Made by a program: the position numbers and the translations under genes. This document shows positions 1 through 64,000 of a DNA stretch of 64,000 nucleotides, piece by piece. Within the stretch, counting starts at the first letter, position 1; each line of letters starts with the position of its first letter. The stretch is from positions 15,004,001 to 15,068,000 of the forward strand of contig OX597841.1 of the NCBI GenBank assembly GCA_951406725.2, in the 5' to 3' direction. The notes beneath the pieces are model-generated. The model saw only the letters and a list, made by a program, of their open reading frames with translations, was not told the origin of the DNA and made no database searches. The stretch comes from Octopus vulgaris (taxonomy: Eukaryota).

Positions 1-358
1 GTCATTTGGACTGCGGCCATGCTGGAGCACCGCCTTTAGTCGAGCAAATCGACCCCAGGACTTATTCTTTGTAAGCCCAGTACTTATTCTATCGGTCTCT
101 TTTGCCGAACCGCTAAGTTACGGGGACGTAAACACACCAGCATCGGTTGTCAAGCAATGCTAGAGGGACAAACACAGACACACAAACATACACACGCATA
201 TATATATATACATATATACGACAGGCTTCTTTCAGTTTCCGTCTACCAAATCCACTCACAAGGGATTGGTCGACCCGAGGCTATAGCAGAAGACACTTGC
301 CCAAGATACCACGCAGTGGGACTGAACCCAGAACCATGTGGCTGGTTAGCAAGCTACT
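1..358 (-). mobile_element. tRNA-derived SINE family A (octopus-type, internal TA/TG microsatellite), both ends clipped
   Basis: Reverse complement matches the ~410-bp repeat seen many times in the window (head GGCGCAGGAGTGGCTGTGTGG, B-box-like GGTTCAGTCCC, tail GACTGAAACAAGTAAAAGAG). Confidence 0.85.
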
Positions 359-478
359 ATGATAATTGAGGATCAAATAAACAAACGGCGGAAGATCATG
401 GATTTTGAAATTCCCTTTTATAGCAGAATTGATATCAAAGAAATGGAAAGAATTGTGAAATACCAGGATCTAGCATGA
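359..478 (+). pseudogene. Fragment of restriction-like endonuclease (RLE) domain of an R4/Dong/NeSL-type non-LTR retrotransposon
   Basis: Manual translation MIIEDQINKRRKIMDFEIPFYSRIDIKEMERIVKYQDLA* resembles the RLE motif (I)D..xP.D....E.EK..KYQDL. Confidence 0.55.
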
Positions 479-829
479 AGGGAAGAGGATGGGGTCCACG
501 GAAATGGTAAATTGTTTACGGCACAAAAGAAAACCATTTTAAACTTGCTAAAATGATATTCGGGACATCTTATCACTATTAAGTATACAGGCAGATATGT
601 TACGCAAGATTAATTTTGGGGGTATGATCACGTGGTCGGAGAGCTAACATCTTACCTCAAAGCCACGCCTTTTAAAGGAAATGCTATTTTGTAATACCTG
701 CTTTAATCGCACGATTAGTATATTGTTTCCAATGGCCAAGGGTTGAAAATGAAAGCTGTGGCCAATTCGTAATATGGACATACATACTACATGCACACAG
801 CCATCAGCAAATATATATATATATATACA

Positions 830-1060
830 TACCGGAGTAAACACATAAATGTGAAACAAGGTGGAAAAAAGAGTACTCAAATACCAGTGGTAGAGTAATA
901 TGCTTTATTTAAAGCAGCAGAAAATTCAACAAAACCTGTTACTCTGAGTTTCACGTTGCCGTTCGTTGGACAGTTTTTGCTAGCAAAAACTGTCCGATGA
1001 ACGGCAACGTGAAACTCAGAGTAACAGGTTTTGTTGAATTTTCTGCTGCTTTAAATAAAG
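830..1060. mobile_element. Short PLE-type element family H1 with inverted duplication (palindrome 903-1060, centre GCT|AGC)
   Basis: Arms are reverse complements with 3 mismatches; same family at 3304-3384, 3453-3561, 21334-21566, 27103-27239; flanked by (TA)n. Confidence 0.8.
990..1027 (+). ncRNA. Minimal type I hammerhead motif, C4 core (family H1)
   Basis: CTGT-CCGATGA-ACG(GCAA)CGT-GAA-ACTC(A)GAGT-A-ACAG; mirror copy 936-973 on minus has decayed core CCAACGA. Confidence 0.65.
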
Positions 1061-1061
1061 T

Positions 1062-1146
1062 ATATATATATATATATATATAAACACACACACATATATA
1101 TATATACATATAAATATATATATGTATATATATATATATGTATATA

Positions 1147-1193
<47 letters not shown>

Positions 1194-1593
1194 TGCACAT
1201 AAATGAATACGTATACACACCCATGTATGTATATATGTATATATATATATATATGTATGTATATTCAAACATACATGCATACGTATGTATATACACGTAT
1301 GCATGCACACAAGCATGCGAACATCTATCTGTACACACAACACACACACGCTCACATACATACATATACATATATATGTGCATGCATTACACACACTCAC
1401 ACACATATATTTATGTATCTATGTATATACATAGTATATATATATGTAGTTAGGGCAGCGGACTCGCGGTCGTAGGATCGCTGTTTCGATTCCCAGACCG
1501 GGCGTTGTGAGTGTTTTTTGAGCGAAAACACCTAAAAGCTCCACGAGGGTCCGACAGCGATGTGTAGCAACATCTGATGGTTCTGGTATATAT

Positions 1594-1627
<34 letters not shown>

Positions 1628-1633
1628 CATATG

Positions 1634-1724
<91 letters not shown>

Positions 1725-2120
1725 TGCACATAAATGAATACGTATACACACCCATGTATGTATATATGTATATATATATATATATGTATGTATATTCAAA
1801 CATACATGCATACGTATGTATATACACGTATGCATGCACACAAGCATGCGAACATCTATCTGTACACACAACACACACACGCTCACATACATACATATAC
1901 ATATATATGTACATGCATTACACACACTCACACACATATATTTATGTATCTATGTATATACATAGTATATATATATGTAGTTAGGGCAGCGGACTCGCGG
2001 TCGTAGGATCGCTGTTTCGATTCCCACGACCGGGCGTTGTGAGTGTTTTTTGAGCGAAAACACCTAAAAGCTCCACGAGGGTCCGACAGCGATGTGTAGC
2101 AACATCTGATGGTCTGGTCG
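1062..2120. repeat. Tandem duplication, period ~531 bp (microsatellite block plus tRNA-derived SINE head)
   Basis: 1190-1587 recurs almost identically at 1721-2118. Confidence 0.85.
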
Positions 2121-2195
2121 GAAAAAAATATATATATAAATATATAAATATATGTATGAATATATATATGTATTTACCCCTTACATACATATATG

Positions 2196-2263
<68 letters not shown>

Positions 2264-2265
2264 TA

Positions 2266-2300
<35 letters not shown>

Positions 2301-2785
2301 ATCTAGGCACGTACATAATTTACATAAGGGCCAAAGACAGAGAGAGAGAGAGAGGAAGGAGAGAGAAAGAGAGAGAGAAAAGAGAAAGAGAGTGTGTGAG
2401 CGGGAGAAAAGCGACAAGTTGAAACAAAGGGAGACGCAATATATATATATACATATATACATATATATATACACACATATGCAAATATGCATACATACGT
2501 ACGAATATATATACATACACACAGACACTAGTTGCAGCTGTTGCCATTAGTAACTGCATAATAATTTATTAAATACTGCATCTTTGCAGCCTTTGTCTCG
2601 TTGGCTTGCAACAAATAAAGAAATGGGGGGAAAAAAAAATAATGAAAATGGACGGCTTAACGGTTAATTATGATGGAGGAAAATCAACTTGGCCGACTCT
2701 CTCTCTCCTAGCCTCCTCCTCTGCCAGTCTCCTCTGTGTGCAATCCTTTGTTTCGCTTGCTATCTGGGTGTGTGTGTGTGAATGA

Positions 2786-3038
<253 letters not shown>

Positions 3039-3200
3039 TACGTGGTGGGGAGGCTGAAAGGTTCCTTGTTTGAGGCCCAACTTTGCGAGTTCTTTTACAG
3101 TGCTTAGTTTTTGAATCTGGGAGGGGAATATGTTTTAACTGGTCCTCCTGTATTTTCTTTAACCCAAATCCAGGAAGTTTTCAGCCCCGCCCCAACTTGT
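3039..3200 (-). mobile_element. Decayed mariner-type MITE
   Basis: Reverse-complement similarity to copies at 14635, 16373, 57474. Confidence 0.6.
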
Positions 3201-3209
3201 GTGTATGTG

Positions 3210-3306
<97 letters not shown>

Positions 3307-3388
3307 CGGAGTAAACACATAAATGTGAAACAAGGTTGAAAAAAGTACTCAAAACAGTGGTAGAGTATGCTTTATTTAAAAGCAAGAA

Positions 3389-3424
<36 letters not shown>

Positions 3425-3557
3425 TTTATTTCAAATCAACCAGAGGTAGACAGTTCTAGCAAAAACTGTCTGATATGCAGATTTTGTTGAATTTTTGCTG
3501 CTTTAAATAAAGCAGCAGTATTTGAGTACTCTTTTCCACCTTGTTTCACATTTATGT

Positions 3558-3617
<60 letters not shown>

Positions 3618-3738
3618 TGAGCATTCCCGTTGTAATTCTTCAGATAGGGAACTCCGTCCGGGTGCGATTCCTTGAATTATAAATATTATCATGAGAGTAG
3701 ATTCTAAACAATTACGAAGAATATGGAGATACACACAT

Positions 3739-3803
<65 letters not shown>

Positions 3804-3835
3804 TACATATGTATGTACATGTACATAAGTATATT

Positions 3836-3898
<63 letters not shown>

Positions 3899-4636
3899 AA
3901 TACAAATAAGAAAATGGAGAAGCAAATTTAGTTTGTTCATCAACTTTCTGATATTAGAATGTCGAATTATTTATTCATTTAACAAAATGAGAACCTTAAA
4001 ATCATATAATTATCTTATAATTCAATAAATATAAGATAAAAATACAAATTATAAAAATCATAATATAAATTATATATATAATCTTAAAATAAAAACCGCA
4101 CATCTCGTAATTTTAGCTACCCAGGGTTTCCTGGTTAAAATATTAACTTATTCCGCCGTTTATGAAGCAAATGATGTCATTATTTTGACATGGAAACCGT
4201 GGGTGGCCGTAATTACCAGATTTGTGATTCTGGTATTTTTAAGATTATCGTTACTCTTTTAGCTGATCGACTGCAACTTGTTGAAGCATTGCCTCATTAC
4301 GCACACACAGATGCACACATGCACACGCACACACATACACACATACATACACACATACACACACATACATGCACACACACACACACGCACACGCACATAC
4401 ACAGACATGCATATATATATATATTCATATATATATATATATACATACACACATACACACACACTCGCACATGCACGCACACGCATAAACACACACACAC
4501 ATACACACACACGAATACAGACACGCGCAAACACGCACACACACATACACATACACGCACACACATGCACACCCATAAACACACACACACATACACAGAC
4601 ATGCATATATATGCATACATATATATATATATATAT

Positions 4637-4682
<46 letters not shown>

Positions 4683-5442
4683 TTATATATACACCCGCAC
4701 ACACACACACACACACATTCATACGCATGCAAATATATATATTTTCATGGGATAAATATAATTTATAAGTCCATACATGGGAGTCCATTCACTCGACTAA
4801 AAAAAAAAAAACTCTTCAAGGCGGTGCCCCAGCTTGGCCGCAGTCTAATGACTGAAACAAGTAAAAAAAAAAACAAAAAGAAAAAAAAATGAAGGACAAA
4901 AGATATTCGATGCAGACAAAATCACAGATGTTACACCGGGGTTTACCTTTCCCCCTAGAAAGATGTCTAAACAAAGACTTGGGGGTCTCTCACCTGGCCC
5001 CCACCTCGACATCCCCCAGCTGTTGGACGGCCATTCATTCTCACCTGAGTCGATCCGCCTTTTTCACGGGTTTTGTTCTTCGTTCTGTTGTTTGTCCAAT
5101 GAAAAGCGACCCTGGTTGCGAAGCAGGCCTTGTAGGGATGCCGGTTCATGTCGTCAACGAGCCCCCACAATGCAACAGGTTGCACTGGGGGCCGGGTCAC
5201 ACGATTCTACTAGTAATAACAATGACTCGGCGTGTATACAATTCTACACACATATATGTATTTGTATACACACACACACACACACATATATATATGTGTG
5301 TGTGTGTGTGTGTGTATTTCGTTTTTGGACTTGGTTAGCAAGATTCTTTATGTGTGTTCGTGTGTAGAAGCATTTTCTGTTGAGTGTGTTAAATTATAAG
5401 GCACAAAAAGAAAATGACTCTCCCCAGACACAACAGAATATG

Positions 5443-5475
<33 letters not shown>

Positions 5476-5533
5476 ATATACATACATACATATATGCGTT
5501 ATGTGTGCTTCATTCCCCCTCTCTCTCTTTATC

Positions 5534-5606
<73 letters not shown>

Positions 5607-6086
5607 TTATTTATCTATCCATCTATCTAACTATCTAACTATCTATCTAATTTGCTAATTGTTTGCCTGTCTGTCTTTCTGTATACCGATCCCTATTGAT
5701 CACTTTTGAAAAGAAAAATTCTACATCGTATTGTCCCCTCTGGGTTCAGTCCTACGTGGTCTAATAAAGAAATCGATATACAAAAGATCTTTCTATATAA
5801 AAATACAGACACACGTAAACAGATATGGCGACTAGTCCGACGGGCGGCCTGCGACTTTTTTGTGATTTAAACCGAGTGTCTCCACATTATTTCTTATAGC
5901 GTTATGTGCTTCGAGATTCACTGTTCCCAAAACTAGTAGAATCACCTCCTCCCGAAAGCTTATGATGTCAACTCTGTGTGTGTGTATATATATGTATATA
6001 TGTATGTATATGTATATATATAAGTATACATGTTTATATGTATATATACATAAATATATATATATGTATATAAATATATATATATG

Positions 6087-6142
<56 letters not shown>

Positions 6143-6589
6143 CACATATGTATGTATATTTAAATATATATAAACACATATGTATATATACATGTATATA
6201 TCTATATATATATTTGTCTATCAATATATATATAATATATACATATATACATGTATATATATATATATATATATAAATATACATTACGTATACATATATA
6301 TATGACTTTATATATGTATGTATGTATTTCATTATTCAGTTTTATTTCAAGATTTCTTGCCAATAGAGAAAGAAACGGTTTCTAACCTAGATCCAAGGCT
6401 CCTTCATTGCAATTTTAACATCAACATCAGGGTATGTATGTATGTATGTATGTATGTATGTATGTATGTATGTATGTATGTGTGCATGTATGTATGTGTG
6501 CGTGTATGTATGTAGGTAAAATTTCTGGAGCCCGAACGCTGGTTTGATACAAACTGAAAATCCGGAAGGTTACCTCCTGATGCGGTAGG

Positions 6590-6658
<69 letters not shown>

Positions 6659-6697
6659 GGGTTTGCATGATTGCGTATAGAAGGATATATATTACTC

Positions 6698-6778
6698 AAA
6701 GGAATTCCAACTCTGTTTTTTACGTGTTTTAATTATATTCTTTGTAATATTAATGTAGAATATATAATATATAGTATA

Positions 6779-6831
<53 letters not shown>

Positions 6832-6905
6832 AAGTAAATTGAAATGAAGTGTTGATTGTCTTATTGAATATCGAATATTAATGGACTAGTATACTTTCTT
6901 GCATT
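6698..6905 (-). mobile_element. Diverged remnant of PLE pLTR 3' end related to 9669-9840
   Basis: AAAGGAATTCCAACTCTG...GGACTAGTATACTTTCTTGCATT parallels AAGAATTCCAACCTTG...GAACTAGTACTTTCATGCATT; interrupted by (TA)n. Confidence 0.5.
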
Positions 6906-7098
6906 AAAGCAGTGAAGGTCTGAAATGCTTATATATATAAATATATGTGCATTTTATCTTTCACTCGTTTTAGCCAATGGGTCGCGACCACGCTGGGGCA
7001 TCACCTTTAACGATTAATCCATGAACCTACCTACCTACCTACCTACCTACCTACCTACCTACCTACCTACCTATCTATCTATCTATCTGTCTATCTAC

Positions 7099-7138
<40 letters not shown>

Positions 7139-7194
7139 TTACGTATTTTATATGTGCATCTCTCTCTCCTTATATATATATATGAAATATACAT

Positions 7195-7306
<112 letters not shown>

Positions 7307-7324
7307 GAATATATATATGCATAT

Positions 7325-7507
7325 AGTTGGAATTTACAATGAAAACAAAACGAAGATAGGTGTATAAACAACAAACAGGTGTATTAATTTAACGCTCGGG
7401 TGAGAAAGGTGAGAAACTCTTTTATGTTTCGAGCCTACGCTCTTCCACAGAAAGGAACACGAGGAAACAAACAGAGAAGGAAAAAATTGTGGATTTAGCG
7501 GCCAATC

Positions 7508-7510
<3 letters not shown>
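7325..7510 (-). mobile_element. Short PLE-type element (family H2b) with decayed HHR (CTGTGGA-A-GAGC..GCTC-GAAAC)
   Basis: Similar to 8040-8165 and 20800-20960; HHR layout at ~7419-7454. Confidence 0.55.
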
Positions 7511-7542
<32 letters not shown>

Positions 7543-7687
7543 GGTGTGTGTGTGTATGTGTGTATGGTTATACATATGTATGTATACGCACACACACACA
7601 CACACATACACGTAGACATTTTCTATTACTATACAGAAAGATATAGAAAGAAAATCCCCAGACAGTGAGAAGGAAGAAGATTCTTCA

Positions 7688-7890
7688 GAGAAGCGTGGAG
7701 TTATATTTATTGGGATTTAAAACGTTCACCGACCGTTACGCAGCGACTACAAACCCCTGGCGGTTTCTCAGAAGTTCATTTAGCCAATCGATATATTAAA
7801 GATCAATATTGATATTTACTTCACTTAAAATATGAACTGGAGTCGATAAGATCAACTGAAATTGTTTGGACCCAGAACGGTCTCAGTAAA
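7688..7890 (+). pseudogene. Possible highly decayed Ty3/gypsy RNase H remnant
   Basis: Pieces EKRGVIFIGI*NVH..SDYKPL, ANR, KYELESIRSTE..NGLSK occur in the order of gypsy motifs EKE..IFG..FH, TDHKPL, ANRLQRW, ADGLSR. Confidence 0.4.
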
Positions 7891-7967
7891 TACATACATA
7901 CATAAATACATACATACATACGTACGCACGTACATACATACACGAACACACATACCTACATATATTG

Positions 7968-8000
<33 letters not shown>

Positions 8001-8180
8001 ATGTTGGACCACTGAACTAACTCGTTCTTTTTTCATTCTCTCTCTCTCTCTCTTTATTTCCTCTTATTTCTTTCTGCCGAAGAGCGTTGGCCCGAAACGT
8101 AAAAGACTTTTCCATTTTTCCTGAGCGTCAAACTAATACCCCTGCCTGTTGTTCATACACCTCTCTTCCTCTTTGTCTTT

Positions 8181-8293
8181 CTGGGTTCAGTCCCACTGCG
8201 TGGCACCTTGGGCAATTGTCTTCTACTATAGCCTCGGGAGACCAAAGCCTTGTGAGTGGATTTGGTTGATGGAAACTGAAGAAGCCCGTCCTA

Positions 8294-8342
<49 letters not shown>

Positions 8343-8553
8343 TTGTGTGTTTGTGTGTCTGTGTTTGTCCCCCGAACATCGCTTGACAACTGATGCTGGT
8401 GTGTTTACGTCCCCGTAACATAGCAGTTCGGCAAAAGGGGCTGCTAGAATAAGTACCAGGCTTACAAAGAATACGTCCTGGGTATCGATTTGCTCGACTA
8501 AAGGCGGTGCTCTAGCATGGCCACAGTCACATGACTGAAACAAGTAAAAGAGT
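8181..8553 (+). mobile_element. SINE family A, 5'-truncated
   Basis: Matches family consensus seen in window. Confidence 0.85.
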
Positions 8554-9146
8554 ATATGTATATGTATATGAGTGTGTGTGTGTGTATTTATGTGTCTGTG
8601 TTTGTCCCCCCCCAACATCGCTTGACATATATATATATAGATCTATGTGTGTGTGCGTGTGTGCAGAGAGAGAGAAGGGTTATGGATAATATAGAAAGAT
8701 GTGCACGCGATCATACCAGGCTTGAATGACCAGACTCATTGAGCTGAAGGTACTGAAATTACAATGAGTTTTAAAAAATGTAACGAACTACATAAAAACA
8801 AAGAAACCCCCCCAAAAAAACTGAAAGCAATTTACGCTTATTTGACGATGAATAAATTTCTGAGAAAAAAATTTACTCGTTTAAATACATTTTAATGAAA
8901 TTATTTGAGAGAAAATTAGAAAAAAATATCAAAAATTTAATGAAAGTATAATGTCTTTTTAACGTATCGTCTGCAGCAACGATACTTTTTGCTGTTCGCA
9001 GACGACAGGAAGGTGAAACTCAGAGAGAGGTTTCGATTAGGTCTTAAACAGAATAAATTGCTCTACTACATACATACATACATACATACATACATACATA
9101 CATACATACATACATACATGCATACATACATACATAAATACATACA

Positions 9147-9190
<44 letters not shown>

Positions 9191-9202
9191 TTTTCAAAAT
9201 GT

Positions 9203-9397
9203 GACCTCATGTGTACCGTTGGCGATTTTTTTCCCTCTGTCTTCCCTTCTCTGGATCTTTCCTTCTCCTATGTTTCCGACGAAGAGCTCCGCTCGAAACG
9301 TTAAACCCTTCTTCTTTCCTCCTTTCCTGGGCGTCCAATAATACTATATTTGTTCCACGTCCTCGCGTTGTGTTTTTTTGTGCTTTCTTGTTTGGAT

Positions 9398-9402
<5 letters not shown>
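9203..9402 (+). mobile_element. Short PLE-type element family H2
   Basis: Near-identical to reverse complement of 58962-59165; ends in (TA)n. Confidence 0.75.
9272..9307 (+). ncRNA. Minimal type I hammerhead motif, C4 core (family H2)
   Basis: GTTT-CCGACGA-A-GAGC(TCC)GCTC-GAA-ACGT-T-AAAAC. Confidence 0.6.
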
Positions 9403-9433
<31 letters not shown>

Positions 9434-9436
<3 letters not shown>

Positions 9437-9643
9437 GGATGCAGCACGGACTTTGTCAGTGAACAGGTCGCGGATTTTAGCGACGAAAATATTTTGACAA
9501 ATTAAACTTAAATGTTGAAGTGAATCGAACGGCTTTTGTGTGTTTCTTAAATGGCTTATAAACACCTTCCACGCTGCAATTGTTTTCGTTCCAGCACACG
9601 ATCTCAGATCAAATTACTTGCTATGCGAGTACATCTCCGTAAT
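9434..9643 (+). mobile_element. Short PLE-type element family H3
   Basis: Highly similar to 21731-21933; both sides (TA)n. Confidence 0.75.
9452..9501 (+). ncRNA. Minimal type I hammerhead motif with G3:C8 core (family H3)
   Basis: TTTGTCA-GTGAACA-G-GTCGC(GGATTTTA)GCGAC-GAA-AATATT-T-TGACAAA: 7-bp stem I, 5-bp stem II, palindromic stem III. Confidence 0.75.
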
Positions 9644-9795
9644 ATATATATATATATATATATAAATAAAAAGAATTCCAACCTTGTCTGATTTTCACGT
9701 TTTATTTACAATCTTATAATGGTATATTATAAGATAATATATTATAATTGAATAAAATAAAATGAAATAGTAGAATGTTAAATATTCATTCTGAT

Positions 9796-9840
9796 TGAAC
9801 TAGTACTTTCATGCATTGAATTCTGCAATCTTCGGGTTCA
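9796..9840 (-). ncRNA. Minimal hammerhead motif in PLE pLTR (left arm)
   Basis: Exact mirror of 11295-11339. Confidence 0.7.
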
Positions 9841-10334
9841 TGTAGTAGTGTTGACAGTCATGCTTCACAATTTTTGACTGTAGCAAGATGAGTGATTCTG
9901 TGCTATAAATACAGCTGGGTAGGCTCCAGAGTGCTAGGTTTTGCAAACTGTATTCTGACCAATCAGTGTGTAGTATCACTCAATTACTTAAGCTGATTGG
10001 TTGGTTGAGCTGATTGGTTTAGGCATCACGCTTTGTTGGACAGGTCAAGAGTCCTGTATCTTGACCCTGGCCGAAGCAGCAATTGTTGGGTTATTTTTAG
10101 AAATGTTGTAAATATCCTTTGTCAGAGATTTTTATATTTTTATATTTCAATTGTCATCATCATCATTGTCAGCACCTTAATTATTGTTGCTAGTGGTGAT
10201 GGTGGTGGCAATAGAACTTTTAACCCTAAATAAGATAATTTTCCTGCTATCTTCGTCTTGATCACCTTTAGTATTGTTGTTGTTGTTAGTGGTCATGGTC
10301 GTAGCAGTGGAAGTAATACCTCTAAGTATTATTA

Positions 10335-10718
10335 TTATTGCTTATTTAGCTTGGGTTCGAATTTATCAATAAAATTCTTTTCTCTGATTTTCCTCTCGAT
10401 TTCACTTGGGCTGTGTAATTTGTAGAATGGAAATATTATATATATTTTCCGACCACATGTTGCTAGGTGGTTACTCAAAGGTATCTGACGGACCTCTGGG
10501 TCTCTAATCTGTTGCCGGTGTACACGTGAGCGTTCTAATAGTGCGTTTCCCGTCTGACCTACATATATTTCTTCACAATTTGGGCATTTGATGCAGTAAA
10601 TTAAATTTCTGCTTTTGCAGTTCATATTCGCGTTTGTGAATATTTTCCCGGTTTTTGTGTTTATATATTGACCGGTATGTATGAATTGGCATGTGCCACA
10701 TCGGCTATCATTGCATTT
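10335..10718 (-). pseudogene. C-terminal GIY-YIG endonuclease domain of PLE ORF (uninterrupted, 5'-truncated)
   Basis: KCNDSRCGTC Cys linker, NLIYCIKCPNC..IYVGQT..ER..H..H..RE..I..LN*, the PLE GIY-YIG/CCHH pattern; RT absent. Confidence 0.92.
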
Positions 10719-11117
10719 AGATATCGAGAGATAAATCGAGAGGAAAATCAGAGAAAAGAATTTTATTGATAAATTCGAACCCAAGCTAAATAAGCAATAA
10801 TAATAATACTTAGAGGTATTACTTCCACTGCTACGACCATGACCACTAACAACAACAACAATACTAAAGGTGATCAAGACGAAGATAGCAGGAAAATTAT
10901 CTTATTTAGGGTTAAAAGTTCTATTGCCACCACCATCACCACTAGCAACAATAATTAAGGTGCTGACAATGATGATGATGACAATTGAAATATAAAAATA
11001 TAAAAATCTCTGACAAAGGATATTTACAACATTTCTAAAAATAACCCAACAATTGCTGCTTCGGCCAGGGTCAAGATACAGGACTCTTGACCTGTCCAAC
11101 AAAGCGTGATGCCTAAA

Positions 11118-11260
11118 CCAATCAGCTCAACCAACCAATCAGCTTAAGTAATTGAGTGATACTACACACTGATTGGTCAGAATACAGTTTGCAAAACCTA
11201 GCACTCTGGAGCCTACCCAGCTGTATTTATAGCACAGAATCACTCATCTTGCTACAGTCA
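11118..11260 (+). promoter_or_regulatory. Putative pLTR Pol II promoter (CCAAT x3, TATA-like, Inr-like); mirrored at 9875-10017
   Basis: CCAATCAG at ~11118 and ~11135, reverse CTGATTGG ~11169, TATTTATAG ~11225, ACAGTC ~11254, directly upstream of the HHR. Confidence 0.5.
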
Positions 11261-11294
11261 AAAATTGTGAAGCATGACTGTCAACACTACTACA

Positions 11295-11339
11295 TGAACC
11301 CGAAGATTGCAGAATTCAATGCATGAAAGTACTAGTTCA
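11295..11339 (+). ncRNA. Minimal hammerhead motif in PLE pLTR (right arm), C4 core
   Basis: TGAAC-CCGAAGA-T-TGCA(GAATTCAA)TGCA-T-GAA-AGTACT-A-GTTCA. Confidence 0.7.
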
Positions 11340-11500
11340 ATCAGAATGAATATTTAACATTCTACTATTTCATTTTATTTTATTCAATTATAATATATTA
11401 TCTTATAATATATCATTATAAGATTGTAAATAAAACGTGAAAATCAGACAAGGTTGGAATTCTTTTATTAATATATTCTTCTATACACAATCACACACAC

Positions 11501-11572
<72 letters not shown>

Positions 11573-12039
11573 ATATATGTGTGTGAGTATATATATATAT
11601 ATGTAACGTGTATATATATAGGCGCAGGCAGGACTGTGCGGTAAGAAGCTTGCTTCCCGACCACATAGTTCCGGGTTCAGTCCTACTGCGTGGCACCTTG
11701 GGCCAGTGTTGTCTACTAAGTCCTGGCGTTGGTTTCTACGAATAAAACCCTTTAAGGTGGTGTTCTAGCATGGCCGTAGCCAAAATGCCTGAAGAATGTA
11801 AAAGAATAAAAGAATATATATATATATAATTATATATATACCATATATAATTTTGTTATCGTTCATTTGTTTCAGTCATTAGAATGTGGCCATTCTGGGG
11901 CACCGCCTTGAAGAATTTTTGGTCGAATGAATAGATCCTAGTACCTTTTTTTAAAACCTAGTATTTATTCTATCGGTCTGTTTTTCCGAACCGCTAAGTT
12001 AAATCCATTTTTAAACTAATGGTTCAATATTCGCCATTG

Positions 12040-12312
12040 GATAATGATGACGACGATGATGATGATGGTGATGATGATGATGATGAGGAGGAGGAGGAGG
12101 AAGAGGAGGAGAAGGAGGAGGATGACTACGATGACCGTGATGGTGATTGTCATGATGATGATGATGATGCCGATGGTAGTGATGATGCGATAATGATGAT
12201 GATGATGATGAATATTACGATGAAGATGTTGATGATGACGATGATAATGATGGCGATGATGATGATGATGATGATGATGGTGACGGTGGTAGTGGTGGAG
12301 GTAGTGGTGGTA
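12040..12312. repeat. Compound (GAT)/(GAG)/(GGT) trinucleotide low-complexity tract
   Basis: Direct reading. Confidence 0.9.
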
Positions 12313-12384
12313 CGGGAAGTCGCTAAGTTTGATTAATTTACCCTTGTTAATTTGTCTATTAAGAATTTTATGCCCTTCTCGACA

Positions 12385-13108
12385 CAATCAAGGAGTGTCT
12401 TCTTGGTCAGCTGAAAGCAGTTTTGGCGCAAACTTGGCAGACACACATCTCATACCCAAATCTTCTGTGATTATGGACTGAACTGAACTGTAACTAATCT
12501 GGACATCCTCTCATAACTCACGGATGGTGATTCAACAATTTCCCCTCACACCTACACGCACATCTGTGATGCTTTTCTCAGTTCTGCTGGGTGTGAGTCT
12601 CCCAGAACATTCGTCAAATATCAACAGTTCTTCAGCCATCTTGTGTGCGGCACATACACTTCTCTCCATATACTTTCTGCAACTTTGCGTAGGCCAGTGC
12701 TTTTCAAACTTTTTGCTGGAGCGGAACCCCAAGGAAACATTCCACTGGCTCGAGGAACCCCTGTGCAATAATTTGATAGTCTTATGCACACATATCTGCA
12801 CAGGAGAATTAAAAATTACTGCCGATTTTAGTAGTTTTGTAACATTTTGCGGAACCCCTGGACTGTACTGGCTAAACTCTAAGGTTCCGCGGAACCCTGG
12901 TTGAAAACCACTGGCGTAGGCCTTTGAGCTGGTATCATCATGACAACTTTCTCTGTCATGGTCAATGCGACGATCACACGCTACACACCTTTATTAGTGC
13001 ACAGGCACAGCAGAGTTCAAGGTCAATCTTCGCCAAGCGGTTTCACTTTGCATGCTTTAGCTTCGTTACTATGGCAACAACCCGCATACCTATTGATCAG
13101 ACTTCGTA
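12385..13108 (-). pseudogene. Decayed mariner transposon, 5' end and transposase N-terminus
   Basis: Minus pieces AYAKLQKVYGE, DECSGRLTPSRTE, ITIREL*EDVQISYSSVQSIITEDLGMR, AKFAPKLL (WVPxxL-equivalent); terminus TACGAAG at 13108. Confidence 0.75.
12695..12913. mobile_element. hAT (Charlie/Buster-type) MITE, 219 bp
   Basis: TIRs CAGTGCTTTTCAA / TTGAAAACCACTG; exact 8-bp TSD GCGTAGGC (12687-12694, 12914-12921) with central TA; subterminal GGAACCC repeats. Confidence 0.9.
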
Positions 13109-13219
13109 CAATAGGATTTAAAAAACATCGGATGGCTATAAGGGACGATATGAGTAAAACAGAATCAAAGGTGGTTCATTGACAAAAAATTGGTTAAGGC
13201 AGTGAGTCCCACTGCCATA

Positions 13220-13531
13220 TTTAATCGACCCCGATAGGATGAAAGGCAAAGCCGTTCTCGGCGGAATTTGAACTCAGAACGTAACGGCAGACGAAATACC
13301 TATTTCTTTACTACCCACAAGGGGCTAAACACAGAGGGGGCAAACAAGGACAGACATACGGATTAAGTCGATTATATCGACCCCAGTGCGTAACTGGTAC
13401 TTAATTTATCGACCCCGAAAGGATGAAAGGCAACGTCGACCTCGGCGGAATTTGAACCGAGAACGTAACGGCAGACGAAATACCGCAAAGCATTTCGCCC
13501 GGCGTGCTAACGATTCTGCCAACTCGCCGCC
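13220..13531 (-). mobile_element. SINE family B, monomer plus partial second unit
   Basis: Head GGCGGCGAG(C/T)TGGCAGAA, central GCCTTTCATCCTTTCGGGGTCGAT (Meta-domain-like); junction at 13300/13301. Confidence 0.85.
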
Positions 13532-13927
<396 letters not shown>

Positions 13928-14190
13928 TTACTATGTATAGGCAATCATACATACTCTTTGTTATGTAAGTAATTATATTATTTACATATGTACATACATT
14001 AATTTGCTCTCCCCACATTTTTCCTGGTCTCTCATTGGTTAAAAGAAAACCAGCCCAGTTGGGCTTCCATAGAGACAAAAATCAAAGTGTCCGTCTATTG
14101 TTTGTATGTTGTTTCATAAGAAGTTGTAAAGACAAAAAACACAAACGTCTGTCCGTAATAGGAAACAGTATTATATATATATATATATAT

Positions 14191-14345
14191 GTGGCTGTGT
14201 GGTAAGTAGCTTGCTAACCAGCCACATGGTTCCGGGTTCGGTCCACTGCGTGGCATCTTGGACATGTGTTTTCTACTATAGCCTCGGGCCGACCACATCT
14301 TTGTGAGTGGATTTGGTAGACGGAAACTGAAAGAATCCCGTCGTA

Positions 14346-14390
<45 letters not shown>

Positions 14391-14634
14391 TGTATATATA
14401 TATATATATAGATGCGTGTGTGTGTTTGTGTGTCTGTGTTTGTCCCCCCCCCAACATCGCTTGACAACAAATGCTGGTGTGTATATGTCCCCGTTATCTA
14501 GCGGTTCGGCAAAAGATACCGATAGAATAAGTACTAGGCTTACAAAGTCTTGGGGTCGATTTGTTCGACTAAAGGCGGTGCTCCAGCATGGCCACAGTCA
14601 AATGACTGAAACAAGTAAAAGAATAAAAAGAATA
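14191..14634 (+). mobile_element. SINE family A
   Basis: Matches family consensus. Confidence 0.85.
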
Positions 14635-14857
14635 TACGAGAATTAGGGTTGAAAGGTTCTTGGCTTTGGGTCAAAGAAAATAGAGGAGGATCAGTTAATT
14701 ATGATTTTATTCAACATATTCCCCTCTCAGATTCACACACTTATTGCAGGGGTCCTTCAGTTTTTCTAAACCCTGGAAAAGAAGCCGGAAGGTTGGACTT
14801 CCACCCAGGACTTTCGCGACATTCTTAGAGTCAAGAACTGTTCAGCCCCCCCTCATA
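14635..14857 (+). mobile_element. Mariner-type MITE (~220 bp)
   Basis: TACGAG..GAAA(A)GTTC(C)TGGCTTT and AAGCCAGGAACTTTTCAGC..CTCGTA-type TIRs; several copies. Confidence 0.7.
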
Positions 14858-14863
14858 TATTTA

Positions 14864-15067
<204 letters not shown>

Positions 15068-15070
15068 ATA

Positions 15071-15245
15071 TACGAGAATGGGGCCTGAAAAGTTCCTGGT
15101 TTATGATGTTATTCAACATGTTCCCTTCTCACATTCGCACACGTATCGCAGCAGTCCTTCAGTTTTTCTAAGCCCTGGAAAAGAAGCCAGAAGGTTGGGC
15201 CTCCAGCCAGGCTTCTCGCGATTTCCTTCAGCCCCCTCTCGCATA
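15071..15245 (+). mobile_element. Mariner-type MITE, deleted copy
   Basis: Similarity to 14635-14857. Confidence 0.6.
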
Positions 15246-15614
15246 TATATTTTATGCCCCCTTTCTTCAGCTCCTTATTCCTTTACACCTGTCGACTTTA
15301 CACCGAGGTCGACTTTGCCTGTCATCCTTTCGGGGTCGATTAAATAAGTACCAGTTACGCACTGGGGTCGATGTAATCGACTTAATCCCTTTGTCTGTCC
15401 TCTATGTCGTCATTTCATTAATCCATACCCGTGTCATTTTCCCTGTTTGTCTCCGATGACGGAATATCCCATATTCTGGGACATCCCAGGCACAGCCGGA
15501 AGACTTTGAATTTCTTTTTTCTAATAATAATAGCAGATATGAACTGAGATGTTTGCCTTGCCTTAACGTTTGTCGTCCTCTTTAACAATCATATATATAC
15601 ATAAACATATACAT

Positions 15615-15677
<63 letters not shown>

Positions 15678-15679
15678 TG

Positions 15680-15902
<223 letters not shown>

Positions 15903-16303
15903 GTATATACATGTATATACGTGGAGTCCTGTCCAGCAGACCCAAAAAATTCTTTCCTTCTTCTTCCCTCTTTCTCTTTAGCACTCACCTCAGATACAAA
16001 CACACACACACACACACACACATACACATACACATACACACATGTTCTCTCTCGCACTTTCTCCTCATCCACCTCACCCTCTTGTACTGTCTCATATTCC
16101 TCCCCACCACTACGAAACTCTATAAAATGGTAAAAATTCCCCACAAAGGAGCATAATTTGATTTGAAAACCCCACTAGAATGGGAGAAAGCGCTAATGAT
16201 CTGAATGATATGATGAATGATATATATATATAAAAAATGTAATATACAAATAAATATCTGTAAATATAAACCATCCGATCTTCTGAGTACCTCATTTCTT
16301 CTA

Positions 16304-16372
<69 letters not shown>

Positions 16373-16376
<4 letters not shown>

Positions 16377-16596
16377 AAGGTTTGCTGAAAACTTCCTGGC
16401 TTTGGGTAAAAGAAAAGAAAATACCGGAGGATCAGTTAATTTTCATTTTAATCAACATATTCACAGATTCAGTCACTTATTGCAGTGGGGGTCCTTCAGT
16501 TTTTCTAAACCCTGTAAAAGAACTCGGAAGGCTGGTGCTCCAGCCAGGCCTTTCCCGACACCCCAAAAGCCAGGAACTTTTCAGCAACCTCTCGTG
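16373..16596 (+). mobile_element. Mariner-type MITE
   Basis: TIR pair GCTGAAAACTTCCTGGCTTT / AAAGCCAGGAACTTTTCAGC. Confidence 0.75.
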
Positions 16597-16795
16597 TTAG
16601 GAAACAATATTATATGTGTATATAACAGGTGTGGCTGTGTTGTGAGAAGTTTTATTCCTAACTACATGGTCCCGAGTTCAGTCCCACCGCATGGCACCTT
16701 GGGCAAGTACTTTCTGTTATATCCCCGGGCCTACCAAAGCCTTGTGAGTTGATCTGATTGACGGAAACTGAAAGAAACCCGTCGTATATATATTT

Positions 16796-17152
16796 ATTCT
16801 TTTACTTGTTTCAGCCGTTTGACTGCGACCATGCCGGAGCACAGCCTTTAGTCGAAGAAACTGACCCCAGGACTAATATGTCCTAGTACTTATTCTATCG
16901 GTCTCCTTTGCCGAACTACTAAGTTACAGCGATGTAAACACACTAACAGCGGTTGTCAGGCGATGGGGGAGGGGGCACACACACATACACACACGCACAT
17001 ATATATACGACAGGCTTCTTTCAATTTCCGTCAACCAAATCCACTCACAAGGCCTCGTTCGGCCGGAGGCTATAGTAGAAAACACTTACCCAAGGTGCCA
17101 CGCAGTGGGACTGAACCTAGAACCATGTGGTTGGTAAGCAAGCTTCTTACCA
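16796..17152 (-). mobile_element. SINE family A (a + strand 5' half lies at 16627-16790)
   Basis: Matches family consensus. Confidence 0.8.
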
Positions 17153-17202
17153 CGCTACCACAAAATTAGAATAGTCAGTAGTTTGCAATGTTACATACAT
17201 AC

Positions 17203-17355
<153 letters not shown>

Positions 17356-17756
17356 CATAGGGGAGGATTGTTTGTGCTTGTCTGTGTTAGTCCCCCACCA
17401 GCGTCTGACAATCAATGTTAGCGGTTGGGCAAAAAGAGATCGATAGAATAAGTGTCTGGTCTTAAAAAGATAAAAAATATTGGGATCGTTTCATTCGACT
17501 AAAAGGAAAAAATCCCCAAGGCGGTGCCCCAGCGTGGCCGTAGTCTGAAAACTGAAAGAAATAAAAGATTACTGTGATATATTTTCTTTAAAAACAAAAG
17601 AACGATTAGTGAAAGAAGGGTTGATGATGATACAGGGCAGCGCACTTCGTCCTTCAGTTTCTGGGGTCACCGAGCGGGGCAGAGGAAAGGGGTTACGTAT
17701 CCTCGATGCAGAGTCCAGGCACAAAATGTTTGCAATTGTAGCGTAGATCCTGAAAT

Positions 17757-18556
17757 GAGCAAGAGGAACGGCCCTTCTCTTGCGACGCTTTTATGGGGAA
17801 GTGGGCGATGTGTGTGGCCCCCTCGTGTGACGATTTTATGTGGAAGCGAGCGAGAGGTACAGCCCCTCGAGCGACTTTTTTATGAGGAAGCGGGTGAGAT
17901 GTACGGCCTCTCGAGCGACGCTTTTATGGGGAAGTGAGCGAGGTGTATGGCCCCCTCGGGCGACTCTTTTATGAAGAAGCGAGCGAGGGGTACGGCCCCT
18001 CGGGCGACTCTTTTATGAGGAAACGGGTGAGATGTACGGCCTCTCGGGTGACGTTTTTATGGGGAAGTGGGCGATGTGTGTGGCCCCTCGTGTGACGATT
18101 TTATGTGGAAGCGAGCGAGAGGTACGGCCCCTCGGGCGACTTTTTTATGAGGAGGCGGGTGAGATGTACGGCCTCTCGGGCGACTCTTTTATGGGGAAGC
18201 GAGCGAGAGATACGGCCCCTCGGGCGACGATTCTATGGCGACGCGAGCGAGGTGCACGGTCCCTCGGGTGACGTTTTTAAAAGGGGAAGTGAGCGAGGTG
18301 TACGGCCCATCGGGTGACGATTTTATGGGGAAGCAAGCCAGGGGTACGGAGTTCGGGCTGCGCTTTTGTTGGAAGCTAGGGAGGGGACGGTGCTCTTCCT
18401 GCGACGCTTTTGTAGGGGAGCGGGCGAGGGAACGGCATCCTTAGGCAACGCTTTTATGGGGGAATGAGATCGAGGTACGGCGCCCTCCACACGACGCTTT
18501 TTACGGGTGTGCAGGTACGGTGTACAGCCATCCCCGGGTGACGCATTTATGGGAGA
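17757..18556. repeat. GC-rich 44-bp minisatellite, about 18 diverged units
   Basis: Unit GTACGGCCCCTCGGGCGACGCTTTTATGGGGAAGCGAGCGAGAG; GTAC anchors at 17857, 17901, 17945, 17990, 18034. Confidence 0.85.
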
Positions 18557-18596
18557 GCAGTGGTCTGCTCTATAAGCTTGTATAAATGGTGAGCTG

Positions 18597-18709
<113 letters not shown>

Positions 18710-18723
18710 TCTCCCTTTCTCTC

Positions 18724-18763
<40 letters not shown>

Positions 18764-19157
18764 CGTGCTAAGAAAATGGTGGTGGTGGCGGTGGTAGTAG
18801 TAGTAGTAGTAGTAGTTTCAGCGTTTGTGACTGTGCTGGAAGTAGCGGCAGCGGCGGCGGCAGGAACACCCCCCTGAGTGGTAGCACCTGTGCAGCAGTA
18901 GCGGTAGTTGCAGTGCTGGTGGTGGTCGCGATACAAGCGGCGGTTGTGGTAGAGGTGGTAGTTGGTGGCAGGCGATTGCGCTGACGGTTGATAGCAGTGG
19001 AGAAGTATGGAAGGCTGGCGGGAGCAAGTAACACAGCGATAAGTTTTGCAGACAAAGAGGTTTGCCGTAACGCGTTTGGCCGTGTCAGGTAACTGAAGTC
19101 TTTTGATATTTTCACCGTTCTTTATATTATGTGACACACAGACACACACACACATAA

Positions 19158-19341
19158 TACATACATACATACATACATACATACATACATACATGCATAC
19201 ATACATACATACATACATACATACATACATACATACATACATACATACATACATACATACATACATACATACATACATACATACATACATACATACATAC
19301 ATACATACATACATACATACATACATACATACATACATACA

Positions 19342-19375
<34 letters not shown>

Positions 19376-19405
19376 CATACATACATACATACATACATAC
19401 ATACA

Positions 19406-19439
<34 letters not shown>

Positions 19440-19537
19440 CATACATACATACATATATACATACATACATACATACATACATACATACATACATACATAC
19501 ATACATACATACATACATACATACATACATACATACA

Positions 19538-19571
<34 letters not shown>

Positions 19572-19713
19572 CATACATACATACATATATACATACATAC
19601 ATACATACATACATACATACATACATACATACATTCATACATACATACATACAAACATACATACATACATACATACATACATACATACATACATACATAC
19701 ATACATACATACA

Positions 19714-19747
<34 letters not shown>

Positions 19748-19765
19748 CATACATACATACATATA

Positions 19766-19799
<34 letters not shown>

Positions 19800-20008
19800 C
19801 ATACATACATACATACATACATACATACATACATACATACATACATACATACATACATACATACATACATACATACATACATACATACATACATAAATAC
19901 ATACATACATACATACATACATACATACATACATACATACATACATACATACATACATACATACATACATACATACATACATACACATACATACATACAT
20001 ACATACAT
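19158..20008. repeat. (TACA)n tract ~850 bp, followed by degenerate CA-rich tract to ~20508
   Basis: Direct reading. Confidence 0.95.
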
Positions 20009-20721
20009 GCATACACACATACACACACCTTCACACAGATACACACACATACACACATATACAAACACATAAACACACATACACACATTCATACATACGC
20101 ACAAACACACATACACATACACACACAAACACATACAATATACATACACACACGTACAAACATATAAACACACATGCACGAACATAAACACACGTACACA
20201 CATACACACACTCATACATACGCTCATACACAAAGAGTAATATACACACATACACAGATATACGCACGCACATACATACACACATATGCACACACATACA
20301 CGCAGACATATACACACATATACATACACACACATATACACACACAATATACTTACACATATACAAGCACGCACACACACATGCACACATACACACATAC
20401 ACACATACACACATAAAGACACTTACACACATACACACATACACACTCACACACATAGACACATACACATTCATACACACACATACACACACATACACGC
20501 ACACACATGACAGTCATACATACATCTTTTACTTGTTTTAGAGATTAGAATGCGGCCATGCTGGGGCAGCGCCACGAAGAATTTTATTCCAACGAAATAA
20601 CCACATTTTAAGCTTAATACTTATTCTATCGGTCTTTTTTGCCGAAATGCTAAGTTACGGGGAAGTATATACAGAGCAACACCGGCTGTAAAACATTGAG
20701 GGAGGAAATCACAGACACAAA

Positions 20722-20770
<49 letters not shown>

Positions 20771-20839
20771 ACATCCAAAATTATTCGCCATGTTGTGCCA
20801 ATGAACTCAACACGTTCATTTGTCATTCTTTCCTTCTTT

Positions 20840-20875
20840 TTTTCTGATGAAGAGCATAGGCTCAAAACGTCAAGG
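20840..20875 (+). ncRNA. Decayed minimal HHR (family H2b; G12->A)
   Basis: TTTT-CTGATGA-A-GAGC(ATAG)GCTC-AAA-ACGT-C-AAGG. Confidence 0.5.
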
Positions 20876-21258
20876 ACATTTACATTCTTCCTGAGCGTCA
20901 AACTATTACACCTGCTTGTTGTTCTTACACCCGTCTTCGTCTTTTGTTTTCTGTAAATTTAAAATATATGTGTGTGTTTGTGTGTGTGTTGGATAATAAA
21001 ACGAATGGTTTGTAGCCGGAGAGGAAACGATGCTAGATGTGTCGAAACGGGGTCAATAAATTCTCGTAAATTCCATCTTATATATATATACATATAGTTA
21101 ATTCGAGGTACTCATATCCTCATCAAGGATATTAAATAATCCAAGATGTTCCACTGCTTAATCTCTATCATTTAATGCTAAAGTTTTCAACATTTCATAA
21201 ACAAACAAATAAATAATTCATACATCCAATTTTCTCCATTTTCTTTTCCTTCAATATA

Positions 21259-21337
<79 letters not shown>

Positions 21338-21439
21338 GGAGTAAACACATAAATGTGAAACAAGGTGGAAAAAAGAGTACTCAAATACCAGTGGTAGAGT
21401 AATATGCTTTATTTTAAGCAGCAGAAAATTCAACAAAAT

Positions 21440-21477
21440 CTGTTACTCTGAGTTTCTCGTTGCCGTTCATCAGACAG
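21440..21477 (-). ncRNA. Minimal HHR, canonical CUGAUGA core (H1, left arm)
   Basis: Exact mirror of 21502-21539. Confidence 0.75.
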
Positions 21478-21501
21478 TTTTTGCTAGAATTCTAGCAAAA
21501 A

Positions 21502-21539
21502 CTGTCTGATGAACGGCAACGAGAAACTCAGAGTAACAG
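21502..21539 (+). ncRNA. Minimal HHR, canonical CUGAUGA core (H1, right arm)
   Basis: CTGT-CTGATGA-ACG(GCAA)CGA-GAA-ACTC(A)GAGT-A-ACAG; GUA cleavage triplet. Confidence 0.75.
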
Positions 21540-21562
21540 ATTTTGTTGAATTTTCTGCTGCT

Positions 21563-21641
<79 letters not shown>

Positions 21642-21645
<4 letters not shown>

Positions 21646-21933
21646 GCAGCGTGGAAGGTGTTTGTAAGCCATTTAAGAAACACACAAAAGCCGTTCGATT
21701 CACTTCAACATTTAAGTTTAATTTGTCAAATGCACCACGGATTTTTGTCAGTGAACAGGTCGCAGATTTTAGCGACGAAAATATTTTGACAAATTAAACT
21801 TAAATGTTGAAGTGAACGAACGGCTTTTGTGTGTTTCTTAAATGGCTTACAAACACCTTCCACGCTGCAATTGTTTTCGTTCCAGCCCACGATCTCAGAT
21901 CAAATCACTTGCTATGCGAGTACATCTCCGTAA
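21642..21933. mobile_element. Family H3 element with inverted arm (21642-21730 mirrors 21785-21872)
   Basis: Direct reverse-complement match; (TA)n flanks. Confidence 0.8.
21744..21793 (+). ncRNA. Minimal HHR with G3:C8 core (H3)
   Basis: TTTGTCA-GTGAACA-G-GTCGC(AGATTTTA)GCGAC-GAA-AATATT-T-TGACAAA; differs from the 9452 copy only in loop II. Confidence 0.75.
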
Positions 21934-21954
21934 TATATATATATACATACATAC

Positions 21955-22062
<108 letters not shown>

Positions 22063-22379
22063 ATGTATGTATGTATGTATGTATATATATATGTGTATAT
22101 AAATATATATATATTATAATTATTAGGAATGTTACTTCCGATACACAGGATACAGAGGAAAAAGCCATTCAAATTTGACTCTAAAATGAACACCTCCCAA
22201 TGTTTAATTTGTATATATTAGATACCTTCGACTCAATCACTCCACCGTTCCATAAAATGTTAAAAATCAAATCTTATACTAACTATTATTAATAATATTT
22301 AACATTTTATGGAACGGTCGAGTATAAAATCTTTCAGTGTTGATTGAGTTGAAGGTGGTTCTGTCTCTAGAATTACTTT

Positions 22380-22411
<32 letters not shown>

Positions 22412-22517
22412 TGTATGTATGTATGTATGTATGTATGTATGTATGTATGTATATATATATATATCTATCTATCATATCTATATATATATATATCTATCTA
22501 TATATATATATATGTAT

Positions 22518-22560
<43 letters not shown>

Positions 22561-22704
22561 TAGTGGGCTTCTTTCAGTTTCCGTCTGCCAAATCCTCTCA
22601 CAAAGTTTTGGTTGACTCGGTGGTTTTAGCGAAAATCATTTGCCCAAGGAGCCACGCAGTGGAACTGAACCCGGAACCGTATGGTTGGGAAGCAAACATC
22701 TTTT

Positions 22705-22757
<53 letters not shown>

Positions 22758-22821
22758 GTACCATAGAGAACTCTACTTCCCTGCCTCGCTTTCTCATTTT
22801 CTCTTCCTCTCTCTCCCCCTC

Positions 22822-22875
<54 letters not shown>

Positions 22876-22931
22876 CACATACACACACATACATACATAT
22901 ACACACCTACATACATACATACATACATACA

Positions 22932-22962
<31 letters not shown>

Positions 22963-23287
22963 GTATATATATATATATATGTATATATTCGTGTATATAT
23001 ATTCGTGTATATATATTCGTGTATATATATATATATACATAGAGAAATGTAACACGGGAATTGATATGAAACCGTAATGACAGGACAAGAATAAATGATC
23101 CGAATAACCGAGAGAAACCAACTTGGACCCTGTCTGCGTAATATCGAGAGAAACGTACAACGCGAAGAATGGGAAAATTATACGATAAACATTTTAAAGT
23201 TTTTCAAGGGAATACAAAAAAAAAAACACCCAAAAAATGTTATATCTTTCAACAGAAACAATAAATACTTCTTGTCTCTGTCGAAAG

Positions 23288-23399
23288 CCGAAATTATTCG
23301 TGTATAAGCCGCACTATTTTATAAAAAATTTTAACTGGAAAAAAAAAAAGAAGAATGGGTTGGGACTTATACATGAGTGCGTATTATACACGAATACGG
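23288..23399. mobile_element. Possible Tc2/pogo-type MITE remnant
   Basis: Inverted ends ATTCGTGTATAAGCCGCACT / AGTGCGTATTATACACGAAT. Confidence 0.45.
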
Positions 23400-23515
23400 G
23401 GTAAATGTTCCCTTTTGCGTCCTCCTATGTCTTAACTTTTTATCTTTTCGTAGTTCCTTTGGACTTCTTTGGCTAACTTTCCTTTCCGTTTAGAATTTAG
23501 CTAAGCAAACAGTTG

Positions 23516-23551
<36 letters not shown>

Positions 23552-23722
23552 ATATATACGACAGGCTTCTTTCATTTTCCGTCTACCAAATCCACTCACA
23601 AGGCTTTGATCGGCCCGAGGCTATAGCAGAAGACACTTGCCCAAGATGCCCGGAACTAAGTGGTTCAGAAGCAAATGTCTTACTACACAGCCACTCCTGC
23701 GCCTATTATGAGTATATTGTGC

Positions 23723-23790
<68 letters not shown>

Positions 23791-23868
23791 AAATATTAGG
23801 GAATAAATCCAAACATACAGGGAAAAATCAGATTTAGGATTGAATCCAATTTTATAGTAAAATATTAC

Positions 23869-24243
<375 letters not shown>

Positions 24244-24446
24244 ATATATATATATATTGTTGTGTCTAGAGAGAACCATATTATTAACACATTCATTGGT
24301 GTGTTAATAATATTGTCATATTAACATCACTCTCCCTAGACACAAAGAAATTTGTTTCAACACACGAATTCACACAAAGAATCTTGTAAACCATATTTAT
24401 TTAAATTTATATATATATGCATATATATATTTAAATATATATTTAA

Positions 24447-24511
<65 letters not shown>

Positions 24512-24840
24512 TATGTATATATATATATATATAATATACTGGGTGATTGAAAAGTAACTCCCAATTTTAAAATACTCACAAATTATTTATTGTAATTTTT
24601 CCCTAATTTTTGTCTGTTTATTGTTTGAAGTATGAGAGTTTAAACTGTAATCTGTAATGACTGAATGCCCGCTTCCCTCGGTGAGGCTGTGTAGTCAGAG
24701 GCGTGCTTCCCAACCACATGGTCCGGGTTCAGTCCCACTGCGTGGCACCTTGTGCAAGTCTCTTCTACTATAGCCTCAGGCTGACGAAAGCCTTGTGAGT
24801 GGATTTGGTAGGCGGAAACTGAAAGAATCCCGTCGTATAC

Positions 24841-25070
24841 TCTTACTCATTACTCTTTTACTTGTTTCAGTCATTTGACTGCGGCCATGCTGGAGCACCG
24901 CCTTATAGTCGAGCAAATTGACCCCGGGACTTATTCTTTGTAAGCCCAGTACTTATTCTATCGGTCTCTTTTTGCCGAACCGCTAAGTGACGGGGACATA
25001 AACACACCAGCATCGGTTGTCAAGCAATGCTAGGGGGACAAACACAGACACACAAACAAACACACACATA

Positions 25071-25102
<32 letters not shown>

Positions 25103-25266
25103 CGACAGGCTTCTTTCAGTTTCCGTCTACCAAATCCACTCACAAGGCATTGGTAGGCCCGGGGCTATAGCAGAAGACACTTGCCCAAGATGCCACGCAG
25201 TGGGACTGAACCCGGAACCTTGTGGTTGGTTAGCAAGCTACTTACCACACAGCCACTCCTGCGCCT
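24841..25266 (-). mobile_element. SINE family A, full length (abuts a + strand 5' half at 24683-24840)
   Basis: Head to tail match. Confidence 0.9.
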
Positions 25267-25332
<66 letters not shown>

Positions 25333-25336
<4 letters not shown>

Positions 25337-25615
25337 TTATGTCTATAAATATAATATATGACAATTAGTGGGTTGTCAAAATAAAACTCAGAGTTTCAGA
25401 TGCCGGGGCTGAAGTCTGCTCCGACATTTCATCAGTTATTAAGGCAAACCTTAATAACTGATGAGATGCCGGAGCAGACCTCATCCCCGGCATCTGAAAC
25501 TCTGAGTTTTGTTATGGCAACCAACTACTTGTCACATATTATATTTATAAATAAATTCCTCTATTTTACACAAAATCGAGGTCTCATTCATTCTTTTGTT
25601 GTCATATCATTATTA
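25333..25615. mobile_element. Family H4 PLE-type element with inverted duplication (arms ~25333-25444 and 25449-25557)
   Basis: Imperfect palindrome around loop CAAA; 3' end related to 33019-33110 and 31513-31563. Confidence 0.75.
25453..25513 (+). ncRNA. Minimal HHR, canonical core, 8-bp stem II (H4); mirror at 25380-25440
   Basis: AATAA-CTGATGA-GATGCCGG(14 nt)CCGGCATC-T-GAA-ACTC(T)GAGT-T-TTGTT. Confidence 0.75.
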
Positions 25616-25616
25616 T

Positions 25617-25678
<62 letters not shown>

Positions 25679-26021
25679 TGGTGTGTTTATGTCCCGGCTA
25701 CTTAGCAGTTCGGCAAAGAAAGACCAATATAATAAATACTAAACTTACAAAGAATAAATCCTGTTTTCGATTTGTTCGGCTAAAAAGCAGTGCTCCAGCA
25801 TGGGCGCTGTTAAATGACTGAAACAAATAAATAAATAAAAGAATATCTTTATACACTCACGACGGGGTTTCACGCAGTTTCCGTCTATCAAATTCACTCT
25901 TAACAAATTGGTCCTCCCTGGTCTATTGTAGACGAAGCTTGCCCAAAGTGCCGCGTAATTGGTTTGAACCCGAAACCCCACGGTTAAAAATAAACATTTT
26001 ATACATGTATTATATTTGCAT

Positions 26022-26171
26022 TGTGTGGTAAGTAGCTTGTTTACCAACCACATGGTTCCGGGTTCAGTCCCACTGCGTGGCATTTTGGGCAAGTGTCTTC
26101 TGCTATAGACCCCGGGCCGACCAATGCCTTGTGAGTGGATTTCGTAGACGGAAACTGAAAGAAGCCTGTCG

Positions 26172-26208
<37 letters not shown>

Positions 26209-26441
26209 ATGTGTGTGTGTTTATATGTCTGTGTTTGTTCCCCTAGCATTGCTTGACAACCGATGCTGGTGTGTTTACGTCCCCGTCACTTAGCGGTTCG
26301 GCAAAAAGAGACGAATAGAATAAGTACAGGGCTTACAAAAAGAATAAGTCCCGGGGTCGAGTTGCTCGACTAAAGGCGGTGCTCCAGCATGGCCGCAGTC
26401 AAATGACTGAAACAAGTAAAAGAGTAAAAGAGTAAAGAGTA
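26022..26441 (+). mobile_element. SINE family A
   Basis: Matches family consensus. Confidence 0.9.
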
Positions 26442-27026
26442 GACTTCATATTTGTTATTCGTAAGATGGACTCGCTTAATGGTAACAGACGTTCATAAAC
26501 CAACTTTAACTATTCCCCTTCACCACCAGCAACATGGAATCGTCCAACATCGACGCTATCAAAATGGCCGACGGCTAAATTATCGATATTTAAAACGTTG
26601 ACAGTTTTTTAATTAAAACAAAATTCAATTTAATGCTAAAGCTATTTATTAGCCAGCCAGACAGACAGATAGACAGACAAAGATATATATTTAGCAAAAC
26701 AATATGTAAATATATTGTTTTTACACAAATATATTGAAAAGAAAAATGATGAAATAATAAAATTAAATCCATTTATTAAAACGAGGCTATAAATTGTGAG
26801 ACGCGCGTTGACCGGATTAATTGCGCGAAAATTAACACAAAGCTTCTGAAAATTCCAGACTGCGTTTGTCGAAAATGAAAGTATGGACGTACATTCATAT
26901 ACACATACAAACACACACGCACGCACACATATACACAAATACACACACACACACACACACAAGCACGCACACACACATGCGCACACGTACATGCATGCAT
27001 ATATATATAACTACATAATACATATG

Positions 27027-27106
<80 letters not shown>

Positions 27107-27152
27107 GGAGTAAACACATAAATGTGAAACAAGGTGGAAAAACTAGCAAAAA

Positions 27153-27190
27153 CTGTCTGATGAACGGCAACGAGAAACTCAGAGTAACAG
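27153..27190 (+). ncRNA. Minimal HHR, canonical core, in rearranged H1 copy (27103-27239)
   Basis: Identical to 21502-21539. Confidence 0.75.
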
Positions 27191-27241
27191 ATTTTGTTGA
27201 TTTTTCTGCTGCTTAAAATAAAGCATATTACTCTACCACAA

Positions 27242-27521
<280 letters not shown>

Positions 27522-28203
27522 AGATAGATAGATAGATAGATAGATAGATATATTCGTACAGACTCCAGAGAAGTAGGTTGTTGATCTGCGTCGGCCATAT
27601 TTATATTACTTAGTAAAATAGGCAAAAATAGGACTTGCTGTAGAGAGTGACAATCGAACGTTTCGGAGAGTGCCTTTCTTCAATGTGAAGTTGACAGGAG
27701 AGAAATTATTTTCACTTTTGTCGACTTGGTCCGAAACGCTGAATTTTTCTCGACCCACTGTAGTTTCAGTGTACTCTTTATATGTATATGCATTTACAAA
27801 CATACATACGTACACACATATATAAATACATACATACATGCATACATACATATATAGATACAGACACATACATGCATACATGCATACATACGTAGATACA
27901 TGCATACATACATATTGTATACATATATATGTGCATACATACATGCATACATACATACATACATACATAAATACATACACACATACATGCATGCATATAT
28001 ACGTACATACATACATACATGCATACATACATACATACATAAATACATACATACACACATACATACAGGCATGCATATATACGTACATACATACATACAT
28101 ACATACATGCATACATACATACATACATGCATGCATACATACGTACATACACACACACATGCATACATACATACATACATACATACATACATACATACAT
28201 ACA

Positions 28204-28235
<32 letters not shown>

Positions 28236-28682
28236 GATCAAAGACAGAAAATGAATTTTTTTTTATTCAAACAAGATTCTTCCTACAATCATTTTACATA
28301 CACATTATTAAACCGCAATCCATGTCTCCATTGTCAAACGGAGTGAGATGACGAGAGGGTATGGCGAGGAACTTGTTTAAACAGTCATCTGAAGAAGTGC
28401 ATTCTGCACCTGAAGTGTAAAGTAATTGACTACATAACATCTCACTTATAAACTACAGGCTTAAAAATGTACCGACACAATTGTAGTGATTTTAAAATAA
28501 AGAATGTCATCAATTCCATTTTATGTCGTTTTTCTATTTATATAAATTCTACGGATTTAATGGAATTCCTCAGTAGCAGAAGCATTTAAACTGTATGATG
28601 ACATCAGGTAGCCAATAACTTGGGATAAGCTTTGCATAGCATTCAAACAGGTTTTTTTTACCCGAATCTCATTTCACACGCA

Positions 28683-28771
<89 letters not shown>

Positions 28772-28805
28772 ACCTCTGTACACATATCTATATCTCTTTA
28801 TATAT

Positions 28806-28926
28806 ACATGGTTCCGGGTCCAGTACCACCGCGTGGCACCTTGGGCAAGTGTCTTCTACTATAGCCTCGGGCCGACCAATGCCCTGTGAGTGGATTTGGT
28901 AGACAGAAACTGAAAGAAGCCCATCG

Positions 28927-28976
<50 letters not shown>

Positions 28977-29211
28977 GTATATATATATATGTGCGTGTAT
29001 GTGTAAGTGAATGTGTGTGTGTTTGTTTCCCACCATCGCTTGTGGGTGTGTTTACGTCCCCGTAACTTAGCGGTTCCCGGGCAAAAGACACCGATAGAAT
29101 AAGTACTAGGCTTACAAAGAATAAATCCAGGGGGCGATTTGTTCAACTAAAGGCAGTGCTTCAGCATGGCCGTAGTCAAATGACTGAAACAAGTAAAAAA
29201 GAAGAATAAGA

Positions 29212-29212
<1 letters not shown>
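28806..29212 (+). mobile_element. SINE family A
   Basis: Matches family consensus. Confidence 0.85.
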
Positions 29213-29302
<90 letters not shown>

Positions 29303-29307
29303 GTATA

Positions 29308-29340
<33 letters not shown>

Positions 29341-29381
29341 GTGTGTGTGTGTGTATATATATATATGTATATATATGTATA

Positions 29382-29465
<84 letters not shown>

Positions 29466-29518
29466 AAAGTGGGAGAGAGTGTTACCCACGACAGTGCATG
29501 AATATATTTAATGCAGCT

Positions 29519-30192
29519 AGGCGGTGAGCTGGCAGAAACGTTAGCACGCCAGGCGAAGTGCTTTGCAGTATTTCGTCTGTCTTTACGTTCCGAGTTCAAA
29601 TTCCGCCGAGGTCGACTTTGCCTTTTATCCTTTCGGGGTCAATTAAATAAGTGCCAGTTACGCACTGGGGTCGATATAATCGACTTAACTCCGTTTCTCT
29701 GTCCTTGTTTGTCCCTTCTGTGTTTAGCCCCTTGTGGGTAGTAAAGAAATAGGTATTTCGTCTGCCGCTACGTTCTGAGTTCAATTTCCGCCGAGGTCGA
29801 CTTTGCCTTTCATCCTTTCGGGGTCGATTAAATAAGTACTAGTTTCGCACTGGGGCGATATAATCGACTCAACTCGTTTGTCTGTTCTTGTTTGTCCTCT
29901 CTGTGTTTAGCCCCTTTGTGGGTAGTAAAGAAATAGGTATTTCGTCTGCCGCTACGTTCTGAGTTCAAATTCCGGCGAGGTCGACTTTGCCTTTCATCCT
30001 TTCGGAGTCGATTAAATAAGTACCAGTTACGCACTGGGGTCAATGTAATTGACTCAACTCGTTTGTCTGTCCTTGTTTGTCCTTTCTGTGTTTAGCCCCT
30101 TGTGGGTAGTAAAGAAATAGGTATTTCGCCTGTCGCTACGTTCTGTGTTCAAATTCCGCCGAGATCGACTTTGCATTTCATCCTTTCCGGGG
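29519..30192 (+). mobile_element. SINE family B concatemer (head-bearing unit, two 184-bp units, partial fourth)
   Basis: Junction AAAGAAATA|GGTATTTCG at 29751, 29935, 30119. Confidence 0.9.
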
Positions 30193-30589
30193 GACTGAAC
30201 CTGGAACCATGTGGCTGGCAAGCAATCTTCTTACCACACAGCCACTCCCACATTTTTTCTTTCTTTTTCCTGTTTCCTTGGTGAGGTAGAACTACCTTGT
30301 CTGTATTCATCGATAATTCGATTTCAGCGATTTTTTTCTTCCTTTTGCTTCCTGTCAAAAGATGTTTCTCTCTAAAAACACCAAATGTTAATCTTATAAA
30401 TTATAAATTTACGTCTCGGATTTTGATATTTGACATTATAAATGCTAAACTGCGACAAAAAAAAAAAATAACCAACAGGTGTTCATATCTTTTGCTAGAG
30501 ATAGCAGGCAATAGTCCTCGCATTACACCTTGGTCATATTACCACATCGCTCCGTGAAAAGCACAAGGGCGATTTTCTGGTATTTCCGG

Positions 30590-30775
30590 TGTATATATTC
30601 TCCACCTGGACAGGACGCTAGTCCCCCGCAGGGTTTCTCTTTTGGCCAGCTGAGTGAACTGGAGCAACGTGAAATGAAGTGTTTTGCTCAAGAACACAAC
30701 ACATCGCCCGGTGCAGGAATCGAAACCACAATCTTATAGTCATGAGTCCTACACTAAGCCATACGTCCCCGCGCA
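30590..30775 (-). mobile_element. tRNA-derived SINE sharing head and central block with family D
   Basis: GCCAGCTGAGTGAACTGGAGCAACGTGAAATGAAGTG..GGAATCGAA shared with 34225-34300. Confidence 0.7.
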
Positions 30776-31173
30776 TTACCGTGTATAAAGAACGAGGAAA
30801 GGGACACGTTGGGTTATACAAAATGCCTGAAAAATAATAGGTGGTTCATCAACTTTTAGACATTATATTATGTTAACTTACTGTAAATAAATAAATAAGT
30901 TAACATATTTTAATGTCTAAAAGTTGATGAATACCACCTTGATCCCCTCCATTTTCTTATTTCTCTATTAATTAAGGGTAAAATAACTTTTACCTTCACC
31001 CATTTAGCACACTCGGGAAGGTAATTGCAATGCAATAAAAAAACACTTGTGTATTAATAATTGGGTATTCTACCAACAGTATATTGGATAGATATTATCC
31101 CTTAGTTGGTTGGATTCACAACCTCTAACTTTCTAATGTTGTTACACATCGCTGGTCACAATGGAGCTTTAGG

Positions 31174-31288
31174 TGGAGCTTTAGGTGTTTTCGCTCAATA
31201 AACACTCACAACGCCCGGTCTGGGAATCGAAACCGCGATCCTATGACCGCGAGTCCGCTGCCCTAACCACTGGGCCATTGCGCCTCCA
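31174..31288 (-). mobile_element. SINE family C 5' part
   Basis: Reverse complement of 27341-27454. Confidence 0.85.
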
Positions 31289-32117
31289 CACCCATTTAGT
31301 ACACTCGGTAAGGTAATTGCAAAACCATAAAAAACAACTTGTGTATTAATAATTGTGTATTCTACCAGCAGTATACTGGATAGATATTATCCCTTAGTTG
31401 GTTGGATTCACAACCTCTAACTTTCTTGTGGTGCCCCAGCATGGCCGCGGCCTTCGGGCTAAAACGTTTTTAAGGATTTTAAGGATATATATATATATAT
31501 ATATTTATATATTGATAAAAATGGTAAGGCAACAAAAGAAAGAAAGAAACCTCGATATTATATGTATGTGTGTGATTGTGTGTAGGTATGTAAGTATATC
31601 TGTGTGTGCATGTGTGTATGTATGTATGTACGTATGTGTGCATGTTTTGTGTGTATATATGTATGTGTGTATGTATGTATATATGCGTGTATGTGTGTAT
31701 TTATATACGTATGTATGTATATACGTATATGTTTGTGTGTATGTATGTGTGTAGGTATGTATGTATATCTGTGTGTATGTATGTCTGTGTGTATATATGC
31801 ATGTATGTGTGTATGTGTGTATGTATGTAATGTATGTATGTATGTATGTATGTGTGTATGTATGTATGTATGTATGTATGTATGCATGTATGTATGTATG
31901 TATGTATGTGTGTATGTATGTATGTATGTATGTATGTATGTCTGTATGTGTGTATGTATGTATGTATGTATGTATGTATGTATGTATGTATGTATGTATG
32001 TATGGGTGTATGTGTGTATGTATGTATGTAGGTGTAAATGTATGCATGTATGTATGTGGGTGTACATACATATATATATATATTTGTGTGCGTATGTGTT
32101 GCGAGCGTGCGTATATA

Positions 32118-32175
<58 letters not shown>

Positions 32176-32604
32176 TGTGTGTGTGTGTATGTGTGTGTGT
32201 ATGTCCCGCTTGAATAGTGCACACTTCTATAACAATAGAAAAGGAACGGAGAGGAATCGGGAGAGGAGGAACAAGGTTTACTTTTGCGATTTTGAACTGG
32301 GTTTGATATCCTATGAAAGAAAGGTCACAGCGAAATACCAAAAGATTACAAGGGTGAGGAAAAGGGGATTAATTTGGGAACTTGCTTTTTAAGTGGGAAG
32401 AAACGGTACATTATCCGTAGACCTGTGTAATTTTTTTTACACTAATTAGAGCTTCGGGATGAGTCATCTGGGCGCGGCTGTTTGGTCGTGGATCATTTGG
32501 CGCGGCTGGGTGGAACGTTGAAACTGTTTTTGTGACTACTTTTTAATACTGAAAGCAAACATACGTACACACGCATATGCATGCACATATACATACATAC
32601 ATGC

Positions 32605-32655
<51 letters not shown>

Positions 32656-32674
32656 CATACATGCATACATATTT

Positions 32675-32734
<60 letters not shown>

Positions 32735-32754
32735 ATATAGCACACTATTGTATT

Positions 32755-32870
32755 TACTCTGATGAAGCTCCATGTTCTAAGTTCGAATATCCTACGAAGA
32801 TGAAGAACATTACTTTCGAAATTCTTTCGTAGACATTGACTGACATCGGAAGCGGAAACGGCCGTAAGAA
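32755..32870 (+). ncRNA. Candidate HHR with long stem II insertion (family H5)
   Basis: CTGATGA at 32759, ~89 nt closed by GCT-CC-ATGT / ACAT-C-GG-A-AGC, then GAA-ACGGCCGT-A-AG; stem I weak. Confidence 0.5.
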
Positions 32871-33762
32871 TTGTTATGTCACATAAATGTCAAGTTACGT
32901 CATGTTTTGTATTAGATAATAAGCTACAGATGCGGTCCAATTGGTTTGTTGATTTAAGGTTTTCACTATTTTCTAATTATATAAACATATATGTATGGGT
33001 GTATATATATATATATATTGGTAAAAACGGTAAGATAACAAAAGAAAGAAGGAGACCTCAATATTATGTAAATAGAGGAAATTTATCTATACAATAATAT
33101 GTGACAATTACTATTGTGAATATGTATGAGTGGGCACTTTTAGATATGTGCGTGTGTGCGGGCATAAGAATGTGTATATATATATAGACGTTTTAACTTA
33201 GTATTTTTCCATTTTTTAGGGGCTTTTTTTGGGGGGGGGGGCATATGCATATTCAGTTTTTGTATATGCGTGTGTGTGTATGCGTATATAAACATGTGCG
33301 GGTATGTACATATATGAGTGCATAAGGGCATGTCCGTATATGAACGTGGTTTTTATGCTTTGTATACTTCCTTATGTTTTTTTCTGTTACCTTTAACCAT
33401 GGTTTTTCTTGTGCTTGTGCGTATATAGACGTATGTATGAACTTTTACGGTACGCGCGTGTGTGTGTGTCTATGAGTCTGTATATATATGCGTATATATT
33501 TGGCGAAAAATGCGAGTCAAGATGTGTACGTTTTCATAGTGACGTATAAGTACGCACGTGAGTCCCCGAGCGCACATGTGAGCGTATGACTAGCCATGTT
33601 TACGTGTTTACTATGAACTTTTAATCTTATTTTATATAAGTAGCAGACTTATAACACAGTAATTTCTCTTTATATATCGGTATTTTTTCATAGCGTTTTT
33701 CAGATGGCCAGATAACCGAAGAGATGGTGTTGTGGATTTCCACTTCGGCATCTGAAATTCAG

Positions 33763-33822
<60 letters not shown>

Positions 33823-34039
33823 CTTACAAACATAAATACATACATTCATACATAGATACATATATACAAGCATGCATACATGTATACTAACATACGCACA
33901 CCAACGCATGTGCGAACAGAAATATATAAGACGATGAGCTGGCAGAAACGTTAGCACGCCGGGCGAAATACTCACGTTCATGAATGCAATGTCTTAACAA
34001 CTAAGGCTTGTATTTCCCCATATACATAAATATATAACT

Positions 34040-34351
34040 GGTACTCCGTCGGTTACGACGATGAGTCTTGTAGTTGATCAGACAAACGGAGCAGCCTGCT
34101 CGTGAAATTAATGACTGAGTACTCCACAGACGTGTACCGCAAACGCAGTTCTCTGAGAATTCAGCGAGATATAGAAATGTGACAAGGCAGGCCCGTTGTG
34201 AATTACAGGTACAACTCATTTTTGCCAGCTGATTGGACTGGAGCAATGTGAGATAAAGTGTCTTGTTCAAGGACACAACGCGTCGCCGGGAATCGAACTC
34301 ACCTCCTTAAGATCCTCAACCGAATATCTTAACCACATGGCCACGCACCTT
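34040..34351 (-). mobile_element. SINE family D monomer
   Basis: tRNA-like head (GTTCGATTCC on minus) and 3' end GTAACCGACGGAGTACC shared with the 44.5-46.1 kb array. Confidence 0.8.
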
Positions 34352-34583
34352 CGACGGTAATCCACAATCAGGATGGTGGTGTTAATGGTGGGGACTTCTT
34401 AACCTCCCCACTGCTGGAACAAGTGGGTAGGATTTCGGATTTTGAATGGGGTGGGAGAAGGGCGAATTCCAAATAGAAAATTAAATTTTGGTGGAAAAGT
34501 AGAAAAACACACCCAAAGAAGGAAGACGCATTCGCCTGTGCATGTGTGTGTGTGTGTTTGTGTATATGTGTGTGTGTGTGTGC

Positions 34584-34615
<32 letters not shown>

Positions 34616-34733
34616 TTGTGTGTATGTGCGTGTATGTGTGTTTGTGTGCGTGTGTGTGTTTGTGTGTGTGTGTGTGTTTCTGTGTGTGTTTTTGTGTGTG
34701 TGTGTTTGTGTGTATGTGCGTGTGTGTGTTTGT

Positions 34734-34777
<44 letters not shown>

Positions 34778-35252
34778 GTGTGTGTGTTTGTTTGTGTGCG
34801 TGTGTGTGTGTGTTTGCGTGTGCGTGTGTGCGTGCGTGTGCGTGTGTGAGTGTGTGTGTGTGTCTTTCCACAACTCCCTTCCACACCTGGTGTTTGTGTG
34901 TCGTTCTCCACGTAGCTTAGCGGTTCGGCGATAAGGGGCTTAGAAACAATGAAAAAAATATAAGAAGTGTGATCGATATTTTCTGAGCAAATCTTTCAAG
35001 GGAGTGCCCCAGCATGGCCGCTGTTAAATTACTGAAACAAATAACATTAAAAAGAGACTAAAAAATCCGAAGCGAAAAGACAAGGAGCTCGCATTGACAA
35101 GGGAGATAACCTATTAAATCTTTCGTTAAATAAGGGAGGTAAGTGCGACCCGCTACTAAGTCAAGTTTTGGTTTAAGATATCTTTACGAATGTTTTATAC
35201 AGAAATTATTAGTTTTGGGACTGCATCTACATAAATAGGATACAATATTTTT

Positions 35253-35650
<398 letters not shown>

Positions 35651-35672
35651 TATATATATATATATATATCTT

Positions 35673-35815
35673 AAACCAAAACATTACACAAAGAAAATTG
35701 CATCAATGGAACGACTGAGCTACTGGAACAGGGTGAAAGAGCTACGACTCTATTCCCTGCAATGATGTATATGTATAGAAGATACTAGAAGGACTGGGAC
35801 CAAACTTTGCAATAA
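35673..35815 (+). pseudogene. CR1-group LINE RT C-terminal fragment
   Basis: KHYTKKIASMERLSYWNRVKELRLYSLQ then KILEGLGPNF, matches the LSY.ERL..L.L.SL..RR region. Confidence 0.7.
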
Positions 35816-35938
35816 AGAGCTATCTTTACTAAGTACCAGTGATACATTGGGGTCGATATAATTGACTCATTTCCTCCCCCAAAATGGCAGCCGTTGTAGC
35901 AAAATTCGAAGCCATTATTATTATCATTAGTATTAATT

Positions 35939-36045
35939 TTCTTCTTCTTCTTCTTCTTCTTCTTCTTCTTCTTCTTCTTCTTCTTCTTCTTCTTCTTCTT
36001 CTTCTTCTTCTTCTTCTTCTTCTTCTTCTTCTTCTTCTTCTTCTT

Positions 36046-36076
<31 letters not shown>

Positions 36077-36079
36077 TTC

Positions 36080-36141
<62 letters not shown>
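35939..36141. repeat. (CTT)n then (ATT)n
   Basis: Direct reading. Confidence 0.95.
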
Positions 36142-36503
36142 TTTAGGGCCGTGATCGACGAAATAAAAATAAAGTACCATTTAAATACTGAGGCCGTTGA
36201 TATCCACAAAACCCCTCCAATCTAGAATCGCCAGTATCATTTCCTGAATGAGAAACAGTGAATTTGTGCCCCAGCATGGCCGCAGCATTTTAGCTTGAAA
36301 CGCTTGAAAGAAAATAAATTTTTAACAATAATCAGGGGAGGTAATTTCGTATTCACTCGAATTACTTCCCTTTCATTCAGTTCGTAGCATTGCAATCGTA
36401 GAGACCATTTTTTAAAAAAATCTCTGGATCCCTTTCTTAATTATTCCATTCTAGTGGACCCTCCGTAGCCAGTTAATATTTAAAGACTAAATTTATATAT
36501 ACT

Positions 36504-36679
36504 AGGCGCAGGAGTGGCTGTGTGGTAAGTAGCTTGCTAACCAACCACATGGTTCCGGGTTCAGTCCCACTGCGTGGCGTCTTGGGCAAGTGTCCTCTGC
36601 TATAGCCCCGGGCCGACCAAAGCCTTGTGAGTGGATTTGGTAGACGGAAACTGAAAGAAGCCTGTCGTATATATATATG

Positions 36680-36710
<31 letters not shown>

Positions 36711-36913
36711 CTGTGTTTGTCCCCCTAGCATTGTTTGACAACCGATGCTGGTGTGTTTATGTCCCCGTCACTTAGCGGTTCGGCAAAGAGACCGATAGAA
36801 TAAGTACTGGGCTTACAAAAGAATAAGTCCCGGGGTCGAGTTGCTCGACTAAAGGCGGTGCTCCAGCATGGCCGCAGTCAAATGACTGAAACAAGTAAAA
36901 GAGTAAAAGAGTA
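36504..36913 (+). mobile_element. SINE family A, full length
   Basis: Head to tail match. Confidence 0.92.
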
Positions 36914-37144
36914 TACTTCTTTAAAAATTCCTATCTTATTTTTGACACATTAAACTTGTATAAGTTAATTCGTGTTTGGATTTGGTTTGCAAGATTCTTT
37001 ATGTGAGTTCGTGTCTTGAAGCATATTCTGTTGTGTCTGGGGAGAGTCATTCTCTTTTTGTGCCTTGTAATTTAACACACTCACCGGTAAAATTTCCACT
37101 TATTTATACACACACATACACATGTACGCTCATACATGTACGCT

Positions 37145-37182
<38 letters not shown>

Positions 37183-38215
37183 CACTCATACATGTACGCT
37201 CATACACACACACACACACACACACATGTACGCTCATACACACATACACACACATACAGGCATGTGCGTTCACGCAGATACAAACACGCACCGTCATACA
37301 TATATTATCAGAAACGCAATTACGCACACTGAAACACACGCACGCATGCATATAAAGGAACACACACACACACACACACACACACGCACGCACGCACGCA
37401 TGCAAGCATAAACATACACGAACAAACGCACACACTCTTATACACACACACACACGCTTTACCTACGCGCACACACTTGAGCACACACATACACATAGAA
37501 ACACATACACACACACATACACATGCACTCTTTCTCATACATACACGCATACACACACACACACATACACGCACACGAACGCACGCACACACGCACACGC
37601 ACGCACTAACACGTATATTTACGCACACTCGTACACACACACACTTAACTTACGCGCACGCACACATATACAGAGATACATGTACACATACACACATACA
37701 CATACATATGCACACACACGCATACACACACGCACACACACACACACACACACAAATGATTCAAGGGACGTAATCACGAAGCAATCTCTAATAAGTCATA
37801 TGTTACTTCCAAGCACTCACTAGTTATCTCCCTTTACACGGTACGCCAAGCATACTCACCAACGTCGATATAAACGTATAATATTGGCTGAGCAGAGCAG
37901 ACAGTCTCCTAATTAGCTCATACAATATATGATAATATAATAATATTTGATATCTGATACGACTACAATATTGGAAGGCATAAAAGGCACACCATTGAAT
38001 TTGACAAAACCTAATTTCAGCAGCGCATATCTACGAAAAGGGCTTCTTCGCATTAAACCTTCTGTGAGGCCCTAATATCGCATGGAGGAGAATAAAGTCC
38101 GTTTTACATGTAATCAAACATTGTATATATACAGCAGAGTGTAATTTGGTAGAGCTTGGCTGCTATTTCTACAACGTCTTGTTTCCATATAAAGGTCTTC
38201 ATTGTTGGATCATGC

Positions 38216-38299
<84 letters not shown>

Positions 38300-38316
38300 T
38301 TTCTCTTTTTTTCTCT

Positions 38317-38521
38317 CTTTTACTTGTTTCAGTTATTTGAGTGCGGCCATGCTGGAGCACCGCCTTTGGTCGAGCAGATCGATCCCGGAACTTATTCTTT
38401 GTAAGCCCAGTACTTATTCTATCGGTCTCTTTTGCCGAACCGCTAAGTGACGGGGACGTAAACACACCAGCATCGGTTGTCAAGCAATGCTAGGGGGACA
38501 AACACAGACACACAAACATAT

Positions 38522-38570
<49 letters not shown>

Positions 38571-38700
38571 TACGACATGCTTCTTTCAGTTTCCATCTAC
38601 CAAATCCACTCACAAGGCATGGTCGGCCCGGGGCTATAGCAGAAGATACTTGCCGAAGATGCCACGCAGTGGGACTGAACATGGAACCATGTGGTTGGTA
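38317..38700 (-). mobile_element. SINE family A
   Basis: Matches family consensus. Confidence 0.88.
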
Positions 38701-38711
38701 CACATATATAT

Positions 38712-38771
<60 letters not shown>

Positions 38772-39304
38772 ACAAACGTAAGAGAGTAGAGTGTGATCTG
38801 ATGAAGATTTGGCTGCTATTTCTACCATGTCTAGCAACCATGTAGAGGTCTCCCTCATTGGCTCATACATACATATATACATAGATAAGACAGCAGGGTG
38901 TGATTTGGGGGACGTTTGGTTGCTATGTCCAACACGTCAAGCTACTATATAGAGGTTCCCAACCACATGATTCCGGGTTCAGTCCCACTGTGTGGCACAT
39001 TGGGCAAGCGTCTTCTACTATAGCCTCAAGCCGACCAAAGCCTTGTGAGTGCATTTGGCAGACGGAAACTGAAAGAAGCCCATCGTATATATGCATGTGT
39101 GTGTGTGTGTGTTTGTGTGTCTGTGTTTGTCCCAACACCATCGCTTGTCAACCGTTGTTGGTGTGTTTACGTCCTCGTAACTTAGCGGTTCGGCAGAAGA
39201 GACCGATATAAAACTACTAGTCCTGGGGTCGATTCGTTCGACTAAAGGCGGTGCTTCAGCATGGCCGCAGTCAAATGGCTGAAACCAGTAAAAGAATAGA
39301 AATA

Positions 39305-39396
<92 letters not shown>

Positions 39397-39580
39397 AGGC
39401 GCAGAAGTTGCTGTGTGGTAAGCTACTTGCATCCTAACTACATGTTTCCGAGTTCAGTCCCTCTGCGTGGCTCCTTAGGCAAGTGTCTTCTATAGCCTTG
39501 GGCCGACCGAGGCCTTGTGAGTGGATTTGGTAGATGGAAACTGAAAGAAGCCCGTCATATATATATATACACACACACAT

Positions 39581-39611
<31 letters not shown>

Positions 39612-39612
39612 C

Positions 39613-39657
<45 letters not shown>

Positions 39658-39912
39658 TATATGCATACACACACACACACACATATATATATATATGTAT
39701 ATGTGTATATGTGTATATGCGTATATGCCCCCCCCACCAACATCACTTGACAACCGATGCTGGTTTGTTTACGTCTCCGTAACCTAGCGGTTCGGCAAAA
39801 GAGACCGATAAAATAAGTGCTAGGCTTACAAAGAATAAGACTCAGGGTCGATTTGCTCGACCAAAGTCGGCGTTCCAACATAGCCACATTAAAATGACTA
39901 AAACAGGTAAAA

Positions 39913-39916
<4 letters not shown>
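39397..39916 (+). mobile_element. SINE family A with expanded internal microsatellite (another copy 38955-39300)
   Basis: Matches family consensus. Confidence 0.85.
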
Positions 39917-39944
<28 letters not shown>

Positions 39945-39949
<5 letters not shown>

Positions 39950-40074
39950 TCCGACGAAGAGCTCCGCTCAAAACGTCAAACCCTCCTTCTTCCCTTCTTT
40001 CCTGAGCGTTCTATAATACTTTATTTGTTCCACATCCTTGCGTTGTTGTCTTTTTGTTTTGTTGTTTGGATTAA

Positions 40075-40076
<2 letters not shown>
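39945..40076 (+). mobile_element. Family H2 element starting at its HHR (39947-39981, CCGACGA, G12->A)
   Basis: Similarity to 9270-9402; (TA)n both sides. Confidence 0.7.
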
Positions 40077-40157
<81 letters not shown>

Positions 40158-40215
40158 TGGCAGTATATTGGATATATATTATCCCATGGTGGGTTGAATT
40201 TTCAACCCCTATCTC

Positions 40216-40261
<46 letters not shown>

Positions 40262-41053
40262 AATGTGTGTGTGTATATATATCTGTATGTATGCATGTGT
40301 GTTCATACTGTTTAATATCATTTGAAAGATTTTTTTATTTTTGTTTCTATATATTGATTTTCTTTATTTCCTTCATTCTTTCTTTCTTTCTCTTTCCAGA
40401 TCGATGACAAATGGCGGGAAACTTCGACCGAAAAATGCTCCACCGTTTTGTCTCGTGATGTTTCTGGATTTTACTTCACTCACCTGGAATGTTTTAAATC
40501 GTATTTACGGCAGTTTGGGGTGGGGTGGTGGTGGTGGTGGTGGTGGTGGTGGACGTGAACCAGCAAGAGTACTCACCCTCTCCCCGCTCCCCCACTCCGT
40601 TTTCACACCTGGATTATCTACAATATAGTTACCTATGCAGGTGTGTGTAGGTATCTATGGATTTTACCTTTGCTGGAAGGATGGTTTTACGATAAACTTG
40701 GATAAATCTTTACCTTATATTGCACCAAGACAGGTAGGAATACTCGTTTCTTTTCATTTTGAGCCACTTTTGAAAAATAAGTTCTGTGACGTGGAATGAG
40801 ATTTGAGACTACTGGGTGTAGCTGTTCTGACGCTGGCCCTTTGGCGCAGCTGACTGGATATTCAATGTATTTTGTTGATAGTGCTTTTTGGCACTAGAGG
40901 TAAACAGACACACACACACACACACATACATGCGCACGCAGAAATATGCATTTACAGAGAGAGAGAAAGTGAGAGAGGGGTGAATGGAGAGCAACAGAAA
41001 ATGGGAGAGAAAGAGAAAAAGAAAGAGACTGAAAAAAGAGGGGGAGAGAGAGA

Positions 41054-41236
41054 GAAGAAGAAGAAGAAGAAGAAGAAGAAGAAGACGACGACGACGACGA
41101 CGAAGAAGAAGAAGAAGAAGAAGAAGAAGAAGAAGAAGAAGAAGACGACGACGACGACGAAGAAGAAGAAGAAGAAGAAGAAGAAGAAGAAGAAGAAGAA
41201 GAAGAAGAAGAAGAAGAAGAAGAAGAAGAAGAAGAG
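41054..41236. repeat. (GAA)n/(GAC)n compound tract
   Basis: Direct reading. Confidence 0.95.
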
Positions 41237-41734
41237 AGATTACAATGTATTAAATGGTCACGATTGACAAATGCGCACATTTTCCCTCAGATGAAAGAAA
41301 GAGAAATGTGCTCACAAATAAACGCGCATGCTCAGAAACACACACATACACACACGGAAAGGGAAAGAAAAAGTGGTAGGGAGAGAGAGAGAGAGAGAGA
41401 GAAAGGGAGGTTAGAATTTATTTGAATAAGATTGGCAGAAATACTTTCCTTCTCGTCAAAGAAAAAGATATGCTCTCTCTCTCTCACTTAAGTATGAATA
41501 CAGAGAAAGAAATATATAGAGAGGGGAGAGAGTGAGAGAGAGGGGAATGGTGAAGAGAGAGAGGAATGGTGGAGCGAGAGGAAGCGAGAAAGATAGTGGA
41601 GAGAGAGAAAAGGAGAGAGAGACAGAGAGACGGTGAAGAGCGAGAGAAAGAGAGAGAGAGGAGAAGCGGGAGAGAGATGGTACACAGAGAGAAAGAGAGA
41701 GAGAGATGGCGGAGAGATTGAAAGAAAGGAATAG

Positions 41735-41814
<80 letters not shown>

Positions 41815-42327
41815 GTGAGAGAGATGGTGGAGAGAGAGAAAGAGGGAAAGATGGTGGAGAGAAAGGGAGAGAAAGAGAAAGAGAGAAAGACGGTGGGGAG
41901 AGAGAAAGATAGTGGAGAGAGAGAAAGAGAGAGTGAAAGAGATTGTGGGGAGAGAGAGAGAGAGGCTGATAGATAGACAGAGAGAGAAGCAGGGAAACAT
42001 TAGCAGATAAGAATCATCGACGCCGAATGAGCGGCGCCGAAACAGCTGCGCCAAAACCAAATAAAACCCCTGTAGCGCGTTCTACCTGAAAACCAATCAA
42101 TTTCAGTTATCTTGCTCGGGGCAAGTGGAGCTTTGTGTGATGCTTAGCAGCATTTCGCCCGTCTTTACGCTCTGAGTTCAAATTCCGCCGAGGCCAACTT
42201 TGCCTTTCAGGATCGACAAAAATAAGTACCAGCTATGCACTGGGGTTGATGGAATCGACGTACCGCCTGTCCCAGAAACGTTTCAAGGCCTTCTGCCAGA
42301 GTGAGAGATAATAATAATAACAAAAAT

Positions 42328-42415
<88 letters not shown>

Positions 42416-42587
42416 GTAAGTGAAAACAACATCCATTCATGAATTTATTTATTTATTAAATTTTAAATACATATTTTATCTGTGAATTTGCGTGTGTAAT
42501 CTGGGAATGCATACAATGAGCTTCTCTGCCCTAGGTGTATGGAAAACACTCGGCGAGAAACGGAAGAAAATTTGAAGAAAGAAGGAA

Positions 42588-42663
<76 letters not shown>

Positions 42664-42664
42664 G

Positions 42665-42695
<31 letters not shown>

Positions 42696-43414
42696 AATAA
42701 TAATAATAATAATAATGCGTGTTTGTGTGTGTGTGTTTGTGTGTGTGTGTATCGACAAATTGTAGATATTTCTGTTTGTGTGTACCTCTTAAGCGAGTTC
42801 ATCGATTCTGTGTCCCTTGATAGTTCTTGTAAAGACTGCGTTACCTTTCCATGGTCGCCATCTTCTATTTGCCACTCACGACGTCTCTTCGTTAGACAAC
42901 GATATCAGGAATCTCAAATAGATTCAATCAATTTTATTTTTTTATTCCATTCGTGTTATTAATTTTTTATACATGGCCATAAACTAAATTCTGTCTGTCA
43001 GACGGTAATTATAAAGGAGAAAAAGAAATGCTTCCCGCATGCTGTGTAAGAAGTAGGGGGGAAAAAGGATTTGTTTCGCTCCCTACTGCGTCAAAAAAAA
43101 AAAAAGAATATATATTTTATGCAAACATGAAATATTTAATGCATACTGGATTTTTAAAAAAACGACCCCCTCCACAAAAAAAAATAAAAAACGAAAAATA
43201 AAACAAGGGTCTTTGCTGCCTATCAGACATGGCTGTGCGGTTAAAAAAGATCACTTTGCAACTAAGCGATTGCGGTTTCTGTTCCACCTTGCGGCACATT
43301 GGTGAAGAGTTTTCACTTTTATTTTAACCTCGGGCCGATCAGTGCCACCTGAGAGAATTTGGTGGACGCAAACGATATGGAAGCCCATCGTATAACTGTA
43401 TATATATATAAATG

Positions 43415-43465
<51 letters not shown>

Positions 43466-43627
43466 GCGCAGGAGTGGCTGTGTGGTAGTAGCTTGCTTCA
43501 CAACTACATGGTTCTGGGTTCAGCCCTACTGCGTGGTTCCTTGGGCAAGTGTCTTCTACTATAGCCTCGGGCCGACTAAAGCCTTGTGAGTGGATTTGGT
43601 AGACGGAAACTGAAAGAAGCCCATCGC

Positions 43628-43665
<38 letters not shown>

Positions 43666-43860
43666 TTGTTTGTCTCCCACCATCGCTTGACAACCGATGC
43701 TGGGGTGCTTACGTCACCCGTAACTGAGCGGTTCGGCAAAAGGCAGCGATAGAATAAAAACTCGGCTTACAAACAATAAGTCCTGGGGTCGATTTGCTCG
43801 ACTAAAGGCAGTGCTCCAGCATGGCCGCAGTCAAATGACTGAAGCAAGTAAAAGAAAGAA
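43466..43860 (+). mobile_element. SINE family A
   Basis: Matches family consensus. Confidence 0.88.
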
Positions 43861-43874
43861 AAAAAAGTATATAT

Positions 43875-43903
43875 ACTAGATGACATACCCGGTAATACCC
43901 GGG
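43875..43903 (-). mobile_element. Possible Helitron 3' terminus
   Basis: Minus strand: GC hairpin CCCGG-GTATTA-CCGGG then ~8 nt then CTAG|T; 5' end not identified. Confidence 0.45.
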
Positions 43904-44455
43904 AAAGCGCGGTTTATCCCCCGGTTCCGTTCTCATAATTGTTTCGCTAATCCAATAACAACAATACAAAGTATGTATCCCTTGAAACGGTTTTTGTGCC
44001 CAAATTGTGAAGTCCGATATGTAATAGCATGAAATTAGTTACCCGATAGTAAGAATTCAAATAAAGTTGCCCCGAAAAGGGATTTAATGCGTTCCCAGAG
44101 TATATAGAACTTAGGAGGAAATACCAATAAGTTATGTATACTAAAATCGTGAATCATGTTACGTAATAACAGGTTAATCAGATATGAGATAATAACAATT
44201 CGAAGTAAATAACTCTGAAATCGACTTTTGTGTGTTCCCAGAGAATATTACCCTCAGCGGCGCTGGTGTTAGTATATTCGTGAATAAGTCACTAACCGAA
44301 ATAAGTGGATCTATTGTTTAGGAAAATACTATTTACTTGTTTCAGGATTGTACTGGATTAATTGCGAAAATAACTCTAACCGTTCAAATACTAAGAAATA
44401 AGCATACACAATTTGATTTATACCAAATGATTTAGGGAAATGAATGGGTTATTTC

Positions 44456-46122
44456 CCTTGAGGAAGACACTTTATTTCATGCTGCCCCAGTCCACTCAGC
44501 TGGCAAAAATGAGTAGTACATGTAATTAAAACGGGGTCAACATTATTACATACTGAGTCACACTGAATCTCTTTGAGAATTACGTTAAAGATACGCGTGT
44601 CTGTGGAGTACTCAGCCACTTGCACGTTAATTTCACAAGCAGGCTGTTCCGTTGATCGGATCAACTGGAAGCCTCGCCGTCGTAACCGACGGAGTACCGC
44701 TGCCCGAATCTCTCCGAGAACTACGTCAAGGGTACGCGTGTCTGTGGAGTACTCGGCCACTTGCAGGTTAATTTCACAAGCACGCTGTTCGGTTGATCGG
44801 ATCAACTGGAAGCCTCGTCGTCGTAACCGACGGAGTACCGCTGCCTGAATCTCTCTGAGAACTACGTCAAGGGTACGCGTGTCTGTGGAGTACTCGGCCA
44901 CTTGCACGTTAATTTCACAAGCAGGCTGTTCCGTTGATCGGATCAACTGGAAGCCTCGTCGTCGTAACCGACGGAGTACCGCTGCCCGAATCTCTCCGAT
45001 AACTACGTCAAGGGTACGCGTGTCTGTGGAGTACTCGGCCACTTGCACGTTAATTTCACAAGCACGCTGTTCGGTTGATCGGATCAACTGGAAGCCTCGT
45101 CGTCGTAACCGACGGAGTACCGCTGCCTGAATCTCTCTGAGAACTACGTCAAGGGTACGCGGTGTCTGTGGAGTACTCGGCCACTTGCACGTTAATTTCA
45201 CAAGCAGGCTGTTCCGTTGATCGGATCAACTGGAAGCCTCGTCGTCGTAACCGACGGAGTACCGCTGCCCGAATCTCTCCGAGAACTACGTCAAGGGTAC
45301 GCGTGTCTGTGGAGTACTCGGCCGCTTGCACGTTAATTTCACAAGTAGGCTGTTCGGTCGATCGCCGATCAAATGAAACACTCTTCGTCGTAACCGACGG
45401 AGTACCGCTGCCTGAATCTCTCCGAGAACTACGTCAAGGGGTACGCGTGTCTGTGGAGTACTCGGCCACTTACACGATAATTTCACGCCCTGGCTGTTCT
45501 GTTGATCGGATCAACTGGAAGCCTCGTCGTCGTCACCGACGGAGTACCGCTGCCTGAATCTCTCCGGGAACTACGTCAAGGGTACGCGGTGTCTGTGGAG
45601 TACTCGGCCACTTGCACGTTAATTTCACAAGCAGGCTGTTCGGTTGATCGGATCAACTGGAAGCCTCGTCGTCGTAACCGACGGAGTACCGCTGCCTGAA
45701 TCTCTCCGGGAACTACGTCAAGGGTACGCGGTGTCTGTGGAGTACTCGGCCACTTGCACGTTAATTTCACAAGCCGGCTGTTCGGTCGATCGCGGATCAA
45801 ATGAAACACTCTTCGTCGTCACCGACGGAGTACCGCTGCCTGAATCTCTCCGAGAACTACGTCAAGGGTACGCGGTGTCTGTGGAGTACTCGGCCACTTG
45901 CACGTTAATTTCACAAGCCGGCTGTTCGGTCGATCGCGGATCAAATGAAACACTCTTCGTCGTCACCGACGGAGTACCGCTGCCCGAATCTCTCCGAGAA
46001 CTACATCAAGGGTACGCGGTGTCTGTGGAGTACTCGGCCACTTGCACGTTAATTTCACAAGCCGGCTGTTCGGTCGATCGCGGATCAAATGAAACACTCT
46101 TCGTCGTCACCGACGGAGTACC
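44456..46122 (+). repeat. SINE D body followed by tandem array of its 3' ~142 bp (11 units), then A-rich tail
   Basis: GGAGTACC ends at 44698, 44839, 44980, 45121, 45263, 45406, 45548, 45690, 45834, 45978, 46122. Confidence 0.92.
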
Positions 46123-46635
46123 AAAAAACAAAAAACAAAAAAATCCCAAAAAATCTCAACTCCCTCCCCCGGCTCCACCATCACCATATAAAAAAAAACC
46201 CCCCAAAAAAACTCCTTCGTTTTCTGAAGAATTTTCACAACCATATCATATTTTCTGTCTTCAAAACCCCAGCATGTGTCAACCCCCATTTATCGAGCGC
46301 GCATCAGCTCAGCTTTATATTTTTTTAACCAACATAACCCCTTTTTCGTATTTTCTTCCCCAGCAGGCTGGATCGAGTTTTTTATTCATTTATTTTTTTA
46401 TTTATTTATTTATTTATTTATTTATTGTAGGGCGCGTCGGGGTCCGTATTTATTTTTTTAAACCATTCTGCAGGAAACCTGCCTTATTTTTTTTCATTAT
46501 TACCTTTTTTTGTCATATATTACCCAGCATGCATTAAATTTATCTTTTACCTTTCACTTGTGTCTGTCACTAGGCTGCGGGCCCATGCTGGGGCAACGGC
46601 CTTGACGAATTCTCAGTCGAATGCATCGCGCCCAA

Positions 46636-47047
46636 TACTCTTTACTCTTTTTACTCTTTTACTTGTTTCAGTCATTTGACTGCGGCCATGCTGGAGCACC
46701 GCCTTTAGTCGAGGAAATCGACCCCGGGACTTATTCTTTGTAAGCCCAGTACTTATTCTATCGGTCTCTTTTGCCGAACCGCTAAGTTACGGGGACCTAA
46801 ACACACCAGCATCGGCTGTCAAGCAATGCTAGGGGGACAAACACAGACACACAAACAAACACATATATATATATACATATATACGACAGGCTTCTTTCAG
46901 TTTCCGTCTACCAGATCCACTCACAAGGCATTGGTCCGCCCGGGGCCATAGCAGAAGACACTTGCCCAAGGTACCACACAGTGGGACTGAACCCGGAACC
47001 ATGTGGTTGGTTAGCAAGCTACTTACCACACAGCCACTCCCGCGCCT
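46636..47047 (-). mobile_element. SINE family A, full length
   Basis: Head to tail match. Confidence 0.9.
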
Positions 47048-47393
47048 ATACCCTTTAAAAAAAAAAAAAAAAAAAGAAACTGGTAATTATTCTATTGATG
47101 TCTTTTGCCCAAACGATTTGTAACGAGGGCATTAACAAACCAGTACACTCGTCGTCGTAACCGACGGAGTGCCACAATATATATATATATGTTGTACTCT
47201 TTCGCCCCAATATATATATATATGTTGTACTCTTTCGCCCCAACTTTCTCTTATTCTCTCTCTTCCTGTTTCTTGAGTAACGCTGCGATGGACTGGTGTC
47301 CCGTCCAGCTGGGGTGGGGGGACACATACGCCACAGAAAGCGAGAAGCCGGACCCATGAGCCTGGCTGGGCTTTGAAAGGGAGGTGTTTATCG

Positions 47394-47432
<39 letters not shown>

Positions 47433-47438
<6 letters not shown>

Positions 47439-47533
47439 GTACTCCAAACAAGAAAACAAAAAGACAACAACGCAAGGATGTGGAACAAATAAAGTATTAT
47501 TGGACGCTCAGGAAAGAAAAGAAGGAGGGTTTG
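47433..47533 (-). mobile_element. Family H2 element lacking the HHR 5' part
   Basis: Matches 58962-59065; (TA)n both sides. Confidence 0.7.
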
Positions 47534-48310
47534 TATATATATATATATATATATATTAATAAATAAAACATATGCATATATATATACATATATGTAGGTA
47601 CCAACCTCTACATGTATATATACACGCATATATAAGTACAGGACACCAAAAAAACGTTGAACACAATGAGAAACGGAAACATAAACACAAAACCAAGGAA
47701 CTGGACATTTTTCTTAAACAACGAAAAAATAGAGTACAGGACAAATAACACAAGGAAAATTACCCTTCGTCAGTCGCCATGGTTTCATCTACTCTGCGTT
47801 TCGAAGGTCAAGGCGATACGCATCTTCAATAGATATATATATATATATTTGTGTGTATGTGTGTGCGTGTGTGTGTGTATGTGTGTGCGATTGACTTTCA
47901 CTAGCTGTCTGTCTATTAAATTCATTCGTTGGTCGGCCCGGGAATATGCTAGAAGGCCTCCTCGTCCAAAGTTCTACGCAGACTGACAGTGGGACTGAAC
48001 CCGTAGCCACATAACTACAAAAGGAATTTTTTTTAAACCATAGGGCCATGCCTAAGTCTATTTATCATATTTTTTGTCACTTTTAAAATTTTTTCAATAA
48101 ATTTATTCTATTTTTTATTCTCAATTTTTTTTATTAAAACAAAACAAAAAAAGAAAGCGAGAAATTTCAGCGAATAAATTTTATTTAATTCTTATTTATT
48201 TTAATCTTAGTTTAGCCTTTTTTTTTCTTCTTCAAATCTTTATTAAAAAGATTGAAACATATTTCTTTAAATTGTTTTTTATCAGTTCGCTGAAAAAGTT
48301 AAAATTAATA

Positions 48311-48591
<281 letters not shown>

Positions 48592-49023
48592 GCATATATA
48601 TACTTCAGACATTAAAAAATATCTTTTTAAGATTAGAAATGAAAAATATGTCTTTGCGAATATTTTTTTTTTTTTTTTATAAATTCTTCAATTATTGTTA
48701 TTCCTTTGTTTTTGTAAATTTTAATTTGTTTTTTTTTTGTTTTTGTGTTTTTGCGTCTCCTCAGTTATATTAATTTTCTTTGTTTTTATTTATATTTTTT
48801 GAATTAAAAAAAATTTTATTTTTTATTTCCAAAAACCAAAAAACCAAAAAAAAAAAAAAATCCCAAAAAACAAAATAAAACAAAAATGAAAAAAAAAAAA
48901 TCTTTTTCTGCAATTATTTTATGATTATTGTGTTTTTGTTATCATCATCATCATCATCATCATCATTGCCATCATCATCATTAGTTGTCTTTGTTATCGT
49001 CTCTGTCGTCGTCAACATCAACT

Positions 49024-49527
49024 CCACCACCACCACCACCATCACCACCACCATCGCCGCCACCACAACCACCACCACCACCATCACCACCACCACCACC
49101 ACCACCACCACCACCACCACCACCATCACCACCACCACCACCACCACCACCACCACCACCACCACCACCACCACCACCACCACCACCACCACCACCACCA
49201 CCACCACCACTACCACCACCACCACCACCATCACCACCATCGCCACCACCACCACCACCACCACCACCCACCACCACCACCACCACCACCACCACCACCA
49301 CCACCACCACCACTACCATCGCACCACCACCACCACCACCACCACCACCACCACCACCACCACCACCACCACCACCACCACCACCACCACCACCACCACC
49401 ACCACCACCACCACCACCACCACTACCACCACCACCACCACCACCATCACCACCACCACCACCACCACCACCACCACCACCACCACCACCACCACCACCA
49501 CCACCACCACCACCACCACACACCACC
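49024..49527. repeat. (CCA)n tract ~500 bp
   Basis: Direct reading. Confidence 0.95.
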
Positions 49528-49728
49528 GTCACCATAATCATTAGTATTCAAATCTTCACGCCATTATCATTATTTTCCAGTTTTATATGGAAATGTGTGA
49601 CTTTTCAGCCGCTTTGTTTCTCTTAATTAATTAATATTTTTGCCATTTTCGGATATATATATATATATATACACTCACATATATACACAAATGTGGCTGT
49701 ATATATACACACACATATGCATACATAC

Positions 49729-49765
<37 letters not shown>

Positions 49766-49815
49766 TACATTTTTATATGTATTATATGTATATATGTATA
49801 TATGTATTATATATA

Positions 49816-49980
<165 letters not shown>

Positions 49981-50336
49981 TATATATATATACAAATACG
50001 TTTCTGTGTGTGTGTGTGTGTGGCTTTTAATGATATTCATCGTTTTATATAATAAAATTCATTTTAACGCCTTTTTTCAGACCCATTATTTCCATTTAAT
50101 CAGATCTCTCTCTCCTTCTCTCTCTCTCTCTCCTTCTCTCTCTCTCTCTCTCTCTCTTCTCTCACACATACATACACGCTCTTTCTCTCTCTCTCTCTCT
50201 CTCTCGCTCACATATTCCCTCGTTCCATCTTTCTAAATTTTAACACCTCACAACCACGCATTACCCCCCAATGGCCATCCACCAACACCACACACCTCTC
50301 ACACCATCACCATCACCAAAGCACGACGCATATTTT

Positions 50337-51769
50337 CATCTTCGAGCCGGAGACAAAGAGGCAATCGTTGCAGAAGGAACACTCCTTCTCACCTGCACCA
50401 AAAAAGGGCCAGGGTCGTGTCACCTGCAGAGAAGGTGACTGCCTCAGTTTTGGGCGATGCAAAAGGCATTGTGTTTATTGACAATCTCCAGAAGGGTCCC
50501 ACCAGTAATGGAGAGTACTATGTCGAATTGCTGAGGCAGTTGCGAAAGGCTATCAAGACCAAATGCTCAGGAAAACTGACAAAAGGGGTCTTGTTTCATC
50601 TGGACTAAGTTCCAGCACACTGGTCCTTGATTTCAAAGTCGGATGTGTGTGACCGTAGCTTTGAATTGGTTGCATACCTTCCTCCTTATTTTCCTGATTT
50701 GGCCCCATCTTATTTCTTTATTGCCCACAAGGGGCTAAACATAGAGGGGACAAACAAGGACAGACAAACGGATTAAATAGATTACATCGACCCCAGTGCG
50801 TAACTGGTACTTAATTTATAGACGCCGAAAGGATGAAAGGTAAATTCGACCTCGGCGGAATTTGAACCCAGAACGTAGCGGCAGACGAAATACCTATTTC
50901 TTTGCTGCCCACAAGGGGCTAAACACAGAGAGGACAAACAAGGACAGGCAAGCGGATTAAGTCAATTATATCGACTCCAGTGCGTAACTGGTACTTATTT
51001 AATCGACCCCGAAAGGATGAAAAGCAAAGTCGTCCTCGGCGGAATTTGAACTCAGAACGTAGCGGTAGACAAAATACCTGTTTCTTTATTACCCTCAAGG
51101 GGCTAAACACAGAGATGACAAACAAGGACAGACAAACGGATTAAGTCGATTACATCGACCCCAGTGCGTAACTGGTACTTAATTTATCGACCCCGAAAGG
51201 ATGAAAGGCAAAGTCGACCTCGACGGAATTTGAACCCAGAACGTAACAGCAGACGAAATACCTATTTCTTTGCTACCCACAAGGGGCTAAACACAGAGAG
51301 GACAAACAAGGACAGACAAACGGATTAAGTCAATTATATCGATCCCAATGCATAACTGGTACTTAATTTATCGACCCCGAAAGGATGAAAGGCAAAGTCG
51401 ACCTCGGCGGAATTTGAACCCAGAACGTAACGGCAGACGAAAAACCGTTAAGCATTTCGCCTGGCGTGCTAACGTTTCTGCCAGCTCACCACCTTGGCCC
51501 CATCTGACTACCATCTGTTCCTCAACATGGTAAAACACTTGGCTGGGGACCAGTATCGCAGTGATAATGACGTCATATCCGCTGTTGGCTTTTTTTGACC
51601 AACAGGAAGAAAGGTTCTTCACTAATGGGATCCAAGCTCTGCAACACCGATGGAAGAAGAGTGTGGACCGCAAGGGGTGGGGGCACTATGTTGGAAAATA
51701 AGCCTCATTTGGTCAGATTCCATGAGAGTATTTTGGTCAGCCTATGAGCTTTTCAGCCAACACCGCGTA
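50337..51769 (+). pseudogene. Decayed mariner transposase catalytic half and 3' TIR, split by a SINE B tetramer
   Basis: EPETKRQS, KVTASVLGDAKGIVFIDNLQKG..NGEYY..LRKAIK..GVLFHLD*, YFPDLAPS|DYHLF, GIQALQHRWKK; DD34D mariner motifs with stops and frameshifts. Confidence 0.9.
50711..51493 (-). mobile_element. SINE family B tetramer with target-site duplication
   Basis: TSD TTGGCCCCATCT at 50699-50710 and 51494-51505; junctions at 50894, 51078, 51262 (period 184). Confidence 0.92.
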
Positions 51770-51788
51770 TCCGCTGTTCATTGTCTTT

Positions 51789-51850
<62 letters not shown>

Positions 51851-51903
51851 GAGAGAGAGAGAGAGGCAGAGTTGATGATAATGCTGGTGTTGGTAGTGAC
51901 GCT

Positions 51904-51907
51904 GATT

Positions 51908-51942
<35 letters not shown>

Positions 51943-51943
51943 A

Positions 51944-51997
<54 letters not shown>

Positions 51998-52037
51998 TTA
52001 ATGATGATGATGGTGGTGATGATGATGGTGATGATGG

Positions 52038-52068
<31 letters not shown>

Positions 52069-52072
52069 GACG

Positions 52073-52123
<51 letters not shown>

Positions 52124-52308
52124 ATGATGATGGTAATGATGATGATTATGATGATGATGATTATGATGATGATGATTATGATGATGATGGTGACGATAAT
52201 GACGATGATGATGATGGTGGTGGTGGCGGTAGGGATGTCGTTAGCGATTTATGCGAAGATGACGACGACGACGACGACGACAACGATGAAGATGACAATG
52301 ATGATGGT
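51904..52308. repeat. (GAT)n-rich tract
   Basis: Direct reading. Confidence 0.95.
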
Positions 52309-52680
52309 GCGAAGAGAGAGAGAGAGAGAGAGAGATAGAGAGAGAGATAGAGAGATAGAGAGAGAGAGATAGAGAGAGAGAGAAACTTAAATGCCATTAA
52401 TTAGTTCGCCTCCCCACCCACACTCCACCCCGTCTTCTCCACGGCCAATACCCCCCACCTCCTCCTTCCAACATGTCTACTTAATCAATCAGAAGTGATA
52501 ATAGTCGGCCATTTTGAGTCACAACTGTGTCACATCGTTTCCTTCATGTCTCTTCAACATTCGCTACGTCTACAACATGTATATGCATGGATGGCTGTGT
52601 GCACATGTATATATGTGTGTGTATGCATGTATGTGTGTGTGTGTATGTTTGTACATATATATATCTGTATATATATATAT

Positions 52681-52729
<49 letters not shown>

Positions 52730-52993
52730 TACATATATACATATATACACACGTATATATGAATATATCTCTATACACACATATATATCTATGTATATAT
52801 ATATGTATATACACAAATATACATATATACACAAATGTGCACACACATACACACATACATACTCATACATACATACTCGCTCTTTCAGGCATACATACAT
52901 TCGTACATATATATATATGTATATATATATATACACACACACATATATATGTATATACGTGTATATATATATGTATATATGTGTGTATATACG

Positions 52994-53045
<52 letters not shown>

Positions 53046-53326
53046 TACATACACACATATATATTTTCCTATTTACATACATACAAACATACACACACAC
53101 ACACACACACGTATATATATTTACACATACATTGTGATAACGTAATATTTTTATATTCATCAATGACATTTTGCATTTTCATAAATGTTTTCACTTTTTC
53201 GCCTCAGTTCACCTGTCTGACAATGGGGACGCCAGAAGACATTTAGTTCAAGCATTAACAATTATTCATCTTTGATTAGTAACGAAGCATGGCCCATTGC
53301 TAAAAGATAATTTATCAACGTGTGTA

Positions 53327-53404
<78 letters not shown>

Positions 53405-53669
53405 AAATTAATTTGTCATTAATATTTCTTCATTGGAAACAAAATATTGTTTTTATGTTTAATTGGAATTTTAAGGTTACAAGTTGGCACAGTCGTTAGC
53501 GCGTCGGAAAATAGCTGCATTTCATTTGTCTTCATGCCGTGAGTTCAAATTTCACCGAGGTCGATTTTTGCCTTTCATCCTTTCTGGGTCGCTAAAATAA
53601 TTACCAGTTGATCACTGGTGATCGATGTAATCGATTTATCATCACCCCTTCTCAAAATTGCTGGCCATA

Positions 53670-53889
53670 AGGAGAGGGGCTTTCTCCGTCCGGGTTGCGG
53701 ATCCGTGGAATAAGCTGCCGGACGAGATGGTGAAGATGCCGACGACCGCTCGGTTCAAAGTCTCCCTTGACCACAAGTGGCCTGAACTCTTTGCATGAAC
53801 ACCACCCTGTACATAACTCCATGTCCCCCTACATGGCCTTGCTTTTTGCTTTTTGAGCCAAATAATTAACTAATTAACTAATTAACTAA
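53670..53889 (+). mobile_element. 5'-truncated CR1-type LINE 3' end
   Basis: RRGAFSVRVADPWNKLPDEMVKMPTTARFKVSLDHKWPELFA* (stop 53796-53798), short 3' UTR, (TAATTAAC)3 tail. Confidence 0.85.
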
Positions 53890-54230
53890 AATATAAGTCT
53901 AGTGTTTAATTGGAATCTTAAGATGGTGAGCCGAGGCACAAATGTTCAAAAGGATTTTTTCCAGCTTTGCATACTGAGTTCAAATCCTGCCCAGCTCGAC
54001 TTTGCCTTTCATCCTTTCGGGTTCGAAAAAATAACCCTTTCTACTATAGGCACAAGACCTGAAATTTGATAGGAGGGGGACTAGATGATTACATCGACCC
54101 CAGTGTCTCACTGGTACTTAATTTATCGACTGAACCACTCGTACACTTGTCTGAGGATCATAGACTCCTCTCCATACACTTTCTGCAACTTTGCGCAGGT
54201 CACTGAGCAGGTATCAACATAACAACTTCT

Positions 54231-54552
54231 CTTAATTTATCGACCCCGAAAAGACAGACGAAAGGCAAAGTCGACCTCGCCGGAATTTGAACTCAGAACG
54301 TAGCGACGGGCGAAATACTTATTTCTTTACTACCCACAAGGGGCTAAACACAGAGAAGACAAACAAGGACAGACAAACAGATTAAGTCGATTATATCGAC
54401 CCCAGTGCGTAACTGGTACTTATTTAATCGATCCCGAAAGGATGAAAGGCAAAGTCGACCTCGGCGGAATTTGAACTCAGAACGTAACGGCAGACAAAAT
54501 ACGGCTAAGCATTTCGCCCGGCGTGCTAACGTTTCTGCCAGCTCGCCGCCTT
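54231..54552 (-). mobile_element. SINE family B monomer plus partial second unit
   Basis: Junction at 54319/54320. Confidence 0.85.
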
Positions 54553-54964
54553 GACCACAAGTGCGAAATACTGACGGGCGAAATACTGCTATGCATTTCG
54601 TCTAGCGCGCTAGCTCGCCGCCTTCGGGTTCCATAAAATAATATACCAGTTGCGTCACCGTGTCCATGTAATCAATTAATTCCTTACTCAAAGAGACAGT
54701 CTTTTCTCTTATCTTCTGGAGCACATCACACCTACGCAGTGTAAGGTTGAACAAGTTCCTCCACAACACCAACAGCTGCGAACAGTCACAGGCTTCTGGT
54801 CTTTCTCTGTAAGAAACAAGAACACTTCAAAGCTATTGAGAGCGTTTGAGGTGGAGAGCAAAAAAATTATATTTAAAATGTCTGTTCACACAACATTATA
54901 TATACTTCCTCACACACACGCGCAAGCAAGCATTTATACATACATACATACATACATACATAAT

Positions 54965-55007
<43 letters not shown>

Positions 55008-55265
55008 AGTGTATATAAATGTGTGTGTATATATGTATAAATATATATATATAAATGTATATATATATATGTATACATGAATATATATATATATATATAT
55101 ACATATATTTATGTATATATATATATGTATATATATATATAAGTGTATACATATGAGTATATATGTGTATATATATAAATGTGTATACATATACATATAT
55201 AAGTGTATATATATATGAGTATATATGTTTATATATATACATAAATGTGTAAGTATATATATATG

Positions 55266-55301
<36 letters not shown>

Positions 55302-55354
55302 TATATATTGCCTCTAAATAAGTGCATTCGTAAATACATACCTATATACACACG

Positions 55355-55449
<95 letters not shown>

Positions 55450-55879
55450 ATGTATTCATACATACATACAAATATGTATAAAACAACAAATATAAACACA
55501 TACACACATGTATATTCTCCCCCCCCCCCCCCCACAAATATATGTACGCATAAGTATGTATACATATATACACGCACCGATGTATACGCACACATGTACA
55601 CGCACACACTCACACATACACACGTTTCTATTTTTTTCTTCTTTTTTTCTTCGGCACTCGGTATTTTTCGATGCTGAATCTTAGAATTTCTGAGGAATAT
55701 CATGTTGACGTCGTCATGGTGATTACGGGAGTTTGAACATGATGATGGTGGTGGTGGTTGTGGTGATGATGATGGTGATGATGATGGTGATGATGATGAT
55801 GTTGATGGTGGTGGTGGTGATGGTGAAGGTGGTGATGGTGATGATGAGGATGATGGTGATGATGATGATGGTGATGGTA

Positions 55880-55911
<32 letters not shown>

Positions 55912-56139
55912 GGTGGTGATGATGATGGCTGTGATGATGATGATGATGATGGTGGTGGTGATGGTGATGATGATGATGATGATGGTGGTGGTGATGGTGA
56001 TGATGATGATGGTGGTTGTTATAGTGGTGCTAGTAGTGGCTTCTATATGTCATGGCGGCGAAGCATATGTTTCTGTGACGATGGTTATACACACACACAT
56101 ATATAATATCTATAGATATACATACATACATATACAGAC

Positions 56140-56191
<52 letters not shown>

Positions 56192-56316
56192 GTGTGTGTG
56201 TGTGTGTGTGCGTGTGATAAATCCAAAAAAATGAGGATCAAACACAAAAAAACAACAACGCAAGGACGTGGTACATGTAAAGTATTAGCAGACGCTGAGG
56301 GAAGGGAAGAAAGACG

Positions 56317-56352
56317 GCTTAACGTTTCGAGCAGACGCTCTTCTTCAGAAAC
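56317..56352 (-). ncRNA. Minimal HHR, canonical core, in H2 element 56218-56360
   Basis: Minus: GTTT-CTGAAGA-A-GAGC(GTCT)GCTC-GAA-ACGT-T-AAGC. Confidence 0.72.
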
Positions 56353-57190
56353 AGGAGACATCTCGTTTGCTATTATTTGTCGTAAGTCCAAAACGTTGCT
56401 TTTTCAGAAAATGAGAAAATAGTTTCACCATTCCATAGCAAAACCTTCGTACTACACTTTGACAATTTTTGATACCTTGGCATCTGAAGTGGCTGGAGAT
56501 ACGATAGTTTGACCAAAAGAACCGGCTATTGCAAGCAGAAATAAATATTGATGTATGTATGTATGTGTGTGTGTATGTATGTATGTATGTATGAATGTAT
56601 GTATGTATGTATGTATGTATGTATGTATGTATGTATGTATGTATGTATGTATGTATGTGTGTGTGTATGTATGTATGTATGTATGAATGTATGTATGTAT
56701 GTGTGTGTGTATGTATGTATGTATGTATGTATGTATGTATGTATGTATGTATGTATGTATGTATGTATGTATGTATGTATGTATGTATGTATGTATGTAT
56801 GTATGTGTGTGTATGTATGTATGTATGTATGTATGTATGTATGTATGTATGTATGTATGTATGTATGTATGTGTGTATGTATGTATGTATGTATGTATGT
56901 TTGTATGTATGTGTGTGTGTATCTGTGTTTGTTCCACCGCACCCCATCACTTGACCACCGGTTCAGCAAAAGATACCGATAGACTAAGTACTAGGCTTAC
57001 AAAAAAGAAGTCGTGGGATCGATTTGTTCGACTGAAAAAGTGGTGCTGCAGCAAGGCCGCAGTTAAATGACTGAAACAAGTAAAAGAGTAAAAGAGGGAA
57101 AATTTCAGCTATTTGTCCGTCGAGTGAAAAAATGATGAACAGCCTGGATCGATTATCGAACCTTATTGAGTTCTCATCAGAGGCGTCTAC

Positions 57191-57241
<51 letters not shown>

Positions 57242-57473
57242 ACACACGCATACACTCACACACACACACATACACTCACACACACACTCACAAATACACA
57301 CACACACTCACAAATACACACACACACTCACAAATACACACACACACTCACACACACACACATACACTCACACACACACTCACAATACTCACACTCACAC
57401 ACACACACTCACACTCACACACACACACACTCACACACTCACACACACACTCTCTCACCCCCCCCCACACATT

Positions 57474-57694
57474 TAGGAGGGGTGTTGAAAAGTTCCTGGC
57501 TTTGGGTCAAAGAAAATATAGGAGGATCAGTTAATTATGATTTTTATTCAACATATCCTCTTATCAGATTCACACACTCATTGCAGGGGTCCTTCAGTTT
57601 TTCTAAACCCTGTAAAAGACACAAGAGCTTGGGCCTCCAACCAGGCCCTTCGCGATACCCTTAAAGCCAGGAGCTTTCCAGCCCCCACCCCTTA
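57474..57694 (+). mobile_element. Mariner-type MITE
   Basis: Same family as 16373-16596. Confidence 0.75.
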
Positions 57695-58216
57695 CAGACA
57701 AACATTATCAATAAATCGTTTCAAGAAAATGTGTTTGCAAATTGAAAAAAAAAATTAAATAAAACAATATAAATAAATAAACAAAAACGTTTATAAGTAA
57801 ATAAATTTATTGACAAAGGAAATTTTAGACTTTTTTTTGCTTGTTTATTTTTCTGAAAACCAGGGAAACCGAAAATAACTTCTCTCCTCGAAAAAGAAAA
57901 TTAAGAATAGCTTTGTTAGGAAAAACTTTTGTTTTTCGTTTTTTTTCGTTTGAATTAAAATTGCTTAAAGGATTAAAAATTTAACACACACACACACACA
58001 GAGGCGAAGGAGTGGCTGTGTGGTAAGTAGCTTGCTTACCAGCCACATGGTTCCGGGTTCAGACCCACTCAGTGGCACCTTGGGCAAGTGTCTTCTACTA
58101 TATCCACGGACCGCCCAAAGCCTTGTGAGTGGATCTGGCAGACGGAAACTGAAAGAAGCCCGTCGAACGCATATATATATAAATATATATATATACATAT
58201 ACACACACATACACAG

Positions 58217-58379
58217 AGGCGCAGGAGTGGCTGTGTGGCAAGCAGCTTGCTAAGCAACCACATGGTTCCGGGTTCAGTCCCACTGCGTGGCATCTTGGGC
58301 AACTGTCTTCTGCTATAGCCCCGGGACGACTAATGCCTTGTGAGTGGATTTCGTAGACGGAAACTGAAAGAAGCCCGTC

Positions 58380-58467
<88 letters not shown>

Positions 58468-58668
58468 TTGTGTGTCTGTGTTTGTCCCCCTAGCATTGCT
58501 TCACAACCGATGCTGGTGTGTTTACATCACCGTCACCGAGCGGTTCGGCAAAAGAGACCAATAGAATAAGTACTGGGCTTACAAAGAATAAGTCCCGGGG
58601 TCGATTTGCTCGACTAAAGGCGGTGCTCCAGCATGGCCGCAGTCAAATGACTGAAACAAATAAAAGAG

Positions 58669-58670
<2 letters not shown>
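58217..58670 (+). mobile_element. SINE family A, full length (preceded by 5' half at 58002-58166)
   Basis: Head to tail match. Confidence 0.9.
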
Positions 58671-58699
<29 letters not shown>

Positions 58700-59061
58700 G
58701 TAGGGAGAGAGAGAGAGAGTGAGTGAGAGAGAGAGAGAGAGAGAGATCTTATGAGAGGTAATGGTTTCAATAAGACCCAAAGGTGTCAGGTAATGCTGAG
58801 TAAGTGCTATAGATAGATCATAGTTAAGTTCCATGAAGGGATATAATAAATACCCTGGAAACAGCTGTAAGACCTACTTATAAATGTTCTAAAATCTTCA
58901 CAGCCTTGGATTTTTTATCTCTTTCTGAAAAAATATTATATATATATATATATATAGATATAAAGTTAATCCAAACAAGAAAGCACAAAAAACACAGCAA
59001 CACGAGGACGTGGAACAAATATAGTATTATTGGACGCTCAGGAAGGAAGGGAAGAAGGAGG

Positions 59062-59097
59062 GTTTAACGTTTCGAGTCGGAGCTCTTCGTCAGAAAC
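59062..59097 (-). ncRNA. Minimal HHR, canonical core, in H2 element 58962-59165
   Basis: Minus: GTTT-CTGACGA-A-GAG(CTCCGA)CTC-GAA-ACGT-T-AAAC. Confidence 0.7.
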
Positions 59098-59250
59098 ATA
59101 GAAGGAAAGATCCAGAGAAGGGAAGACAGAGGAAAAAAAATCGCCAACGGTACACACGCGGTCACAACACACATACATATATGCGCACATACATATATAC
59201 ATACATACATACATACATACATACATACATACATACATACTTAAGTAAGT

Positions 59251-59636
59251 GAGCAGGAGTGGCTGTGTGGCAAGTAGCTTGCTTACCAACCACATGGTTC
59301 CGGGTTCAGTCCCACTCCGTGGCACCTTGGGCAAGTGTCTTACACTCGGGCCGACCAAAGCCTTGCGAGTGGATTTGGTGGACAGAAACTGAAAGAAGCC
59401 TGTCGTATATATATATATATATGTATACGCTTGTGTGTCTATGTTTGTCCCCCCACCATCGACTGACAACTGATGTTGGTGTGTCTCCGCCCGTGACTTA
59501 GCGATTCGGCAAAAGAGAACAATACAATAAGTACTAGGCTTACGTAGAATAAATCCAGGTGGCGATTTACTCGACTAAAGGCGGTGCTCCAGCATGGCCG
59601 CAGTCAAATGACTGAAACAAATAAAAGAATAAAAGA
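59251..59636 (+). mobile_element. SINE family A
   Basis: Matches family consensus. Confidence 0.85.
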
Positions 59637-60218
59637 TATATATATATGGCCACAGCTCGTGAGCTGAAACTAGAATCAATCAATCATATATATATATATA
59701 TATATATACATGCATATATATATACACACATTACAAGACATTTGGATGTGATTTGAGGGAGACTTGGTTGCTATTTCTACCAGGTCTAGTTTCATGTTGA
59801 GTTCTTTGTTGGCTTATACTAACGTCCATCCATCCATCCATCTATGGAGTGTTGTTTAAAAGAATTTGGTTGTTATTTCTAGCAAGTCTTGCCACCAGGT
59901 AGACGGACTTTCATGATATGAGACGGTGTAAAGAATGATTGCCGTTACCACAGCAACCGTCTCGAACTGATTGGCCTCGAATGGTGATGGGTGATGGGTG
60001 GAGGAAAAAGTAAGGACGAGTGCGGGGTGGGAGGGAGGGAGTGGTGGTGGGTCCAGAGACGGCAGAGTTGTTTCGGTACAGCGAGCTAGACGGGGTGGGC
60101 TGTGTGTGTGTGTGTGTGTGGAGGAGAGAGAGAGAGAAAGAGAAAGAGAATAAGAGAGGGAGAACGGAAAAAGAAAAAAAGATGGCGTAGAGAAAGAAGA
60201 GAGAGAGAGAGAGAGAGG

Positions 60219-60293
<75 letters not shown>

Positions 60294-60702
60294 GGAAGAG
60301 AAGCAAAAAGCGCGGAAGTTGTGATCGGAATTCTTGAAGCGAAGAGAGATAGAAATGTGATGAGGATGGAGATGATGAGGACGAAATGGGAAGAGGAGGA
60401 GGTGGAGGAGGGAGGAAAGAGGGAAGTGGCAGAGATGGAGAGACTGTGAGAGGAGGAGGGCGGGGAAGCAGTGGTGGCGGCGATGGTGGTTGGGGTGTGT
60501 TTCGAAGTGAGGTACATTAAATTGTTTAGTCTTCGAATCAGCGTGGCCAGCCGACCAGCCAAAACAGACGGGCAGCAGGGCTCGCTCTCCAGCTTCCGCT
60601 GCTGCTGCTCCGACTGATGCTGCTGCTGCAGCTACTACTACTACTACTGCTACTACTGCTACTACCGGCGTTTCTTCCCAATCGTTCAACACCTTTTCTC
60701 TG

Positions 60703-61235
<533 letters not shown>

Positions 61236-61554
61236 CTCTTAATCCATCCGGGTAGCTGTCAACCTATCTATCCCTCTATATATCTGTGGCTTTCTTCCTT
61301 CCTTCCTTCCTTCTTTCCTTCCTTCCTTCCTTCCTTTCTTCCTTCCTTCTTTCCTTCCACCCCCTCTCTGCCCCCCACTCCACCCCGTCTGTCTACTGTC
61401 TGTGTGTCCGTTTGTTTTGACTTTTGTATCTCAATAACACTCTACCAAAATTCAACGTTTATGCTTTTTGCGCGCGCCCGAGTGTTGTGTGTGTGTGAGT
61501 TCGCATAAACATACATACATACGTGTGTATATATATGCTACCTACCTTTCAATC

Positions 61555-61602
<48 letters not shown>

Positions 61603-61905
61603 ACATACCTACATACACACACACACACATATATATATATGTATATATATACGTAGGTTGTTTATCAACTAAACTATTGCACTCGACATTTGTATTGAGT
61701 ACAACTCTGAATAGTTACTTCATTACGGGGACATTATATATCACACACCTATACATACATACATACATGCATGCATACATGCATACATACATATATATAT
61801 ATGCAAGCCTATATATGTATGTGTATGTGCGCACGTAAACACACACATGTGTATGGTTGGCTAAAAATATATAGTTATGTAAAAGTCGTAAACACTTAGG
61901 CAGAC

Positions 61906-61952
<47 letters not shown>

Positions 61953-62063
61953 TGTATATATATATATACATCTGTAGTATTTTTATATCTAATTGTCTAC
62001 CTTCCTCCTTTCTTTCCTTCTTTCTTTTTTCTCACCTTTCTATATCTGTACATACATACCTAC

Positions 62064-62123
<60 letters not shown>

Positions 62124-62158
62124 ATATACACATATATATATATTCATATATATGTACA

Positions 62159-62282
62159 ACTACTACTACTACTACTACTACTACTGCTGCTACAATTGCT
62201 ACTACTTCTACTACTGCTACTACTACTACTACTACTACTATTACTACTACTACTATTACTACTACTTCTATCGCTGCTGCTG

Positions 62283-62320
<38 letters not shown>

Positions 62321-62333
62321 GCTACAATTGCTG

Positions 62334-62366
<33 letters not shown>

Positions 62367-62417
62367 TTACTACTACTACTACTACTACTACTACTGCTGC
62401 TGCTGCTACTACTACTA

Positions 62418-62449
<32 letters not shown>

Positions 62450-62462
62450 ACTACTACTGCTG

Positions 62463-62530
<68 letters not shown>

Positions 62531-62559
62531 ATTACTGCTGCTACTACTACTACTACTAC
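62159..62559. repeat. (CTA)n/(CTG)n compound tract
   Basis: Direct reading. Confidence 0.95.
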
Positions 62560-62667
62560 CTCAGATGTAACTTATTTTCCAACTTAGTTGTACACTTCTT
62601 GTCGCGAATACCACTACCTCACCCCCACCCCCCACCACCACTACTACTCTCATCCCCATCACCCATC

Positions 62668-62702
<35 letters not shown>

Positions 62703-62951
62703 CAATTCCCTGTTCCCCTTATTGTCTCTCTTTCACTCCGTCTGTCTGTCTGTCTCTCTATGTTTAAATCTAAATCTATGTCTCTCTCTGTTTTTCTGTT
62801 TTTCTCTCTCTCTCTTTCTCTCTCTCTCTCTCCATGTCTACCTGTCTGTCTCTTTCTCCCCCCTCTCTCTCTTTCTCTGTCGGTATGTACCTACACCTAT
62901 CTCTCTGTTTCTCTTCCTATCTTTAAGCCTAAATCTTTCTCTCTCTGTCTG

Positions 62952-63046
<95 letters not shown>

Positions 63047-63195
63047 GTCTCTCTCTCTCTGTCACCTCACTCTCTCTATGTCTATATATATCGTTCTCCC
63101 TCTCTCTTTATCTCTATCTCTCTCTATATGTCTCTCTATCTCTCTTTATCTATGTATGTATCTGTATGTTTCTCTCTTCTACTTTCACTTTCGGT

Positions 63196-63261
<66 letters not shown>

Positions 63262-63353
63262 ATCAACATTCAATATTCCTATCATAACTCTTTGACTCCC
63301 TTTCTCCCCACCCACACACCCTCCCACTCTTCCTCTCCCTCTCTAAGTTACTC

Positions 63354-63387
<34 letters not shown>

Positions 63388-63567
63388 CTTCACCCCTCTC
63401 TCTCTCTTTCTGTCCATTCCATATCTATTCTCATTTATTTGAGTATTAGGTAAGTTCCAGATTTCCAGCATCTTCCGTCCAAGACCACCACCACCACCAC
63501 CACCACCACCACCACCACCAAAACTACCACCAAAACCACCACCACCACCACCACCACCACCACCACC

Positions 63568-63616
<49 letters not shown>

Positions 63617-64000
63617 CCACCACCACCACCACCACCACCACCACCACCACCACCACCACCACCACCACCACCAACAACACCGCCGACGCTGCCGCCGCCG
63701 CCACCATTCCATATCTTACTCCCTTTCTCCCTACTCGACTAGCCTCCTACCACACCCACCACGGTCTCCGCCTCCGCCTCCGCCGCCGCCGCCGCCGCCA
63801 TCGTCTCGTTCTTTCCCCCACAGTCAAAACTAGACCCGACGAGACGAGCCAACGAGTGGGGACCCTGTATGTGGTCACTAAGCTGGGACCTGCTAGAAAT
63901 ACCAGCTAAGAAACTCATTCACTCACAAAACTTACACTTTCATAACCAGACACACACACACACACAAACACACACACGCACACAAACACACACAGGCACA

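Follow-up and report, generated by a model that had tools for sequence, protein, structure and literature searches.

A probable hammerhead ribozyme with a natural G3:C8 core pair in a Penelope-like element of Octopus vulgaris

Minimal type I hammerheads were described in metazoan Penelope-like elements (PLEs). According to the accessible text of PMC4209133 (Cervera and de la Pena 2014), they lie in the pseudo-LTR (pLTR), have the core CUGANGA, an unpaired 9/10.1 nucleotide (consensus letter H), a G10.1-C11.1 pair, an NUH triplet and a short palindromic stem III implying dimers, and they occur in many dispersed truncated copies. The sole 3:8 covariation reported in that text is U3-A8, and natural U3:A8 is known from PMC3088659 (Perreault 2011) and from the Schistosoma Cercyon variant (PMC4209133), as far as these sources are available. 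The swapped pair is known from engineered molecules: in the accessible portions of the papers, C3G/G8C partly restores cleavage of the Anolis PAc PLE hammerhead, for which the PLE protein is needed (PMC11167929), the partial rescue is also given in a review (PMC8495972), and G3-C8 is stated to be less active with C17 than with G17, data not shown (PMC3884650). An earlier note on the DNA analyzed here had held it established that the swapped pair rescues activity; the part of PMC11167929 available to us supports a rescue, but a partial one. A natural G3:C8 pair was not found in the searched text of the hammerhead literature, and is absent from the accessible text of PMC6155905, PMC7229834, PMC10085705, PMC11014351, PMC6765202, and bioRxiv 10.64898/2026.07.22.740005.

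Here, we describe a PLE hammerhead in Octopus vulgaris whose core reads GUGAACA, i.e., with G at position 3 and C at position 8. Natural U3:A8 and engineered G3:C8 are already published; natural G3:C8 would be the new element here, a prior description being possible. The octopus motif and natural U3:A8 are both pair-preserving natural double changes, and a U3:A8 family is also a sister lineage in the octopus genome. U3:A8 is reached by two transitions and keeps the pyrimidine-purine order, whereas G3:C8 takes two transversions and places a pyrimidine at position 8. Compared with the engineered C3G/G8C, the core letters are the same, but in octopus thousands of copies carry the swap as their wild-type sequence, together with U17. 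Two copies lie in the window (the whole 64-kb stretch of DNA that was analyzed), with the following features.

9437 (+): extra G at the 5' junction of copy 1, absent from the parent template
9438..9642 (+): short copy 1 of the PLE pseudo-LTR, matching the 3' end of long RT/EN copies
9452..9458 (+): hammerhead stem I, 5' strand, copy 1, pairing with 9495-9501 in 7 Watson-Crick pairs
9459..9465 (+): core positions 3-9, GUGAACA, copy 1 (G3 = 9459, C8 = 9464)
9466 (+): unpaired nucleotide 9a = G, between A9 and stem II, copy 1
9467..9484 (+): stem II and loop II, copy 1 (5 bp, 9467-9471/9480-9484, with G10.1-C11.1; 8-nt loop II, 9472-9479)
9485..9494 (+): G12-A13-A14-A15.1, stem III and U17, copy 1 (GAAA 9485-9488, palindrome AATATT 9488-9493, U17 9494)
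9495..9501 (+): hammerhead stem I, 3' strand, copy 1
9551..9642 (+): PLE ORF start, copy 1 (ATG 9551, 30 codons, where copy 1 terminates)
21642..21730 (-): inverted 5'-truncated arm of copy 2, starting 2 nt upstream of the predicted cut, as is typical of PLE insertions
21730..21933 (+): short copy 2 of the same PLE, 96% identical to copy 1
21744..21793 (+): hammerhead of copy 2 (G3 21751, C8 21756; predicted cut after 21786)

The cut after 9494 is a prediction via hammerhead numbering. Copy 1 runs from a likely transcription start through a hammerhead-bearing 5' UTR into the 30 opening ORF codons, and its insertion target is (TA)n. The 3' end of the unit fits the internal priming described for the Anolis PLE in the accessible part of PMC11167929, and by that analogy the end at 9642 is likely an internal RT priming site. 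The earlier note had described two copies with these stems, GAAA, AATATT and the GUGAACA core, differing only in loop II; all of this is seen at 9452-9501 and 21744-21793, and the sole difference between the two 50-nt hammerheads is one base, 9472, the first of loop II. Its anatomy was correct save for one omission, the unpaired G 9a, which is kept in 20/20 rows of a hand-picked alignment of the clade. The note had also proposed a PLE-type hammerhead with a parent PLE, and the parent ORF was found (see below); the prediction that CUGANGA-type searches miss the family agrees with the GUGAACA core and with Rfam, whose 14 matches over 9200-9640 at E up to 10 included no hammerhead. For the whole window, the Rfam list was swamped by microsatellite matches (150 of 443 matches listed).

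Set against the published PLE motifs, the octopus motif has stems I and II with GAAA in type I order, a Watson-Crick 3:8 pair (G:C here; C:G and U:A in sister lineages), the unpaired 9/10.1 nucleotide (G at 9466 instead of H), the G10.1-C11.1 pair (20/20 rows), a palindromic stem III AATATT followed by U17 in the NUH triplet, a pLTR location and many dispersed truncated copies; it departs from them in its 7-bp stem I and in its core, which is not the literal CUGANGA, and is classed as a variant for that reason. It is not a non-LTR retrozyme, i.e., a set of 170-400 nt head-to-tail repeats with a hammerhead in each: the two in the window stand alone, 12.3 kb from each other, and among the matches listed most genomic copies are likewise solitary or arranged head-to-head. 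No site other than these two came out when both window strands were scanned with a relaxed type I pattern that accepted any paired 3:8 and a stem I from 5 bp upward. Fold z-scores against 200 shuffles are -3.4 and -3.7 for the two copies. The MFE structure pairs G3 with U17, an off-pathway register, and the 6-bp duplex of the AAUAUU dimer contact alone amounts to -0.2 kcal/mol.

The surroundings of the copies hold further repeats. Directly 3' of copy 1 there is a perfect 734-nt inverted repeat (window 9669-10402 / 10733-11466) with 330 nt between its arms, and a short distance 5' of copy 2 another repeat encloses a perfect palindromic hairpin of ~84 nt (21448-21531), whose scores against several miRNA models do not reach the thresholds of these models. 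Other hammerhead families are represented at window 9276 (+), 56348 (-) and 59093 (-) by three motifs, each with C3:G8 and a palindromic stem III of 4 nt; in the one at 9276, which precedes the copy 1 hammerhead by 180 bp, position 4 is C.

In the 2.8-Gb genome, the ~200-bp unit is scattered as a repeat within (TA)n, and its copies often carry a truncated arm in inverted orientation. Longer copies reach upstream via ~1 kb of microsatellite-rich DNA into an RT and GIY-YIG ORF, and the hammerhead is located ~1.0 kb behind this RT-EN ORF and 57 nt (or 92 nt in another count) before the next ATG. The final 92 nt of the unit are the opening 30 ORF codons and are continuous with the RT ORF in a tandem pLTR-ORF-pLTR unit of 4.26 kb (L100); the unit is therefore a pseudo-LTR with the hammerhead in its 5' UTR. 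Another locus (L098) has a 1025-aa open frame with YVDD. Pfam GIY-YIG scores above its cut-off, and RVT_1 was found below cut-off only and in the sister protein only. Among named proteins, the best homolog is labelled Octopus vulgaris. The endonuclease is preceded by a CX3CxxC linker, which falls within the CX2-5CxxC of the Neptune/Nematis clade, and the signs of EN+ PLEs are present as tandem pLTRs (L100), inverted truncated copies and (TA)n targets. The parent can thus be typed by its linker as a probable Neptune/Nematis-type PLE, the tree having been built without named reference PLEs. Such elements, in the available text of PMC8557442 (Craig 2021), are alike in RT, CX3CxxC linker, C-terminal GIY-YIG, pLTRs, inverted 5'-truncated copies, (TA)n targets and a hammerhead close to the 3' end; with its non-canonical core, the octopus motif would go unnoticed by the CUGANGA descriptors of that study. 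Pieces of RT and GIY-YIG from a different PLE-like family (L063:5482-7875 (+) and L062:3-790 (+)) adjoin copies of the element.

G3:C8 is fixed across the family. With positions 3 and 8 left open, the family pattern has 1940 exact genome matches (0 in the reversed control), and G:C is found in 98 of the 100 listed. The earlier note had looked to the number of genomic copies and to their conservation at G3 and C8; the wider G3 pattern has 8268 matches (control, 14), with G:C in 96/100 listed. The young copies are 99% identical to one another; young and older subfamilies differ in loop II and are ~89-91% identical to each other. A relic family has a 6-nt loop and the shorter palindrome AATT, and the young family is 67% identical to one relic copy. 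Among decayed relic copies, C8 is kept in 8/9 and G3 is the commonest base at position 3 (4/9); no linked ORF was seen among the relic loci examined. The G3:C8 swap is common to two amplification waves and the older relic family. Please note that conservation among young copies is inheritance and is no evidence for selection; what counts is persistence through three source-element generations. C3:G8 occurred in 0/33 matches of the G3:C8 lineage changed at both positions. With the threshold set at 3%, neither position 3 nor position 8 differed in contigs from runs of four coded organisms; contigs cannot show ends. A metagenome scan with the G3:C8 pattern returned 64 loci, none with a stem I longer than 3 bp, which we took as chance.

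A protein search found sister families at ~52% identity, within the ~50-55% protein identity seen across these lineages, with a homologous motif behind their own ORFs. The cores of their pLTRs have C3:G8 (L102/L103) or U3:A8 (L104/L105). A non-G3 pattern has 10319 matches (control, 1), and a hand count of the 100 listed gave 52 C:G, 37 U:A and 11 unpaired, i.e., 89 Watson-Crick. In a 20-row alignment, U4, G5, A6, G9a, G10.1-C11.1, G12, A13 and A14 are invariant, the 3:8 pair is GC in 8 rows, CG in 7 and UA in 5, and in two pairs of stem II both partners vary; these rows were hand-picked as family-typical and are related, and the shuffle test counts sequences, not events. An RT-EN tree has the topology (G:C,(U:A,C:G)) with support >=98/97. 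Of its 13 rows, 8 come from the genome and have a hammerhead linked to them, and 5 are outgroups; it informs the topology, not the ancestral 3:8 pair; a 52-row tree was a quick tree. With three pair types on this topology, at least two pair-preserving double changes must have taken place. We consider this covariation between sister families, with its two events, to be the main and real evidence of selection on the tertiary 3:8 pair. It argues for selection of the tertiary fold, with catalysis as the likeliest reason. The idea of the earlier note that a double change preserving the pair implies selection thus stands through the sister families, but not through the two 96%-identical young copies from which it was drawn.

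Other positions also vary between these families. In stem III, the relic and U:A families share the palindrome AATT, and the G3:C8 family has AATATT. U17 was found in 147/147 young and old G3:C8 copies tallied, and C17 in 13/17 and 18/18 copies of two C:G families, with loci not randomly sampled in either tally. It is suggestive that U17 may have permitted G3, as a C at position 17 would be expected to trap G3 in an inactive pairing register, by analogy with the C3-G17 trap; however, U17 need not be coupled to G3, because the U:A family has U17 too. One very active C:G sister family (L103, L208-L210) has the core CUGAUGC, many 1310-1312-aa ORFs and tandem units 4.6 kb apart. In 14/17 of its tallied copies, C replaces A9, and a related subfamily keeps A9; core letters can thus drift, with some tolerance. 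Copies with a C3·A8 mismatch occur in the U:A family (L175, L223; 3/100 listed) and in a C:G family (L221, L222; 2/100), and may be decay or a transitional state.

The 5' ends of the genomic copies were then compared with the predicted cut. A total of 946 matches begin 58 nt upstream of it. The base before this start site among the 100 listed is G in 88 and A in 12 (the pattern allowed purines only), and the template (L098) has a pyrimidine there. The extra G is present in 20/20 individually examined loci, and the base upstream of it is not shared (C7 T6 A6 G1). A TATA-like run is found ~30 nt upstream of the start site. The site 58 nt upstream of the cut is likely a transcription start. RTs can copy a cap, and the simplest reading of the extra G is likely a reverse-transcribed cap; cap copying in PLEs did not appear among the literature matches listed. 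If the extra G is a copied cap, most insertions likely came from capped, uncut RNA, which agrees with the in vitro findings for the Anolis PLE (PMC11167929). In a second copy class, GTG stands before ATGC (11/15), possibly by misincorporation at the first nucleotide. A 3' splice site at ACTAAC...TTTCTTAG, ahead of the start site, was considered and rejected: no common upstream exon was seen and the TATA-like run favors a start site, a dual role being possible.

Around the cut itself, 97 of the 100 listed sites were recovered and 55 kept as true 5' junctions, those with indels and poor downstream matches being dropped. These 55 lie at -9..+8 of the predicted cut and spread over 17 positions. 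Junctions at -1/+1 number 12/55 against 6.5 expected (p 0.024, uniform null, uncorrected, window picked post hoc), those at +1 number 5/55 (p 0.22), and those within -1..+3 number 22/55 (p 0.005, window picked post hoc). Matches without the upstream core number 422 against 216 for a downstream control window; the two anchors differ in sensitivity, and the junction analysis therefore relies on the within-window test. From these sequences, the enrichment of copies starting at the predicted cut is at most a weak hint. Some insertions (L376, L380, L351) fold back at or beside the stem III AATATT, with mirror copies that lack the 5' half of the hammerhead.

We think it probable, with the comparison of families as our ground, that the motif is a selected, cleavage-competent fold, i.e., a slow self-cleaving ribozyme that depends on a dimer or on protein, with its 3:8 pair kept by selection. 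The strongest competitor, though improbable, is a fold selected as a structural element, such as an RT/EN binding site or a translation or template-switch signal, with no useful cutting left. It is favored by the weak enrichment at the cut and by the short copies, most of which start 5' of a motif that is intact and bear a cap-like G. It also gains from the Anolis PLE, in which catalytic mutants of the hammerhead insert normally, insertion in vitro being unimpaired, and in which no reads ended at the cut (available text of PMC11167929), and from the low activity reported for minimal hammerheads, with other functions left open (PMC4209133, accessible part). Several points speak against a structural role. 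The 3:8 pair forms only in the compact active hammerhead fold, the published rescue is a partial one, and G12, A13, A14, G5, A6 and NUH are kept across lineages with 50-55% identical proteins.

Efficient cutting, with cut or circularized RNA as the normal insertion template in a retrozyme-like cycle, was proposed for PLEs (accessible text of PMC4209133). It draws on the slight junction excess near the cut (22/55, above), the inverted arm of copy 2, which begins 2 nt from the cut, and the compatibility of long copies having the ORF upstream of the tail with a circle. We regard it as quite unlikely as the normal route, since 946 matches start at the upstream site, mostly with an extra G, and a circle has no cap, and since the 422 matches without the upstream core, judged by the 97 examined sites, come down to 55 true junctions over 17 positions; it could apply to a minority of long insertions. 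Least credible is a neutral founder accident, i.e., a decaying hammerhead that took two hits which chance to pair and was then amplified, for which one can cite the identity by descent of young-family copies (99%) and, with two independent double changes documented, a rough estimate of about 1 chance in 10 to 16 that two random double changes both pair; G3:C8 however was retained from the relic through the old to the young family, although these differ in loop II, N7 and stem III, the remaining core is invariant across the clade, and decayed double-changed copies, unlike the family founders, mostly do not pair at 3:8.

For the cleavage-competent fold, a life cycle can be proposed. Transcription would start 58 nt upstream of the cut, and RT would prime ~90 nt into the ORF and copy capped, uncut RNA back to the cap, which would yield copies of 200 bp. 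Where tandem units are transcribed together, two motifs would pair via the AAUAUU palindrome and cut after U17; the mRNA would thereby lose its capped 5' end, and RNA of unit length would be set free. Cutting would then serve now and then to process or dampen transcripts, with most template arising in another way. The whole of this reading, i.e., three 3:8 pairs active in one clade, the first natural G3:C8, insertion from capped, uncut RNA, and a hammerhead that is a slow dimer-gated switch for decapping or trimming tandem transcripts and not a template-making enzyme, is tentative and, taken together, has clearly less than an even chance of being right.

If borne out, natural 3:8 covariation would be completed by its transversion form, which the literature searched gave only as a laboratory rescue mutant. 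CUGANGA and Rfam searches also miss ~8,000 motifs in one genome. What PLE hammerheads do is called unclear in the accessible text of PMC8557442. Three related, recently active families with different cores and a cap-like 5' signature offer a comparative system for that role, and if the three-pair reading is true, the families would form a natural allelic series with which the purpose of PLE hammerheads could be tested.
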